Shown: piece after piece, positions 1-64,000 of the stretch
How positions within the stretch are numbered: the stretch's first letter is position 1
Layout of the letters: each line of letters begins with the position of its first letter
The notes under the pieces: generated by a model
Seen by the model: only the letters and a program-made list of their open reading frames with translations
Told to the model about the DNA's origin: nothing
Databases searched by the model: none
Position numbers and translations under genes: made by a program
From: Macrostomum lignano
Taxonomy: Eukaryota
Direction of reading: 5' to 3'
Assembly: GCA_002269645.1 (NCBI GenBank)
Contig: NIVC01001474.1
Coordinates: forward strand, 165,807 to 229,806
DNA: 64,000 nucleotides

Positions 1-47
1 ATCTGTGATACTGTATTTTCTAGAGTTTATTTCTAGACAAACAATAT

Positions 48-222
48 GACACAATAGACAATATCGACACAACAGACAATCTCCTGACACAACAGACAAT
101 CTCCTGACACAACAGACAATTCCTGACACAACAGACAATCTCCTGACACAAAGACAATCTCCTGACACAACAGACATCCCTGACAACAGACAATCTCTCT
201 GACACAACAGACAATCTCCACT
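48..222. repeat. 22-bp minisatellite in an AMPK intron
   Basis: Unit acaacagacaatctcctgacac, about 8 copies. Confidence 0.9.
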
Positions 223-270
223 CCAAGGTTGTCTACAAGGCCACCCCTGACACAGGAAAACACAGCAAAC

Positions 271-4363
<4,093 letters not shown>

Positions 4364-5519
4364 TCTAACTATCCAGTTTGGATGGGTTGGACATTTCTTG
4401 GGCATGTATGCTCTAGGTCAACTATGACTAACAAGTCTATCTTGGTTAAGAAAACCATGTTAATAGATTTTATATCAAACAAACAATTCTTTATTAATAT
4501 AACTTTACCAAACATCAAAGTCAAAAATCAATATTTTATCAACTTTTGTCCAAAACATTAGAAAACATTAGAGGTCAATATATTGTACTAGTTCCAAAAG
4601 CTAGAAGAATTTATAGGCTAAGGTAAAGAAGCTATATGAGCAGTACCAGAAGGTGATTAATATTAAGGGACATTATGTTATATAATAGCTTGTTTAACTA
4701 TAATTGCAAGCTCTTTTATATTTATATCTATGATATTCATATTACTCATGATACACAATATAATATTAAGTTTAAATAAGCTTTTTTGGCTTTTAAAAAT
4801 AATTTATAATAAAACATTTATTTATAAAAATAAAAGATTTAGAAAAAGTCAAACAACTTAACTCAAGACTAAGTTAAAAACTCAAATAAGCTAGGCTTAA
4901 TTAGAATATAAATTTAAATCAGTCAATTAGCAAAACTTTACAAAATATGCAGCAGGTAAAAAAGAAAAAAATGATATAAATGTAAGCATATTTTTTAATT
5001 TTCTAGATTGACATATTGGTGTATGCAACACTAAAATAAAAAATATATCCTACTAAATACTTAATCTTGGTCTCACGACTCTCACACTCTTACTCTTACT
5101 CTCACGCTTTTTAGGTTATGTGGACTAATTTGAAATCTTAAGCATTCAGTAAAGTGTATAGCAGGATTCGATTAATTATTCTATAATAATAATAATATAA
5201 TATAGAACAAGTTCATTACGAAATAAAACAGAAAATTAAAACTTTAATCATGCCCTTAGGTTCTTAGAAGTGTATTTATCTTATTACTTATTAATTATTA
5301 AACGTATAGAAAAATAGTAAGGTTTACTATTTTACACTTGGTACCAGGGTAGCGTCACAACTTTAGTGTAAAGGTTGTAGTTTCTTTGTTTAAGCGCAGC
5401 GATAACTAAGTATAGTAACAATTTTCAAATTGCAGACGAGGCAATTGTCGAGGTAAGGATCGAACCGTGAGCCGTTTCTATAAATGACTGTCGGAAGGCA
5501 CCAAAATTGCGCGTCGAAT

Positions 5520-5527
5520 TATAAAAG
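5520..5527 (+). promoter_or_regulatory. TATA box candidate for NECAB
   Basis: TATAAAAG about 45 nt upstream of the NECAB ATG, next to a CpG-rich patch; NECAB is divergent from the AMPK gene. Confidence 0.4.
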
Positions 5528-5571
5528 AGAAGTTTTCTTTCTTTCGTAAGCTACTTTCGGTCGACCATATT

Positions 5572-6178
5572 ATGTCTGCCGATAAAGATTGTCAAACAAA
5601 ATCAGAAGTCGATTTGTGTATCTTCAAAGATATTTTTCGCCGGGCAGATAAAAACGGTAAATTCAACATTTCGCTCAGTTGTGATTATAAGTTTAAGCAT
5701 CGAGTTTTATGTTTTAGGCAGGTTTTAAGTCTGAGTTTAAGCACCGACGCGCGATTTTGAATTGCAGACGATGGAGCAATTTCCTGGACTGAGTTTGTGT
5801 CATACTTTTCTGATGGGATCGTAACCGACGATGGAATGCGCAACCTGTTCAATGAAATCGATTCTCATAACACAAAGTGAGTAAAAACTAAGTATAGCCT
5901 TATGGCTACGTGTTACATGTACATATATGGTGTATTTATTTTAAGTTGGAGGCTAAATGCCACCTTCTCGAAAAAAATTATAGCTAGGCACAGTAAAAGG
6001 CGAGAAATGCGATCTAAATTCGAAAGATTATGTCGATCTAAGAGCCTCAGACTATATAAATTGCTTATAAAACATTAAAAACCTATTTAGGATTCTTCTA
6101 AAGCTTGAAACCGGCATTTCTGTAGAAGAGGCTCGCATTCCACGATCAATTTAAGCCCCAGAATTTCTGACCACTTGA

Positions 6179-6252
<74 letters not shown>

Positions 6253-9200
6253 TAGAGAGAGAGAGTGAGAGAGAATTAATTCCCCGCGGGGGATTTGACA
6301 CAAAACTTCTCTTGAAATCGAAGCCTAGGAAACTGATCGCCTGAAACCACAAAAAGTGCAATTTTGCCAGAGTCTGCTTCTCGGGCGGCTGCTTCAGTGC
6401 GATAAAATAAAAATGATGATTATTGAATTCTCTGCCACCCATTTCATCCATTTAATTGCATTTTTACGATATCGATCCAGAGTCCAACGCTCCGGGTTTT
6501 GCTTCGCAGCTGCCTTCTTAATTCCGGAAAATAGCAATTTAAATCTAAACAGTCTGTGTCCATATGTGTCATAGGCCCCCATCTGTAAATTGGCGCCCTC
6601 ATCTGTGGCGCCCCATCCATCCATAAGTGGCGCCCTCATTCATTAATAACTGTGGCGCCCCATCCATAACTGTGGCGCCCCTATCCATCCATAACTGTGG
6701 CGCCCCTATCCATCCATAACTGTGGCGCCCCTATCCATCCATAACTGTGGCGCCCCTATCCATCCATCACTGTGGCGCCCCATCCATCACTGTGGCGCCC
6801 CCATCCATACGCTCGTAACTGTGGCGCCCCTATCCATCCATCACTGTGGCGCCCCATCCATCACTGTGGCGCTCCCATCCATAGCTGTGGCGCCCCCATC
6901 CATACGCTCGTAACTGTGGCGCCCCTATCCATCCATCACTGTGGCGCCCCATCCATCACTGTGGCGCCCCATCCATCACTGTGGCGCTCCCATCCATAGC
7001 TGTGGCGCCCCTATCCATCCATAACTGTGGTGCCCCCATCCAGAACTGTGGCGCCCCCATCTATCACTGTGGCGCCCCCACCCATCCATAGCTGCAGCGC
7101 CCCTATCCATCCATAACTGTGGTGCCCCCATCCATCCAGAACTGTGGCGCCCCCATCCATCCAGAACTGTGGCGCCCCCACCCATCATAGCTGCGGCGCC
7201 CCTATCAGAAGAACTGTAGCGCCCCAATCCATTTCTGAATTCAGAGCCTTCGTCAAGACACAAATTATAAACCTAAAGTCACCCGGCTAACGGAGCAATT
7301 AATAACAGTAAAAAAATCACACATAAATATTTCAGTCGCTAGAGAAACCATCCCCAGTCACTGCTCAGTCAAGCGCGAACCTCCCAAACTAACTGGATTT
7401 TTTATAATTCCTTCATTACCCAACTCTCACCCAAAGCTCCCAAGCAAATGCATTTACTAATAATAATAATAGTAGTAGACTCTAACGATATGACTGCAGG
7501 AGAAAGTGCAGATCAAGGAGGGAGAGATACAAGAGCCAGAGCTCAGCATCTGGGATCATCATCAGTAGCACGTTCTCCTATCATCAGCCTCTTCCCCATG
7601 CGGCCCACCGGATCAAGTGTGACAGCTCCCAATTAGGGGAGAGAATGGGTTCGGTTGGTTCCCCGTAATCCCAATCTGCACCGGGTAGGCTGTTCTCCTT
7701 CCCTCTTGGTTGAGCACTGGTTCCCAGTTCCTGTCTTTTATTTGGCATCTTCAACAATAATGGAGATTTACCTGACCATTTTCTGTTGAATTCGCAGCAA
7801 CTGAGCTGAAACTTATGGTTATGGATATGAAACTAAGGGAGTTAGAGTTCAGGCTCCTGGGGTGAAGCGTTACACCGCTGAAGCAACCCTGAGGTCTCTG
7901 AAGCGACCTTGAAGGCAATTATGGTAAACCTGACAACAATGAAGCGACCCCGAGGTCACGGAAGAAAAATTGTAATCAGGGAAATCCTGAAGCCTTATAA
8001 GCAACAATGAGGCCTTTAGAGTGACCCCGAAGTCATTAAGGCGACCCTGAAGGTCATAAAAGCGACACTGAAGTTATAAGGGCGACCCTAAGGTCATAAA
8101 GGCGATCCTGAGGTCATAAGGGCGACCCTAAGGTCATAAAGGCGACCCTGAGGTCATAAAGACGACCCTGAGGTTATAAAGGCGACCCTGATGTCATAAA
8201 AACGACCCTGAGGTCATGAAGGCGACCCTGAGGTCATGAAGGCGACCCTGATGTCATAAAGGCGACCCTGAGGTCATAAAGGCGATCCTGAGGTTCAAAA
8301 GACGCTATGCGATCATAAAAGTGACCCCTGAGGTCATAAAGACGACCTTGAGGTCATAAAGGCGACCTTGAAGTCATAAAGACGACCCTGAGGTCATAAA
8401 GACGACCCTGAAGTCATAAAGGCAACCCTGAGTTCATAAAGGCGACCCTGAAGTCATAAAGGCAACCCTGAGGTCATAAAGGCGACCCTGAGGTCATAAA
8501 GGCGACCCTGAGGTCATAAAGGCGACCCTGAGGTCATAAAGACGACCCTGAGGTCATAAAGTGCGACACTGAGGTCATAAAGGAGACCCTGGGGTCATAA
8601 AGGCGACCCTGAGGTCATTAGGATGCCTCAACTTTCCGCCGCAGCAACATCGACACGCACGAGCTGTGCATCTACTTCACGGAGAGACTGGGCAGTCACG
8701 AGCCGGTGTTCGAATCGGCGGGGTCGCTCTGCCGGGCCGTGTCGGCCTCCGTCAAGTCGCTGGCCGAGACCCACGCCAGGAAGCCGCCCGCGGCGCAGTT
8801 TGTTGACCGGTTTCTGCTGCGCGAGATGTGCGCCCATCTGGAGGCTCAGCTGCAGGTTGGTAGTCTATTGCTTGATAGTCCATGGCTGACATGATTTGAT
8901 AGTCCATGACTGACAAGATTTGATAGTCCATGGCTGACATGATTTGATAGTCCATGGCTGAGATGATTTGATAGTCCATGGCTGACATGATTTGATAGTC
9001 CATGGCTGAGATGATTTAATGGTCCATGGCTGAGATGACTTGATAGTCCATGGCTGACATGATTTGATAGTCCATGGCTGAGATGACTTGATAGTCTATG
9101 ACTGACATGATTTGATAGTCCATGGCTGAGATGACTTGATAGTCCATGACTGACATGATTTGATAGTCCATGGCTGAGATGATTTGATAGTCCATGGCTG

Positions 9201-12200
9201 ACATGATTTGATAGTCCATGGCTGAGATGATTTGATAGTCCATGGCTGACATGATTTGATAGTCCATGACTGACATGATTTGATAGTCCATGGCTGAGAT
9301 GATTTGATAGTCCATGGCTGACATGATTTGATAGTCCATGGCTGACATGATTTGATAGTCCATGGCTGACATGATTTGATAGTCCATGGCTGACATGATT
9401 TGATAGTCCATGGCTGAGATGATTTGATAGTCCATGGCTGAGATGATTTAATGGTCCATGGCTGAGATGACTTGATAGTCCATGGCTGACATGATTTGAT
9501 AGTCCATGGCTGAGATGACTTGATAGTCCATGACTGACATGATTTGATAGTCCATGACTGACAATATTTGATAGTCCATGGCTTAGATGACCCTAACCGA
9601 CCCTCCCAGGTGTTGCGCAACGCTCATGAGAGTCTGTGCCGACGTGCCCGCGAGTCCGCTTCATCAGCCGCGGGGCAGTCAACCATGCCAGACGGTGGCC
9701 CAGCCGCCTCCTCCGTGATGATGCCGCCAACGCCGCAGTCGCCGCCACCACCACCACCGAGGCCGCCACCACCGGCCGGGTCAGAGCATCAGCAGCATCA
9801 GCATCATCAGCAGCATCAGCAGCATCAAAATCAAGTAAACAAGCACCATCAGTCTCCGTCTCGAAGTCAGGAGCCGCTGAAATCGCGTTCGCAGCAGCAG
9901 CAGCAGCAGCAGCAGGCGCCGAGAATCATGGACGGCAGCGTGGACTCGGGTCCCGGAGACCTGGACCTGGACGGCTGCCTGCACTGGGAGGTGGCGCGGC
10001 TGCAGCGGCTGCTGGACCGGCTGGAAAGTCGGACAGCTCTGGTCACCGGCCGGACACGAATTGAGGAGGCTGTACTGGATGAGGATGAAGCCATGGTGAG
10101 GCCCAGAAACGAGGTGTACATACAGGCTGCTCATACAGGGTGTAGTCGTTGTAGAGTCAGACCGCTGATCTTCTACGTACTTTGGTCTTTGACCAAGGTA
10201 TCGAGAAAGACGTACAGGTGTAACGTGAGAAGCAGCAGGTGCTGGGGGCGATCTGCTGCATCATCCCCCAGTCTGCTCAAATCGATCGAGTCTGCTGAAG
10301 CAGCGGCTCACATCCTTTGAGCCAATACAGGGGACATGAGGGAAATATTTCCCAATCATCTCTTTCCCATTTATTCCCTTGCAACCTGTGCGGGGCACAG
10401 TGCCGGGTCACAGACACGGGTATTTAATAATCATATATGCGACATCAAAGCTGCAGAGTGGATTTGCAGCAGGGAGTGCAGGGTGGCTGCTGGCAAAGCG
10501 CCCGGACTGCAATGGAAAACATTGGGGATCGTAGGTGATGGGGGGTGCAGAAAAGTGCGCCTCTTGAACCTCCATTGCGCGCGCGCTCTCCCTCTGTCCC
10601 TCTCTCTCTCTGCATCTAGCTGGGTTGAAAAATTCTAACCCAGCGTTGCCTCAGTCTCCCTTGTGCATTTTCACTGGTGTGACTGTGCTTGTGTGTGTGA
10701 GTTCAGCTAGCATGAGCAGTGCATGCGGGGCCGCAAGCAGAGGACTAAGCTCAGAGAAAATTGAGGAATAAATCTCCCATGAGGCTGGTTAGAGGGAGCA
10801 TGGGGATTTGAGATTGTGCTAAAAGAAGAATGTGACGCCTCAGTGAATGGTTTCCCTTCTTTTGCAGTAATCCCGTTAGCTCAAATGGCTCAAGCTCAAA
10901 AAGGTTCTCTCCTACATGTTTTAGATCGCCGAATAGCAAATGGGAATTAAGTCAGTCAGTCAGTCAGTCAGTCAGTCAGTCAGTCAGTCAGTCAGTCAGT
11001 CAGTCAGTCAGTCAGTCAGTCAGTCAGTCAGTCAGTCAGTCAGTCAGTCAGTCAGTCAGTCAGTCAGTCAGTCAGTCAGTCAGTCAGTCAGTCAGTCAGT
11101 CAGTCAGTCAGTCAGTCAGTCAGTCAGTCAGTCAGTCAGTCAGTCAGTCAGTCAGTCAGTCAGTCAGTCAGTCAGTCAGTCAGTCAGTCAGTCAGTCAGT
11201 CAGTCAGTCAGTCAGTCAGTCAGTCAGTCAGTCAGTCAGTCAGTCAGTCAGTCAGTCAGTCAGTCAGTCAGTCAGTCAGTCAGTCAGTCAGTCAGTCAGT
11301 CAGTCAGTCAGTCAGTCAGTCAGTCAGTCAGTCAGTCAGTCAGTCAGTCAGTCAGTCAGTCAGTCAGTCAGTCAGTCAGTCAGTCAGTCAGTCAGTCAGT
11401 CAGTCAGTCAGTCAGTCAGTCAGTCAGTCAGTCAGTCAGTCAGTCAGTCAGTCAGTCAGTCAGTCAGTCAGTCAGTCAGTCAGTCAGTCAGTCAGTCAGT
11501 CAGTCAGTCAGTCAGTCAGTCAGTCAGTCAGTCAGTCAGTCAGTCAGTCAGTCAGTCAGTCAGTCAGTCAGTCAGTCAGTCAGTCAGTCAGTCAGTCAGT
11601 CAGTCAGTCAGTCAGTCAGTCAGTCAGTCAGTCAGTCAGTCAGTCAGTCAGTCAGTCAGTCAGTCAGTCAGTCAGTCAGTCAGTCAGTCAGTCAGTCAGT
11701 CAGTCAGTCAGTCAGTCAGTCAGTCAGTCAGTCAGTCAGTCAGTCAGTCAGTCAGTCAGTCAGTCAGTCAGTCAGTCAGTCAGTCAGTCAGTCAGTCAGT
11801 CAGTCAGTCAGTCAGTCAGTCAGTCAGTCAGTCAGTCAGTCAGTCAGTCAGTCAGTCAGTCAGTCAGTCAGTCAGTCAACTCTCTCCAGCGTGTCCTCTC
11901 CCTCATCACACCCCCTGACTTCATTCGCTTTTGAGCCCAGAAGAAAATTGGACTGCCGCTACACTAATTAGCGCCAGAGGAGAGGCATACAGCCAGCATG
12001 GATTCCTACCGCCAGCTTTGAGCATTTCGGCTTTTTTCTCAACTCGTCGAGTCGATGATGAGGGAGCGCGTTAGACAGAACTCTAAGTGTAGCTGGGAAG
12101 GGACTTTTAGGGGACTAATGATGGGGGACTTTAGAGCATACACAGTCGCTAGTTTTGCAAGCGATAATGCATGGTCAAAGAGGAACTTTTCAACCACAGC

Positions 12201-15200
12201 AGGCGTACACGTGTACGCCTTTCCACATCTCAGAGGGCAGAGCACATTTGCAAATCATTCAATTCACTTTCCTCTCACTTAACCTGCTGTAAAATTCACA
12301 GCTGCATTTCCGCGCACTTGTCCTCACCTCAGCCTCCCCCCCCTTTCATCGCAGATCCTCATCGTGCGCCGCCGGCTGGCAGTCCAGGAAGAGCAGCTGG
12401 CCTCATTTCTGTCCGCCGTGAGGAAGTACTCGAGCCAGCTTGAAGGCGTCACATCCTGCCTCTTGTAAGTCGCGCGTGTGGACGCTTCGTTTGACCTGCC
12501 ATGCCCGCATGTGCATGTATCTGTGTTCTCATCTCCGTGTTCTCCCTCCTCCTTCATCTGCCAGCTCTCATTCTCTCTTCCCCTAATCCCCTTCATCCGG
12601 GTTGTCGATACAATTGAACAAGAAAAACAAGAGCCTATCTGCTACATGTAGCTTGTAATTTTTGTGTCGAGGGGCTTTTTTGGAGGGTAGAGGGGGTAGG
12701 AAGGGAGAGAGCGGACACGAAATCTTGAGCTTAAGATGAGCACTGCAATTTCTACTGCATGCATGCATTCACCGGGGTTGAAATGTGAGTCAGTTGATTA
12801 ATGCAGACTAGTCCTGTGCCGTATTGTGCTTACATGTATGCATGCTTTGACAGAAGGGACACATTAGGTAATAAATAAAAGAGTTATTGTACATTACATT
12901 ACGTACTTCAGTAGATAAAGGTTTTAGAAGCGAGTTTTCGGTGGGCTATGAGGTAGATAGCTTGAGTTTTCAGTGGAGTGTGAGGTAGATAGCTTGAGTT
13001 TGCAGTGGAGTGTGAGGTAAATAGCTTAAGTTTGCAGTGGAGTGTGAGGTAGATAGCTTGAGTTTGCAGTGAGTTGTGGGGTAGATAGCTTGAGTTTGCA
13101 GTGGAGTGTGAGGTAAATAGCTTAAGTTTGCAGTGGAGTGTGAGGTAGATAGCTTGAGTTTGCAGTGGAGTGTGAGGTAGATAGCTTGAGTTTTCAGTGG
13201 AGTGTGAGGTAGATAGCTTGAGTTTTCAGTGGAGTGTGAGGTAGATAGCTTGAGTTTTCAGTGGAGTGTGAGGTAGATAGCTTGAGTTTGCAGTGGAGTG
13301 TGAGGTAGATAGCTTGAGTTTGCAGTGAGTTGTGGGGTAGATAGCTTGAGTTTGCAGTGGAGTGTGAGGTAGATAGCTTGAGTTTTCAGTGGAGTGTGAG
13401 GTAGATAGCTTGAGTTTGCAGTGGAGTGTGAGGTAAATAGCTTAAGTTTGCAGTGGAGTGTGAGGTAGATAGCTTGAGTTTGCAGTGGAGTGTGAGGTAG
13501 ATAGCTTGAGTTTGCAGTGGAGTGTGAGGTAGATAGCTTGAGTTTGCAGTGGAGTGTGAGGTAGATAGCTTGAGTTTGCAGTGGAGTGTGAGGTAGATAG
13601 CTTGAGTTTGCAGTGGAGTGGGAGGTAGATAGCTTGAGTTTGCAGTGAGTTGTGGGGTAGATAGCTTGAGTTTGCAGTGAGTTGTGAGGTAGATAAATGA
13701 GTTTGCAGTGGGTTTAGGGAGATTGTTCTTGTATTAGGAGTGAGCTATGCAGAAGCAAATTAACGAGGGGCTTATAGCAGATACGGCCTAACAATGCCAG
13801 ATGATATCGCACAGCATCAACCCCCCCCCCCAGCATGATGTATTGATTACTATCCCTGGGCAAAGCTCGCATACGGAGCAGTTGGGATTAATATACAATC
13901 CTGTCAGGATCCTTTATGAAATTTAGTACGCACTGGCACCAAATCTCCCACGTGAACAATAGAAAATCGCAATTACTCATTGACGCGTGCAAAAACATAC
14001 ATTTTATGTATGGTTTTGATGAAGCTTAAGTTAACTGGGTTCTGCATGACAGAGTTTTCATGCATCTTAGGCAGTTATAAGGTGTATCCCCAATCGCTAT
14101 ATAACCTGGATAAACAACATTAGCTATAAGTCAGGTTGGCAGTAGCTAGTCCTGCGCCAGATAACAGGGGCCAACATATTCATATATGCTCGGACTCTTC
14201 AAGACCAGAGTCTCTGGCTAAGCTCTCAGCTTCTGTATTATTCATAGTCTTTTTCTTTGACTTAGCCCTGATGAGGTCGCAGAGAGCCTCCTTGTCTCTG
14301 TCAACAGCCGCCCCTGGAGCCAGAAGTTTATTTGAGTAATTGCCTCAGCCAGGAGGCTCCATTGCTCTCTGTGAAAGAGAGAAACTTGAAATACAGTAGC
14401 CCTATAGCAACCAAAAATAGCACCTAGCCCTGGCAATTATCCCTTTGAAGCAATAAGTATAGCAACTGTAAATAGCCATAGCAACCATAAAATAGCCCTA
14501 GCAACCATAAATATCCCTAGCAACTGTAAATATCCCTTTCATCATTAAACAGTCCTAGCAACTGCAAATACCCTTGAACAACCACAAATGCCCTAGCAAC
14601 TGTAATTATCCCTATCAACCATAAATAGCCCTAGCAACCATAAATATCCGTAGCAATTGTAAATATCCCTATCACCCATAAATATCCCTAGCAACTGTAA
14701 ATACCCTAACAACTACAAATTCCCTAGCAATCATAAATATCCCTAGCAACTACGAATATCCCTAGTAACCGAAAATACCGGTAGCCCTAGCAACTACTCG
14801 TACAAATCCCTAGTAACCGTAATTGGGGAAAATGGAAAACCAGGACCATACGTACTAACCATAATTATCTTTTTACACACAAATCCATCCATCACTCCCC
14901 AACTCAGGCTGAGCATTCGGCAATACCGAGCCACGGGCTCCGTCACCCTCTACGAATTCTGGGAGTCGCTGGGCAGCTGGAGAAAATTTCTGCCCAGCCC
15001 AGTCAGCCGGGACCTTCGCCGAGCTCTGGTGGACTGCACAGATGCGCCCGAGAGCACCGACACCATGCTCATGCCTTGTGAGTAAAAAGTAACAGAGGCA
15101 TACCGTCGTTCTCTTGTGTTCCAGAGGTCCCGGGTTCGATTCCCAGTGTCTCTGAGTTATTGTATTTTCGATTTGAATTCCCGCGGTTCATGATTCCTTG

Positions 15201-16486
15201 AATTCCCCGACGAGATTACCTCGCAATATTCTATTTTCTATGGAAAATTCCCCGAATTCTTCAACGGAATCTCCCCAGATTCTCCGACACGATTCCTCAG
15301 ATTCTCATTAAAAGATTCCCCAGATTCTTATTATAAGATTTACCAGATTCTTATTATAAGATTCCCCGGATTCGTATAAAAGATTCCCCGGATTCTCATA
15401 AAAGATTCCCTGGATTCGCATAAAAGATTCCCCGGATTCTCATAAAAGATTCCCAAGATTCTCAGAAAAGATTCCCTGGATTCCCATAAAAGATTCCCAA
15501 GATTCTCATAAAAGATTCCCCGGATTCTCATAAAAGATTCCCAAGATTCTCATAAAAGATTCTCCGGATTCTTATATAGAAGATTCCCTGGATTCCCATA
15601 AAAGATTCCCAAGATTCTCATAAAAGATTCCCTGGATTCCCATAAAAGATTCCCAAGATTCTTATAAAAGATTCCCCGGATTCTCATAAAAGATTCCCAA
15701 GATTCTCATAAAAGATTCCCTGGATTCTTATAAAAGATTCCCAAGATTCTCATAAAAGATTCCCCGGATTCCTATAAAAGATTCCCAAGATTCTCATAAA
15801 AGATTCTCCGGATTCTCATAAAAGATTCCCCGGATTCTCATAAAAGATTCCCAAGATTCTCAGAAAAGATTCCCTGGATTCCCATAAAAGATTCCCAAGA
15901 TTCTCATAAAAGATTCCTAAGATTCTCATAAAAGATTCCCTGGATTCTCATAAAAGATTCTCCGGATTCTCATAAAAGATTCCCCGGATTCTCATAAAAG
16001 ATTCCCAAGATTCTCATAAAAGATTCCCCGGATTCTCATAAAAGATTCCCAAGATTCTCATAAAAGATTCCCAAGATTCTCATAAAAGATTCCCCGGATT
16101 CTCATAAAAGATTCCCAAGATTCTCATAAAAGATTCCCAAGATTCTCATAAAAGATTCCCCGGATTCTCATAAAAGATTCCCCGGATTCTCATAAAAGAT
16201 TCCCAAGATTCTCATAAAAGATTCCCCGGATTCCCATAAAAGATTCCCAAGATTCCCATAAAAGATTCCCCGGATTCTCATAAAAGATTCCCAAGATTCT
16301 CATAAAAGATTCTCCGGATTCTTATATAGAAGATTCCCCAGATTGTCCTGAATTCGCATATGAATTCGGAATCTGCAGAATTCGCAAAACTACCTGAACA
16401 TTTCCGAAGTAATAAATCACTCAAACATGCACCCCCCTCGCAATGAATAAATTTCAGCGAGCTGGTGGAAGAACATGGATCACTGA
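5572..16486 (+). CDS. NECAB: N-terminal EF-hand calcium-binding protein (NECAB family), 7 exons, ~399 aa
   Basis: Exons 5572-5656, 5768-5876, 8645-8855, 9610-10095, 12355-12464, 14908-15077, 16458-16486; all GT-AG, phases consistent, total 1200 nt. EF-hands DKNDDGAISWTE and DSHNTNNIDTHE, QFVDRFLLRE, coiled coil, C-terminal ABM domain (YEFWESLGSW...PESTDTMLMPSSWW). Confidence 0.9.
6177..6272. repeat. (GA)n microsatellite
   Basis: Seen directly. Confidence 0.95.
6585..7225. repeat. ~20-24-bp minisatellite (NECAB intron 2)
   Basis: Unit ctgtggcgcccc(t)atccatcca(taa). Confidence 0.9.
8020..8618. repeat. 20-bp minisatellite (NECAB intron 2)
   Basis: Unit ggcgaccctgaggtcataaa; degenerate copies extend back to ~7880. 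Confidence 0.92.
8868..9590. repeat. 24-bp minisatellite filling NECAB intron 3
   Basis: Unit gatttgatagtccatggctgacat, about 30 copies. Confidence 0.95.
10951..11878. repeat. Perfect (GTCA)n tetranucleotide array, ~232 units (NECAB intron 4)
   Basis: 928 bp with no visible interruption. Confidence 0.97.
12945..13705. repeat. 32-bp minisatellite (NECAB intron 5)
   Basis: Unit gaggtagatagcttgagtttgcagtggagtgt. Confidence 0.95.
14395..14822. repeat. Degenerate ~20-bp minisatellite with CCCTAGCAAC core (NECAB intron 5)
   Basis: Repeated ccctagcaac/ccatagcaac + cataaatat/tgtaaatat. Confidence 0.85.
15305..16342. repeat. 21-22-bp minisatellite (NECAB intron 6)
   Basis: Unit gattctcataaaagattccc(cg/aa). 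Confidence 0.95.
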
Positions 16487-16904
16487 TGGTATTGACAGCC
16501 AGCTGTTATAAACGGGGACTAACAAAGCCACACGCAGTACCGAACACACAAATTCAATTATAACAGTTTTACACATTGCTTGCTGCACAATGTATTGCCG
16601 AAATTTATAAACAATGTTGAAAGTTTAATTCTTTTATTGCTTCATACATTTAGAAGTTCATAGAAGTCAAATTAGTTAGTTTATTATTAAAATTAAATAA
16701 ACGCTATATTACAACAAATAGATTATAAAAAAGCGTTCGGTGTTGTAAAACACACACAATAATAACTGAATTTCACTGTAATAACTATCTTTATAGTGAG
16801 AATCTCATTTATCAATACCGAATTTGATAATTTATGGAATAAAACGTCTTAACAATTAATCCCTAATTTTGGCCCTCCAAAGATATTATCCGAATATTTC
16901 ATCT

Positions 16905-17645
16905 AGTTTCTCCCTGACTCTCACCCTTCTCTCTCTCCCTTTCGTCTCTCCCTGACTCACACCCTTCTCTCTCTCCCTGACTCTCACCCTTCTATCTCTC
17001 CCTGACTCTAACCCTTTCGTCTCTCCCTGACTCTCACTCTTCCCTACCGACCTGACTCTCACCCTTCTCTCTCTCCCTGACTCTCACCCTTCTCTCTCTC
17101 TCTCCCTGATTCTCACCCTTCTCTCTCTCCCTGACTCTCACCCTTCTCTCTCTCCCTGACTCTCACCCTTCTCTCTCTCCCTGACTCTCACAGGGTCAGT
17201 CTCTCCCTGACTCTCACCCTTCCCTACCGAGCTGACTCTCACCCTTCTCTCTCTCCCTGTCTCTCACCCTTCTCTCTCTCCCTGACTCTCACAGGGTCAG
17301 TCTCTCCCTGACTCTCACCCTTCCCTACCGAGCTGACTCTCACCCTTCTCTCTCTCCCTGTCTCTCACCCTTCTCTCTCTCCCTGATTCTCACCCTTCTC
17401 TCTCCCTGACTCTCACTCTTCTCTCTCTCCCTGACTCTCACCCTTTTCTCTCTCCCTGACTCTCACCCTTCTCTCTCTCCCTGACTCTCGCCCTTTCGTC
17501 TCTCCCTGACTCTCACCCTTCTCTCTCTCCCTGACTCTCACCCTTCTCTCTCTCCCTGACTCTCGCCCTTTCGTCTTTCCATGACTCTCATCCTTCCCTA
17601 CCGATCTGACTCTCACCCGGCCTCTCTCTCTCCCTGACTCTCACT
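16905..17645. repeat. ~25-bp pyrimidine-rich minisatellite between the convergent NECAB and PMVK 3' ends
   Basis: Unit ctccctgactctcacccttctctct. Confidence 0.92.
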
Positions 17646-17738
17646 GGGAGTTATAGAGTTAGAAAGTATATAAAAAAGGAAAAAAAAATGCACCACTATA
17701 GAAAATTCCAAAGACAAGATAAGTCTCCAATCAATGTA

Positions 17739-18953
17739 TCAAACAATCAATCTATCAAAAAACAGATCAATCCATCGATCAATCTCACTGTCGCACTCTC
17801 CGCCGCTATTATCCAACTCCGAGTCCCACCGCTCCCAGGAGTCCAGTGCGCACTCGGACTCCGCATCGTCAACCCCGGGAACGAAGGCCCAGCCGCGCCG
17901 GGTTCGAGTCTCGTCTGAGGCCCGCAGGCGGAGCAGGTGAACCCGGCCTGGGTAGGCGGACTGGAGTGACAGATCAGGGAGACTGAGGTCATCCTTCACA
18001 AGCTCTAATTATCACTTTAGTAATGAAAATGACTTATAGCAATCAAAATATCCTTAGCAACTAGGAATTATCGTAACAACTGGGAATAACCCTAGCAACC
18101 AGGAATAGACATTGCAACCCCTGAATATCCCTAGCAAACCGGAAATACACTAGCAACCGGGAGTAACCCTAGCAACCGGGAAATAGCCATAGCAACTGGG
18201 AATAACCCTAGCAACCGGGAATAACCTTAGCAACCGGGAATAACCCTAGCAACCGTAAATAACCCAGCAACCAGGAATAACCCTAGCAACCGAGAATAAC
18301 CCTAGCAACCGGGAATGACGCTAGCAACCGGGAATAACTTTAGCAACCGGGAATAGCCATAGAAACCGGGAATGACCCTAGCAACCGGGAATAGCCATAG
18401 AAACCGGGAATGACCCTAGCAACCGGGAATAGCCAGAGCAACCGGGAATAACTCTAGCAACCGGGTATAACATTAGCTACAAAGAAAAGAATCGCTACTT
18501 TGGAAAAAAGCAAATCCTTATCAAACCCTAGAAACCGTAGACACACTCAAAAACAGTCAGTCAGGACAATACCCTCACCAGAAAGTATTGGATATCGCTA
18601 GGCCTGCGTACATCTGACACCACCCAGAGCCCGTCAGGAGGCGGTTGCGCCATCTGCACCGCCAGCCGGCAGAAGCAGCCAGGATCGGCAGCTCGCAGCC
18701 GCTCACCCCAGGCGATCATGTCAGCCCTGAAGGCCTCCTTGTACTCTGTGGAATCCGCCAGTCGGTCTGCATCGAGTTGGTGCAGCCTGGCGTACTCCGC
18801 CTTCAGCGGCTGGCTGACTCGAACGCAAGCGGCTGGAAAGTTGCGCTCAGCCGCGGCGGCTAATATTCGAGAGGTCACGTGATCTTTGCCGGATTTGCGC
18901 TTGCCGGAGATCAGCAGCAGCTGGCGAGGCTTGGGACTGCAGTTTGAGGCCGA
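17739..18953 (-). CDS. PMVK: Phosphomevalonate kinase (animal type), 2 exons; start Met not genomically encoded
   Basis: Exons 18953-18579 and 17960-17739 (phase 0, gtgagg...tccag). [54 protein letters not shown]. No in-frame ATG before the P-loop. Confidence 0.92.
18050..18480. repeat. 19-20-bp minisatellite with CCCTAGCAAC core (PMVK intron)
   Basis: Unit aaccctagcaaccgggaat. Confidence 0.9.
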
Positions 18954-18972
18954 CTGCGGTTGAGATGAAAGC
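18954..18972 (-). promoter_or_regulatory. Putative trans-splice acceptor of PMVK
   Basis: Minus strand ...gctttcatctcaaccgcag|TCG GCC TCA AAC; pyrimidine tract plus CAG in phase 0 with the ORF. Confidence 0.6.
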
Positions 18973-19082
18973 GGTGGGACGAATCCAGTTAATATCCTGT
19001 ACACACACTCGGGCTTTGGAGTGGCACTTGGCGCAGATGCTTAACCTTCTTGAGGATGATATATGTATGAGGGAATAAAAGA

Positions 19083-19790
19083 TTAAGGGAGAAATGGAGG
19101 ATGGGGAGCTGAAGGGAGAAATGGGGAGGAAGAGATGAAGGGAGAAATGAGATAGACAAGGGATGATGGGAGAAAAGGTTACAGAAAGAGATGAAGGGAG
19201 AGATGAAGTAAGAAATGGGAAAAGGGGAAGATGCAGGGAGAAATAGGGAGAAATGAGGAGAGGGAGAGATGAAGGGAGAAATGGGGAGAGGAGATGGTGG
19301 AAATAGGGAGGGAGAGATGAAGGGAGAGATGGGGAGAGGAGATGGTGGAAATAGGGAGGGAGAGATGAAGGGAGAGATGGGGAGGAAGAGATGAAGGGAG
19401 AAATGAGATATACGAGGGATGGTGGGAGAAAAGGTTACAGAAAGAGATAAAGGGAGAGATGGAGTAAGAAATGGGGAAAGGGGAAGATGAAGGGAGAAAT
19501 GAAGAGAGAAGATGCAGGGAGAAATAGGGAGAAATAAGGAGAGGGAGAGATAAAGGGAAAGATGGGGAGAGGGGGGAGATGAAGGGAGAAATATGGAGAG
19601 AAGGAGATGAAGGGAGAGATGAGGAGAGGGATTGGGATAGATGAAGGCAGAAATTGGTAGAGGAGATGAGGGAGAAATGAGATAGACGAGGGATGAAGAG
19701 AGGAAAGGTTAAAGGTAGAGATGAAGGGAGAAATAGGGAAAGGGAAATGAAGGGAGGGATGAGAGAAACCGAAGAGATGAAGGGAGGATA
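19083..19790. repeat. Purine-rich degenerate repeat upstream of PMVK
   Basis: gagatgaagggagaaatggggag-like units. Confidence 0.85.
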
Positions 19791-20324
19791 GAAAGTGAGA
19801 GTTGGAAGGCAGATGCATAGATAAGGAACTCATGTAGGAGAAGCCAACACCCCAACAGAGCCAGAAAGCTCACTAGCCATATAAAAGCTGCCATCAATTC
19901 AGGACTTTAAGCATATAACACATAGGCCTAGTGCTGTGGCCCCAGTATCTTTTTGTTAGTAGACTTTCAAGTTCCAGCACTAAGAATTATTACTATGAAT
20001 ATTAGTAGCCACTGGCAAGTTGAACACCAGCACAGTGAGAAAGGCAAACAAAACGCATAAAGTATACAGGCGTTAATGCTATTACTAATGTGGACAGATA
20101 CTATAATTTATAAAACTTGTGTGCTCAACGATACGGGGGCGTAGCTGAACTGCTGATTAGCAGGTTAATACGATGGATTTTAGATAATTCTCGACCTTCA
20201 TTGTCCCGCAGAAGCGTTGCAACATTTCTGGATAGCACACGGATATTGCAGTAGGAATTTTGAAAACATTTTCTAAGTGGGGCGCTTTATATTCCCGAAG
20301 TTTTACAATCTCAAAGTTTTTTAA

Positions 20325-20815
20325 AATCCTCAATAGTTCACAACCACAATGTTCACAATCCCCAATAGTTCACAACCACAATGTTCACAATCCCCAATAG
20401 TTCACAATCACGAATAGTTCACAATCACGAATAGTTCACAATCCCCAATAGTTCACAATCCCCAATAGTTGACAATCCCCAATAGTTCACAATCCCCAAT
20501 AGTTCACAATCCCCAATAGTTCACAATCCCCAATAGTTCACAATCCCCAATAATTCACAATCCCCAATAGTTCACAATCCCCAATAGTTCACAATCCCCA
20601 ATAGTTGACAATCCCCAATAGTTTACAAACCCAAATAGTTCACCATCCCTAATAGTTCACAATCCCAAATAGTTCACAATCCCGAATAGTTCACAATCCC
20701 CAATAGTTCACAATCCCGAATAGTTCACAATCCCTAATAGTTCACAAAAATACAATAGTTCACAATTCAGAATAGTTCACAATCTTGAATAGTTCACAAT
20801 CCCCAATAGATCACA
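20325..20815. repeat. 17-bp minisatellite
   Basis: Unit aatagttcacaatcccc. Confidence 0.92.
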
Positions 20816-22070
20816 AAAGGTTTCATAAACGTGACTAATATTCCGAATTATAGTCTGTGAACTAACTCCATAAAAATTGGTAAAGTTTAAGCAGCCCATA
20901 TTCTGTGTTTGAGGTGTCGAAAAGTTGAATTTTATTTGATTATAATGTCAACCTTATCAACTATATTTAGGCTAACGCAAGGAATGAAAACGAACACCCT
21001 AGCGGACTGCAAGCCGAAACAAAACTAAGTGCTTCTCCAACGAAAACAACAAGTTTACAAGATTAAAAACCTGCTAAAAACGCCCTGTTTATAAATTAGA
21101 CTAACTGGATATTTTCTCTACACAAAATAAACAAAAGTCTGGCATGCATTCTACTTAATGAGCTGGTTTTGTTGGCCAAGAATTGCCAAGAGCCTGGCTC
21201 AAGGATTGCATAGAAATGATCAAGGTTGTTTTCTTAAAACTGTGTATGAGTGCTGTGCCTTCAGTGAATTTCCGTCAGTAGCTGGCTGTGAGCTTGAAGA
21301 AAAGCTACAGAATTACACAATTTTTTAATCATACTGCCAGTTTTTTAAATAAAATTTAATGAATGAATTCGCCAACAAGTTGCACAACTCGGAAGCTTTT
21401 GTTAGCTTCGGGACAATCTGCGAAAATTTATATTATTTAGCATAGCAAATATTAATTAACAAATTAATACACACGGTAAAATTTATCCATAAAAACTGCT
21501 TGCAAAACAACTGATGCTAAAACTCTCCCTTAGTGATTTTTAAAAAAATTCGATATGTTTGCATTCATGCTTAAACCAGATTAAAGAGAAGGCACAAATT
21601 CTTTTGGAGCCAAATATTTGTAGCATAACAGGTAGAAAAAGCTGAAAAAGTGATGGTAAAACAGGGGTAAAATGCTTACTAAATAAATAATGATGTACAA
21701 TATTAGTAGCAATATATAATAAGTAATAAAGGTGAATAATCAGTTGTCGGTGTCAAAATTTCGCAACTAAGTATTAATAAGTCATGAATCATGCAATTAA
21801 AAAATCTGGCCAAAAAACGGAGCACACAATATTGATTTTATTGACTTATTCCAAAGCTAAAATATAGAAAAAGAGCGTCATAAAAAATTCGATGCACATA
21901 CACCTGTTGTTTCACTGCAAACAATAATACTGATATGATAGGATAAAGACTTCATGCAAATACCAGAACAAGGACTACTGACATTGCAAATAACAATTCT
22001 TTTAGCTGAGATGGCATTAAAAACGCACAGATGGCATAGAAGTTGATTGTCAATCCATCACAACCAGCAT

Positions 22071-24041
22071 TCAGTCAGTCCCGCCGGTGTCCAAGCAGCC
22101 CCGCGCGCTCCACACCATCTTGACGCACTCTTCGGCGTCGTTAAACCACCGATGCGGCCGTCTGACACGACGCTGCAGCAGGCGGATTAGCGACAACAGT
22201 CGGGCCTCGAAACGCGAGTTCAGCTCGTTAGCTAAGAGTGGCGCGGAAGTGGAGAATGAGGACACGAACTCGGCTACAACCCCGACAGTTGATTCCACCT
22301 CGGCTTTGATTGTTGGATCGACAACAAAATTGGCAACATCGTCTAAATTGTTTTTATCGGCACCCTCGACTTCGCTCTTATCGTCCTTAGCAATCGCATC
22401 AATCCATCTAGGCTCCAACGCCAACAAGCCATCATACAGTGGCCACTCATTGGTGCAAGCAACACAGTCGCAGTCGAACAAATACTGAGCCGCAAGACTT
22501 TCTTGACGCTGCTGTTTCGGATGCACAGCCCAATGCAAACCGTAGTTGTCAAGGAGCTCCTCGCCTTTAGCAATCGGTCGGAGAGCTCGAATCTCCAGTC
22601 TCAAACCGGGACAAGTGACTCGCGATACATTCGGATCGCAAGAATGATTAATTAAACTAGCCGTTGGATACACAGCCGACCCAATATCTCTGATAGTCAG
22701 TGCAGAAATATCCACTGAGCTGCCATTGTCAGTACTACTACTAGTAGTCAGCCTACTTGGCGGAGCGGACAATGCAGTTACATCGTGAGCATTGCACGGC
22801 ACCAGCATCAGATGGCGCAGCAGTGCTGCAACAAGTGGGGCGGCTACATCTAGCTGAGAATTTGACTCAGACTCGACACTGAGCAGCAGAGCCATCTGGC
22901 AGGCAACGGCGACTCGCTGAGCCAAATCGCGACTCTCTCGCTGTCGTTCTCCAGCTACCAAAGCCAGCACCGATTGATAATCGCCAGCAGATCCGAATAC
23001 CGATTCGAAATCTTTGAAATTCTTCGCCTTAGCAACAGCTTGAGCAGCGGAAACCGGACCGCCAGCAGCGATCACGGTGGCGAAAGCGAGCCGACCAATG
23101 CTCGCATTGAATGCGGAGTCCAACCAGCCAGCCAGCCAGCCGCATTCCACCCTGTGGACCGGGTCGTTATCCCGACAAGTCTCCGAGCAGAAGCCAACAA
23201 CTGAGCAGTCGCTACAGGGCAGCAACCGTTGGCAAGGTGCCAAGCAGGCTGAGCAGTGACTATCGCGAAGATTTGACAGTAGAATGGCGCTGAAAGCCGG
23301 CTCAGAGACCAACAGGTCTCCAACATCGACGTCTTCAAGAGCAACAAGACAGCGACCGCGACTCTCGTCTGCCAGAGCGAGCTGCAACTTGGCGCTGGCG
23401 TGCGGCAGCTGGGGATTAAAATCCCGCAACAACGATTGAGATGCTGCTGCTGGCTGGGAAACACTTGAGGATTTCGACACTGACATTCTCTTCTGACAGT
23501 CAGCGATGCGACCTGTCAGCTTACCGGCCCGCTCGTCGCCATACGGCAACCGTAGAGCCGCTTCAGCATCGGCTATGGCTTCCGCATAGCAACCGAGACG
23601 TTTGAACACCAGCGAACGGTTGGCAAAAGCCACGGCAAGATCCGAGCTACCTGGCTGGGCGTGCCGGATGCATTCAGAAAATCGTAGCGCCGCTAAACGC
23701 AGCAGGCCGCAGTCGAGGGCTTCCAGACCGGCCGAACGAGCTTCCGCTAGGCGAGCTGGACTCTTGGCGTCGCTAGGCAACGGACGCTGATGCTTTGTCC
23801 AGACGGTGGCACTTCTGGCAGCATAGTTAGACCAATCAATCGAGGCAAGCACTCGTTCGGCAAGACGAAGTTCGAATTCCATGGATGCCGTGGAATCGTT
23901 GAGAATATTGGTTGCTTCGTTTGAGCCTAGCCAGTCAAGAGCTGCGGCTGCAGCTTTAGTACCGAGCGACTTCATTGACTGCAGCATGCTGCTGCTCTTG
24001 ACTGGGGATGCCATTTGTCTGTTAGAGCTCTCGACTGGCAT
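22071..24041 (-). CDS. SMYD4: SET and MYND domain protein, SMYD4-like, intronless (~650 aa; start at 24041 or 24014)
   Basis: TPR-like region (LAVAFANRSLVFKRLGCYAEAIADA), split SET (RGRCLVALEDVDVGDLL...LINHSCDPN...GEELLDNY), MYND finger (CSACL...CSDC...FCSETC...HRVEC), post-SET FDCDCVAC. The ORF track start at 24185 is a non-ATG codon. Confidence 0.85.
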   Translation of the reverse strand: MPVESSNRQMASPVKSSSMLQSMKSLGTKAAAAALDWLGSNEATNILNDSTASMEFELRLAERVLASIDWSNYAARSATVWTKHQRPLPSDAKSPARLAEARSAGLEALDCGLLRLAALRFSECIRHAQPGSSDLAVAFANRSLVFKRLGCYAEAIADAEAALRLPYGDERAGKLTGRIADCQKRMSVSKSSSVSQPAAASQSLLRDFNPQLPHASAKLQLALADESRGRCLVALEDVDVGDLLVSEPAFSAILLSNLRDSHCSACLAPCQRLLPCSDCSVVGFCSETCRDNDPVHRVECGWLAGWLDSAFNASIGRLAFATVIAAGGPVSAAQAVAKAKNFKDFESVFGSAGDYQSVLALVAGERQRESRDLAQRVAVACQMALLLSVESESNSQLDVAAPLVAALLRHLMLVPCNAHDVTALSAPPSRLTTSSSTDNGSSVDISALTIRDIGSAVYPTASLINHSCDPNVSRVTCPGLRLEIRALRPIAKGEELLDNYGLHWAVHPKQQRQESLAAQYLFDCDCVACTNEWPLYDGLLALEPRWIDAIAKDDKSEVEGADKNNLDDVANFVVDPTIKAEVESTVGVVAEFVSSFSTSAPLLANELNSRFEARLLSLIRLLQRRVRRPHRWFNDAEECVKMVWSARGCLDTGGTD

Positions 24042-24837
24042 CAGATAATGGGTTCGATGGGTTACAGGTGAATAAGGCGTGCTCTGTACGACGAGAGTAG
24101 AAGCACGAGTACCTAAGAAGTACCTAAGACGTACGATATTCTTACATCTGCGAGTCTGTGACGCATAGGGTTTTAGGTTCGTCACCGTTCGTGTTGCATC
24201 TATGGGGTGGCGTTGTATTTAAATGGTGTTATTTTGTATCTATGGCTTAGTGTTGTATTGTATCTAGATAATGTGATGTATCTATATCATGTATGTTGTA
24301 TCTATGGTGTGTTGTATATGTAGGGTAAGTGGGGCCTAGAGTCCTATCTGCATTGATTTCGACGTTGTGAGTCTGTTTCACTGAGCTGCAATAAATAATA
24401 TCATGGCATAAAATGAAAATGATGTAGCAATGCATCAAATTATTCCTACTTAAGCTACTTAAAGTAGGATAGTAGGCATTTTATTTTATATTACTTTATA
24501 TTACTATATTACTATATTATATTACTTTAAAATATAATAAAACTAGGAAAAATAATAACCGAAACAGCTTAAAACTATCGGAGATTTTATACGTATAACA
24601 CAACAAATTTTTTTATAGAGAAAACTGATAATTGCATAGATTTGTATAACACTATGACATGCACGAAAAGCTAAAAACACACGCATTTGGTAACTGATTA
24701 ACAGACTACTTGGTTTGTAAGTTAAATACTCGTACGAGCGTATTTGTACAAAACATAAATAAACCAAAACCAAGCGATATTTATAAATGCGAAAATGTCT
24801 ATGTTTGAACGTTCAAATGGTACAAGAGAAATGTAAG

Positions 24838-26145
24838 CTAAGCAAGCTTTGAACGTTTAGTCGCGGTGGCAGAGTTGGACTCATCTGCGTTCGAATCTTC
24901 CAGTTTCTTTTTCATATCGGTGACAACTTCATCTTTGATTTTGATACTTTGATTTGAACTCTCCGACGAGGTGCGTTGAGCACTTTCCAAAGTGCGCTCT
25001 GTACTTTCAGAAATGGGTTCCAAAGTGCGCTCTGTACTTTTAGAAATGCGTTCCAAAGTGCGCTCTGTACTTTCCGAAGTACAATGTGCACTTTCCGAAG
25101 TGCATTTTGAACTTTCCAAAGTGCGTTCTGTACTTGGAATTTCGCATTTAGCTTCTTTTTGAGCTTCTCTATCGATTTTTCGATTCTGATCAGACTCGGC
25201 GAATCGCCATGGAAACCGTTCACTCTTTCGCGTATGCTTAGAAAACAGTCTCAACGGTTGCAGGCGAAGCAACGGCCTCAGCATCTCTTCGGCATCAATG
25301 CCGAGCAGTTCCCGACAGACCAACGACATGACAAGATCGCAGCGAGCATTTATACGCAGATAACTCTGAGCATCTTTCTTTGTAGACTGCAGATTAACAA
25401 TGACTAATTTGCCGCCCATTGTGGGCAGATCGGCGGCCGGCACAATCTGCAAACTGGTGCCCAGAGTCAGATTAACGGTAGCCCGACTGGAATGCTCGCG
25501 AGCTCGACGAAGATCTGCCTGTGGCAGCTGATGCTCCCAGTCTAGCACCGTGTCCAGCATCTGGCCGCCGCAGATGCCGTCAACGCTGTCACCAGCATCG
25601 CCACCGGCTTTGACGGATTTCTTTCTGCCTCGCCTAGCCGGAGCTCCGCACCGCCTCCCGGTGGCTTTCTGACCGACCGTCTCCACCGGTTGGTCTCTCG
25701 CCCGGTGCAAGCCGCACCGGCTGCACCGCTCAACAAACATATCGCCATGCAAAATCGACAACCGATTGCGAGGAAATCCAGACCGAAGGTGCAAACCGTC
25801 AACATTCTGCGTCACCAGGTAGTGAACGAATCCGGCCGTTTCCAAGGCAACCAGAGCGGCGTGAGTAAGTGTTGGTTGAGCCTCTTCAAACTTGGCCCCG
25901 GCTTCAACTGTTCGACCTTCGCGTTCCAGAGTCCAGACGCCGTTGGGGCCGCGGAAATCCGGGATTCCGGCCGAGGTGCTGACGCCAGCTCCCGTGTGGA
26001 CAACGACTCGAGCTCCGGGCTGTCGAATCAGGCCCACCAGCTGACGAGCTTTCAACTCCCAATCGGCTTGGGACTCGTGAGTTTCGGGCAGGCCCAGAGT
26101 GCCTTTGTCCGAGTATTCGGACAGCCCGGCCGAGTAGTTGGCCGA
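24838..26145 (-). CDS. SIRT6: NAD-dependent deacylase sirtuin-6, intronless; start Met not genomically encoded
   Basis: SANYSAGLSEYSDKG matches the SIRT6 N-terminus MSVNYAAGLSPYADKG; HTGAGVSTSAGIPDFRGPNGVWT, TQNVDGLH, LHGDMFVERCSRC, LDWE, LGTSLQI, IVNLQ. Confidence 0.93.
   Translation of the reverse strand, partial: SANYSAGLSEYSDKGTLGLPETHESQADWELKARQLVGLIRQPGARVVVHTGAGVSTSAGIPDFRGPNGVWTLEREGRTVEAGAKFEEAQPTLTHAALVALETAGFVHYLVTQNVDGLHLRSGFPRNRLSILHGDMFVERCSRCGLHRARDQPVETVGQKATGRRCGAPARRGRKKSVKAGGDAGDSVDGICGGQMLDTVLDWEHQLPQADLRRAREHSSRATVNLTLGTSLQIVPAADLPTMGGKLVIVNLQSTKKDAQSYLRINARCDLVMSLVCRELLGIDAEEMLRPLLRLQPLRLFSKHTRKSERFPWRFAESDQNRKIDREAQKEAKCEIPSTERTLESSKCTSESAHCTSESTERTLERISKSTERTLEPISESTERTLESAQRTSSESSNQSIKIKDEVVTDMKKKLEDSNADESNSATATKRSKLA
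24981..25137 (-). repeat. 33-bp coding minisatellite in the SIRT6 C-terminal tail
   Basis: ttccaaagtgcgctctgtactttcagaaatggg-type units encoding (S)TERTLE.. repeats. Confidence 0.8.
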
Positions 26146-26168
26146 CTGGAGGTGGGAGGGAGGAGATG
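26146..26168 (-). promoter_or_regulatory. Putative trans-splice acceptor of SIRT6
   Basis: Minus strand catctcctccctcccacctccag|TCG GCC AAC TAC; the CAG occupies the Met1 codon position. Confidence 0.75.
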
Positions 26169-26254
26169 AACTGTTGGTGTGTTGCCGTACCGACTAATGT
26201 TTTTCTATAACGTTATGGACCTTAATCATCTCTATTCTCTCTAAAAAATCCCTG

Positions 26255-27115
26255 CCATCTCTAAACCCCCTTAATCTCATTTATCTGTTCTCTCCCCCAA
26301 TCACAGCCATCTCTAATCCCCCTCAATCCCATTTATCTCTGTTCTCTCCCCCAATCACAGCCATCTCTAATCCCCCTCAATCCCATTTATCTCTGTTCTC
26401 TCCCCCAATCACAGCCATCTCTAATCCCCCTTAATCTCATTTATCTGTTCTCTCCCCCAATCACAGCCATCTCTAATCCCCCTCAATCTCATTTATCTGT
26501 TCTCTCCCCCAATCACAGCCATCTCTAATCCCCATTAATCCCATTTATCTCTGTTCTCTACCCCAATCACAGCCATCTCTAATCCCCCTCAATCTCATTT
26601 ATCTCTGTTCTCTCCCCCAATCACAGCCATCTCTAATCCCCCTCAATCCCATTTATCTCTGTTCTCTCCCCCAATCACAGCCATCTCTAATCCCCCTCAA
26701 TCTCATTTATCTCTGTTCTCTACCCCAATCACAGCCATCTCTAATCCCCCTCAATCTCATTTATCTCTGTTCTCTACCCCAATCACAGCCATTTCTAATC
26801 CCCCTTAATCCCATTTATCTCTGTTCTCTGCCCCAATCACAGCCATATCTAATCTCCCTTAATCTCATATATCTCTGTTCTCTACCCCAATCACAGCCAT
26901 ATCTAATCCCCCTTAATCTCATTATCTCTGTTCTACCCCAATCCCAGCCATCTCTAATCTCCCTTAATCTCATTTATCTCTGTTCTCTCCCCCAATCACA
27001 GCCATCTCTAGATCTTAATCTCAATTAATCTCAATTCTCTAAGAATCCCAGCCATTTCTAATCTCCAACCCAGTCTCAATTCATTTCTATTACCTTCCCT
27101 AATCACAGTCATCTC
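26255..27115. repeat. ~54-bp minisatellite between the DGAT1-like gene and SIRT6
   Basis: Unit atctctaatccccctcaatctcatttatctctgttctctcccccaatcacagcc. Confidence 0.93.
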
Positions 27116-27391
27116 TAGACTCACTCAGTCTACCTCAAATCTATTCTCTCCTGAAATCTAACATGGACTTTCATTTTAGAATCCAAGACACAATAATAGT
27201 ACAAAAAAGTATACAGAAAGTCTGTATATGGATAGGAAAACAAAAGAAATGTTTATTGCCCCAACAGCATTGTTTATTTATAGAATTTTAATCAACAAAA
27301 TTTAAAGAGTTAACAACAGAAAATTAGATTGCTAATATTATGTCAATCGTTGCAAATATCTACACAGAAAACGACATTAGTCAGTTTAATG

Positions 27392-30300
27392 TCAAAGATA
27401 GTACTGACAGTAGTCAGCATAGGCCAGTCTAGCTAGCACTGGCAGGCCAAGCACAAGGCAGAGCCAAACGAAAGCATTGTTGCCGAATCTGATGCAGGCG
27501 GCATCCAGAATGGGCAGCACGATGGCCACAGTGAGCAGAGGCCACGGCTGGGGCGATCGAAGCACTGCGGACACAACCAGCTGGGCCAGGAGAGCCCAGG
27601 CTAGACTAGGCAGATTGAATTCCGCTGCGGATGGCCACACAGACGTCAGCAGGTTGGTCAGGCTTGAAGCATTCCACCAGAGTCGCTTGGTTTGAGTTAG
27701 TTTGCTACTGATAGTAGTGTCCTCAGCTGAGGATTTCTGCTGTTGAAATCATTTGTTTAGGTGGAAAATGAGTTTTTTTTACGTTTCTTTAAGTGGAATT
27801 TTTTAATTTCAATAATTAACATAGAAAGGCATTTCCTAAATAACTTTTACAGGCGATTCCTAAATGACGTCAAAGGGCGATTCCAAAATAACTTCAAAGG
27901 GCGATTCCAAAATAACTTCAAAGGGCGATTCCTAAATAACTTCAATGGCCGATTTCTAAATAACTTCAATGGCCGATTTCTAAATAACTTCAAAAGGTGA
28001 TTCCTGAAAAACTTCAAAGGGCGATTCCTAAATAACTTCAAAAGGTGATTCTTAAATAACTTCAAAAGGTGATTCCTAAATAACTTCAAAAGGTGATTCT
28101 TAAATAACTTCAAAGGGCGATTCCTAAATAACTTCAAAGGGCGATTCCTAAATAACTTCAAAAGGTGATTCCTGAAAAACTTCAAAGGGCGATTCCTAAA
28201 TAACTTCAAAAGGTGATTCCTGAAAAACTTCAAAGGGCGATTCCTAAATAACTTCAAAGGGTGATTCCTAAATAACTTCAAAGGGCGATTCCTAAATAAC
28301 TTCAAAGGGTGATTCCTAAATAACTTCAAAGGGCGATTCCTAAATAACTTCAAAGGGCGATTTCTAAATAACTTCAAAGGGCGATTCCTAAATAACTTCA
28401 AAGGGTGATACCTAAATAACTTCAAAGGGCGATTCCTAAATAACTTCAAAGGGTGATACCTAAATAACTTCAAAGGGTGATTCCTGAAAAACTTCAAAGG
28501 GCGATTCCTAAATAACTTCAAAAGGTGATTCCTAAATAACTTCAAAGGGTGATTCTTAAATAACTTCAAAGGGTGATTCCTAAAAATCTTAAAAGCTTAC
28601 ACTAAACTTAGAAACGAACAATGAAAAGCTAAAAATAAAGAAATAGCACTTACAAAGTCACTGCCAGACTGAAAGCAGAAATCCAACAGTTTCAGAATCC
28701 GATCCATTGCCGCTCCTGCAGCCAAGCAGACGGCAATAACAGGAGGCGACAGGCGCAGTTGCCTCTCAACCATCACCAGCCAGCAGGGCGCATTGTACTC
28801 GTAGCTATTAGCAGCTGGATCAGATGAGGCGGCAGCTAGAGAAGGCATTAACCACTGCTGAGTCAGAGCCACTATAGCAACTAATAGTCCCGCTAGTTGA
28901 GCAAAGCCAATTAGCAGCATTCTGTTGACACTGACAACCCGAAGTTGAACGAGTTGCCTGGCAATGCGCTGACGCTGCAGGTGCAAATTGGTCAGCTTGA
29001 GGAACAGAGCCACACTGATTGACATTCCTGCGAAGCCGACAACTGTTGAAGCGGGGATAGCGAGACGGAGGGTTATATTACACCTGAGTTCATGGGGTGC
29101 ATCAACACACCTGGGTTTATATGAGGTGCATTAACACACCTGGGTTTTATATGGGGTGCATTAACACACCTGGGTTTTATGGGGTGCATTAACACACCTG
29201 GGTTTTATATGGGGTGCATTAACACACCTGGGTTTTATATGGGGTGCATTAACACACCTGGGTTTTATATGGGGTGCATTAACACACCTGGGTTTTATAT
29301 GGGGTGCATTAACACACTTGGGTTTTATATGGGGTGCATTAACACACTTGGGTTTTATATGGGGTGCATTAACACACCTGGGTTTTATATGGGGTGCATT
29401 AACACACTTGGGTTTTATATGGGGTGCATTAACACACCTGGGTTTTATATGGGGTGCATTAACACACCTGGGTTTTATATGGGGTGCATTAACACACCTG
29501 GGTTTTATATGGGGTGCATTAACACACCTGGGTTTTATATGGGGTGCATTAACGCACCTGGGTTTCATGGGGTGCATTAACACACCTGGGTTTATATCGG
29601 GTGCATTAACGCACCTGGGTTTTATATAACACACCTGGGTTTTAAGGGGTGCATTAACGCACCTGGGTTTATATGGGGTGCATTAACGCACCTGGGTTTT
29701 AAGGGGTGCATTAACGCACCTGGGTTTATATGGGGTGCATTAACACACCTGGGTTTTATAAGGGGTACATTAACGCACCTAGGTTTTATAAAACACACCT
29801 GGGTTTTAAGGGTTTTAAGGAGTGCATTAACACACCAGGGTTTTAAGGGTACAGCGAAGTATTTCAAAAAAGCTTTCAATCAAGGTATTCAAGGCTGCTC
29901 ATAACACAGTACTCAACCCAAGTTTAAAGGTAATAGGAAATACTCACTGGGCGAAGGCCTAGACCACAGCACAATGCAAGCAGGAGCCACCAGAAGCAGA
30001 CAGACACTGCTGGCCACTCCGAGCCTCCGATAGCCAGAAGAAGCGGCAAAAGCAGACGCATTCAGAGCGGCAAAAGCAACGCAGACCAGGCCGGCAATGC
30101 AGGCTGGACCGCCTCCAACAGCCAGGCAGCTAAGAGGATTTCCAGCCAGAGGGCCGTATCTTAGATGGGACTCTAACAGACAGCGAGCGATGCACATCGA
30201 TAGAAGGATTAGCAATGGGCTTAGTAGGCCTCTGAAAGCGCCTCTGCTTTGGCCTAATTGGCCTGGCCGACTTAGCAGACTGTCTGCTGGACTGTGGATC

Positions 30301-31776
30301 TGCCGACGCCTGGAAGCATTTCCAGCAGGGAAGAGATGCGTCAGGTGAACTATTGAGTATGTTGATATTCAATTAATGGGATTTAATTTAAGATTTCATT
30401 TAAGGTTGTTTAAGCATGTAAATTAAAAGCAAGCCCAGGTCTTTGGATTTTTGTACAGATTGTAAAATCGAATTATAATTTTAAGATAAGTAAAGCAAAT
30501 TTGAGCATTATCTAAATTAGCCTGTAACCTAGGTCCTAGATTTGATACTTGAGACAGAAGATACCACCTGAGAGAGTAGATACCACCTGAGACAGTAGAT
30601 ACCACCTGAGAAACAGTAGATACCACCTGAGAAACAGTAGATACCACCTGAGAGACAGTAGATACCACCTGAAAAACAGTAGATACCACTTGAGAGACAG
30701 TAGAGGTCACCTAAGAGACAGTAGATACCACCTGAGAGACAGTAGATGTCACCTAAGAGACAGTAGCTAACCATCTGAGAGACAGTAGATACCATCTGAG
30801 AGACAGTAGATACCATCTGAGAGACAGTAGATCCCAGCTAAGAGACAGTAGCTACCATCTGAGAGACAGTAGATTATGTAGATACCATCTGAGAGACAGT
30901 AGATACCATCTGAGAGACAGTAGATGTCACCTAAGAGACAGTAGCTAACCATCTGAGAGACAGTAGATACCATCTGAGAGACAGTAGATCCCAGCTAAGA
31001 GACAGTAGCTACCATCTGAGAGACAGTAGATTATGTAGATACCATCTGAGAGACAGTAGATACCACCTAAGAGACAGTTGCTACCATCTGAGAGACAGTA
31101 GATACCATCTAAGAGACAGTAGCTACCATCTGAGAGACAGTAGCTACCACCTAAGATAAGAGACAGTACTTAGATACCTCTGGCACCCTGGTTTTAATTT
31201 AAGTTTGGCATCCTAAATTCGAACACAGGTAACTAGTGATCTGTCCTAGGTTTTAAAAGATGGAATACAGCAATGCTGATTGCTGAGTAGGACTTGCTTC
31301 ATTAGCAACAACAGACTACACATATTAATTAGGCCAACTAACCCATCTTGATCTTCCGGTACGCTTTGCTGCTCCCAGTCGCATTTCAGCCACGCCAGCA
31401 ACTGCCTACCAACTATACCAGCAGCATTGGCTAGGGCAGACGATTTCACAATCGATTTTGCACGACTCCTCAAATCGATGTTTAGATAGGACCGACGACT
31501 CAAAGTAGACACCGAATCGAACGAATTTGAACGCCTATGACGACGCTTCGGTCGAGAACGTTCAATAACGGTTGACGCAGCGGCGCTACTTGATGTAGAA
31601 TTCGAAGGCTTAGAAGATTTTTCCGGTGTTTCATCAAGGACATTCTTCTTTGGCTGAGCAAGTTTAGTAGAGCTCAGAAGGCGATAATGCGAAGGCGACA
31701 GAGCAACAGCAGTCGATCCTTCATCATTAGCGTGAACCAAAGGCGCCACGGCTATAATACCGCTGGTGAGATGCAT
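27392..31776 (-). CDS. DGAT1: Highly divergent DGAT1-like MBOAT membrane protein, 4 exons, ~510 aa, probably catalytically inactive
   Basis: Exons 31776-31343, 30309-29948, 29042-28654, 27739-27392 (phases 2, 1, 0 consistent; 1533 nt). Collinear DGAT1-like blocks: IHSPADSLLS, FRGLLSPLLILLSMCIARCLLESHLRYG, LFLKL, QQWLMP, VERQLRL, WWN, FGNNAFVWLCLVLGLPVLARLAYADY. Assignment is by recalled alignment to human DGAT1. Confidence 0.75.
27835..28585. repeat. 24-bp minisatellite (DGAT1-like intron 3)
   Basis: Unit ttcctaaataacttcaaagggcga. Confidence 0.95.
29090..29845. repeat. 30-bp minisatellite (DGAT1-like intron 2)
   Basis: Unit ggggtgcattaacacacctgggttttatat. Confidence 0.95.
30552..31170. repeat. 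~21-23-bp minisatellite (DGAT1-like intron 1)
   Basis: Unit gagacagtagatacca(c/t)ctga. Confidence 0.92.
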
Positions 31777-33044
31777 CGAAATGATGTGTTTCTATATTTT
31801 ACTGACAAACTGACGACAGACCTGCCTTCGCTTGATCTATTTGGAAGGAACGCAAGAGTCTCAAGTGTGATTTATATACTCCTTTTACTGTGCCCAATCC
31901 AAGGGGAGTAGGCAGACGCTAACCAAGGCCAATACCTACAGACTGACTGACTTGGCTTAAGGAAACAAGCACGCAGCAGAGGGGTGGCCGGCGGCGTGGG
32001 CTGTGCGTGGCATCGCGTGCTATATTTAGAAACAGACTAAAAACGGGAATCCCCCTACAAGTAGACATAGGGGTTTTGAAATGACCTAGAAATAGAAACC
32101 CCCGTCCAGTCGCGCACGCGTGAAGGTCACGCTATGGCTGCGTGGCACATGCTATCCTAGTTAAAATTCTGGGAATTTCGTCATTCTTGCGTTTAGGCTC
32201 GGTTGCGTGTTTTGGCGGCAATGGGTTTTTCACTTGTTTATGTACACATCAATCATTCCTATTCTGCGTGGCTTGGCTTCAACCCTCGGGACTGGCGTGC
32301 TAACTGCGTGATTGTAAATCGATTACATAAAACGAGTACGACCAGATCTTATTTTCTCTTATCTACTTAGCTTAGCTAGCTAGCTTATACCATTCATGTT
32401 CACGTCTCGCTCACGCATCAAATGCATGCGGAGACCAAAATATTAAGTTATAAACCCAGTCAGTGGGACAGAGTTATATGATTTACCGATACTGTACATA
32501 AAAACTTTCAAACTTGTAAAAGTCCAGTAGATATAGAAAACTAGTTTTGTACTTTTTTCTCTCTTTTACTAAGTTAACCTTGACCGCGAGGACCTGTTTT
32601 GATTTGAAACACAGCTGAGAGTGGCACCGAGGTGATAACAGCCTCAAATTAAAATTGCAATGGCACCCCCACCCCTCAAGTGACACGCGTGTGTAGCTCG
32701 TAATAAACAGATAACAACTAGACTGGAGATTAAAATCGCTCTCTAAGTGAAGTGACTGACTGACTGCCCTTCTTGCTAGTGAAAGACTAATTGTCACCGC
32801 ACTGAGTTGACAACATAAAGCTAACGCTGATGGAAAATTTCCTTACTAGATTAGATAATACCCTGTTTGATTATGAAGACTATTTATAGGTAGACAGTAC
32901 TTGGCCAGACACAAACAAAATTAAGATAAGGCCAGGTCCTAACTGCTGATTAAGGCTAGGTGGATAGATAAAACATAATGACACGGACAGACAGAATTGA
33001 GACAATAAATTAAGAAACAAGCAATAACAACTCACATTAAACGT

Positions 33045-33068
33045 GAGAGAGAGGAGGAGACAAGAGAG

Positions 33069-33115
<47 letters not shown>

Positions 33116-33780
33116 AGGGAGACAGGGGACAAGAGATGGTGGCAGAAGACCAGAGGAAGGCAGGAGACTAGTGAGGGAGACAGGAGATAAGAAATGGAGA
33201 CAGGAGACAAGAGATAAAGGCAGGGACAAGAGAGCAAGGCAGGAGACAAGAGAGGGAGACAGGAGACAAGAGATAAAGGTAGGGGACAAGAGAGGAAGGC
33301 AGGAGACAAGAGAGGGAGACAGGGGACAAGAGAGGGAGGCAGGGGACAAGAGATAAAGGTAGGGGACAAGAGAGGAAGGCAGGAGACAAGAGAGGGAGAC
33401 AGGGGACAAGAGAGGGAGACAGGGGACAAGAGAGGGAGACAGGGGACAAGAGATAAAGGCAGGGGACAAGAGAGGGAGACAGGAGATAAGAGAGGGAGAC
33501 AGGGGACAAGAGAGGGAGACAGGGGACAAGAGATGGAGGCAGGGGACAGGAGAGGGAGACAGGGGACAAGAGAGGGAGACAGGAGATAAAAGAGGGAGAC
33601 AGGAGATAAGAGAGGGAGACAGGGGACAAGAGATGGAGGCAGGGGACAATAGAGGGAGACAGGAGACAAGAGAGGGAGACAGGAGACAAGAGATAAAGAC
33701 AGGAGACAAGAGATAAAGACAGGGGACAAGAGAGGGAGACAGGAGACCAGAGATGGAGACAGGAGATAAGCGGGGAGACA
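33045..33780. repeat. (GA)n plus 22-bp purine-rich minisatellite between MICU1 and the DGAT1-like gene
   Basis: Unit agagagggagacaggggacaag. Confidence 0.92.
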
Positions 33781-34291
33781 GTATCAATGTTTAGCACAAT
33801 GTTTATCCCTGTAGCCAGGGATAGTAACTACCTAGCAAGGAATACAAATAAAAGTACACCAAGAACTACAATTTCAGTATCAACTACAGGGACATTATCC
33901 GGTAAATTGTTTCTGTGTATTTTGTTTTATAAATTGAAAACAAAAACAAAATAGTAATAAAATGGGTAAGAACTTAGAAGCAAAAAGCCGCCATCAGATT
34001 CTAAGAAAAGGCGCTGACTAAACAGCGAATTGAAAAAATAACTATATTGGCCAGTAGTGAGGAGGACTCAAAAAACTCACAGACAATGAATGGGAAGATA
34101 CCTATGATAAAATTAGCCGATTATGTAAAAATATAAATATAAATACTTGTTTGCATATAACAGTATTAATACCAATGGATTCATTGCACAGTATTTTAGC
34201 TCACTAGCTATGCAGCTGTCTGGTTAAAATTAAAGCTTAAAATAAATTGAATGAGAGTCTATAATAAGCGGCTTATATTCAAAATCATAAA

Positions 34292-37200
34292 TCAACGATT
34301 GCCACCTCTGATCCAATCGAACACCTGCTCCTGAGCACAGCTGCTCAGGGCGGACAGCATTCGAATAGCTCCGGTGTCCATCGATTTATCCAGACCGCGA
34401 GACAGCCGGTGCTTCATCACCGATACGAATTCTTTGTTGCTGAGGTACCCGTCGCCGTCTTCGTCAAACAGGACAAAGACGACGTCCAGTAGGTGACTGT
34501 CCAGCTCGATACCCGCCACGGTAACAGCCATGTGCCGAAAAGTGGCCTTGTCGATAGAGGCGCCAGCTGTCCATTTAGAGTTGAAAAATGAAAATAAATT
34601 TAATCAAAATGTCTGTTTAAAATTGCTTATTGAAGTTACTGAGGATCTGGGAGGCTGGCCCAGCAGCTGAGGATCTGGGAGGCTGGTCCAGCAACTGAGG
34701 ATCTGGGAGGCTGGCAGCCCAGCGACTGAGGATCTGGGAGGCTGGTCCAGCAACTGAGGATCTGGGAGGTTGGCTCAGCAACTGAGGATCTGGGAGGTTG
34801 GCCCAGCAACTGAGGATCTGGGAGGCTGGTCCAGCAACTGAGGATCTGGGAGGCTGGTCCAGCAACTGAGGATCTGGGAGGCTGGTCCAGCAACTGAGGA
34901 TCTGGGAGGCTGGCAGCCCAGCGACTGAGGATCTGGGAGGCTGGTCCAGCAACTGAGGATCTGGGAGGTTGGCCCAGCAACTGAGGATCTGGGAGGTTGG
35001 CCCAGCAACTGAGGATCTGGGAGGCTGGTCCAGCAACTGAGGATCTGGGAGGCTGGCAGCCCAGCGACTGAGGATCTGGGAGGCTGGTCCAGCAGCTGAG
35101 GATCTGGGAGGCTGGTCCAGCAACTGAGGATCTGGGAGGCTGGCAGCCCAGCGACTGAGGATCTGGGAGGCTGGTCCAGCAACTGAGGATCTGGGAGGTT
35201 GGCCCAGCAACTGAGGATCTGGGAGGTTGGCCCAGCAACTGAGGATCTGGGAGGCTGGTCCAGCAACTGAGGATCTGGGAGGCTGGTCCAGCAACTGAGG
35301 ATCTGGGAGGCTGGCAGCCCAGCAACTGAGGATCTGGGAGGCTGGCCCAGCAGAAACTAAGGATCTGGGAGGCTGGCCCAGCAGAAACTGAGGATCTGGG
35401 AGGCTGGCCAGTAACTGGGAATGTGGGAGGCTGGCCCAGCAGCTGAGGATCTGGGAGGGCAGCAGAGAAGCTCAAGGAGACGCTGAGGCGAGCTCACAGA
35501 TGTGGTGAAACGTGAGCGCGGTGTCCACATCAGCGATGGACTTCAGCAGGCGGGAGAACTCGGCGTACTGCTTGAACGAGATGCCCCTGGCGCCGCCAGA
35601 GCCGAATGCCTCTCGAACGCGGCGCAGCATTCTGCGCTTTTTAATGTCCGGGAAACCGGCGTAAGCGATGAGGAGGCGAGCGAAGCTGAGCTCGGTGATG
35701 CAGTCGCGCTGATCTGGCCGGTAGCGATCGAACTCGATTCGATTCAGCTCGCGTTGTAGTCGGGCCTGGACGAGAAATAAAATCGATTGGTTGATTTATG
35801 CAATATGATTTTAATAATGACTGATCATTCTTTGACAGCTATAGTCGCATCGGAGTCATAATTCTCGACATAATTCTCGGGACCGAAACAATGCATTGCA
35901 CTGCATCAGATATGATTCAATAATGACTCAGATCCGTTAGATGTGACTCACTACTGACCCAGGTGTGACTCACTACTGACCCAAGTGTGACTCGCTACTG
36001 AACCAGGTGTGACTCACTACTGACCCAGGTGTGACTCACTACTGACCCAGGTGTGACTCACTAGTGACCCAGGTGTGACTCACTACTGACCCAGGTGTAA
36101 CACACTACTGACCCAGGTGTGACTCACTAGTGACCCAGGTGTGACTCACTACTGACCCAGGTGTGACTCACTACTGACCCAGGTGTGACTCGCTACTGAA
36201 CCAGGTGTGACTCACTACTAAAGAGTTAATTGTGGCTCATCAATGACTCACTGAGATGTGACTCATGACTCAACTATTGATTCCGTAGCAATCAAAAAAT
36301 GCTTGTAGATACACGGGACCAGAGGTGCAATTCTAGCTGCATTAAAGCCAGTTAGATTTCAACTATCTAACAGAACTGCACACTGAACACCAACCTGAAA
36401 GTCCAGCATCCGAGCAATGCTCAGCAATCCATGACCAGATTGGCCAAAAAAGTAACACGCCAAGGCGGAGTTCAATTCGGGTTTCAGCGTACTGCCAGTC
36501 ACGCTGTGATCCCGGTGACGCTTGCCAACATTGGTCTGGTCGCGAAGGATTGTCTGAAGATTAAGACAAGGGTTATGGGTGTGCGCAGGGCTCCTTTAGG
36601 CCCTAACAGAGATTCAATCTTAAACCTGTTTAATTACCAACACATTTTTGGTTATTAGTGACACCTCAAGTTAATCCTTGGTAATACATGAAGCCTATTA
36701 CTGGTAATACCTGAAGTCTGTTGCTGGTAATACCTGAAGCTCATTACTGGTAATACCCGAAGTCTATTACTGGTAATACCTGAAGTCTATTGCTGGTAAT
36801 ACCGCAAGCTACGAGTACATACATAGGCTACCTGAAGTTTATTTTATGCGCCATCTGAAGCCAAGTTTGACACTTCAAAGACTTCTATTCTCGTAATTAT
36901 CTCAGCAAAAAATAGCAAAATTTACTAGTTATACTACTGATAAGAAAGAAAGTTTTCTCAGAGACAAACCTGCACGTGCATAAAGTCGTCAATATCCAAA
37001 TTCCCGTCCGCATTGGAGTCGAACATGCGAAAAGCAATCTCAAATTGCCTGGGCGGAGTGCTAAGCACGGTGAGTAGGAATATGTAGTCACTAAACGAGA
37101 TTAAAGCTTCGTTGCCGAGAGTTCGAAATACTGAATCTCGAGGTCGAAGTTCGAACAGGCGAGCCGGCTTCTCAATTGCCGGGTCGTAGCGTTCGAAGGA

Positions 37201-39421
37201 ATCGAGCCCGAGACCTTCGGGTTGACGAACACCCGGAGTCAGGCTGCGAACAAAATCTGCCGGAGTCATGAATATCTGAGGGGACGGATTGTGAGCGCAT
37301 GAGGGACTTGAAGTCTTAGTTTGGGGATTCGGGAACCCCTAAAACCTGGGGATCTGGGAAATCCCAAAACATGAAGGTCTGGAAAACCCAAAAAACCTGA
37401 GGATCTGGGAAATCCCAAAACCTGAGGATCTGGGAAATCCCAAAACTTGAGAATCTGGGAAATCCCAAAGCCTGAAAATCTGGGAAACTCCAAAGCCTGA
37501 GGATCTGGGAAATCCCAAAACTTGAGAATCTGGGAAATCCGAAAACCTGAGAATCTGGGAAATCCCAAAGCCTGAGAATCTGGGAAACTCCCAAAACCTA
37601 AGGATCTGGGAAATCCCCAGAAGACCTGAGGATCTGGGAAAACCCAAACCCGAGATCTGGGAAATCCTAAAACCTGAGAATCTGGGAAACCCCAAAACCT
37701 AAAATCTGGGAAATCCCAAAACCTAAAATCTGGGAAATCCCAAAACCTAAAATCTGGGTAATCCTAAAACATGAAGGTCTGGGAAACCCCAAAAACCTGA
37801 GAATCTGGGAAATTCCAAAACCTGAGAATCTGGGAAATCCCAAAGCCTGAGAATCTGGGAAACTCCAAAGCCTGAGGATCTGGGAAATCCCAAAACTTGA
37901 GAATCTGGGAAATCCGAAAACCTGAGAATCTGGGAAATCCCAAAGCCTGAGAATCTGGGAAACTCCCAAAACCTAAGGATCTGGGAAATCCCCAGAAGAC
38001 CTGAGGATCTGGGAAAACCCAAACCCGAGATCTGGGAAATCCTAAAACCTGAGAATCTGGGAAACCCCAAAACCTAAAATCTGGGAAATCCCAAAACCTA
38101 AAATCTGGGAAATCCCAAAACCTAAAATCTGGGTAATCCTAAAACATGAAGGTCTGGGAAACCCCAAAAACCTGAGAATCTGGGAAATTCCAAAACCTGA
38201 GAATCTGGGAAATCCCAAAGCCTGAGAATCTGGGAAACTCCAAAGCCTGAGGATCTGGGAAATCCCAAAACTTGAGAATCTGGGAAATCCCAAAACCTGA
38301 GGACCTGGGAAATCCCAAAGCCTGAGAATCTGGGAAACTCCCAAAACCTAAGGATCTGGGAAATCCCCAGAAGACCTGAGGATCTGGGAAAACCCAAACC
38401 CGAGATCTGGGAAATCCTAAAACCTGAGAATCTGGGAAACCCCAAAACCTAAAATCTGGGAAATCCCAAAACCTAAAATCTGGGAAATCCCAAAACCTAA
38501 AATCTGGGTAATCCTAAAACATGAAGGTCTGGGAAACCCCAAAAACCTGAGAATCTGGGAAATTCCAAAACCTGAGAATCTGGGAAATCTTAAAATCTGA
38601 GAATCTGGGAAATCCTAAAACCTGAGAATCTGGGAAACTCCCCAAAGCCTTAGGATCTGGGAAATCCCAAAACCTGAGGATCTGGGAACTTCCCAAAACC
38701 TGAGGATCTGGGAACTTCCCAAAACCTGAGGATCTGGGAAATCCCCAGAAGACCCGAGGATCTGGAAAAACCCAAACCCGAGATCTGGGAAATCCTAAAA
38801 CCTGAGAATCTGGGAAACCCCAAAACCTGAGAATCTGGAAAATCCCAAAACCTGAGAGTCCGAGAAACGCAAAATAACCCGAGGACGTGGGATTTTCAAA
38901 CAGAAGCAAAAGAAATCCCAATCACTAACAGTGGTGTTGCCATCAGAATCAACAGTCTGCAGCGTGGCAAAGTAGCGAAATATTTTGTCTGGCGTGCTGT
39001 AAGCTCGGATTCGGTCCTCGTAAGCGATTATTCGTCGCTCGCGAAAGCCCAGCCTCTTTCGCTTCGAAGCGGCAGCCTCATTATTGGTTACATTTTCGTC
39101 CTCTTTAGACAGTTCCTTGGCCTGAACAACTGGACGAAAAGCGAGGACAAGACCGCCAAAAGTTACAGCTGCAACAGTGGCGGCGGCCAACCCCAGACCC
39201 GTTCGCCTTGGCCTTTGATCTTTGCCGCCGCAGTAATTGGCAGTGTCCTCAGTCCCGCCACTATCGGCATTGGCATATTGACTCCTAATTGGCGATGAGT
39301 GGCAAAATTTAATCGGCTGCCTATTGATTATCGAGATAATTGCGCCTATTTGATTAAATAATTTATTCTGACCGCGTGCAGAGGCAGCCGTAGCCGCGGT
39401 AACTTTTATGAGGCCGCGCAT
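34292..39421 (-). CDS. MICU1: Mitochondrial calcium uptake protein 1, 5 exons, ~499 aa
   Basis: Exons 39421-38930, 37275-36970, 36553-36395, 35765-35498, 34566-34292 (1500 nt). GFRERRIIAYEDRIRAYSTPDKIFRYFATL, IFMTPADFVRSLTPG, ISFSDYIFLLTVLSTP, EF-hands DSNADGNLDIDD and DEDGDGYLSNKE, conserved C-terminal Cys, presequence-like N-terminus. Confidence 0.95.
34640..35460. repeat. 28-bp minisatellite (MICU1 intron 4)
   Basis: Unit ctgaggatctgggaggctggtccagcaa. Confidence 0.95.
35945..36215. repeat. 22-bp minisatellite (MICU1 intron 3)
   Basis: Unit gtgtgactcactactgacccag. Confidence 0.92.
36680..36835. repeat. 23-bp minisatellite (MICU1 intron 2)
   Basis: Unit ctggtaatacctgaagtctatta, degenerate. 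Confidence 0.8.
37335..38880. repeat. ~25-bp minisatellite with a 375-bp higher-order duplication (MICU1 intron 1)
   Basis: Unit aatctgggaaatcccaaaacctgag; near-identical ORF pairs 37667/38042 and 37747/38122 are offset by 375 bp. Confidence 0.93.
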
Positions 39422-39544
39422 GAAATAATAAATAGGCCGCAAGATTATTATTACGGTTTATGAGCATTATAATAATGGGGAGTAAGGCACGGTTCTCTTA
39501 TCGCCCTGTACAAATTGAAGTCGATTACCTGATACCTACCCATC

Positions 39545-41020
39545 CAGAGCCTGTACAGTTACTTTCTTATTCATCTAGAGCCTCTACAGTCTCTTTCTCA
39601 TCCATCTAGAGCCTCTACTGTCAGTTTCTCATCCATCTAGAGCATCTATAGTCCCTTTCTTATCCATCTAGAGCCTCTACTGTCAGTTTCTCATCCATCT
39701 AGAGCATCTATAGTCCCTTTCTTATCCATCTAGAGCCTCTACTGTCAGTTTCTCATTCATCAGAGCCTCTACTGTCAGTTTCTCATCCATCTAGAGCCTC
39801 TACTGTCAGTTTCTCATCCATCTAGAGCCTCTACTGTCAGTTTCTCATCCATCTAGAGCCTCTACTGTCAGTTTCTCATCCATCTAGAGCCTCTATAGTC
39901 CCTTTCTCATCCATCTAGAGCCTCTACTGTCAGTTTCTCATCCATCTAGAGCCTCTATAGTCCCTTTCTCATCCATCTAGAGCCTCTACTGTCAGTTTCT
40001 CATTCATCAGAGCCTCTACTGTCAGTTTCTCATCCATCTAGAGCCTCTACTGTCAGTTTCTCATCCATCTAGAGCCTCTACTGTCAGTTTCTCATCCATC
40101 TAGAGCCTCTATAGTCCCTTTCTCATCCATCTAGAGCCTCTACTGTCAGTTTCTCATTCATCAGAGCCTTTATAGTCCCTTTCTCATCCATCTAGAGCCT
40201 CTACTGTCAGTTTCTCATCCATCTAGAGCCTTTATAGTCCCTTTCTCATCCATCTAGAGCCTCTACTGTCAGTTTCTCATCCATCTAGAGCCTCAACTGT
40301 CAGTTTCTCATCCATCTAGAGCCTCTACTGTCAGTTTCTCATCCATCTAGAGCCTCTAATGTCATTTTCTCATCGTTCAAAAGCCTCTACAGTCTTTTTC
40401 TTATCCATCTAGAGCCTGTATTGTCAGTTTCTCATCCATCTAAAGCCTCTATAGTCCCTTTCTCATCCATCTAGAGCCTCTACTGTCAGTTTCTCATCCA
40501 TCTAGAGCCTTTATAGTCCCTTTCTCATCCATCTAGAGCCTCTACTGTCAGTTTCTCATCCATCTAGAGCCTCTACTGTCAGTTTCTCATCCATCTAGAG
40601 CCTCTACTGTCAGTTTCTCATCCATCTAGAGCCTCTACTGTCATTTTCTCATCGTTCAAAAGCCTCTACAGTCTTTTTCTTATCCATCTAGATCCTGTAT
40701 TGTCAGTTTCTCATCCATCTAAAGCCTCTATAGTCCCTTTCTCATCCATCTAGAGCCTCTACTGTCAGTTTCTCATCCATCTAGAGCCTTTATAGTCCCT
40801 TTCTCATCCATCTAGAGCCTCTACTGTCAGTTTCTCATCCATCTAGAGCCTCTACTGTCAGTTTCTCATCCATCTAGAGCCTCTACTGTCATTTTCTTAT
40901 CCATCTAGAGCCTCTATTGTCAGTTTCTCATCCATCTAAAGCCTCTATAGTCCCTTTCTCATTTATCATCAATCTTCCCTCTCCATAGTCCCTTTCTCAT
41001 TTATCTAGAGTCTCTATAGT
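39545..41020. repeat. 31-bp minisatellite between the zinc-finger gene and MICU1
   Basis: Unit tctagagcctctactgtcagtttctcatcca. Confidence 0.95.
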
Positions 41021-41412
41021 CGGGATCTCATTCATCTTAACTGTAATACTTCATGCCCCTTTGCGTCCGTTTCTTATGTCTCATGAGAAATAAAAAAATC
41101 GCATTATCCTATAAAACTTTTCTTAATTACTTTTCCTGCTAATTAATATCAAGCCCTTATAATAATAAATGCGATATTGATCTCAACAGCGAAAATCAAG
41201 AAAGCCGTCATCAATATTAAAGCGAGGAACATACATACCTGTACACTAGACTGTGTGCTTGCTATATAGGTGTATTTTGAAAAACATACAAATATACAAA
41301 TTACTTGACAATGACACCAACAAAAGCGTAGATGAGGTAAGCTTTACCTATTTTTGTTCACTGACTATTAAGTATAGAAATCTTCGATTGGTTTGAGTGC
41401 CTAGACAGCAAT

Positions 41413-43134
41413 CTAGGTGGGACAATAGGTTTTCACGGTAACCTTAGCAACAGGCGACGCCGTTAAAACCGGTGCTTCACCTGTCGAGACAGACACAGGT
41501 AAACCAACAGGTAAACTAGGATTAATATCCTCTTCTTCATCAACAATACTATCGGCATCTTCTAAATCGTCCATGTCAATTTCGTGATGGTCACCTGTGA
41601 GCAGCAGTGCTCCAGTCTGCTGCTCCTGCTGCCGCTGTTGCTCCTGCTGCGACAGCATGTGCTGCCTAATATGCCAGGTGCAAGAATACTTACAGGTGAA
41701 TGGCTTAGCGCAAATAGTGCACTTGTACCGAACGCCCAGGTGACTATTCATATGCCGTTTCACCTGGTAGGAGGTGAAAAATGATTTGCCGCAAATTTCG
41801 CAACGAAAAAATCGACCGCCAGTGTGCGTGTGAAAGTGTCGGGTCAGGTTGCCGATCCATTTGAACGGCTTGGAGCAGGCTGGGCACAGGTAATACCGGA
41901 TGCCGTTCACCTCCTGCTGTTGCACCTGCACCGGGCGAATGGGGATTGCTATTCCGACTGATTTAACTGGTTAATTTAACATTCTGCTTTAGGGACTGGG
42001 ATCTTGGGTTTATAGGGACTGGGATCTTGTGTTTATAGGGACTGGGATCTTGGGTTTATAGGGACTGGGATCTTGGGTTTATAGGGACTGGGATCTTGTG
42101 TTTATAGGGACTGGGATCTTGGGTTTATAGGGACTGGGATCTTGGGTTTATAGGGACTGGGATCTTGGGTTTATAGGGACTGGGATCTTGGGTTTATAGG
42201 GACTGGGATCTTGGGTTTATAGGGACTGGGATCTTGGGTTTATAGGGACTGGGATCTTGGGTTTATAGGGACTGGGATCTTGGGTTTATAGGGACTGGGA
42301 TCTTGGGTTTATAGGGATTGGGATCTTGGGTTTATAGGGACTGGGATCTTGGGTTTATAGGGACTGGGATCTTGGGTTTATAGGCACTGAGATCTCGGGT
42401 TTATAGGGGCTGGGATTTTGGGTTTATAGGGACTGGAATTATGGGTTTATAAGGACAGGGATTTTGTGTTTATAGGGTTTATATACCTGCTGCCTGCTCA
42501 GCTGTTTCCGCCTAGGCGCACAGATATGATGCTCCAACGAATACAGATTGCGAAAATGCTTGCCACACTTGGAGCACTGCAGCATCTTTGGCGGCACCTT
42601 AGTCGAGCTGAACTGATCCGATGACGCGGCGAGTTTCGGAGAGATTGGCGTAGGCAGCGGAGTCATTGTTGTACTACCTGACGAGACCCCTTCCGGACCG
42701 AGACTGTACCGGAGCAAGCGACTCTGCCTACCAGACGATGCTGACAAGCCTTGGCCAACTCTGCCGCTGTCAATGACTAGATGAGTGAATGACTGCGACG
42801 CTGCAGATGTGCCAGCCTGTAGCTGCCTGCCAGACCCAGGAGCCACGTCCATAATTGGATCGCAGCCCATATCGTCAATCCAGAAAGACTCGCCATAGAT
42901 GTCAGCGCCGCTGTTTGAGTCTTCTTGAGCACCGGCGCTAGACAATGATGACAATGTAGCAGTAGCAGTAGTCGATGGTTGAGAAGCTTCAGGAGCGGCA
43001 GCAGTAGCGGAACTGGATACTGACGGTTTCCGTACAATAGTAAACACTGGACGAGAGGAGCCGTCAGGATTGGCAGTTCGTCTAACCACTAGCATGTCGC
43101 TAGTGGGGACCGGCATCTGCTGTTGTTCAGTCAT
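41413..43134 (-). CDS. C2H2 zinc-finger protein, 2 exons, ~386 aa
   Basis: Exons 43134-42487 and 41925-41413 (phase 0). One atypical finger (CSKCGKHFRNLYSLEHHIC) and three C2H2 fingers (CPAC..HFHTH, CEIC..HMNSH, CTIC..HIRQH); low-complexity S/T/A N-terminus and acidic tail. Confidence 0.85.
41992..42480. repeat. 23-bp minisatellite (zinc-finger gene intron)
   Basis: Unit tatagggactgggatcttgggtt. Confidence 0.95.
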
Positions 43135-43274
43135 CGATTTTCTTAACTCTGCTGTTTACAGTAAGTAATAGATAAGGAGTATCCTTTAAAATTTTACAAA
43201 TTGACAAATTTTAAAGCGCATGTATAATATTCAGAGCTCTTCTAAATGGTAGGTGCACGTTGGAGTAGTGGGGG

Positions 43275-43955
43275 TTTACTAATTGAAACGAGTGTACATT
43301 GGGAGTTGACTAATTAGATATTGTACATTGGGAGAAGAGGGTTGACTAATTGGCGAGCGAGTGTACATTGGGGGAGGGGTTGACTAATTGGAGAGCGAGT
43401 GTATATTGGGGGAGGGGGTTGACTAATTGGCGAGCGAGTGTACATTGGGGGAGGGGGTTGACTAATTGGAGAGCGAGTGTACATTGGGGAGGGGGTTGAC
43501 TAATTGGAGAGCGAGTGTACAATGGGGGAGGGGGTTGACTAATTGGAGAGCAAATGTACATTGGGGGAAGGGGTTGACTAATTGGAGAGCAAATGTACAT
43601 TGGGGGAAGGGGTTGACTAATTGGAGAGCGAGTGTATATTGCGGGAGGGGGTTGACTAATTGGCGAGCGAGTGTACATTGGGGGAGGGGGTTGACTAATT
43701 GGAGAGCGAGTGTACATTGGGGAGGGGGTTGACTAATTGGAGAGCGAGTGTACAATGGGGGAGGGGGTTGACTAATTGGAGAGCAAATGTACATTGGGGG
43801 AAGGGGTTGACTAATTGGAGAGCAAATGTACATTGGGGGAAGGGGTTGACTAATTGGAGAGCAAATGTACATTGGGGGAAGGGGTTGACTAATTAGAGAG
43901 AAAATTTACATTGGCGGAAGGGGTTGACTAATTGGAGAGCAAGAGCAAGTGTACA
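43275..43955. repeat. 39-bp G-rich minisatellite
   Basis: Unit gactaattggagagcgagtgtacattgggggagggggtt. Confidence 0.93.
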
Positions 43956-44667
43956 TTAAGATACTTAAATAATAGTTCACGAACTTTAAGAAGCATAAAA
44001 ATGAATTCAACACGGAAAACAATGATTTGCCAGGCAAGATTTGCCTAATTTAACAAAAAAAACTATTTGAATACTAAAAGAATCCTTATATTATATATCC
44101 TGATACTAAACACCACGTAGGAGCTTAAATAAAGAAACTAAATAGTTATCAATAATTAGTCAAGATAAAAAATAATGCAAAACTACAAGTAAGAATACAA
44201 TCGATTTTTAAGCAATAAAATATCGCAAATAGTGCATGGCTTAGTAGAAAGTGCAGCAAAATAACTATTGCTGAACATATTATTAAAATACAATACTATG
44301 TTTACTGACAAAAGTCAGTCTAAAGTGTAAGATTAATGTTCTTTAGTTACATAGAAATACTATATGTAAGCTTTAAACAGACTCATTGTGTTGTAAGCTT
44401 AGCACGATCAAATGCATCGCGAAAGCATAACGATTAAAAAATGTTAAAGTAAATATTCTCACGAATGATTATAAAGTTTGTGAAAATGTCACTGCGAGTG
44501 ATATTTTGGGAAAAAATCAAATCATTCAAAGGTGAGTGCAGGAGGTCGGTCAGTAAATTGAGTTGACCATTTATTTCCTGACCTTTAGCATGTCTTGACC
44601 CTACTCCGAAATAAAGAATAACAATAGAATTTGTATAGCAGTTTATGAAATGCTACAAAATACATCA

Positions 44668-45776
44668 CTGAGCCAAAGCTACTAATCACTTAGCCAAAGC
44701 TACTAATCACTCAGCCAAAGCTACTTATCACTCAGCCAAAGCTATTTATCACTCAGCCCCAAAGCTACTAATCACTCAGCCCCAAAGCTACTAATCACTC
44801 AGCCAAAGCTACTTATCACTCAGCCCCAAAGCTACTAATCACTCAGCCAAAGCTACTCGATCACTCAGCCAAAGCTACTAATCACTCAGCCCCAAAGCTA
44901 CTAATCACTCAGCCAAAGCTACTTATCACTCAGCCAAAGCTACTAATCACTCAGCCCCAAAGCTACTTATCACTCAGCCAAAGCTACTCGATCACTCAGC
45001 CAAAGCTACTAATCACTCAGCCCCAAAGCTACTAATCACTCAGCCAAAGCTACTCGATCACTCAGCCAAAGCTACTAATCACTCAGATATAAGCTACAAA
45101 TAACTCAGCCAAAGCTACTAATCACTCAGCCATAAGCTACAAATAACTCAGCCATAAGCTACAAATAACTCAGCCAAAGCTACTAATCACTCAGCCATAA
45201 GCTACAAATAACTCAGCCAAAGCTACTAATCACTCAGCCATAAGCTACAAATAACTCAGCCAAAGCTACTAATCACTCAGCCATAAGCTACAAATAACTC
45301 AGCCAAAGCTACTAATCACTCAGCCAAAGCTACTAATCACTCAGCCATAAGCTACTAATCACTCAGCCAAAGCTACTCGATCACTCAGCCAAAGCTACTA
45401 ATCACTCAGCCCCAAAGCTACTAATCACTCAGCCAAAGCTACTTATCACTCAGCCAAAGCTACTCGATCACTCAGCCAAAGCTACTAATCACTCAGCCCC
45501 AAAGCTACTAATCACTCAGCCAAAGCTACTCGATCACTCAGCCAAAGCTACTAATCACTCAGATATAAGCTACAAATAACTCAGCCAAAGCTACAAATAA
45601 CTCAGCCAAAGCTACTCATTCCTCAGCCAAAGCTACAAATAAATAACTCAGCCAAAGCTACTAATCCCTCAGCCAAAGCTACTAATCACTCAGCCAAAGC
45701 TACTAATCACTCAGCCAAAGCTACTAATAATTCAGCCAAAGCTAATAATCACTCAGCCAAAGCTACTAATCACTCA
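44668..45776. repeat. 21-bp minisatellite starting at the PRELID3 stop codon
   Basis: Unit aatcactcagccaaagctact. Confidence 0.95.
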
Positions 45777-46343
45777 GGACGAAGCATCAGCAGTGGTATC
45801 TGCTATTCGATTAGCAATGACCCACTCAATAGCCCTGGGACCTTTGGCAGCCATTCTGTCGTACACAAAATCTTCTAAAATAGTTTCCACTAGGCCACCA
45901 ATAGGCCACCAAGGACAGCAGATTCTGGCAGACTGCTGCAGAACTGTCCTTCCTGTGGGATTGTCTGGATGAGGTTTATACTCCAAGCGTTCCTCAAGTG
46001 TAATACCTCTGCTAAATGTAATATTCTTACTGTGCAATAGGTAACTCCTAGCTCTAGGATCTACCATAGTGTGCTCGCTACCGTACCAGACGTCAACATC
46101 CAGATCAATCAAGGAGTTAAACTGTCTGTAAAATCCTAAATTAGTCAACCGGTGTACCACACCTGTAAACAGCAGGCCGAATAATCTGTGAGTTCGAAGA
46201 ATGCCGTCCTCACTGACTGACCGAGACACCACATCTTGGCTTAAAACGCCATTAAACATTGGATTAGGATATTTATTCATAGCCGCTTCAACCACAGTCT
46301 CCCAGCTGTGCTCGAACACGTGACTGCGCTCCCACACTCGCAT
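45774..46343 (-). CDS. PRELID3: PRELI/MSF1 domain lipid-transfer protein (slowmo/PRELID3), intronless, 189 aa
   Basis: MRVWERSHVFEHSWETVVEAAMNKYPNP, ERLEYKPHPDNP, AIEWVI. True ATG at 46343; the ORF track started at a TTG. Confidence 0.9.
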   Translation of the reverse strand: MRVWERSHVFEHSWETVVEAAMNKYPNPMFNGVLSQDVVSRSVSEDGILRTHRLFGLLFTGVVHRLTNLGFYRQFNSLIDLDVDVWYGSEHTMVDPRARSYLLHSKNITFSRGITLEERLEYKPHPDNPTGRTVLQQSARICCPWWPIGGLVETILEDFVYDRMAAKGPRAIEWVIANRIADTTADASS

Positions 46344-46367
46344 GGCTGCCAAATTAACATGAGATTT

Positions 46368-46380
46368 CTGAAAAGTAAGT
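46368..46380 (-). promoter_or_regulatory. Splice acceptor upstream of PRELID3 (putative trans-splice site)
   Basis: acttacttttcag|AAA TCT CAT GTT AAT TTG GCA GCC ATG; 24 nt to the ATG. Confidence 0.55.
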
Positions 46381-46904
46381 AATAAAGTAGGTTTTGTTTA
46401 TTTTTACCGTAGGATTAAAAAAATTATTTAACACCTAGCACCTATAAAATGTTGATCAAGCGCCCCAATACTTTACAGCGGCCCTTGCATTTTTTAATCG
46501 TCAGGGCATGTACCCTCTCAGTGCCTTGGGGTTGGCCCAAATGGGTGTGACTGTGAATTACACAACCCACCGGCAAATTTTCGTACAGAAACTTTTCGTA
46601 CCAGTTCGCAAACTACAGATTTTTTGTCAACTAATGCTTTAAACGCATATCTTAGCACTTTTACTTCTCATCTGAAGACAGAAAAAAATTAATAAAAAAA
46701 AACAAAACATAATCAGAAGTCATTAGAAACTAAACAATAACAGCTAGCAGATTTAATAGAACCTAACAGTTCATATTTTATTGAAAAGTGACTACACCAG
46801 AATGCAAGCGATCCTACAGTATCATTAGTTTGCGGCACAGTAAACTTAATTCGAAAAAAATCTAAAATCCTAGAATGGTAAAGTGTGTTTAGGATGGTGT
46901 TCAA

Positions 46905-47650
46905 GTTAAGGTTCAGGTGCAGTTTAGGTTAGAGTGTAGTTTAGGGTTTAGGTTACGGTTCAGATCAGGGTCTAGGTTAGGGTCCAGTTTAGGGTTTAGG
47001 TTACGGTTCAGATCAGGGTCTAGGTTACGGTTCAGATCAGGGTCTAGGTTAGGGTTCAGTTTAGGGTTTAGGTTACGGTTCAGATCAGGGTCTAGGTTAG
47101 GGTTCAGTTTAGGGTTTAGGTTACGGTTCAGATCAGGGTCTAGGTTAGGGTTCAGTTTAGGGTTTAGGTTACGGTTCAGATCAGGGTCCAGGTTAGGGTC
47201 CAGTTTAGGGTTTAGGTTACGGTTCAGATCAGGGTCTAGGTTAGGGTCCAGTTTAGGGTTTAGGTTACGGTTCAGATCAGGGTCTAGGTTAGGGTCCAGT
47301 TTAGGGTTTAGGTTACGGTTCAGATCAGGGTCTAGGTTAGGGTCCAGTTTAGGGTTTAGGTTACGGTTCAGATCAGGGTCTAGGTTACGGTTCAGATCAG
47401 GGTCTAGGTTAGGGTTCAGTTTAGGGTTTAGGTTACGGTTCAGATCAGGGTCTAGGTTAGGGTCCAGTTTAGGGTTTAGGTTACGGTTCAGATCAGGGTC
47501 CAGGTTAGGGTCCAGTTTAGGGTTTAGGTTACGGTTCAGATCAGGGTCCAGGTTAGGGTCCAGTTTAGGGTTTAGGTTACGGTTCAGATCAGGGTCTAGG
47601 TTAGGGTCCAGTTTAGGGTTTAGGTTAGGATTTAGGTCAGGGTTTAGGCT
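46905..47650 (+). repeat. Interstitial telomere-like 48-bp satellite built of TTAGGG-variant hexamers
   Basis: ttaggg tttagg ttacgg ttcaga tcaggg tctagg ttaggg tccagt. Confidence 0.9.
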
Positions 47651-47727
47651 AAAACTTGAAGGTAGAGATTAGGATCTGATTTTTCTATTGTCTATTTTCT
47701 TATTCCTTCATCAAACATATATAAGCC

Positions 47728-49406
47728 TCACATGGAAGTCACCCGCTCAATACCAATCAACCGACTCAACAAATCAATCCACTGAGCAGTTTTATTAACT
47801 AACATAATCTTGTTAGTCATCAGTTGGCTGCCCGGCTCTGACACATCAGCAGCAGGCAGCACTCGAACTCGGTGATAAAATCTGGCAAATTCTCGGCAGA
47901 GCTGCTCCAATCGGTGCACCAGCTGGTTTAAATCGCGATAGCAACAACAATCAGCAGAATTACTGAGCAGCAGATCAGTTTGGCACTGAGCCAATAAATC
48001 AACCAGGGTGTCCAGCTGACCCCAGGCCAACGCCCAGACTGAATTTTCATCAGTGGATCTGCTTGATGCAGCCAACTCGTCAAGTCCACCTGGCGCTGAT
48101 ACTCCAGCAGCTCGCTGCATCAGGGACTCAGCTCGGGCCCTGTTGTACAGGGCGAACAGCAGGGACCGCCGACGTTCCTGCGAGAACTTAGCCGTCTCCT
48201 GAGGCCGACACCAGAGCAACTCAGCGATCAAAACCGACTGTGCTAACCGACTTGACAGACTCACACCAGAATTGCTGTCCTCAATGCACCGATCTGAGAT
48301 TGATGAAGACACTTTGGCGATGTAGTCGGCGAGGCTGCAGTAGGAGGCTGGATCGACCTGGGAAGAGATTAAGAACAAGATGCCAATTTTGCTAAGACAT
48401 TGAAAAGTCGCAACTCTAAGCGCCAGTGAGCAATTTCTCTTGGACTATTCTGAAATAAAAGATCCGGGAAAACTGATCGGGGTTAGCTTTAATCCGTCCA
48501 AACCTCGCACACCGCTCCCCCCGCTTCATTCCTCAACTCAAGTCTGCCGCGGCGTTGCTAAGCTGCGTCACTCGCAAAGATTGAGAGACTTTACCTGCAC
48601 TCTCAAAAGCGGTGATCACAGACAGAATCTTCTGTGATGGCGACTTACACAAGTGAAATTTTCATTTTGTCCATAAATTATTGAATCAATCATTCACTGA
48701 CCTTCATATACTACTTACTATTGTACTATATTAGGTACTTTTAAGAAAAAATATCGCCAGCTCAAATCCTTACCGGACCAACTATCAAGTCGCGCGGGGC
48801 CCTCGAGTCATCTCTATGAGTAAAATTTAGCAAATCAGACGCAGAAGACACTACTAACGAAATGCGTCCGTCAGTAGTAAGCCAGTCACGATATCTCGAG
48901 TCAAACTCAACCAGACCGCGGTTCAAAGTAGCAGTGTTTGCACTACTGTTAGTAGTAGGCAAACCTTCCAAATTCAATAGTCGATGAGCCAAGCAGCCCC
49001 ATAGCAGGGCACGCAGAGACCGGAACTCGCAATCGGGATAATAGCGAACAAACAGCACTGGACTGACAGATGACTTTGCCGAATAATCTTGCCGCAATTG
49101 AGGCACTTTGGCATTCAAAATTCGATCAAGACACACCGCTCGATTCAATATCAAACGCAGAGCGATAATTGGTGCTGTTGACGAGTAGGTCGCGAGTTCG
49201 CGTCGGGCAATAATCAATTTCAATTGTGGATGATTGTCAATGCTAGCTATTAAATCTGTAGTTGATCTGTTAGAAGACTGTGATTTTAAAATTAGTAGAA
49301 GGTCACACGGTTCAGATCGATAGGTGAGCTGGTGGCACCGTTGAATGCTAGAGATTGCAGCAGTGCCCGTGCAGCTGAGAAGCAGGTGGAGACGAATGAC
49401 TGACAT
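47728..49406 (-). CDS. DALRD3: DALR anticodon-binding domain-containing protein 3, 2 exons, ~420 aa
   Basis: Exons 49406-48774 and 48357-47728 (phase 0, gtaagg...cccag). C-terminal DALR-like motifs FALYNRARAESL, LCREFARFYHRVRVL and terminal LIGIERVTSM. Confidence 0.75.
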
Positions 49407-50121
49407 CAGGGACTGGGATTGGCTGCGGGCATGAGGTTGACAGGTGAGTCATTTAGATTATTCAGACCCAAATAGCATTAGCAACTCCCTCACGGGGGAT
49501 TTCTCAAGTTACTAAAATGACCACTCACCAAACATCTACGATAAATGTGTGAACATATAGAACAATATAAAACATCCATCTAGTAGTACACAGCTCTGTT
49601 ACATTGTATCTACAATTGTCAACAGAATAGGATTGTAAATAACTAGATGGGCTACTCAGTTCTATATACTCAGTAAAACAGCTTTCTACTTTCAGTTCAG
49701 TAGCAAAGAAGAATACATAAGCTATTTTATAAAAATAGAGGCAGCTGAAATCACTTTGATAAGTTTAGAAGCCCAAGCTTGCAGGCGTAAAACAACTTGC
49801 TAATTGGTTCAGCAATAATGTACATTGGCCAGTCCACTGAAGTGTACATGGCAGCTTTGGGCTGGAATTCTGAGAAAGGCAATAAAATTTGGGGTGGGGG
49901 ATAGTGTGGAACGGCGCGGTTGGAGGGTTTAAGATCTGGGGGGGGGGGTAAGAGCCATAAGAGCTTTAAAAATACATCAAAATGCTTCGGTTTAAATTAC
50001 TACTGAACTGAAAGTAGCTTACATGCAAATGTCCATCTAGTTGCTCTAGTACGAGTATCAGTGGATTAGTGATGCATTTATAATGAACCAAAAAAAAACA
50101 AAACACTTCAACAGCAATTAC

Positions 50122-53100
50122 TCACCAAACTTGACAATCAACAAACAGGTCTTTGAGTTGTTCAGCTGGCGGCAACTTCTGTCCAATGAACACGATTCGT
50201 TGCAGCTGTTGCTGGGCGGAACAACCATCAGTATCGTTAGAAACTGGAGCCGGCCGCAATTCGAACAGCTCGTACACCCCCTGCACGGAGTAAAGAGCTG
50301 GGGACGAAGCTTCACAGCTTTCGTCTATGAGGCGGAGCAGGCCCTGGTTGAGTAGTTGAGTAGATTAATTAGTCTGCAAGAATCTAACTTATATCATGAC
50401 AAACTAATTGCAATTAACTGATTGCTGTGTACAGTGAGCCTGTAAGGTTTTTTGGAGACATCTTAACACGCACTGCAATTAAGAGAGTCAACCAAAAATA
50501 CAGCCTTAGACAGATGAGTCCACTGAATAGACAGGTGAGAGTCCACTGAATAGACAGATGAGTCCACTGAATAGACAGATGAGTCCACTGAATAGACAGG
50601 TGAGAGTCCACTGAATAGACAGGTGATAGTCCACTGAATAGACAGGTGAGATTCCACTGAATAGACAGGTGAGAGTCAAGTGAATAGACAGGTGAGAGTC
50701 AAGTGAATAGACAGGTGAGAGTCCACTGAATAGACAGGTGATAGTCCACTGAATAGACAGGTGAGAGTCCACTGAATAGACAGGTGAGAGTCAAGTGAAT
50801 AGACAGGTGAGAGTCCACTGAATAGACAGGTGAGAGTCAAGTGAATAGACAGGCGAGAGTCCACTGAATAGACAGGTGACAGTCAACTGAATAGACAGGT
50901 GAGATTCCACTGAATAGACAGGTGAGAGTCAAGTGAATAGACAGGTGAGAGTCCACTGAATAGACAGGTGAGAGTCAAGTGAATAGACAGGTGAGAGTCC
51001 ACTGAATAGACAGGTGAGATTCCACTGAATAGACAGGTGAGAGTCAAGTGAATAGACAGGTGAGAGTCAAGTGAATAGACAGGTGAGAGTCAACTGAATA
51101 GACAGGTGAGAGTCAACTGAATAGACAGGCGAGAGTCAACTGAATAGACAGGTGACAGTCAACTGAATAGACAGGTGAGATTCCACTGAATAGACAGGTG
51201 AGATTCCACTGAATAGACAGGTGAGAGTCCACTGAATAGACAGGTGAGAGTCAAGTGAATAGACAGGTGAGAGTCAACTGAATAGACAGGCGAGAGTCAA
51301 CTGAATAGACAGGTGACAGTCAACTGAATAGACAGGTGAGATTCCACTGAATAGACAGGTGAGAGTCCACTGAATAGACAGGTGAGAGTCAAGTGAATAG
51401 ACAGGTGAGAGTCAAGTGAATAGACAGGTGAGATTCCACTGAATAGACAGGTGAGAGTCAAGTGAATAGACAGGTGAGAGTCAACTGAATAGACAGGCGA
51501 GAGTCAACTGAATAGACAGGTGAGAGTCAAGTGAATAGACAGGTGAGATTCCACTGAATAGACAGGTGAGATTCCACTGAATAGACAGGTGAGAGTCCAC
51601 TGAATAGACAGGTGAGAGTCAAGTGAATAGACAGGTGAGAGTCCACTGAATAGACAGGTGAGAGTCAAGTGAATAGACAGGCCAGAGTCCACTGATTAGA
51701 CAGGTGACAGTCAACTGAATATACAGGTGAGATTCCACTGAATAGACAGGTGAGAGTCAAGTGAATAGACAGGTGAGAGTCAAGTGAATAGACAGGTGAG
51801 AGTCCACTGAATAGACAGGTGATAGTCCACTGAATAGACAGGTGAGAGTCCACTGAATAGACAGGTGAGAGTCAAGTGAATAGACAGGTGAGAGTCCACT
51901 GAATAGACAGGTGAGAGTCAAGTGAATAGACAGGTGAGAGTCCACTGAATAGACAGGTGAGATTCCACTGAATAGACAGGTGAGAGTCAAGTGAATAGAC
52001 AGGTGAGAGTCAAGTGAATAGACAGGTGAGAGTCAACTGAATAGACAGGTGAGAGTCAACTGAATAGACAGGCGAGAGTCAACTGAATAGACAGGTGACA
52101 GTCAACTGAATAGACAGGTGAGATTCCACTGAATAGACAGGTGAGAGTCCACTGAATAGACAGGTGAGAGTCAAGTGAATAGACAGGTGAGAGTCCACTG
52201 AATAGACAGGTGAGATTCCACTGAATAGACAGGTGAGAGTCCACTGAATAGACAGGTGAGAGTCAACTGAATAGACAGGTGAGAGTCAAGTGAATAGACA
52301 GGTGAGATTCCACTGAATAGACAGGTGAGAGTCAAGTGAATAGACAGGTGAGAGTCCACTGAATAGACAGGTGAGAGTCAACTGAATAGACAGGCGAGAG
52401 TCAACTGAATAGACAGGTGACAGTCAACTGAATAGACAGGTGAGATTCCACTGAATAGACAGGTGAGAGTCCACTGAATAGACAGGTGAGAGTCAAGTGA
52501 ATAGACAGGTGAGAGTCCACTGAATAGACAGGTGAGAGTCAACTGAATAGACAGGTGACAGTCAACTGAATAGACAGGTGAGAGTCAACTGAATAGACAG
52601 GTGACAGTCAACTGAATAGACAGGTGAGATTCCACTGAATAGACAGGTGAGAGTCCACTGAATAGACAGGTGAGAGTCAAGTGAATAGACAGGTGAGAGT
52701 CAAGTGAATAGACAGGTGAGAGTCAAGTGAATAGACAGGTGAGAGTCAAGTGAATAGACAGGTGAGAATCAAGTGAATAGACAGGTGAGAGTCAAGTGAA
52801 TAGACAGGTGAGAGTCCACTGAATAGACAGGTGAGAGTCAAGTGAATAGACAGGTGAGAGTCAAGTGAAAAGACAGGTGAGAGTCAAGTGAATAGACAGG
52901 TGAGAGTCCACTGAATAGACAGGTGAGAGTCAAGTGAATAGACAGGTGAGAGTCAAGTGAATAGACAGGTGAGAGTCAACTGAATAGACAGGTGAGAGTC
53001 AACTGAATAGACAGGCGAGAGTCAACTGAATAGACAGGTGAGAGTCAAGTGAATAGACAGGTGAGATTCCACTGAATAGACAGGTGAGATTCCACTGAAT

Positions 53101-56100
53101 AGACAGGTGAGAGTCCACTGAATAGACAGGTGAGAGTCAAGTGAATAGACAGGTGAGAGTCCACTGAATAGACAGGTGAGAGTCAAGTGAATAGACAGGC
53201 CAGAGTCCACTGATTAGACAGGTGACAGTCAACTGAATATACAGGTGAGATTCCACTGAATAGACAGGTGAGAGTCAAGTGAATAGACAGGTGAGAGTCA
53301 AGTGAATAGACAGGTGAGAGTCCACTGAATAGACAGGTGATAGTCCACTGAATAGACAGGTGAGAGTCCACTGAATAGACAGGTGAGAGTCAAGTGAATA
53401 GACAGGTGAGAGTCCACTGAATAGACAGGTGAGAGTCAAGTGAATAGACAGGTGAGAGTCCACTGAATAGACAGGTGAGATTCCACTGAATAGACAGGTG
53501 AGAGTCAAGTGAATAGACAGGTGAGAGTCAAGTGAATAGACAGGTGAGAGTCAACTGAATAGACAGGTGAGAGTCAACTGAATAGACAGGCGAGAGTCAA
53601 CTGAATAGACAGGTGACAGTCAACTGAATAGACAGGTGAGATTCCACTGAATAGACAGGTGAGAGTCCACTGAATAGACAGGTGAGAGTCAAGTGAATAG
53701 ACAGGTGAGAGTCCACTGAATAGACAGGTGAGATTCCACTGAATAGACAGGTGAGAGTCCACTGAATAGACAGGTGAGAGTCAACTGAATAGACAGGTGA
53801 GAGTCAAGTGAATAGACAGGTGAGATTCCACTGAATAGACAGGTGAGAGTCAAGTGAATAGACAGGTGAGAGTCCACTGAATAGACAGGTGAGAGTCAAC
53901 TGAATAGACAGGCGAGAGTCAACTGAATAGACAGGTGACAGTCAACTGAATAGACAGGTGAGATTCCACTGAATAGACAGGTGAGAGTCCACTGAATAGA
54001 CAGGTGAGAGTCAAGTGAATAGACAGGTGAGAGTCCACTGAATAGACAGGTGAGAGTCAACTGAATAGACAGGTGACAGTCAACTGAATAGACAGGTGAG
54101 AGTCAACTGAATAGACAGGTGACAGTCAACTGAATAGACAGGTGAGATTCCACTGAATAGACAGGTGAGAGTCCACAGAATAGACAGGTGAGAGTCCACT
54201 GAATAGACAGGTGAGAGTCAAGTGAATAGACAGGTGAGAGTCAAGTGAATAGACAGGTGAGAGTCAAGTGAATAGACAGGTGAGAATCAAGTGAATAGAC
54301 AGGTGAGAGTCAAGTGAATAGACAGGTGAGAGTCCACTGAATAGACAGGTGAGAGTCAAGTGAATAGACAGGTGAGAGTCAAGTGAATAGACAGGTGAGA
54401 GTCAAGTGAATAGACAGGTGAGAGTCCACTGAATAGACAGGTGAGAGTTCACTGAATAGACAGGTGAGAGTCAAGTGAATAGACAGGTGAGAGTTCACTG
54501 AATAGACAGGTGAGAGTTCACTGAATAGACAGGTGAGAGTTCACTGAATAGACAGGTGAGAGTTCACTGAATAGACAGGTGAGATTTTTTCACATTTCAC
54601 ACAATGAGACACATATTGAGTTCACACAATGAACACAATGAGACACATGATGAGTTCACACAATGAACACAATGAGACACATTATAAGTTCACACAATGA
54701 GACACATATTGAGTTCACAGAATAGACAGGTGAGATTTTTTCACATTTCACACAATGAGACACATATTGAGTTCACACAATGAACACAATGAGACACATG
54801 ATGAGTTCACACAATGAACACAATGAGACACATTATAAGTTCACACAATGAGACACATATTGAGTTCACACAATGAACACAATGAGACACATGATGAGTT
54901 CACACAATGAACACAATGAGACACATTATAAGTTCACACAATAAGACACACGAGTTCACATAATAAGACACGAGTTCACATAATAAGACATGAGTTCACA
55001 TAATAAGACAGAGTTCACATAATAAGACACGAGTTCACATAATAAGACACGAGTTCACATATTAAGACACGAGTTCACATAATAAGACACGAGTTCACAC
55101 AATAAGACACACGAGTTCACATAATAAGACACACGAGTTCACATAATAAGACACAAGTTCACACAATAAGACACACGAGTTCACATAATAAGACACACGA
55201 GTTCACATAATAAGACACACGAGTTCACATAATAAGACACACGAGTTCACATAATAAGACACACGAGTTCACATAATAAGACACACGAGTTCACATAATA
55301 AGACACACGAGTTCACATAATAAGACACACGAGTTCACACAAGAAGACACACGAGTTCACATAATAAGACACACGAGTTCACACAAAAAGAGACATATTT
55401 TGTCACCTTAGTCCTCAGAAACGCAGCTTCGGGAAACATTGGTTTATCGCTTTGCCACAACAGGTCGCCGAGCAGTCGTTCAACTCGATCTTGCTCGAAC
55501 ACGGCGTCAGGCTCGAAGTCGATAGCCAGAGTGCCGACATCAGCTCGCAGTTTGGTTCGATGCGACTCGCTACTCGCGCCAGTGTCGTGCAGTCGGTCAG
55601 CCAAGTCGGTAGCATTGCGATAGGCCCCCAGGCCTAGGATGGCATCCAGCGGGGCGATGCCTCGCTCACTTTTAGCGATTCTACAAGCGGAGTTGATGCC
55701 TCTGACCAGAGCTTCCACACTGTCCAATGAGGTCAACTCCGCAGCTGAAGATGATGCTGACTGATTCGATAGCAGGTCGGTTTTGCTTAGCAGCACGGTG
55801 TCAGCGCAGGCTACCTGGCGTTGCCATTCGACTTCTGAGAACTGGCGGCTGGCATTCAGGCTGTCCACCTGATTGGCGTTCGGGGATCGGATCGGTAAAC
55901 AAATCCCATCACCAATCCTGATCCCATTACCAATCCTGAATCCCTGATCCCATTACCAATCCTGATCCCATTACCAATCCTGATCCCATTACCAATCCTG
56001 AATCCCTGATCCCATTACCAATCCTCAATCCCTAATCCTATTGCCTGAAATCTGATCCCATTACCTGAATCCCTTGTCCCTTTACCTAAATCCCTGATAC

Positions 56101-58589
56101 CATTACAAATCCCGGATCCCTGATACCATTACAAATCCCGAATCCCTGATACCATTACAAATCCCGAATCCCTGATCCCATTATATGAATTCCTGATCCG
56201 ATTATCCGAATCCCTGATCCCATTATCCGAATCCCTGATCCCATTATCCGAATCCCTGATCTCATTATCCGAATCCCTGATCCCATCATTTGAATCCCTG
56301 ATCCCATTAGCTGAATCCCTGATTCCATTACCTGAATCATTGATCCCATTTACCTGAATCATTGATCCCATTACCTGAATCCCTGATCCCATTACCTGAA
56401 TCCCTGATCCTATTACCTGAATCCCTGATCCTATTACCTGAATCCCTGATCCCATTACCTGAATCCCTGATCCCATTACCCGAATCCCTGATCTTATTAC
56501 CTGAATCCCTGATCCCATTACCTGAATCCTTGATCCCATTACCTGAATCCCTGATCCCATCATCTGAATCCCTGATCACATTACGTGAATCCCTGATCCC
56601 ATCATCTGAATCCCTGATCCCATTAGCTGAATCCCTGATCCCATTACCTGAATCCCTGATCCCATCATCTGAATCCCTGATCCCATCAACTGAATCCCTG
56701 ATCCCATTATCTGAATCCCTGATCCCATCAACTGAATCCCTGATCCCATTATCTGAATCCCTGATCCCATCAACTGAATCCCTGATCCCATCATCTGAAT
56801 CTGATCCCATTACCTGAATCTCTGATCCCATCATCTGAATCCCTGATCCCATCATCTGAATCCCTGATCCCATCATATGAATCCCTGATCCCATCATCTG
56901 AATCCCTGATCCCATCATCTGAATCCCTGATCCCATCATCTGAATCCCTGATCCCATTACGTGAATCCCTGGTCCCATTATAGACTCTGATCCCACATCT
57001 CACAGCTAAAACCCAGACCCACTCCAAACCAGCTCACCACAGTGACAAAGCCGTCCAGACAGACCAAACTCTCGAGCTGCTCATCCAACCAAAACAAAGC
57101 CGCAATGGGCCCCGGCTCAGCCAATCCAGTTGTCTCCAGCAGCACGTGATCAAATCGACCTCGACGCTCCATCAGCCGTTCAATCGCGGCAACACCAGCA
57201 TGTTTCAACGAGCAGCAGAGGCAGCCATTGCCCAGCTCCAGCCATTCTTCGTAGCGCTTCTGACCATCGCTAGAGTTCTTGCTGTCGCCTGAACGGATTG
57301 TGAGTGAGTAGCTAGTTGATAATTATTGACTTTAGATCACACCCCAGGTCTCACCTCATCGATCTAATGGCTCAGTCACAGTCACAACGCTAAACAAAGC
57401 AGCACTGTAGATGGGATTTTTGGGATAATATAGGCAAAAGATTCCTTCAGATAGGATTTGGGGGGGATTTTAGGCAAAAGATCCCTTCAGATGGGATTTG
57501 GGGGAATTTTAGGCAAAAGATCCCTTCAGATGGGATTTTAAGAAATTTTAGGCAAAATATTGCTTCAGATGGGATTTAGGGGGATTTTAGGCGAAAGATC
57601 CATTCAGATGGGATTTAGGGGGATTTTAGGCAAAATATCCCTTCAGATGGGATTTTAAGAAATTTTAGGCAAAATATTCCTTCAGATGGGATTTGGGGGG
57701 ATTTTAGGGAAAATATTCATTCCGTTGGGATTTTACGTTTTACGATTCCAAAGAGTCGTATCTGTAGAATCACTGAGTTGCGTCTAAAGCGCATCTGCGT
57801 CACGTCACTTTATGAATTATAATCGCCTTTCACATTTATAACAACTCTATTTTGTCTACTTGAGTTAGTAGTTTTTTCGCAACTCTTACGATCCTGCAAC
57901 TCACGTGATGCGCTCGTGACTCAACAGTCGCCTCTCTGTTACATTACAGTCGTTTTGAGTTGTTAAAAAAAGTCACAGGAGTCACCCAAGAGTCGCTAGA
58001 GTCACTTGTGAGTTGTTTGCAATGACTCTAAGTAATAGTAATTCTAGTGGCCCATCGCGGCGCTCTGATGTGCCAGCATAAAGTGCAGTCACATCAATTT
58101 GAGGCTAAATTGAAATCTCAGCTTGCCTCTGCTCGTGCAATTAACGGCCTTGAAGGCCAACCCCTAAGGCACTTTAAAGTGTACATGCCTAACGATAAAT
58201 AATGTTAGGGCCGCTGTGTGTGTGTGCCTGTGTGTATGACCGCATAGATATTTGCATGGTACGTAAGACTCTCAAAAATTACCTGTCTGATTGTCCTCAG
58301 CAACAGTGAGAGCCGCCTCAACAGCGGCAGAGTCGCCAAATTCGTTCATAATTACAGCAATCCGTCTGCCGTGCTGCTCAGTGAGAATGTAGTTCAACAA
58401 AGTAGTCTTGCCAGCTCCCAGGTAGCCAGTGATCACTGTGACAGGCACTGGAGGCAGATCAGTGACTGCAGGCTCAGCATTGGCTAAGCTACTACTGGGT
58501 ATTTCATCCAGACTCACCAGATCTGGACAATCTTCATCATCATCTTGAGCAGCTTTAGTGGCACTGTTAAGATTCTCTGGCTGATTCAT
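50122..58589 (-). CDS. ZNG1: Zn-regulated GTPase metallochaperone ZNG1 / COBW domain protein (COG0523), 4 exons, ~413 aa
   Basis: Exons 58589-58283, 57288-57038, 55868-55407, 50343-50122. CPDLV motif, Walker A ITGYLGAGKTT, NEFG, WLELGNGCLCCS, LETTGLAEPGP, SKTDL, LRTK|GLL, VQGVYELF, RIVFIGQKL. The last exon was missed by the ORF track and sits behind a 5.06-kb intron. Confidence 0.93.
50508..54585. repeat. 23-bp satellite, ~4.1 kb, with a 1518-bp higher-order repeat (ZNG1 intron 3)
   Basis: Unit ctgaatagacaggtgagagtcca with variants; five identical ORF pairs are offset by exactly 1518 bp (66 x 23). Confidence 0.97.
54590..55385. repeat. 20-22-bp minisatellite (ZNG1 intron 3, donor end)
   Basis: Unit gagttcacataataagacac(ac). 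Confidence 0.92.
55905..56985. repeat. 21-bp minisatellite (ZNG1 intron 2)
   Basis: Unit tgaatccctgatccca(ttacc/tcatc). Confidence 0.95.
57408..57720. repeat. 39-bp minisatellite (ZNG1 intron 1)
   Basis: Unit ggcaaaatatcccttcagatgggatttagggggatttta. Confidence 0.88.
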
Positions 58590-58610
58590 TTCTCTGTCAC
58601 TGTCCCCCAG

Positions 58611-58624
58611 CTGAAAGAAATAGT
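58611..58624 (-). promoter_or_regulatory. Splice acceptor upstream of ZNG1 (outron/trans-splice or 5' UTR intron)
   Basis: actatttctttcag|CTG GGG GAC AGT GAC AGA GAA ATG; 21 nt to the ATG. Confidence 0.55.
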
Positions 58625-59054
58625 TTGGGGGGATTGAGAAATTAGAAGTATATAATCTCAGAAAACTTTTATATAAAACTAACTTGCTATTTATACATAG
58701 TTTTCTTTTGAAATAGCTACCAGTTGCAGTTATAATAAAATTTTCAATATAGAGATTACAAACTTGTGTTTTAAGAACTAGGCAAAGAATTATCTAAATT
58801 ACATTTTTTATTTGAAACTGTCAAAAAAATTTGTTTAATTTGCTAGTTTGTCTATTAGTTAATAGGCTTTAATTTTTAACTACTTTTTTAATACTTCATA
58901 TTTGTTGAATCAATATATCATTTTTTCTATTATAAATAAACCATTAACTCATTTATTCTTATTCACTTATTCTCTATCTAAATATAAAGTCTCAACTTTG
59001 TATCTCAATCAGGATGGAAACTGTAAGCATATGAAGTTTGTCTTCTTTTTCTGT

Positions 59055-60165
59055 TGTTTGTGCCAGAGAGTAAAGAGGAGCGAGAGGAGAGAGGAGAGAG
59101 AAGATATGAGAGATGAGAGAGCAGAGAGCTACAGATGAGAGGAAAGAGGAGAGCAGAGAAGAAAGAGGTGAAAGAAGAGATGAGAGAGTAAAGGGAAGAG
59201 AGAAGAGATAAAGATACATTTCTATGTACATCTCTAAGATTGTAGAGATGAGAGACGTGTAAGGAGAGATAGGAAATAAGAGATGAGAGATAATGGAGGA
59301 GACAGGAGAGTGGAGAGAGAAGAGAGGAGACAAGAGAGGGAGAGAGTATAGAAGAGGGAAGAGAAAAGAACAGAAGAAAGGAGCAGGAAAGTGAGGAGTC
59401 AAAAGAAGGGAAAGAAAAGAGTACAGAGGAGAGAGATAAAAGAACATATAAGACAGTAAAGATGACAGATGAAAGAGGGGGTGAGAGAGCAGGGACGAGA
59501 GTGAACAGACGAGAGATGGGAGAGTAGAGAGAACAGAGAAGAGATAAGAGAGAAGAGAGAAGATATTACAGAGACGAGAGAGAGGAGAGACAAAGGAAGA
59601 GAGAAGTGAGTGAGGAAAAAGGAGAGGAAAGAGGAGAATGGAGAGGGAAGAGAGATAGGAGAGGAAAGATAAGAGAGAAAGAGAGAAAGAGAGACGAGAC
59701 GAGAGGGAGAGCAGAGAGAAATGAGAAAATATAAAAGAGAAAGGAGAAAGAAGAGAGCAAAGACGAGAGAAGAGAGGTGAGGGAAGAGACGAGAGAAGAG
59801 GGGAGAGAGGAGAGGAGAAGGAAGAGACGAGAGAAGAGGGGGAGAGAAGAGAGAGGAGAGGAGAGAGAAAACGAAAAAGTAGAGAGGAGAGAGGAGAGAG
59901 AAAAGAAGAGAGAAGAGATGAGATAAGAGATATGAAAGAGAAGGAGATAAGGCAAGATATGAGAAAAGGTGGGAGAGAGGAAAGAGGAGATGAGAGAGAA
60001 AACGAAAAATTAGAGAGGAAAGAGGAGAGGAAAGAGAAAAGAAGAGACAAGAGATGAGATAAGAGAGATGAAAGAGAAAAGAGATAAGGGAAGATACGAG
60101 AGAAGAGAGGAGGAGAGAGGAGAGATGAGAGATGTGAGAGAAGAGAGGAAACAGAAGAGACAATA
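59055..60165. repeat. ~1.1-kb low-complexity purine (GA) tract upstream of ZNG1
   Basis: Almost exclusively A/G on the plus strand. Confidence 0.9.
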
Positions 60166-61277
60166 GAAATTTTAAAGGATCCAAGGGATATAGGGAGAGT
60201 CAAAGAGAGGCCAGAGTTTGCCAATACATGTTTTAGAGTCAGACAGACATTGCCTGACATTCTGCATAGTACCCTAGCCAACAATATCAAATGTTTGCCT
60301 CAAATCCTAATTTTACACCAATGTACTCCATTGTTTTTGTTTGTGTATGGCCTTATATTTCAGAATACATGCAAAAGTAGTTCCAGGGATTGGAATTCCC
60401 CAGGTTCAAAATCCGCAAGTTTCAACAGCTTGTTATACTATATTCATATTTATATTATAGCTAGTATATAAGCACTAGCAAATATTGAAATTTTTAGTAG
60501 CAATATAAGTTCTAGGTGTTATTATGCTAGAATAAGTATATATTTTATATGTATACAAAGCATCATTAATAACTATCTATATTCTTAATTAAATAATAAC
60601 CAAAAGGCAATGTCAATACCTATTTAATATTACTTTATAGCACTTAGGCTAAGCCTTTGAATCAACTCCAGTTACTAAAAGTGACTAGGCCCTCAATGTT
60701 GGGCACTATTGTTACTGAAAATCTTAAATTCTATAAAATAGCAAAAGCATTAGTGTTAAAACAAAAAATCTCAACTTATTAACTCTAAATATATAAGTAT
60801 ATAAATGATGTTGAACTATCAGTAACTACCCAACAATGCTATTGTCAATCGTTGACTAAACTTTGTACACTTAGTAGACCCAATTGTCTACATTCATATA
60901 TAGGCCTATAATTATCCATTTTAATATCATTAACATCATAGCTATCGTGGATTTTATTTATTTTTTTATATTCATTTTTGGAAAGTTTCATGTCAATAGG
61001 CCTAGCTAAAAAATGTATGTATAGGCCCCTAGTGAGCTAATAAACAATTTTGCTAGATAGCCAACATTGTTTATATGCATTTAAACAAAAGCAGGCACTC
61101 AATAGTATGTTAGGCCTATATTTGTCCTTTATAATGTATTCTGTAAATCTTACTTAGGCCTAGTTTAAAGTAGTCACTATAGGAAACTACAAGATAGGCC
61201 TAGCCTATTGTTTTGTATAGAACAATATTTTTTGTCAATTTTCAAGCAAATCTAAGGCTAAGCAGTTATACCTAATT

Positions 61278-61519
61278 TATAGACTTAGACTTAGACCTGG
61301 ACCAAGATAATTTTTATATTTGCTATTTTAATTTTATGAACCCAGATTACCTATTTTATGGACTTTAATCAAACTTTCTTTTGGGGTTTTATTACCATTT
61401 CTTCTCTATAGCTGTTTATTTAATTTTAGGATGCATTCAATTGAATATAGTTTAATAAATGTTTTAAAATAAAAAAATCTCAAATTAGATATTGGTCTAA
61501 GTCTAAGTCTAAGTCTATA
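61278..61519. mobile_element. Possible MITE-like element with ~19-bp terminal inverted repeats
   Basis: tatagacttagacttagac at 61278 and its exact reverse complement gtctaagtctaagtctata ending at 61519; AT-rich interior; TA at both ends. Confidence 0.35.
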
Positions 61520-64000
61520 TATAATAGGCCTCATCCATAAATTAGTTTGGCCTATAACCAATCTCAGCTGTACATAGTGATGGATTAAAATTATTTTTCC
61601 TATTGAAATTGAAATTAGAAATTTTATTAGGGTCTTTTGAATTTAAATTGAAAATGAAACTGAAATATTTAGGCCTAGCTTGACAAATTTTTACATTTTT
61701 ATTAGGCCTAATCATGCAAAAAAGTTAAACACCTTGAATCTGTAGACTACATGTTATATGTATTTAGCTTACATATTTTTGTATAGGCCTACACCTGGAC
61801 TCCTGGAGATCTATACATCAATTTCATTAAGCTTTAAAAGTCTTTAGCCAATTAAAATCCACACTGATACATTCAAGTAGTGGGCTTCTGTGGACCATGG
61901 AGGTTAAGGTGGGTGCAACACAAGGCCTGGATCAAAATGTGTGTGCCCCGCACAATCTTTTCTTATAGAAAAGGCAATTCTTGCCTCCACCGCTGAGTCT
62001 TTGAACTGCACTTCTTTTCACTTCCTATAGATTTTCTTACTTGTATATCATGATCACGATCAGGTCTAATTGTTGAAATAACCAAAATTTCGAAATGATT
62101 TTTGATGAATGATGTCGAAATTTGAAATTGAAATCGAAATTATTTTGATGCAAAATTGGGTTCGAAATTCGGAATATTGAAATGAAATCGAAATCGAAAT
62201 TCGTTCCATCAATAGCTGTACAAGTGCTACGAACTAGGCATACATACTCTGGGCCTAATAGGCCTAAATACTCTGAGCATATAGCTAGCTAATGCATTTT
62301 AAATACGAACACCATTAAAATTAAAACCCTTGCTGTTCAGCCTTGCCTTGCGACTTGCGTGGCGTGGCTTTATGGAATGGATTTGAAATTTCACACAGAC
62401 GCTTGTTGTGTGTGCAAATAATTTAGGCCCCTAATTTATCTGTAAATTTTTATATGCAAATCTGAGCTGAACAAGATATAGCTTATTTTGTTGCAGTGGT
62501 TACAAATCGAACATCAATACGAATAGGCCCTAATCTAAGGGGAAATGAAACAAAAACGCCGCTCGCTCGAGGCTCGACAATATTACTAATCATCTCGGAC
62601 AGACAATTATTTCAAACCAGTACCTGTTTTTCAAAGAAAAGCATTTCTGCTTTTAAGTAATAAAACAGCCAAAACTATACCTTTACTAAATGTGGCCTGA
62701 GTTTGTTCCAATTTTCTAATTTCTTTCGATTTTTTACCTAATAAATTACATTAACAGTATCACAGCTATCACAATGTTCTATCGGACTTGCGACGGTTTT
62801 TTGTTAGAGGGATGCAAAATATGGTTTCTACCAGAAGCTTGCACTACTCTGCTCCAATGTAGAAACAAAAATCGCCCCCTTAATCCACGTGGGTAGTTTT
62901 AAAACTGCTGCAGTTTCAATCAAATTCAAAATTTTTTATCAAGTCAGACCGGCATTTGAGATAGTTTATTACAAAGCCGATATGCAGTTTGCCCGATGGA
63001 CTTCAATATTTAATGAGAGAACCAAGGACCACTGTATATATTTGTAACCAAAGATTAAATGCAATCATTAATTTTGTGACGAAAAATGATTTTCTCCTAT
63101 CTCCGCAGTGTATTTTTTCCAGGAAATCAACCTCCTAAAAATTTACACGATCTTAAAATAGACCCTAGATGACATTGGCTTGGGGTTTCTTACAAGATCT
63201 GACTTGAACTGCGCCCTAAGTTCTTGCAAGAGCTCAGCAGATCTTCGCCATTGAAATACATAGTCAATTCTTACCAGATCTTCTGAACAGATCATGCAAG
63301 ATCTTCGGGCCAGATCTGCTAAGATGACACAGGATCATGCAAGTTCTTGAGGCCATATCTTCCAAGAAGATACAAGATTAGTCAAGATCTGATAAGGCAT
63401 AGAAGATGAATGTCTATAGCACGCAATGCGCGTGCAGTACCTCTATGGTGCATACATAATCAAAATTTTAAGACTCGGGAACTCGGGAAGTTACCTGAAG
63501 AAAAAAGTAATATAAACAAAAGAACATTTTTCTCTGCATTTTATTATTGGGTGAATTATAGTGGCACTATTGGGCAATTCCCTATTTAAACATTTTTACT
63601 ATTTAATTTTTATTTATAATTTACATACAGAGAGCATATAGTATTTACAAAAGCATGAACACAAAAACATAAAGGCGTAATGAAGTAGCAAACACAGCAA
63701 AATACAATAAAATTCCATTGCAAAAATTATAGCAAATTATAATTTAATTGCAATCTCGACAAGCATGCGATATAAACTAAATTATAAACATTTTCCTTAA
63801 AAATGTTGCTAAAACAAATCTTTACAAAATTAGGCTATCATACATATATAGTCATTGGCTCATTTCCTTTATAGCTAACACAAAATTTAGAAAGTAAAAA
63901 TTCACAATCAAATTGCAATTCGTCCAATTTAATATTTAAAGTATTCTACTGTAAGTAGAAAGTATAACATTTGAGTAAAATTGCAATAATTGCAAGTGAA

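Follow-up and report, generated by a model that had tools for sequence, protein, structure and literature searches.

In a 64-kb window of the Macrostomum lignano genome, the SIRT6 gene very probably takes its initiator codon from the spliced leader. Specifically, trans-splicing at 26146/26145 on the minus strand (a slash marks a splice or exon boundary throughout) would join the leader, which ends in AUG, to a reading frame that opens at the second codon of the protein. The window is the whole stretch of 64,000 nucleotides that was analysed, taken from contig NIVC01001474.1 of assembly Mlig_3_7. The initial annotation of this DNA had proposed that translation of SIRT6 depends on trans-splicing, and the proposal is indirectly supported by the splice acceptor, the reading frame, the N-terminus MSANY that the leader would recreate and the coding sequence (CDS) starts annotated in paralogous copies. 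We infer that the leader is joined at 26145 and that its AUG is where ribosomes begin translation; the leader sequence and the use of its AUG in flatworms are taken from the literature.

A SIRT6 gene apparently short by one codon

The minus-strand frame runs from 26145 to a TAG at 24840-24838 over 435 codons without interruption (Table 1). A Pfam search places a Sir2 domain (PF02146) in the product, whose best database matches carry SIRT6 names across Metazoa. In a comparison with proteins of solved structure, human SIRT6 (PDB 3K35) matches the window protein over residues 1-289 with E=3.2e-77, query residue 1 lying opposite chain residue 2, whereas the SIRT7 match is weaker (5e-42) and those of the remaining sirtuins reach 1e-24 or weaker. 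The catalytic His is conserved, LHGDMFVERCSRC aligning with LHGNMFVEECAKC of 3K35, and so are all four zinc-binding Cys, those of TGRRC and CGGQ aligning with 3K35; relative to that structure, the zinc module of the window protein carries a 15-residue insertion. On these sequence comparisons, the gene at 24838-26145 is SIRT6, a class IV sirtuin, closer to SIRT6 than to SIRT7 or the other classes.

The N-terminus was compared with those of 24 SIRT6 orthologues from sponge, cnidarian-grade animals, molluscs, echinoderms, vertebrates, cestodes and trematodes. A Met stands immediately before the residue aligned to the window Ser in 24 of 24, and is residue 1 in all but one of them (23/24); the common form of the N-terminus is MS(V/A)NY. 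Because the window Ser aligns to the residue 2 that follows Met in the orthologues, the gene is, by this alignment, short by exactly one codon, the initiator. The next in-frame Met had initially been placed inside the catalytic domain, and that is where it lies: codon 136 of the exon (25740), part of HGDMFVERC, comes later than the GAGVSTSAGIPDFRGP NAD-binding motif and stands beside the catalytic His. Since such a start lies downstream of the NAD-binding motif, initiation at Met136 could not be expected to give a functional SIRT6.

A splice acceptor in the place of the start codon

The expected position of the ATG is occupied by CAG (26148-26146), and the acceptor that had been reported before TCG GCC AAC is there when the minus strand is read: ...ttcatctcctccctcccacctccag/TCG GCC AAC TAC TCG GCC GGG CTG, the AG occupying 26147-26146 and the exon opening at 26145. 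The tract that leads to this AG, ttcatctcctccctcccacctcc, has 21 pyrimidines in 23 positions. Among the 3,957 AG dinucleotides of the window's minus strand, just 5 have at least 20 pyrimidines in the 23 positions upstream, and the SIRT6 site is one of them; it thus falls within the top 0.13% of AGs by pyrimidine content, and its position coincides precisely with codon 2, in phase 0. The acceptor is beyond chance. Its last six bases, CTCCAG, fit [T/C]TNCAG, the trans-splice acceptor motif of M. lignano (PMC8629364), and its position is the same in all four SIRT6 copies, that of the window and three paralogues.

Upstream of the acceptor, the frame is closed in the window copy by a TAG at 26196-26194, and the 16 codons that separate it from TCG include no ATG, in agreement with the first reading of this interval, and no near-cognate start either. 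An in-frame ATG at 26229-26227 had been overlooked in that reading; the TAG closes its frame only in the window copy. The statement that SIRT6 lacks Met1 therefore stands strictly for the window copy, and has to be amended for the paralogues, which keep an open in-frame ATG upstream in the outron, the part of the transcript that trans-splicing takes away. A mature mRNA of the window copy would have no usable genomic initiator, codon 136 being the first in-frame ATG and the upstream frame being shut by the TAG. As far as its sequence tells, this copy cannot make functional SIRT6 without trans-splicing.

Table 1. Features of the SIRT6 locus, in window coordinates.
Feature	Positions	Strand	Basis or detail
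SIRT6 stop codon TAG	24838-24840	-	reading-frame translation
SIRT6-like coding exon	24841-26145	-	single exon, 435 codons, Ser first; Pfam PF02146, human SIRT6 match, orthologue N-termini
First in-frame ATG inside the exon, codon 136	25738-25740	-	3′ of the NAD-binding motif
Putative spliced-leader trans-splice acceptor, polypyrimidine tract (21/23 Y) and CAG	26146-26170	-	sequence, motif match, position in paralogues
In-frame TAG closing the upstream frame in the window copy	26194-26196	-	3-nt insertion (ATT/TTA, 26195-26198; here the slash separates alternative readings), lacking on all three paralogous contigs
In-frame genomic ATG in the outron	26227-26229	-	MIKVHNVIEKH then stop in the window; open into SIRT6 in the paralogues
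54-bp tandem repeat, ~14-16 copies, filling most of the spacer/outron	26247-27142		each unit with ATGGCT/GTGATT
Two AATAAA signals (27278, 27257) 3′ of the upstream-gene stop	27252-27278	-	sequence scan

Paralogous copies and their annotation

The best database match of the window protein is the hypothetical protein BOX15_Mlig002561g2, partial [Macrostomum lignano] (93% identity, 100% coverage). This protein starts SANYSAGLSEYSDKG, without Met, and is encoded on three contigs of GCA_002269645.1 (Mlig_3_7); the window contains a fourth, slightly diverged SIRT6 copy, which is collinear with these three. On all three contigs the GenBank CDS, marked 'partial', is a single exon with no annotated 5′ exon and begins exactly at the Ser, on the base after CTCCAG. 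Upstream of the Ser, the paralogue frame stays open over another 27 codons (81 nt), as far as an ATG, and reads MIRVHNVIEKQSVRQHTNSSSPSSHLQ directly followed by SANY. Including this open stretch would have given a longer ORF, so the modelled paralogue mRNA begins at the acceptor.

How this annotation was built bears on the weight of its CDS starts. In Mlig_3_7, TBONE divides transcriptional units wherever spliced-leader-trimmed reads peak and where poly(A) sites lie, and TransDecoder was then used to call ORFs (PMC5730564); the names Mlig002561.g2 (SIRT6) and Mlig002561.g4 (SET), on a paralogous contig, point to one transcriptional unit cut into genes. Its 5′ ends are not in every case precise, the upstream-gene CDS starting 0, 3 or 15 nt past the acceptor depending on the copy, and because of this variation we regard the paralogue CDS starts as good but indirect evidence that the transcript begins at the acceptor. 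In the SET gene the CDS is annotated from just after a genomic ATG, which suggests a general artefact whereby the first codon is dropped. We reject such an artefact for the Ser start of SIRT6, because the preceding codon is CAG and because the open upstream frame would have entered the CDS.

For the window copy we used the annotation of NIVC01001474.1, a 21.9-kb locus of which is base-for-base identical to window 12071-34011; the SET-domain protein of the window exactly matches the one annotated there. A SIRT6 CDS is absent from the GenBank annotation of this contig, though the neighbouring genes are annotated. The first 345 codons of the window copy differ from those of the paralogues by 10 synonymous and 7 non-synonymous substitutions (pS ~0.039, pN ~0.009, pN/pS ~0.23; binomial P=0.003 against neutrality), and by this measure its coding sequence looks to be under constraint. 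Its length of 435 residues against 456 in the paralogues reflects an in-frame indel of repeat units (63 nt). The 81-nt upstream stretch differs between window and paralogues by 2 substitutions and the stop-creating indel, at approximately the synonymous rate, a pattern consistent with a non-coding outron.

The spliced leader as the proposed source of the initiator

M. lignano has a single spliced leader, CGGTCTCTTACTGCGAAGACTCAATTTATTGCATG, which is followed by a GTAAG donor and has the 3′ end ...TTGCATG (PMC8629364), and 30-39% of the genes of this species are trans-spliced (PMC8629364, PMC5730564). Flatworm spliced leaders all end in AUG (PMC12582326), and annotators of Macrostomum genomes have taken the terminal ATG of the leader as a likely start codon (PMC10468722). 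That flatworm leaders end in an AUG usable as an initiator, part of the original argument for this locus, is thus well founded in published work (PMC12582326, PMC9851317, PMC3772001). A scan of the 64-kb window that allowed up to 3 mismatches found no spliced-leader RNA gene.

Placed before TCG GCC AAC TAC, the leader ATG is in frame and gives MSANY, recreating the conserved MS(V/A)NY N-terminus. We propose that SIRT6 pre-mRNA is trans-spliced at the acceptor, the 35-nt leader (...TTATTGCATG) being joined directly onto TCG GCC AAC. The sequence ...GCATG plus TCGGCCAAC would then be read as AUG UCG GCC AAC UAC, with the 3′ AUG of the leader as codon 1, and the product would begin M-S-A-N-Y-S-A-G-L, the canonical start of SIRT6. 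The spacer holds 38 ATGs, all of which a long unspliced leader would contain; trans-splicing would discard the outron with these ATGs and, in the window copy, with its in-frame stop. At the paralogues the corresponding junction would be ...TTGCATG/TCGGCTAAC. The k-mers predicted across the junction are TTTATTGCATGTCGGCCAACTACTCGG for the window copy (exon codon 2 GCC) and TTTATTGCATGTCGGCTAACTACTCGG for the paralogues (GCT at this codon), and, as Met is followed by Ser, the Met would be removed to leave the predicted mature N-terminal peptide (Ac-)SANYSAGLSEYSDK.

A search with the N-terminal 110 residues and exact look-ups of the window and paralogue proteins preceded by Met returned no transcript-derived MSANY... 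protein from a collection in which no M. lignano transcript version of the gene occurs. The 'SIRT6' target of the qPCR of Mouton 2018 (PMC5946080) is another locus, whose primers do not match the window, and is not expression evidence here.

Alternative explanations

The alternative that survives best, although an unlikely one, is that the window holds a duplicate that has fallen silent or is decaying: the TAG brought in by the TTA insertion and the lack of an annotated CDS would be signs of lost expression, and SIRT6 would come from the other copies alone, whatever start they use. Recent duplicates are numerous in M. lignano, and the SIRT6 locus is without a GenBank CDS between annotated neighbours. 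The absent CDS, however, is weak evidence, because entries were deliberately removed from the GenBank set on grounds such as repeat overlap (PMC5730564). Decay is also difficult to reconcile with a 435-codon frame that is intact and diverges from the paralogues under the apparent constraint described above, with a 63-nt repeat indel that leaves this frame undisturbed and with the retention of the acceptor. Moreover, the annotated copies likewise start at Ser, so the same mechanism would apply family-wide.

A different use of the difference between copies, which we consider improbable, is a copy-specific translational switch. The window copy would be strictly leader-dependent, untrans-spliced transcripts of the paralogues could give a SIRT6 extended by 27 residues, and the efficiency of trans-splicing would set dose or isoform.

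Two further sources of a genomic ATG have to be weighed, and both are highly improbable. Under the first, the ATG would come from a micro-exon further upstream that is joined by cis-splicing; the most evident candidate is the ATGGCT/GTGATT of the 54-bp repeat, which would yield M-A-S-A-N-Y. There are 13 such phase-0 ATGGCT/GT candidates, in 13 units of the repeat, and a weak donor is not impossible, given that ~35% of M. lignano donors deviate from GT[G/A]AG (PMC8629364). GTGATT is nonetheless outside the donor consensus, and, by expectation, over half of all random ATGs meet an in-frame GT before a stop, which deprives the candidates of weight. The repeat itself differs among the paralogues in copy number and sequence, and the added Ala would disrupt the invariant M-S N-terminus. 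Against a micro-exon there is also the read-guided annotation of the three paralogues, with its single-exon CDS from Ser and no 5′ exon. The initial search for an ATG/GT micro-exon had come up empty, and our scan agrees with it: ATGGT does not occur in the spacer at 26146-27400, no consensus cis donor in the spacer could supply an in-frame ATG, and the sole GT[AG]AG donor in these 1.25 kb (27124) has a TGA before it, in phase 0.

Under the second, given equally little credence, translation would start at the genomic ATG at 26229-26227 on an mRNA that is not trans-spliced, adding 27-28 residues to SIRT6, and the TAG of the window would be an assembly error. The three paralogues do have an open frame running from this ATG into SIRT6, and indel errors are possible in long-read assemblies; yet the TTA insertion is unlike an error of the homopolymer type, and an open frame of 27 codons arises by chance with a probability of ~0.27. 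The extension would translate the polypyrimidine tract and bury the invariant N-terminus, it diverges at about the synonymous rate, and the annotated paralogue CDS excludes it.

Non-AUG initiation or a start at the internal Met136 can be practically dismissed, near-cognate codons being absent from the 16 codons between TAG and TCG and the Met136 product, which starts after the NAD-binding motif and adjoins the catalytic His, being predictably inactive. Initiation on the leader AUG is the reading that we retain.

Genomic context of the SIRT6 locus

The gene upstream of SIRT6 ends with a TGA at 27392-27394. It had been labelled 'DGAT1-like', a label that finds no support, as no Pfam family matches its product at E<=0.1. 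About 1.1 kb separates the poly(A) signals at 27252-27278 from the SIRT6 acceptor (26146), a distance that falls to ~200 bp when the 896-bp repeat is subtracted. Operons in M. lignano have been defined by a same-strand neighbour, a repeat-adjusted distance below 1 kb and trans-splicing of the downstream gene (Ustyantsev & Berezikov 2021). At the SIRT6 locus the repeat-adjusted spacer of ~200 bp is under 1 kb, and trans-splicing of SIRT6 is the predicted element. SIRT6 would probably share a multi-gene transcription unit with the membrane-protein gene on its upstream side and with SET and PMVK on its downstream side. Like the operon-type units described for this species (Wudarski 2017; Ustyantsev & Berezikov 2021), the locus consists of same-strand genes, and its intergenic space is likewise enlarged by tandem repeats, as those authors described. 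Unlike in the resolved M. lignano operon units, the membership of the window copy is deduced from the paralogues and from distances.

A phosphomevalonate-kinase (PMVK) gene lying 7 kb downstream, also on the minus strand, is built alike. It starts at 18953, right after CCGCAG (TCG GCC TCA AAC..., SASNCSPKPRQLLLISGKRKSGKD), with no in-frame ATG between the upstream stop and the acceptor. The first Met of its product comes at about codon 79, the match to the Pfam PMVK profile starts from residue 15, and the GenBank CDS on NIVC01001474.1 begins exactly at the acceptor. Judged by these features, 2 of 4 consecutive genes in the window appear to rely on a leader AUG.

Relation to known leader-dependent starts

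The use of the leader AUG as the initiator Met is established in flatworms, the cases being known as 'slORFs' (PMC9851317). According to the account of Cheng 2006 given in PMC9851317, it is in frame in 28% of the trans-spliced Schistosoma mansoni mRNAs, and over 40 S. mansoni cDNAs need it. The window SIRT6 conforms to the type of Cheng 2006 (J Biol Chem 281:733), in which the leader ends in AUG, the acceptor abuts codon 2 and the frame has no start of its own. By contrast with the S. mansoni cDNAs, M. lignano is a free-living macrostomid with another leader sequence, and its SIRT6 case is known from genome sequence.

Another parallel is SmSirt7: by RACE, its first 33 nt were shown to belong to the leader, which also provides the ATG for initiation (Lancelot et al. 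2013, PMC3772001). This is the other class-IV sirtuin, with a leader ATG as we propose for M. lignano SIRT6; it differs in being the Sirt7 paralogue, and in a trematode, and SmSirt6 itself is not reported to be trans-spliced. Because of this, and because cestode SIRT6 models start with Met, the state of M. lignano SIRT6 is probably an independent, lineage-specific case.

The SIRT6 locus adds one more example of a mechanism that has been on record for flatworms since 2006, and it is ordinary for M. lignano. We found no paper that describes a leader-AUG start for SIRT6 of this species, and neither Mlig002561 nor Mlig029511 gave matches in the literature and its supplements. Newly noted here are paralogues that lack the TAG and are open to an ATG 81 nt upstream, a window copy that is unannotated yet apparently constrained, and a PMVK gene of the same design.

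Implications

The main value of the finding lies in annotation. Many M. lignano proteins in GenBank are 'partial' and without Met1, and SIRT6 and the PMVK-like gene suggest that at least some of them are complete once the leader AUG is added. Gene finders that demand a genomic ATG would cut such genes back, SIRT6 to Met136, or overlook them, and transgenes of leader-AUG genes must retain the acceptor. For the biology of the worm, the SIRT6 protein output of the window copy would be obligatorily tied to trans-splicing, a coupling in line with the enrichment reported for trans-splicing in conserved genes and in stem-cell genes, and one that introduces no new principle. If, in addition, the improbable copy-specific switch were true, the efficiency of trans-splicing would tune the dose or isoform of a regulator of chromatin and longevity.

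Start codons along the SIRT6 cluster

The phosphomevalonate-kinase-like gene downstream of SIRT6 is likely a second gene of the cluster that depends on the AUG of the spliced leader. Directly behind the acceptor its frame reads TCG GCC TCA AAC (SASNCS...), its first Met lies near codon 79, the window sequence holds no upstream in-frame genomic ATG for it, and its GenBank CDS on NIVC01001474.1 starts at the acceptor. The annotated CDS of the membrane-protein gene upstream of SIRT6 likewise begins at an acceptor (GGCAG/ATC); in two of the copies, a leader AUG at this site would be in phase with the 5'-partial open reading frame of the annotation. The initial annotation had called this gene 'DGAT1-like', a label left unsupported by Pfam (no match at E ≤ 0.1).

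In the SET-domain gene, the first codon of the GenBank CDS, GCA, stands right behind an in-frame genomic ATG (MASPVKSS...), so that a real ATG has been left out of the annotated start. Because ACAG/ACAAATG lies close upstream, the annotated start could be artefactual, produced when the leader was trimmed.

Features of the SIRT6 cluster (window coordinates unless marked L004, a locus on a paralogous contig).
Feature	Position	Strand	Remarks
Phosphomevalonate-kinase-like gene start	18714-18953	-	directly 3' of acceptor CCGCAG at 18954-18959
SET-domain gene annotated start	24011-24014; L004:14213-14216	-	GenBank CDS, 'partial', 646 aa
Tandem peptide repeat, SIRT6 C-terminal tail	25000-25135	-	STERTLE / SKCTSESAHCTSES units
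Insertion of ~15 residues (KKSVKAGGDAGDSVDGI), SIRT6 zinc-binding module	about 25560-25640	-	vs human SIRT6
Multi-pass membrane-protein gene, upstream of SIRT6	27392-30299	-	
Long tandem repeats, intergenic spacers and introns	26247-27142; 27833-28595; about 29160-29880; about 20325-20816		

Divergence between duplicates

GenBank annotates a SIRT6 CDS on three paralogous contigs (NIVC01003194, NIVC01005049 and NIVC01000305) and the genes flanking the SIRT6 copy of the window, and has no CDS for that copy itself (24838-26145; NIVC01001474.1 around 191,951). Relative to the three paralogues, the window carries a 3-nt insertion (ATT/TTA) at 26195-26198 on the minus strand that creates the in-frame TAG upstream of SIRT6; in the paralogues, which lack it, an ATG 81 nt upstream has an open frame into SIRT6. 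The window protein is also shorter (435 versus 456 aa), its tail, with repeat periods of 21 and 33 in the DNA, being 21 residues shorter. Between SIRT6 and the SET-domain gene, a paralogous contig holds ~2 kb (L004:11692-13899) missing from the corresponding stretch of the window (24317-24515), so that the duplicates differ here by an indel polymorphism.

Repeats in spacers and introns

Among the long tandem repeats of the cluster, a 54-bp and a 24-bp array were detected by TRF, and two more arrays are known solely from repetitive open reading frames and BLAST ladders. The repeat-filled intergenic spacers and introns agree with the reported repeat-driven inflation of operon spacers in M. lignano.

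Follow-up and report, generated by a model that had tools for sequence, protein, structure and literature searches.

Inactive members of enzyme families often prove to be regulators. Among the MBOATs, HHATL is, to our knowledge, the sole well-known dead member. In DGAT1 (acyl-CoA:diacylglycerol O-acyltransferase 1, of the MBOAT superfamily), the N-terminal segment and TM1 form the domain-swapped dimer of the human enzyme, and Gln465-Pro466 on TM9 positions the thioester. The H415A and E416L changes abolish the activity of human DGAT1, mutants of W377, N378, H382 and S411 lose more than 80% of it, and IL1 together with IL2 forms the floor of the reaction chamber (bioRxiv 10.1101/2020.01.06.896332). 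DGAT1 has a sister family, SOAT1/SOAT2 (ACAT), with the nine-helix MBOAT fold, the FYxDWWN and SxxxHEY motifs and oligomerisation via N-terminal elements. HHATL (Hedgehog acyltransferase-like) is a mammalian MBOAT without the catalytic His, believed to have no acyltransferase activity and to regulate its catalytic relative negatively (PMC5831804).

A gene of the flatworm Macrostomum lignano is likely to represent a second case, a real, transcribed descendant of DGAT1 whose product is a pseudoenzyme incapable of MBOAT-type acyl transfer. It lies in a 64-kb stretch of DNA, hereafter the window, which matches contig NIVC01001474.1 of assembly GCA_002269645.1 with 100% identity over 20 kb. The gene occupies the minus strand, from an ATG at 31776 to a TGA ending at 27392, and comprises the following features.

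Exon 1, 31343..31776, minus strand: ATG-initiated ORF running into a GT donor in phase 2 (predicted junction); codons 1-144 plus 2 nt, encoding a Ser/Arg/Lys-rich hydrophilic N-terminal region of net charge +8
Intron 1, 30310..31342, minus strand: 1033 nt, GT..AG, with a 21/42-nt minisatellite at 30551-31156 (TRF)
Exon 2, 29948..30309, minus strand: DGAT1 N-terminal segment and TM1 (H150-L199: HSPADSLLS...FRGLL...AR.LLE...RYGPL), then TM2 and TM3; matches PAA67568.1
Intron 2, 29043..29947, minus strand: 905 nt, phase 1, splitting codon Ile266, with a 30-nt x24 minisatellite at 29092-29790
Exon 3, 28654..29042, minus strand: TM4 (..ALFLKL), IL1 deletion site (N284-R306), TM5 with LTQQWLMP, ERQLRLSPP and a degenerate TM6
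Intron 3, 27740..28653, minus strand: 914 nt, phase 0, with a 24-nt x32 minisatellite at 27833-28595
Exon 4 and stop, 27392..27739, minus strand: hydrophilic insert, RLWWN, FNLPS remnant, TM7, TM8 and TM9, in that order
RLWWN, 27685-27671, minus strand: in exon 4
FNLPS, 27619-27605, minus strand: remnant of WNxPVH in exon 4
A447/Q448, 27586-27581, minus strand: TM7 residues in exon 4 replacing His415/Glu416
TM9, 27484-27410, minus strand: GNNAFVWL..GLP..DY in exon 4, with L494 replacing Gln465

All exon borders follow the GT..AG rule, and the exons sum to 1533 nt encoding 510 aa with no internal stops. The preliminary description, which had read four exons with consistent phases and about 510 stop-free residues from the letters alone, was thus exact in its coordinates. 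The GenBank models of the Mlig_3_7 assembly were built solely from RNA-seq/StringTie/TACO transcripts (PMC5730564). One of them, BOX15_Mlig030436g1, corresponds exactly to exons 2-4 and omits the predicted exon 1. The RNA-seq-derived protein PAA67568.1 (P0123) is identical to exons 2-4 residue for residue, and introns 2 and 3 are therefore independently supported. Exons 2-4 constitute the exact RNA-derived CDS at 4 annotated loci. The gene is real, transcribed and protein-coding in M. lignano. The exon 1 junction is a prediction, and all GenBank CDSs are 5'-partial, with ragged starts within exon 2. Exon 1 is included in the WormBase models P0001 and P0125, an open frame 150 codons long has a chance probability of about 7e-4, and exon 1 is intact, with no indels, in the copies L001/L002 (whose CDSs are identical) and L003. 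In the homeologous copy L001, intron 2 is just 210 nt long and intron 3 238 nt.

Ordinary searches do not place this protein. Neither the 510-aa model nor P0002 or P0125 matched Pfam PF03062 (MBOAT) at E<=10; DGAT1 of the limpet Lottia, run as a positive control, scored 139.8 bits (1.7e-40). Scanning the model and its copies with Pfam and NCBIfam returned nothing informative. With phmmer, there was no match among PDB sequences at E<=10, and P0002 retrieved itself alone from 1.84 billion representatives. A word-indexed search recovered M. lignano copies only, with no orthologue in other species. Database entries carry the names 'hypothetical protein' or 'transmembrane protein', and P0125 appears in UniRef as 'GPI ethanolamine phosphate transferase 3', a designation unsupported by the Pfam and NCBIfam scans.

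More sensitive comparisons identify DGAT1 as the relative. With hhalign, the protein aligns to a profile of 23 metazoan DGAT1s with a probability of 98.4% (E 8e-15, 325 columns) and to one of 22 vertebrate DGAT1s with a probability of 95.5% (E 1.5e-8, score 70.8), collinearly over 323-325 columns across both profiles. The real score of 70.8 compares with a mean of 18.2 (sd 3.7, maximum 26.8) in 40 local-12 column shuffles. In BLASTP against PDB-verified human DGAT1, two HSPs appear in collinear order (E 3e-5 and 0.002), and a tblastn scan of the entire window with human DGAT1 places its two best matches in exons 4 and 2. A MAFFT alignment with 33 DGAT1s runs end to end, exon 2 aligning with DGAT1 residues ~69-190. 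Identity to DGAT1 is 26-28%; the aligned invertebrate DGAT1s reach 51-59% against macaque.

Gene structure points the same way. Intron 2 shares both its alignment column (348) and its phase with intron 6 of rat DGAT1 and intron 6 of Lottia DGAT1. Intron 1 has the phase of intron 1 in the rat and Lottia genes and lies three codons away, and intron 3 has no equivalent among the DGAT1 introns of either species. By an estimate assuming 15 ancient positions and ~975 codon-phase slots, one exact match among three introns would arise by chance in about 4.5% of cases. Like DGAT1 (human structures 6VP0, 6VYI and 6VZ1), the flatworm protein has a hydrophilic N-terminal extension and a collinear membrane domain, whose nine hydrophobic segments follow the DGAT1 order, and its gene has this one exact ancient intron. 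It differs in gene architecture, with 3 introns instead of 15-16. The DGAT1 likeness first noticed by eye is borne out by profile-profile homology, the ancient intron position and the order of the nine segments. A profile search without MBOAT homology had been named as telling against it; taken literally, Pfam finds none, but comparing profile with profile is more sensitive and overturns that result. As judged from its sequence, the protein is a DGAT1 derivative, descended from an intron-bearing DGAT1 gene and diverged beyond the reach of ordinary searches.

Only 40 of the 104 DGAT1-invariant columns are kept, and the losses reach the center of the active site. In the SxxxHEY motif of TM7, His415 has become Ala447, Glu416 Gln448 and Tyr417 Leu449, and Ser411 is deleted. 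The two substitutions at His415 and Glu416 are those proposed in the preliminary description, and they hold in the residue map. The apparent His-to-Ala substitution could alternatively reflect the loss of an entire ancestral exon bearing the His; either way, no His remains. Residues 287-510, and hence exon 4, are devoid of His, as had been noted for the last exon. Alignments differ on His382, which is either replaced by Leu or deleted. On TM9, Gln465 is replaced by Leu494, whereas Pro466 survives as Pro495, so the Pro kink is retained.

The loops around the chamber are equally affected. IL1 (human residues 222-261; YPxN...APTLCYELNFPR) has lost all 8 invariant columns, or about 45-70 residues, together with its FPR; the missing YPDN...APTLCY loop had been correctly recognized. 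A 27-residue deletion removes the amphipathic CoA-entrance helix and the start of TM7, and Tyr390, Lys400 and helix 380-394 are deleted. The aromatic acyl pocket of TM6 is also lost, through W334->C371, F342->A374 and deletion of F337/F338, with a 5-residue deletion. At the FYxDWWN position, the protein reads T412-K413-R414-L415-W-W-N, with WWN alone kept, downstream of a hydrophilic insert of ~20 residues; a second insert, of 7 residues, lies in IL2. The preliminary description was right that FYRDWWN is degraded, but the motif's own F is probably not the one that ends exon 3, since the alignments place TKRLWWN opposite FYRDWWN. Its statement that WNxPVH is absent needs correction: the degenerate remnant FNLPS (F436-N437-L438-P439-S440) keeps Asn378 and Pro380, while Trp377 (now Phe), Val381 and His382 are lost.

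Other parts of the molecule are better preserved. The N-terminal segment and TM1 keep 7 of 11 DGAT1-invariant columns. Retained motifs include H..DSLxS, (Y/F)RGxL, ARxxLE and YGxL in this region, FLKL in TM4, QQWxxP, ERxLxLxxP, WWN, NxP and, in TM9, NxxVWLxLxxGxP...DY. The survival of the N-terminal SLLS/FRGLL block and the C-terminal GN..VWL...G.P helices, as initially described, is evident in the alignments, in which the N-terminal segment, TM1 and TM9 are kept. Structure prediction with AlphaFold2 gave low confidence from the single sequence (pLDDT 47); a 36-sequence DGAT1-anchored alignment, which makes the test circular, raised pLDDT to 53.5 with a pTM of 0.35. The best Foldseek match of these low-confidence models in the PDB was plant DGAT1 9vjx_B (E 0.16, TM 0.31), which is not significant.

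An open frame may outlive the function of its product. The gene might be a transcribed relic, a DGAT1 duplicate that lost its function and is drifting, with frames still open because the copies split recently (~2% divergence). The Mlig_3_7 assembly contains at least 3 distinct intact copies (window, L001/L002 and L003) in a highly redundant genome (PMC5730564), where a spare copy would be expendable. Between homeologous copies, dN/dS is 0.57 (8 synonymous and 13 non-synonymous differences; P = 0.15 for <1), indistinguishable from 1 on 21-23 differences among copies, too few to decide; the neighbouring genes have lower values (SET 0.06-0.30, SIR2-like 0.27), and the constraint acting on the gene today is accordingly weak or unproven. 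Coding divergence (1.4%) is modestly below non-coding divergence (2.1%), and drift is also compatible with the 5'-partial GenBank models and with the confinement of detectable homologues to M. lignano. Against drift, the 1533-nt CDS carries 0 gap events among the three copies, whereas their flanking and intronic DNA carries 10 in 1987 nt; if coding and non-coding DNA are equally indel-prone, ~7.7 CDS indels are expected (Poisson P ~4.5e-4). Despite the extreme divergence from DGAT1, all rearrangements are in frame, and 510 codons randomised to the observed divergence would stay open with P ~2e-8, which requires either that selection for coding went on long after the active site had been taken apart or that the changes came in an improbably recent burst. 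Retention of conserved residues is uneven (12/17 DGAT1-invariant residues from the N-terminus to TM4 vs 17/61 in IL1/TM5-6/IL2; Fisher P = 0.0035), and inter-copy amino-acid differences within hydrophobic segments are all conservative. The evidence for maintenance as a coding gene is mixed: the intact frame, initially taken as a sign of function, gains from the missing indels and the uneven retention, but dN/dS is not significantly below 1. A drifting relic nevertheless appears unlikely.

Two further explanations concern the product itself. The protein could still be an enzyme, performing acyl transfer or another lipid reaction via a rebuilt active site that uses, for example, Asn437 and other polar residues. 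Equivalents of Asn378, Pro380, Trp364, Trp365, Asn366 and Pro466 are indeed retained, and the chamber-forming TM2-TM5 and TM7-TM9 are recognisable. Catalysis is nonetheless highly improbable, given that no His is left after residue 286, that changes at His415 and Glu416 alone inactivate the human enzyme, that the CoA-entrance helix, IL1 and aromatic acyl pocket are deleted or replaced, and that the MBOAT profile is unmatched. It is just as improbable that the gene model is an artefact, the true transcript having other exons, another frame or a trans-spliced start at exon 2, and the 510-aa product not being real. Exon 1 is without RNA support in GenBank, repeat-rich introns hamper transcript assembly, P0001 and P0125 are spliced differently, and 38.8% of annotated M. 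lignano genes are trans-spliced (PMC5730564). However, exons 2-4, which hold all diagnostic features, are the RNA-derived CDS at four annotated loci. Judging by the M. lignano leader sequence, an AUG supplied by the SL where exon 2 begins would not be in frame with the model, and the frame it opens is an ORF of ~70 codons. The odd stretch of P0001 is exon 3 read in the +1 frame, in a model from the older ML2 assembly of low base accuracy (PMC5730564). Hidden exons restoring FYxDWWN or the His, which the preliminary description had named as a possible refutation, are not seen in the window: tblastn with DGAT1 against all six frames of these 64 kb picks up no additional DGAT1-like coding sequence, and the RNA-based annotation shares the splice junctions.

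A DGAT1-derived pseudoenzyme thus accounts best for the locus. Because the catalytic His and most substrate-binding loops are lost, the protein very probably does not synthesize fat; it is probably non-catalytic and may do something else. The preliminary description of a non-catalytic DGAT1 relative stands with respect to descent and to the loss of needed residues and loops, but its status as a 'paralogue' is unproven. The protein has shed the floor that closes the reaction chamber on the cytosolic side, with IL1, the CoA-entrance helix and the start of TM7 gone and the TM6 pocket now lined by small residues. It has preserved the putative nine-helix layout, the N-terminal segment, TM1, the luminal QQWxxP and ERxLxLxxP, and TM9. 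The likeliest mode of action, a speculative one, would be that of a membrane scaffold still dimerising via TM1/TM9, either as a homodimer or, should the genome encode a catalytic DGAT1, together with that enzyme. Its ancestry suggests an ER location; roles as a dominant-negative partner, lipid sensor or scramblase-like channel are speculation. Rather doubtful is the fuller proposal that this lineage-specific pseudoenzyme tunes triacylglycerol synthesis or lipid-droplet formation in the flatworm, either by pairing with catalytic DGAT1 in mixed dimers or as a homodimer that has acquired a new role in lipid handling.

In searches for a canonical DGAT1 in M. lignano, human DGAT1 as query matched vertebrates only among the matches listed. 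When the flatworm protein was patched with universal DGAT1 motifs, the best 120 of 853 matches were DGAT1s of other phyla (molluscs, annelids, echinoderms, arachnids (a tick, a mite) and vertebrates) with no flatworm among them, which is not evidence of absence. All listed matches of this query were DGAT1 and none SOAT, a list biased by the patches, which are DGAT1 motifs. The flatworm protein has the DGAT1-type N-terminal/TM1 block, a distinction from SOAT judged by alignment with DGAT1s only.

HHATL provides the precedent for a regulatory dead MBOAT. Both proteins derive from MBOATs and have replaced the catalytic His, with Leu in HHATL and Ala in the flatworm protein. In contrast to the latter, HHATL belongs to the HHAT/Gup branch, still has the conserved homology regions, is easily identified as an MBOAT and is widely conserved. 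The flatworm protein is confined to its lineage, whole loops are missing from it, and all homology found for it is to DGAT1; the analogy with HHATL is functional only. Literature searches on the gene identifiers, on Macrostomum and DGAT1, and on dead DGAT1 or MBOAT pseudoenzymes found nothing relevant, and the preliminary view that no dead DGAT1 paralogue had been described holds for the searchable literature.

The locus illustrates how divergence, and not de novo origin, can produce an orphan gene, its ancestry recoverable via profile-profile comparison and intron positions. A dead DGAT1 derivative, if true, would carry the idea of the pseudoenzyme regulator into neutral-lipid synthesis, and, if the regulatory reading is true, this would be the first regulatory 'dead DGAT1'. 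As a natural 'scaffold-only' DGAT1, it would allow dimerisation to be studied apart from catalysis. If M. lignano has no other DGAT1, the finding would instead indicate that DGAT1 activity has been lost in this model flatworm, with a bearing on how this animal stores fat.

The DGAT1-like gene lies on the minus strand at window 27392-31776. Three-frame translation of 31900-27300, with four exons joined at canonical sites, reproduces the coordinates and exon count of the preliminary description.

Exons of the DGAT1-like gene (window coordinates)
31776-31343, minus strand: exon 1, GT..AG border
30309-29948, minus strand: exon 2, GT..AG borders
29042-28654, minus strand: exon 3, GT..AG borders
27739-27392, minus strand: exon 4, GT..AG border, terminal TGA

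The resulting CDS spans 1533 nt (510 codons; intron phases 2, 1 and 0), and its only TGA is at the end. Over 20 kb, the window shows 100% identity to contig NIVC01001474.1 of the flatworm Macrostomum lignano (assembly GCA_002269645.1). The GenBank annotation of this assembly draws only on RNA-seq-derived transcripts (StringTie/TACO plus a de novo transcriptome), with novel transcripts below 0.5 RPKM dropped (PMC5730564). GenBank members of the gene's protein clusters are PAA46109.1 and PAA85778.1 (Mlig015824g1), PAA52722.1 (Mlig015824g2), and PAA67568.1 (Mlig030436g1); two WormBase/UniProt models also belong to them. Because this annotation is RNA-only and PAA67568.1 matches exons 2-4 at every residue, the gene is transcribed, with introns 2 and 3 removed as modeled. 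Exon 1 falls outside all three GenBank CDSs, each of which lacks its 5' end and begins, at varying points, a few codons inside exon 2; exon 1 therefore lacks RNA support. This predicted exon is an ATG-initiated open frame of ~150 codons (chance ~7e-4) that runs to a donor of the correct phase, is uninterrupted in all copies, and is used in the WormBase models.

The 3' end of the M. lignano spliced leader is AUG. Added at the exon 2 acceptor, the leader would open a different frame of ~70 codons (ASADPQSSRQ...; window 30133-30309, minus strand, frame +1 of exon 2), and that this is not the DGAT1-like frame bears on how the 5'-partial GenBank models are read. In P0001, a WormBase/UniProt model from the older, error-rich ML2 assembly, an odd internal stretch is exon 3 read in the +1 frame. 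The UniRef name of the other model, P0125 (UniRef100_A0A1I8G4D6), 'GPI ethanolamine phosphate transferase 3', has no backing from Pfam or NCBIfam scans and looks like a propagated mis-annotation.

Standard database searches give no link to DGAT1. Only two clusters, both from M. lignano, matched among 5.8 billion proteins, HMMER, run in full over 1.84 billion representatives, returned the gene product alone, and neither search yielded an orthologue outside this species. NCBIfam and PDB sequences gave no match. The MBOAT homology posited in the preliminary description is likewise invisible to Pfam, even at E<=10 (limpet DGAT1, the positive control, scored 1.7e-40), but emerges from profile-profile comparison with DGAT1. 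Four flatworm copies matched 22 vertebrate DGAT1s at 95.5% (E 1.5e-8, 323 columns) and a profile of 23 DGAT1s, including molluscs, annelids, crinoids, a tick, and a mite, at 98.4% (E 8e-15, 325 columns; query 143-506 against profile 49-472 of 489). The real score of 70.8 compares with a mean of 18.2 (sd 3.7, maximum 26.8) for 40 controls in which flatworm alignment columns were permuted inside 12-residue blocks, keeping the hydrophobicity profile, and with 19.8 for the reversed sequence. Against human DGAT1, checked against PDB entry 6VP0, BLASTP gave two collinear matches (E 3e-5 in the C-terminal half, E 0.002 in the N-terminal block). When human DGAT1 was searched by tblastn against the 64-kb window in all six frames, exons 4, 2, and 3 ranked first, second, and fifth, and no further DGAT1-like piece was found. 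MAFFT, independently of the profile comparison, aligned the gene product along its full length with 33 DGAT1s. By descent, it derives from DGAT1.

Intron positions tell of the same ancestry. Reconstructed DGAT1 genes of Lottia gigantea (15 introns) and rat (16 introns) have 14 positions and phases in common. Flatworm intron 2 (phase 1, within the Ile266 codon) coincides in column and phase with rat/Lottia intron 6, and intron 1 shares phase 2 with their intron 1, lying three codons upstream of it. From this comparison, the gene descends from an intron-bearing DGAT1 and has since lost most of its introns. Intron 3 (27740-28653) has no rat or Lottia counterpart and adjoins a 20-residue hydrophilic insert found in no DGAT1 (intron 3 together with the codons for SDF|QKSSAEDTTISSKLTQTK, window 27740-28662), which may stem from a splice-site shift or exonisation.

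A 36-sequence alignment, read together with the paper on the human structure (bioRxiv 10.1101/2020.01.06.896332), was used to map residues onto human DGAT1.

Human DGAT1 residues and their state in the flatworm protein
His415, catalytic His: Ala447
Glu416, catalytic Glu: Gln448
Tyr417, SxxxHEY: Leu449
Ser411, SxxxHEY: deleted
Gln465, thioester carbonyl: Leu494
Pro466, TM9 kink: kept as Pro495
His382, CoA tunnel: Leu or deleted
Trp377, CoA tunnel: Phe436
Tyr390 and Lys400, CoA entrance: deleted
Trp334, acyl pocket: Cys371
Phe337 and Phe338, acyl pocket: deleted
Phe342, acyl pocket: Ala374
Phe373 and Trp374, acyl pocket: Leu425 and Leu426
Trp364-Trp365-Asn366, FYxDWWN: kept
Asn378 and Pro380, WNxPVH: kept

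In the human enzyme, H415A and E416L abolish activity, and mutants of W377, N378, H382, and S411 lose >80% of it (bioRxiv 10.1101/2020.01.06.896332). Residues 287-510 of the flatworm product contain no histidine, and nine hydrophobic segments are left in DGAT1 order. The 33 metazoan DGAT1s share 104 invariant columns, of which the flatworm protein keeps 40, has another residue at 37, and lacks 27. Retention is uneven: 7/11 in the N-terminal segment and TM1, 5/6 in EL1-TM4, 0/8 in IL1, 10/32 in TM5-TM6, 7/21 in IL2, and 11/26 in TM7-TM9, so that the N-terminus to TM4 keeps 12/17 against 17/61 for IL1, TM5-6, and IL2 (Fisher P = 0.0035). Read as an enzyme, the protein is deficient in every catalytic feature tested save the retained Asn378, and it also falls below the Pfam family threshold. 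The finding is real, and the preliminary description was largely right at its core, with DGAT1 ancestry borne out by profile-profile comparison, a dismantled active site by the residue map (including His to Ala and Glu to Gln), and an intact frame by the 510 codons. Its motif readings need amending: WNxPVH, called absent, persists as a degenerate FNLPS, and what remains of FYxDWWN is TKRLWWN, which the insert precedes.

As a hypothesis only, the catalytic His may have been removed by loss of its exon. A 27-residue gap (columns 623-649 of alignment A4; gene site at window about 27604-27578, codons 441-449), which removes an amphipathic helix and the start of TM7, nearly matches an ancient 88-nt SAFFHE-bearing exon (rat exon 15, Lottia exon 14; columns 625-654). 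Were that exon lost and the frame then repaired by splice-site shifts, the His would go in one step, and 'ALLAQ' would not be strictly homologous to 'AFFHE'.

Each intron consists mostly of minisatellite, and another array directly follows the gene.

Minisatellites and neighboring genes (window coordinates)
30551-31156: intron 1 minisatellite, 21/42-nt units x15
29092-29790: intron 2 minisatellite, 30-nt units x24
27833-28595: intron 3 minisatellite, 24-nt units x32
26247-27010: minisatellite directly downstream of the gene, 54-nt units x14
24838-26148, minus strand: SIR2-like ORF, intact, single-exon, unannotated on NIVC01001474.1
about 22071-24011: SET gene

Introns 2 and 3 measure 905 and 914 nt in the window copy against 210 and 238 nt in L001 and L003, two other copies in the assembly, so the arrays expanded or contracted after the copies split (~2% divergence). 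The SIR2-like ORF shares 92.8% amino acid identity with an annotated 456-aa gene in L001, and its C-terminal 'STERTLE'-type repeat varies in copy number between copies.

Whether the gene is maintained or drifting was judged from its copies: the window copy, L001 and L002 (identical CDS), and L003 (a third allele). That it is a transcribed relic is unlikely, though the substitution data are compatible with present-day neutrality: the window copy and L001 differ at 21 sites (8 synonymous, 13 non-synonymous; dS 0.020, dN 0.012), and dN/dS of 0.57 is not significantly <1 (binomial P = 0.15), against 0.06-0.30 for SET and 0.27 for the SIR2-like gene in the same copies. On the other side, the CDS is uninterrupted in all copies and carries no gap events (~7.7 expected), whereas 1987 aligned bases of non-repeat, non-coding DNA have 10 (Poisson P ~4.5e-4, although non-coding DNA may be more indel-prone); with codons randomised, a frame this diverged (26-28% identity to DGAT1, compared with 51-59% to macaque for the invertebrate DGAT1s of alignment A3) would stay open with P ~2e-8; and TM-segment differences between copies are all conservative. 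The gap-free CDS, open frame, uneven retention, and conservative TM changes argue, at the sequence level, for upkeep of the gene. An artefactual gene model is very improbable beside the RNA-derived exons 2-4, and residual or new enzymatic activity, with Asn378 retained and the catalytic pair replaced, is given equally little credence. The favored reading, which we consider probable, is a DGAT1-derived, transcribed, non-catalytic membrane protein kept as a coding gene.

Between the same homeologous contigs, dS varies by locus (0.020 for the studied gene, 0.034-0.058 for SET, 0.052 for SIR2-like), and L001 and L003 are near-identical in some segments (L001-L004 versus window), a possible sign of mosaic ancestry, or of gene conversion between copies, in this neopolyploid genome. 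Structure prediction gave a pLDDT of 47 from the single sequence, and 53.5 (pTM 0.35) in a partly circular run with the DGAT1-anchored 36-sequence alignment; the best Foldseek match, plant DGAT1 9vjx_B, was weak (E 0.16, TM 0.31).

In the human DGAT1 dimer, TM1 lies against the partner's TM6 and TM9, and residues 64-80 touch its IL1 and IL2 (bioRxiv 10.1101/2020.01.06.896332). The best-kept regions of the flatworm protein are TM1, the segment before it, and TM9; because these dimer elements are the best conserved, a putative role as regulatory partner is plausible. No flatworm DGAT1 was among the best 120 protein matches listed for human DGAT1 or a motif-patched flatworm query. The nearest functional analogy is HHATL, an MBOAT in which the invariant His is Leu and which is thought to be a non-acyltransferase that restrains HHAT (PMC5831804). 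In contrast to HHATL, the flatworm protein lacks entire loops and is restricted to its lineage. A limited literature search turned up no previously described dead paralogue of DGAT1. The flatworm protein would be an MBOAT pseudoenzyme, a kind already known.

Follow-up and report, generated by a model that had tools for sequence, protein, structure and literature searches.

A splice donor across the ZNG1 stop codon of Macrostomum lignano and a possible choice between ZNG1 and a ZNG1-DALR fusion

The locus described here lies on scaffold NIVC01001474.1 of the Macrostomum lignano assembly Mlig_3_7, matched at 100% identity over 24.4 kb. All positions are those of the window, that is, the whole analysed stretch of 64,000 nucleotides. 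ZNG1, a gene for a DALR-domain protein (hereafter DALR) and a PRELI family gene follow one another in that order on the minus strand, and the ZNG1 stop codon and the DALR ATG are 716 nt apart (<1 kb) in the same reading direction. The relevant features are as follows.

58283-58617, minus strand: ZNG1 5' acceptor ctttcag and coding exon 1; the GenBank CDS begins at 58610, directly after the AG, and the ATG is at 58589
57038-57288, minus strand: ZNG1 exon 2 with the CxCC motif (GCLCCS), from the exact PAA67572.1 reconstruction and Pfam cobW
55407-55868, minus strand: ZNG1 exon 3, from the CDS reconstruction
50126-50343, minus strand: final ZNG1 coding exon up to the donor; the unspliced form continues to the TGA at 50124-50122 (...CQVW)
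50120-50130, minus strand: donor 1, GTTTG/GTGAGT, over the ZNG1 stop; cut 50126/50125, phase 2; found in PAA67572.1 and in the paralogue's PAA85774.1
49534-50119, minus strand: segment of 586 nt between two 11-nt direct repeats, containing inverted repeats (50042-49997, 49706-49641)
49529-49619, minus strand: alternative acceptor acaattgtag (49611-49610) and 81-nt exon (49609-49529); the PAA67572.1 CDS range ends at 49609
49523-49533, minus strand: donor 2, a second GTTTG/GTGAGT; cut 49529/49528; used in UniProt model A0A1I8F3B8
49424-49484, minus strand: branch-like CTAAT (49481-49477) and AG-free zone of ~60 nt, preceding DALR acceptor A
49423-49429, minus strand: acceptor A, cccgcag; exon start 49422, in the fusion frame; homologous site in PAA85774.1, also in A0A1I8F3B8
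49413-49417, minus strand: acceptor B, cccag; exon start 49412; phase fits an SL AUG
48774-49422, minus strand: DALR exon 1 with ATG at 49406-49404, terminating at donor GGTCCG/GTAAGG
47728-48357, minus strand: last DALR exon with Pfam DALR_1; stop at 47730-47728
45774-46367, minus strand: PRELI family gene, next downstream; annotated separately; acceptor ttttcag fits the SL motif

ZNG1 is a GTPase that delivers zinc to METAP1, and its flexible acidic N-terminal extension contacts the MAP1 zinc finger; the corresponding M. lignano extension, DDDEDCPDLVSL, aligns to EDxP[DE]LV of orthologues. The identification of the upstream gene as ZNG1 in the preliminary description is borne out by Pfam cobW and CobW_C domains and by its closest named relatives, which are mostly ZNG1. 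The best matches outside Macrostomum are 38-42% identical over at least 90% of the query, those with names being mostly ZNG1 or COBW domain-containing protein. The G3E P-loop GTPase domain (Pfam cobW, E=7.7e-48, residues 49-229) has the Walker A motif GYLGAGKTT, and NGCLCCS, which holds the CxCC metal-binding motif, is invariant in an alignment with eight orthologues of 352-413 aa. CxCC in the GTPase domain is a defining feature of ZNG1, a COG0523/G3E zinc metallochaperone (PMC10642216). At the C-terminus, the Pfam CobW_C match covers profile positions 5-93 of 94 and ends three residues ahead of the stop, nine orthologues terminate 0-3 residues from the ZNG1 end, and none of the best 120 ZNG1 homologues has a DALR domain (PF05746). 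Judged by its sequence, ZNG1 is complete at ...QV(W), with no DALR part.

The downstream gene had been described as DALRD3; it is a DALR-domain gene, with a Pfam DALR_1 match (E=4.3e-07; 30.5 bits, cut-off 22.3) that spans positions 2-117 of 117 and reaches the C-terminus. In the 423-aa model, no second Pfam family, including the arginyl-tRNA synthetase catalytic domain, was found at E up to 1; the protein has no PDB match, its AlphaFold model (pLDDT 35) is unusable, and phmmer against 1.84 billion representatives gave matches solely in M. lignano. The ORF is under purifying selection, with a dN/dS of ~0.4. Going by its domain content, the gene is best termed DALRD3-like; DALRD3 is a METTL2-binding protein that directs m3C32 modification of tRNA-Arg (PMC7237682). 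The DALR protein begins MSVIRLHLLLSCTGTAAISS..., which resembles a free N-terminus of the targeting or signal type; such an end would be senseless inside a fusion and counts against a fused product.

The ZNG1 coding sequence ends CAA GTT TGG TGA GTA, which can equally be read as TTTG/GTGAGT, and a script check returned the TGA, cut site and phase that had been reported for it. This donor had been called perfect, which is true of the intron side (GTGAGT) but not of the exon side, where TTG matches the consensus solely at position -1. GTGAGT occurs 19 and 21 times on the two strands of the window versus ~15.6 expected, about the chance level, and composition predicts that a TGA stop will fall within G-TGA-GT in ~1.4% of cases. 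A donor at the stop codon is unconvincing from the sequence by itself, and it is the annotation evidence that lifts it above chance. This evidence consists of deposited CDS coordinates: donor 1 is in use in two GenBank CDSs, PAA67572.1 at the window locus and PAA85774.1 at a paralogue, and is functional in the GenBank annotation, which was built from RNA-seq.

PAA67572.1 (BOX15_Mlig025027g1) corresponds to window positions 58610-49609 and ends ...FVDCQV. The sole combination that rebuilds it exactly, stop included, consists of exons 58610-58283, 57288-57038, 55868-55407 and 50343-50126 together with the single base 49609, a reconstruction of 1260 nt whose translation equals the deposited protein plus stop. 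The acceptor paired with donor 1 is here ttgtag/A (49610/49609), and the first base of the 81-nt exon, A, completes TG/A, rebuilding the stop over the junction so that ZNG1 ends ...CQV. PAA85774.1 (BOX15_Mlig027886g1, 806 aa), from a paralogous locus 97-98% identical, reads ...FVDCQVCQSQSLMSVIR... and joins the homologues of donor 1 and the cccgcag acceptor, which exactly reproduce its last 498 residues. Its junction, ...DCQV-C-QSQSL-MSVIR..., is the one that had been predicted in frame for the window, though it is deposited for the paralogue; the isoform annotated in the window is the stop-exon form. In the window itself, the spliced ORF from the ATG at 58589 is 838 aa without an internal stop, in line with the anticipated fusion of ~838 aa, and its predicted junction peptide is DLFVDCQVCQSQSLMSVIR. 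The GenBank entry for the fusion is labeled 'hypothetical protein', and no paper describing a ZNG1-DALR fusion was found in the literature.

Upstream of DALR, the expected branch-like CTAAT is present, and no AG falls between the AG ending at 49485 and that of cccgcag at 49424-49423, which leaves positions 49483-49425 AG-free. From this acceptor, TG+C CAA TCC CAG TCC CTG ATG continues in frame to the ATG at 49406. The next AG, at 49414-49413, also behaves as foreseen: with the phase-2 donor it gives TGT CCC TGA (Cys-Pro-stop), a ZNG1 stop whose TGA overlaps the DALR ATG, and an SL ending in AUG would keep the DALR frame there. No annotation uses this acceptor B.

The preliminary description missed a second copy of GTTTGGTGAGT, the acceptor ttgtag at 49611-49610 and the 81-nt exon bounded by both. 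The two copies are identical, the second (49533-49523) lying 597 nt downstream of the first, and donor 2 within it is 106 nt upstream of acceptor A, to which it is spliced in A0A1I8F3B8 (MFYIVLYVHTFIVDV-C-QSQSLMSVIR). The flanks of the two repeats have no similarity past the 11-mer. The intervening 586-nt segment, of which no further copy was found in ~110 kb of sequence, occurs at all three paralogous loci and may be an ancient insertion that duplicated its target site.

These three loci are mutually 94-98% identical and do not differ in donor 1, the core of donor 2, the alternative acceptor, CTAAT, acceptors A and B or the ATG. Because the ICR is ~97% identical overall between copies, this conservation of splice signals carries little weight, and the similarity of the loci means that multi-mapping could assign an isoform to the wrong copy. 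At all three loci the fusion ORF is open, and in the copy that has diverged most it runs through a 3-nt indel that keeps the frame; ZNG1 is frameshifted at two.

The M. lignano annotation was assembled with StringTie/TACO from STAR-mapped RNA-seq and a BLAT-mapped de novo transcriptome, transcripts being cut by TBONE at SL and poly(A) signals and ORFs called via TransDecoder, with no ab initio step described (PMC5730564). The TACO setting isoform-frac was 0.75 (PMC5730564), so only dominant paths are expected to survive. Given this published pipeline, the annotated junctions presumably rest on spliced reads or transcripts. Over three generations, gene models disagree at this locus: older UniProt models of these loci differ on the acceptor (49374, 49062 or 49422) and are poor, being split at the minisatellite intron and in one case containing a non-canonical junction. 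Anyone drawing on M. lignano gene sets will arrive at wrong counts for ZNG1 as well as DALR genes.

On balance, and with modest confidence, we favor the reading that ZNG1 and DALR share a single transcription unit, from which alternative cis-splicing at the stop-codon donor yields either ZNG1 alone or a ZNG1-DALR fusion. With donor 1 unused, translation would halt at the TGA and give ZNG1 ending ...CQVW. Splicing from donor 1 to the 81-nt exon would rebuild the stop and give ZNG1 ending ...CQV, and splicing to cccgcag/C (49423/49422) would remove the stop and give the 838-aa ZNG1-Cys-QSQSL-DALR protein; donor 2, at the end of the 81-nt exon, may also splice onward to acceptor A. The proportions of these isoforms and the translation of the fusion are what we infer, and DALR protein would presumably be produced without a separate SL-capped mRNA. 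A switch between cis- and trans-splicing had been proposed earlier; the part with support is that donor 1 would give ZNG1 alone or a fused product, whereas SL trans-splicing of DALR is unsupported at three loci, and the switch looks cis/cis rather than cis/trans.

A possible but doubtful alternative is that ZNG1 and DALR form an operon pair, with DALR mainly SL trans-spliced at 49412 and the cis fusion from the stop-codon donor in competition. In M. lignano, ~30% of genes undergo SL trans-splicing, ~15% belong to operons with spacing <1 kb, and the SL ends in ATG (PMC8629364); the 716-nt same-strand gap would suit such a pair, as would the phase of acceptor B, which fits an SL AUG just as the acceptors of the neighboring ZNG1 and PRELI do. 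The branch motif and AG-free zone suit any functional acceptor. No separately bounded DALR gene is present in the annotation of the three loci and no stand-alone DALR protein in the protein collection, whereas the ZNG1 and PRELI CDSs both begin at their own acceptors and bear consecutive numbers (g4 and g5) in transcriptional unit Mlig009362. The missing DALR-only gene is weak negative evidence, since DALR may be weakly expressed. The DALR acceptors CCGCAG and TCCCAG also miss the SL-acceptor motif [T/C]TNCAG, which TTTCAG of ZNG1 and PRELI fits, and neither AATAAA nor ATTAAA occurs between ZNG1 and DALR (only TATAAA, at 50082 and again at 49731, and AATAAT, at 49462). Under the outron rule of Conrad et al. 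(1993), in the form quoted in PMC8629364, trans-splicing of an acceptor requires that no donor precede it in cis; with two strong donors upstream of the DALR acceptor, the rule so worded favors cis-splicing.

It is also conceivable, though unlikely, that the genes are independent and that the junctions in the annotation reflect rare splicing noise from a polycistronic or read-through precursor, or assembler artefacts taken up as gene models, with no consequential fusion protein. Nearly 7% of the transcripts assembled for M. lignano are multi-gene precursor RNAs (PMC5730564), and the conflicting acceptors of the older models, the lack of a counterpart to the fusion among the best 120 ZNG1 homologues and the ZNG1 frameshifts would all sit well with noise. 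Yet dominant paths alone should have passed the TACO setting, donor 1 is used at two independent loci, the junctions are exact GT-AG with the reading frame kept or rebuilt, and the fusion frame is open in every copy despite the indel. That a donor-like hexamer overlies the stop codon by accident and takes no part in splicing is scarcely credible: its chance frequency and a one-in-three chance of an in-frame acceptor would allow it, but the CDSs at two loci are irreproducible without splicing at donor 1, and the reconstructions of PAA67572.1 and PAA85774.1 contradict pure coincidence unless the deposited annotation is wrong. Distinctly unlikely, in our judgment, is an extended form of the cis-splicing proposal, in which the C-terminal half of the ZNG1 fusion is the main or sole source of DALR protein and the choice of fusion is set by the 81-nt exon arising from an insertion-duplicated donor.

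If alternative cis-splicing operates as favored here, a stop codon lies inside one 5' splice site and a single splicing decision would toggle between a normal metallochaperone and a two-enzyme-system fusion, in an animal whose co-transcribed genes are otherwise resolved through trans-splicing. The locus would also exemplify in nature the rule by which a donor located upstream makes a cis acceptor out of a potential trans-splice site. The fusion, if true, connects a DALRD3-like specificity factor for tRNA-Arg to ZNG1, the supplier of zinc for METAP1; we know of no functional link between ZNG1 and DALRD3. Were the fusion the main or only form of DALR, a zinc-delivering GTPase would be physically tied to the tRNA-Arg selector for m3C32, and this would be a Rosetta-stone hint that zinc supply and tRNA modification are functionally linked. 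M. lignano is tractable to transgenesis, which makes the link testable.

Human conjoined genes such as TMEM189-UBE2V1 ('Kua-UEV') and TNFSF12-TNFSF13 ('TWE-PRIL') offer a close parallel. As in these transcription-induced chimeras, adjacent same-strand genes with stand-alone homologues in other taxa appear to be co-transcribed, and cis-splicing drops the upstream stop and intergenic region to give an in-frame fusion beside an upstream-only product. Unlike in conjoined genes, the M. lignano donor does not belong to a penultimate exon but sits in the last coding exon, with the stop codon inside it; whether translation stops or a fusion forms is decided at this one site, a downstream-only transcript is absent from the annotation, and the host resolves many units via SL trans-splicing. 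The locus resembles the SL operons of M. lignano (Wudarski 2017, PMC5730564; Ustyantsev and Berezikov 2021, PMC8629364) in its same-strand cluster with several genes in one transcriptional unit, in the TTTCAG acceptors at the CDS starts of ZNG1 and PRELI and in its spacing of <1 kb, inflated by repeat-like sequence. It differs from them in that the ZNG1-DALR boundary is annotated as cis-spliced, an SL-bounded DALR gene is unrecorded and the acceptors are off-motif.

As the outron-to-intron rule in its quoted form would have it, donors upstream of the DALR acceptor predict the cis-splicing that is annotated; unlike the engineered C. elegans genes of that rule, the M. lignano arrangement is natural and persists at three paralogous loci. 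Cassette exons that introduce a stop ('poison' exons) and exonised insertions are likewise a known class, and the 81-nt exon, located in a probable insertion, similarly brings a stop into an open fusion frame. It differs in that the stop is formed across the junction (TG/A) and in that the exon's donor exactly duplicates the upstream donor, possibly through target-site duplication.

The termination codon of ZNG1, a CobW-type GTPase gene on the minus strand, is also part of a splice donor. As a re-reading of the sequence and a script check confirmed, the TGA at 50124-50122 lies within TTTG|GTGAGT (donor 1), which cuts at 50126|50125 in phase 2. Downstream, the motif CTAAT at 49481-49477 is followed by about 60 nt free of AG, and the first AG past that stretch (49424-49423) belongs to the acceptor cccgcag|, whose exon starts at 49422. 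Splicing between these sites gives TG+C CAA TCC CAG TCC CTG ATG, in frame with the ATG at 49406 of the following gene, whose product carries a C-terminal DALR_1 domain (Pfam). The preliminary description had proposed this ZNG1-DALR fusion; its ORF, when fully spliced, is indeed 838 aa long, with DLFVDCQVCQSQSLMSVIR as the predicted tryptic peptide over the junction. The next AG (49414-49413), in the acceptor cccag| with exon start 49412, gives Cys-Pro-TGA from the phase-2 donor and is in phase with a spliced leader (SL) AUG.

Over 24.4 kb the window matches, at 100% identity, the locus to which the ZNG1 protein led (assembly Mlig_3_7, scaffold NIVC01001474.1), in reversed orientation, a window coordinate being 68611 minus the locus coordinate. 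A GenBank protein from the ZNG1 search, PAA67572.1 (BOX15_Mlig025027g1, 419 aa), is encoded by the window itself. It begins LGDSDRE... at the very first base after a ctttcag| acceptor, as would be expected if the transcript had been cut at an SL site. Its C-terminus reads ...FVDCQV, without the final Trp, and its CDS range extends to 49609, 517 nt beyond the Val codon. The sole reconstruction that fits consists of 58610-58283, 57288-57038, 55868-55407 and 50343-50126 plus the single base 49609, a total of 1260 nt that translates exactly into the protein and a stop. The deposited model therefore joins donor 1 to an alternative acceptor, ttgtag|A, and the stop is remade over the junction (TG|A). 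The annotation combined STAR-mapped RNA-seq, assembled with StringTie and TACO (isoform-frac 0.75), with a BLAT-mapped de novo transcriptome, TBONE cuts at SL and poly(A) signals, and ORFs called by TransDecoder (PMC5730564). Ab initio intron prediction is absent from the published description of this pipeline (PMC5730564), and the annotated junctions, known from deposited CDS models, are taken here as RNA-derived.

The 90% cluster of PAA67572.1 includes PAA85774.1 (BOX15_Mlig027886g1, 806 aa) from scaffold NIVC01000305.1, a paralogous locus (L002). Its sequence, ...LKDLFVDCQV-C-QSQSL-MSVIRHHLLLSCTG..., continues to the DALR C-terminus, and the predicted fusion junction is thus present in a GenBank CDS at this second locus. 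There, the exon end at 13758 (TG) meets the exon start at 14476 (after CCCGCAG), followed by a join from ...GGTCCG|GTAAGG to CCCAG|GTCGAT, and these joins give exactly the last 498 residues of PAA85774.1. Identity to the window across the region is 97-98% for L002 and 94-96% for a third locus, L003 (NIVC01003194.1). Each of the three loci retains donor 1, the ttgtag| acceptor, the core of a second donor, CTAAT, the ATG and both DALR acceptors; with about 97% identity over the entire intergenic region, such retention says little. The fusion reading frame stays open at every locus, across an in-frame 3-nt indel in L003, and DALR has a dN/dS of about 0.4 in comparisons of the copies. Frame-breaking deletions affect ZNG1 in two of the three copies:

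L002, about 9990-10001: 1-nt deletion in the C-run of ZNG1 exon 1
L003, about 11820-11851: 1-nt deletion in ZNG1 exon 3, GCGCCG to GCCCG

These deletions explain the 5'-partial 806-aa CDS and a truncated 265-aa CDS; either errors of long-read assembly or genuine decay of duplicate copies may lie behind them. The 5' end of PAA85774.1 ('SSLANAEP') was considered as an internal SL site and is instead the first open codon after the deletion in the exon 1 C-run.

The preliminary description overlooked a second copy of the 11-mer GTTTGGTGAGT, the ttgtag| acceptor (49611-49610) and the exon that they bound. The 11-mer occurs twice on the minus strand, at 50130-50120 and 49533-49523 (spacing 597 nt), and nowhere else in the window; about 0.02 copies are expected per strand. 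The second copy holds donor 2 (cut 49529|49528), identical to donor 1.

49609-49529, minus strand: 81-nt exon bounded by the acceptor ttgtag| and donor 2
49534-50119, minus strand: 586-nt segment between both copies of GTTTGGTGAGT, with internal inverted repeats at 50042-49997 and 49706-49641

Besides the junction TGA, the 81-nt exon is free of in-frame stops, and the 586-nt segment is kept in all three loci, with no further copies within the roughly 110 kb of DNA searched. Because the flanks of the two 11-mers are unrelated, a longer duplicated stretch from the ZNG1 3' end was ruled out as their source. The exact 11-nt direct repeat around the segment is reminiscent of a target-site duplication, and we hypothesize that an old insertion may have left it. 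If so, the ancestral state would have had just one donor, 106 nt away from the acceptor, a distance near typical operon spacing and small intron size, and the insertion would have made both donor 2 and the stop-introducing exon. The inverted repeats include a 21-nt pair with 95% complementarity (49997-50017 and 49686-49706) and a second pair (50033-50042 and 49641-49650). Folding of the 516-nt intron predicts a 21-bp long-range stem, with an overall z-score of just -1.6, and this predicted stem would place donor 1 near the ttgtag| acceptor.

Assignment of the upstream gene to ZNG1 is well supported by a Pfam cobW match (E=7.7e-48) and a complete CobW_C domain, the match to which reaches profile position 93 of 94. 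In an alignment, the C-termini of eight ZNG1 orthologues, from Schistosoma to a fungus, lie 0-3 residues from ...CQV(W), and ZNG1 is complete without the fusion part. A DALR domain is absent from all 120 best ZNG1 homologues; the DALR half of the fusion is a lineage-specific addition. Database relatives of the DALR protein were M. lignano proteins only, a PDB sequence search was empty, and its AlphaFold model has a pLDDT of 35; the name 'DALRD3' follows domain content and is a putative assignment. A DALR gene model with 49308-49267 (42 nt) as an intron, an extra exon 'NSPREIAHWRLELRLFN' and a possible 37-nt exon is wrong, as the GenBank CDS joins ...DLIVGP directly to VDPASYC... with the 42 nt retained. 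This in-frame stretch of DALR exon 1 (49267-49308, GTGTGA...TAACAG) has the look of a short intron; it is removed in UniProt model A0A1I8G2R1 and coding in PAA85774.1.

Essentially all recognisable genes of the window (36-58610) are on the minus strand, in a long one-directional cluster that is consistent with multi-gene transcriptional units. An Rfam search of the whole window gave zero matches, and exact look-up returned no encoding contig for the PRELI protein and three UniProt models. The genes and repeats are as follows:

36-58610, minus strand: AMPK-like kinase, phosphomevalonate-kinase-like, sirtuin, EF-hand/MICU-like, C2H2 zinc finger, PRELI, DALR and ZNG1 genes
50516-54584: 4.07-kb minisatellite, 23-nt unit, 177 copies, inside the last ZNG1 intron
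54599-55395, 55903-56981 and 57409-57733: further minisatellites in other ZNG1 introns
44664-45777 and 46922-47648: minisatellites of 21-nt and 48-nt units between PRELI, the family of the gene after DALR, and its neighbours

The L002 counterpart of the last ZNG1 intron is only about 670 nt long. The minisatellites around PRELI agree with published work in which operon spacing in M. lignano is described as enlarged by repeats.

Other stop codons were inspected for a general pattern of operon genes ending in GTGAG, which found no support: among six TGA stops, only those of ZNG1 and DALR follow a G. The DALR stop is overlapped by a donor-like GTGAGG at 47726-47736 (TCC ATG TGA GGC, phase 2), which would be out of frame if joined to the PRELI acceptor. 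A third TGGTGAGT, a strong donor-like site inside coding sequence, lies in ZNG1 exon 1 at 58508-58520, in codons of the conserved CPDLVSL motif (CTG GTG AGT).

We consider it somewhat probable that ZNG1 and DALR form one transcription unit with alternative cis-splicing at the stop-containing donor. With donor 1 unused, ZNG1 would end ...CQVW-stop; joined to the 81-nt exon, it would end ...CQV-stop, and the DALR acceptor can in turn be reached from that exon through donor 2, a join seen in UniProt model A0A1I8F3B8 (MFYIVLYVHTFIVDV-C-QSQSLMSVIR). Donor 1 joined to cccgcag| would give the 838-aa fusion. The preliminary description had inferred a switch between cis- and trans-splicing, for which the phase of the 49412 acceptor with an SL AUG and the free-N-terminus look of DALR both speak. 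About 30% of M. lignano genes are trans-spliced to a 35-nt SL with an ATG at its end, the commonest operon spacing after correction for repeats is near 100 nt, cis donors read GT[G/A]AG and SL acceptors prefer [T/C]TNCAG (PMC8629364). The acceptors of ZNG1 and PRELI are TTTCAG, and their 5'-partial GenBank CDSs begin at the acceptor or a few bases off; those of DALR, CCGCAG and TCCCAG, fall outside the SL motif. A separate DALR gene is called at none of the three loci, the calls being ZNG1 (or the fusion), PRELI and the zinc-finger gene, and in L003 ZNG1 (Mlig009362g4) and PRELI (Mlig009362g5) are consecutive within one transcriptional unit. Stand-alone DALR proteins of 420, 422 and 441 aa had no exact match in a collection of 15 billion proteins, and neither AATAAA nor ATTAAA occurs between ZNG1 and DALR. 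By the outron rule as quoted in PMC8629364, two strong donors upstream of the DALR acceptor favor cis-splicing. Gene calls, gene numbers and acceptor motif lend no support to SL trans-splicing of DALR; these lines of evidence are indirect, SL reads might escape notice if DALR is weakly expressed, and we regard the switch as unlikely. At the three candidate acceptors, 58611|58610 (ZNG1), 49413|49412 (DALR) and 46367|46366 (PRELI), an SL ATG would read in frame into the main ORF without an intervening stop.

That the junctions are splicing noise or an annotation artefact seems to us rather less likely still. Four older UniProt (WormBase ParaSite) models of these loci split ZNG1 exactly at its minisatellite intron and run from the last ZNG1 exon to DALR via donor 1 with acceptors at 49374 or 49062, one junction being non-canonical; they carry little weight, showing just that gene-builders repeatedly chose these donors. 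Pure coincidence we hold to be very improbable. On sequence alone the overlap of stop and donor would be a weak case: GTGAGT occurs in the window at chance level, about 1.4% of TGA stops are expected inside G-TGA-GT, and an in-frame acceptor has a one-in-three chance. The deposited junctions at the window's own locus and at L002 are the evidence on the other side.

GenBank already contains the fusion CDS, under the label hypothetical protein, and neither the supplements of M. lignano papers nor a full-text gene-id search yielded a paper mentioning it. Alternative cis-splicing of a single ZNG1-DALR unit would resemble a conjoined or read-through fusion gene. What sets this case apart is that one set of bases serves as both donor and stop codon, within an SL-operon genome.
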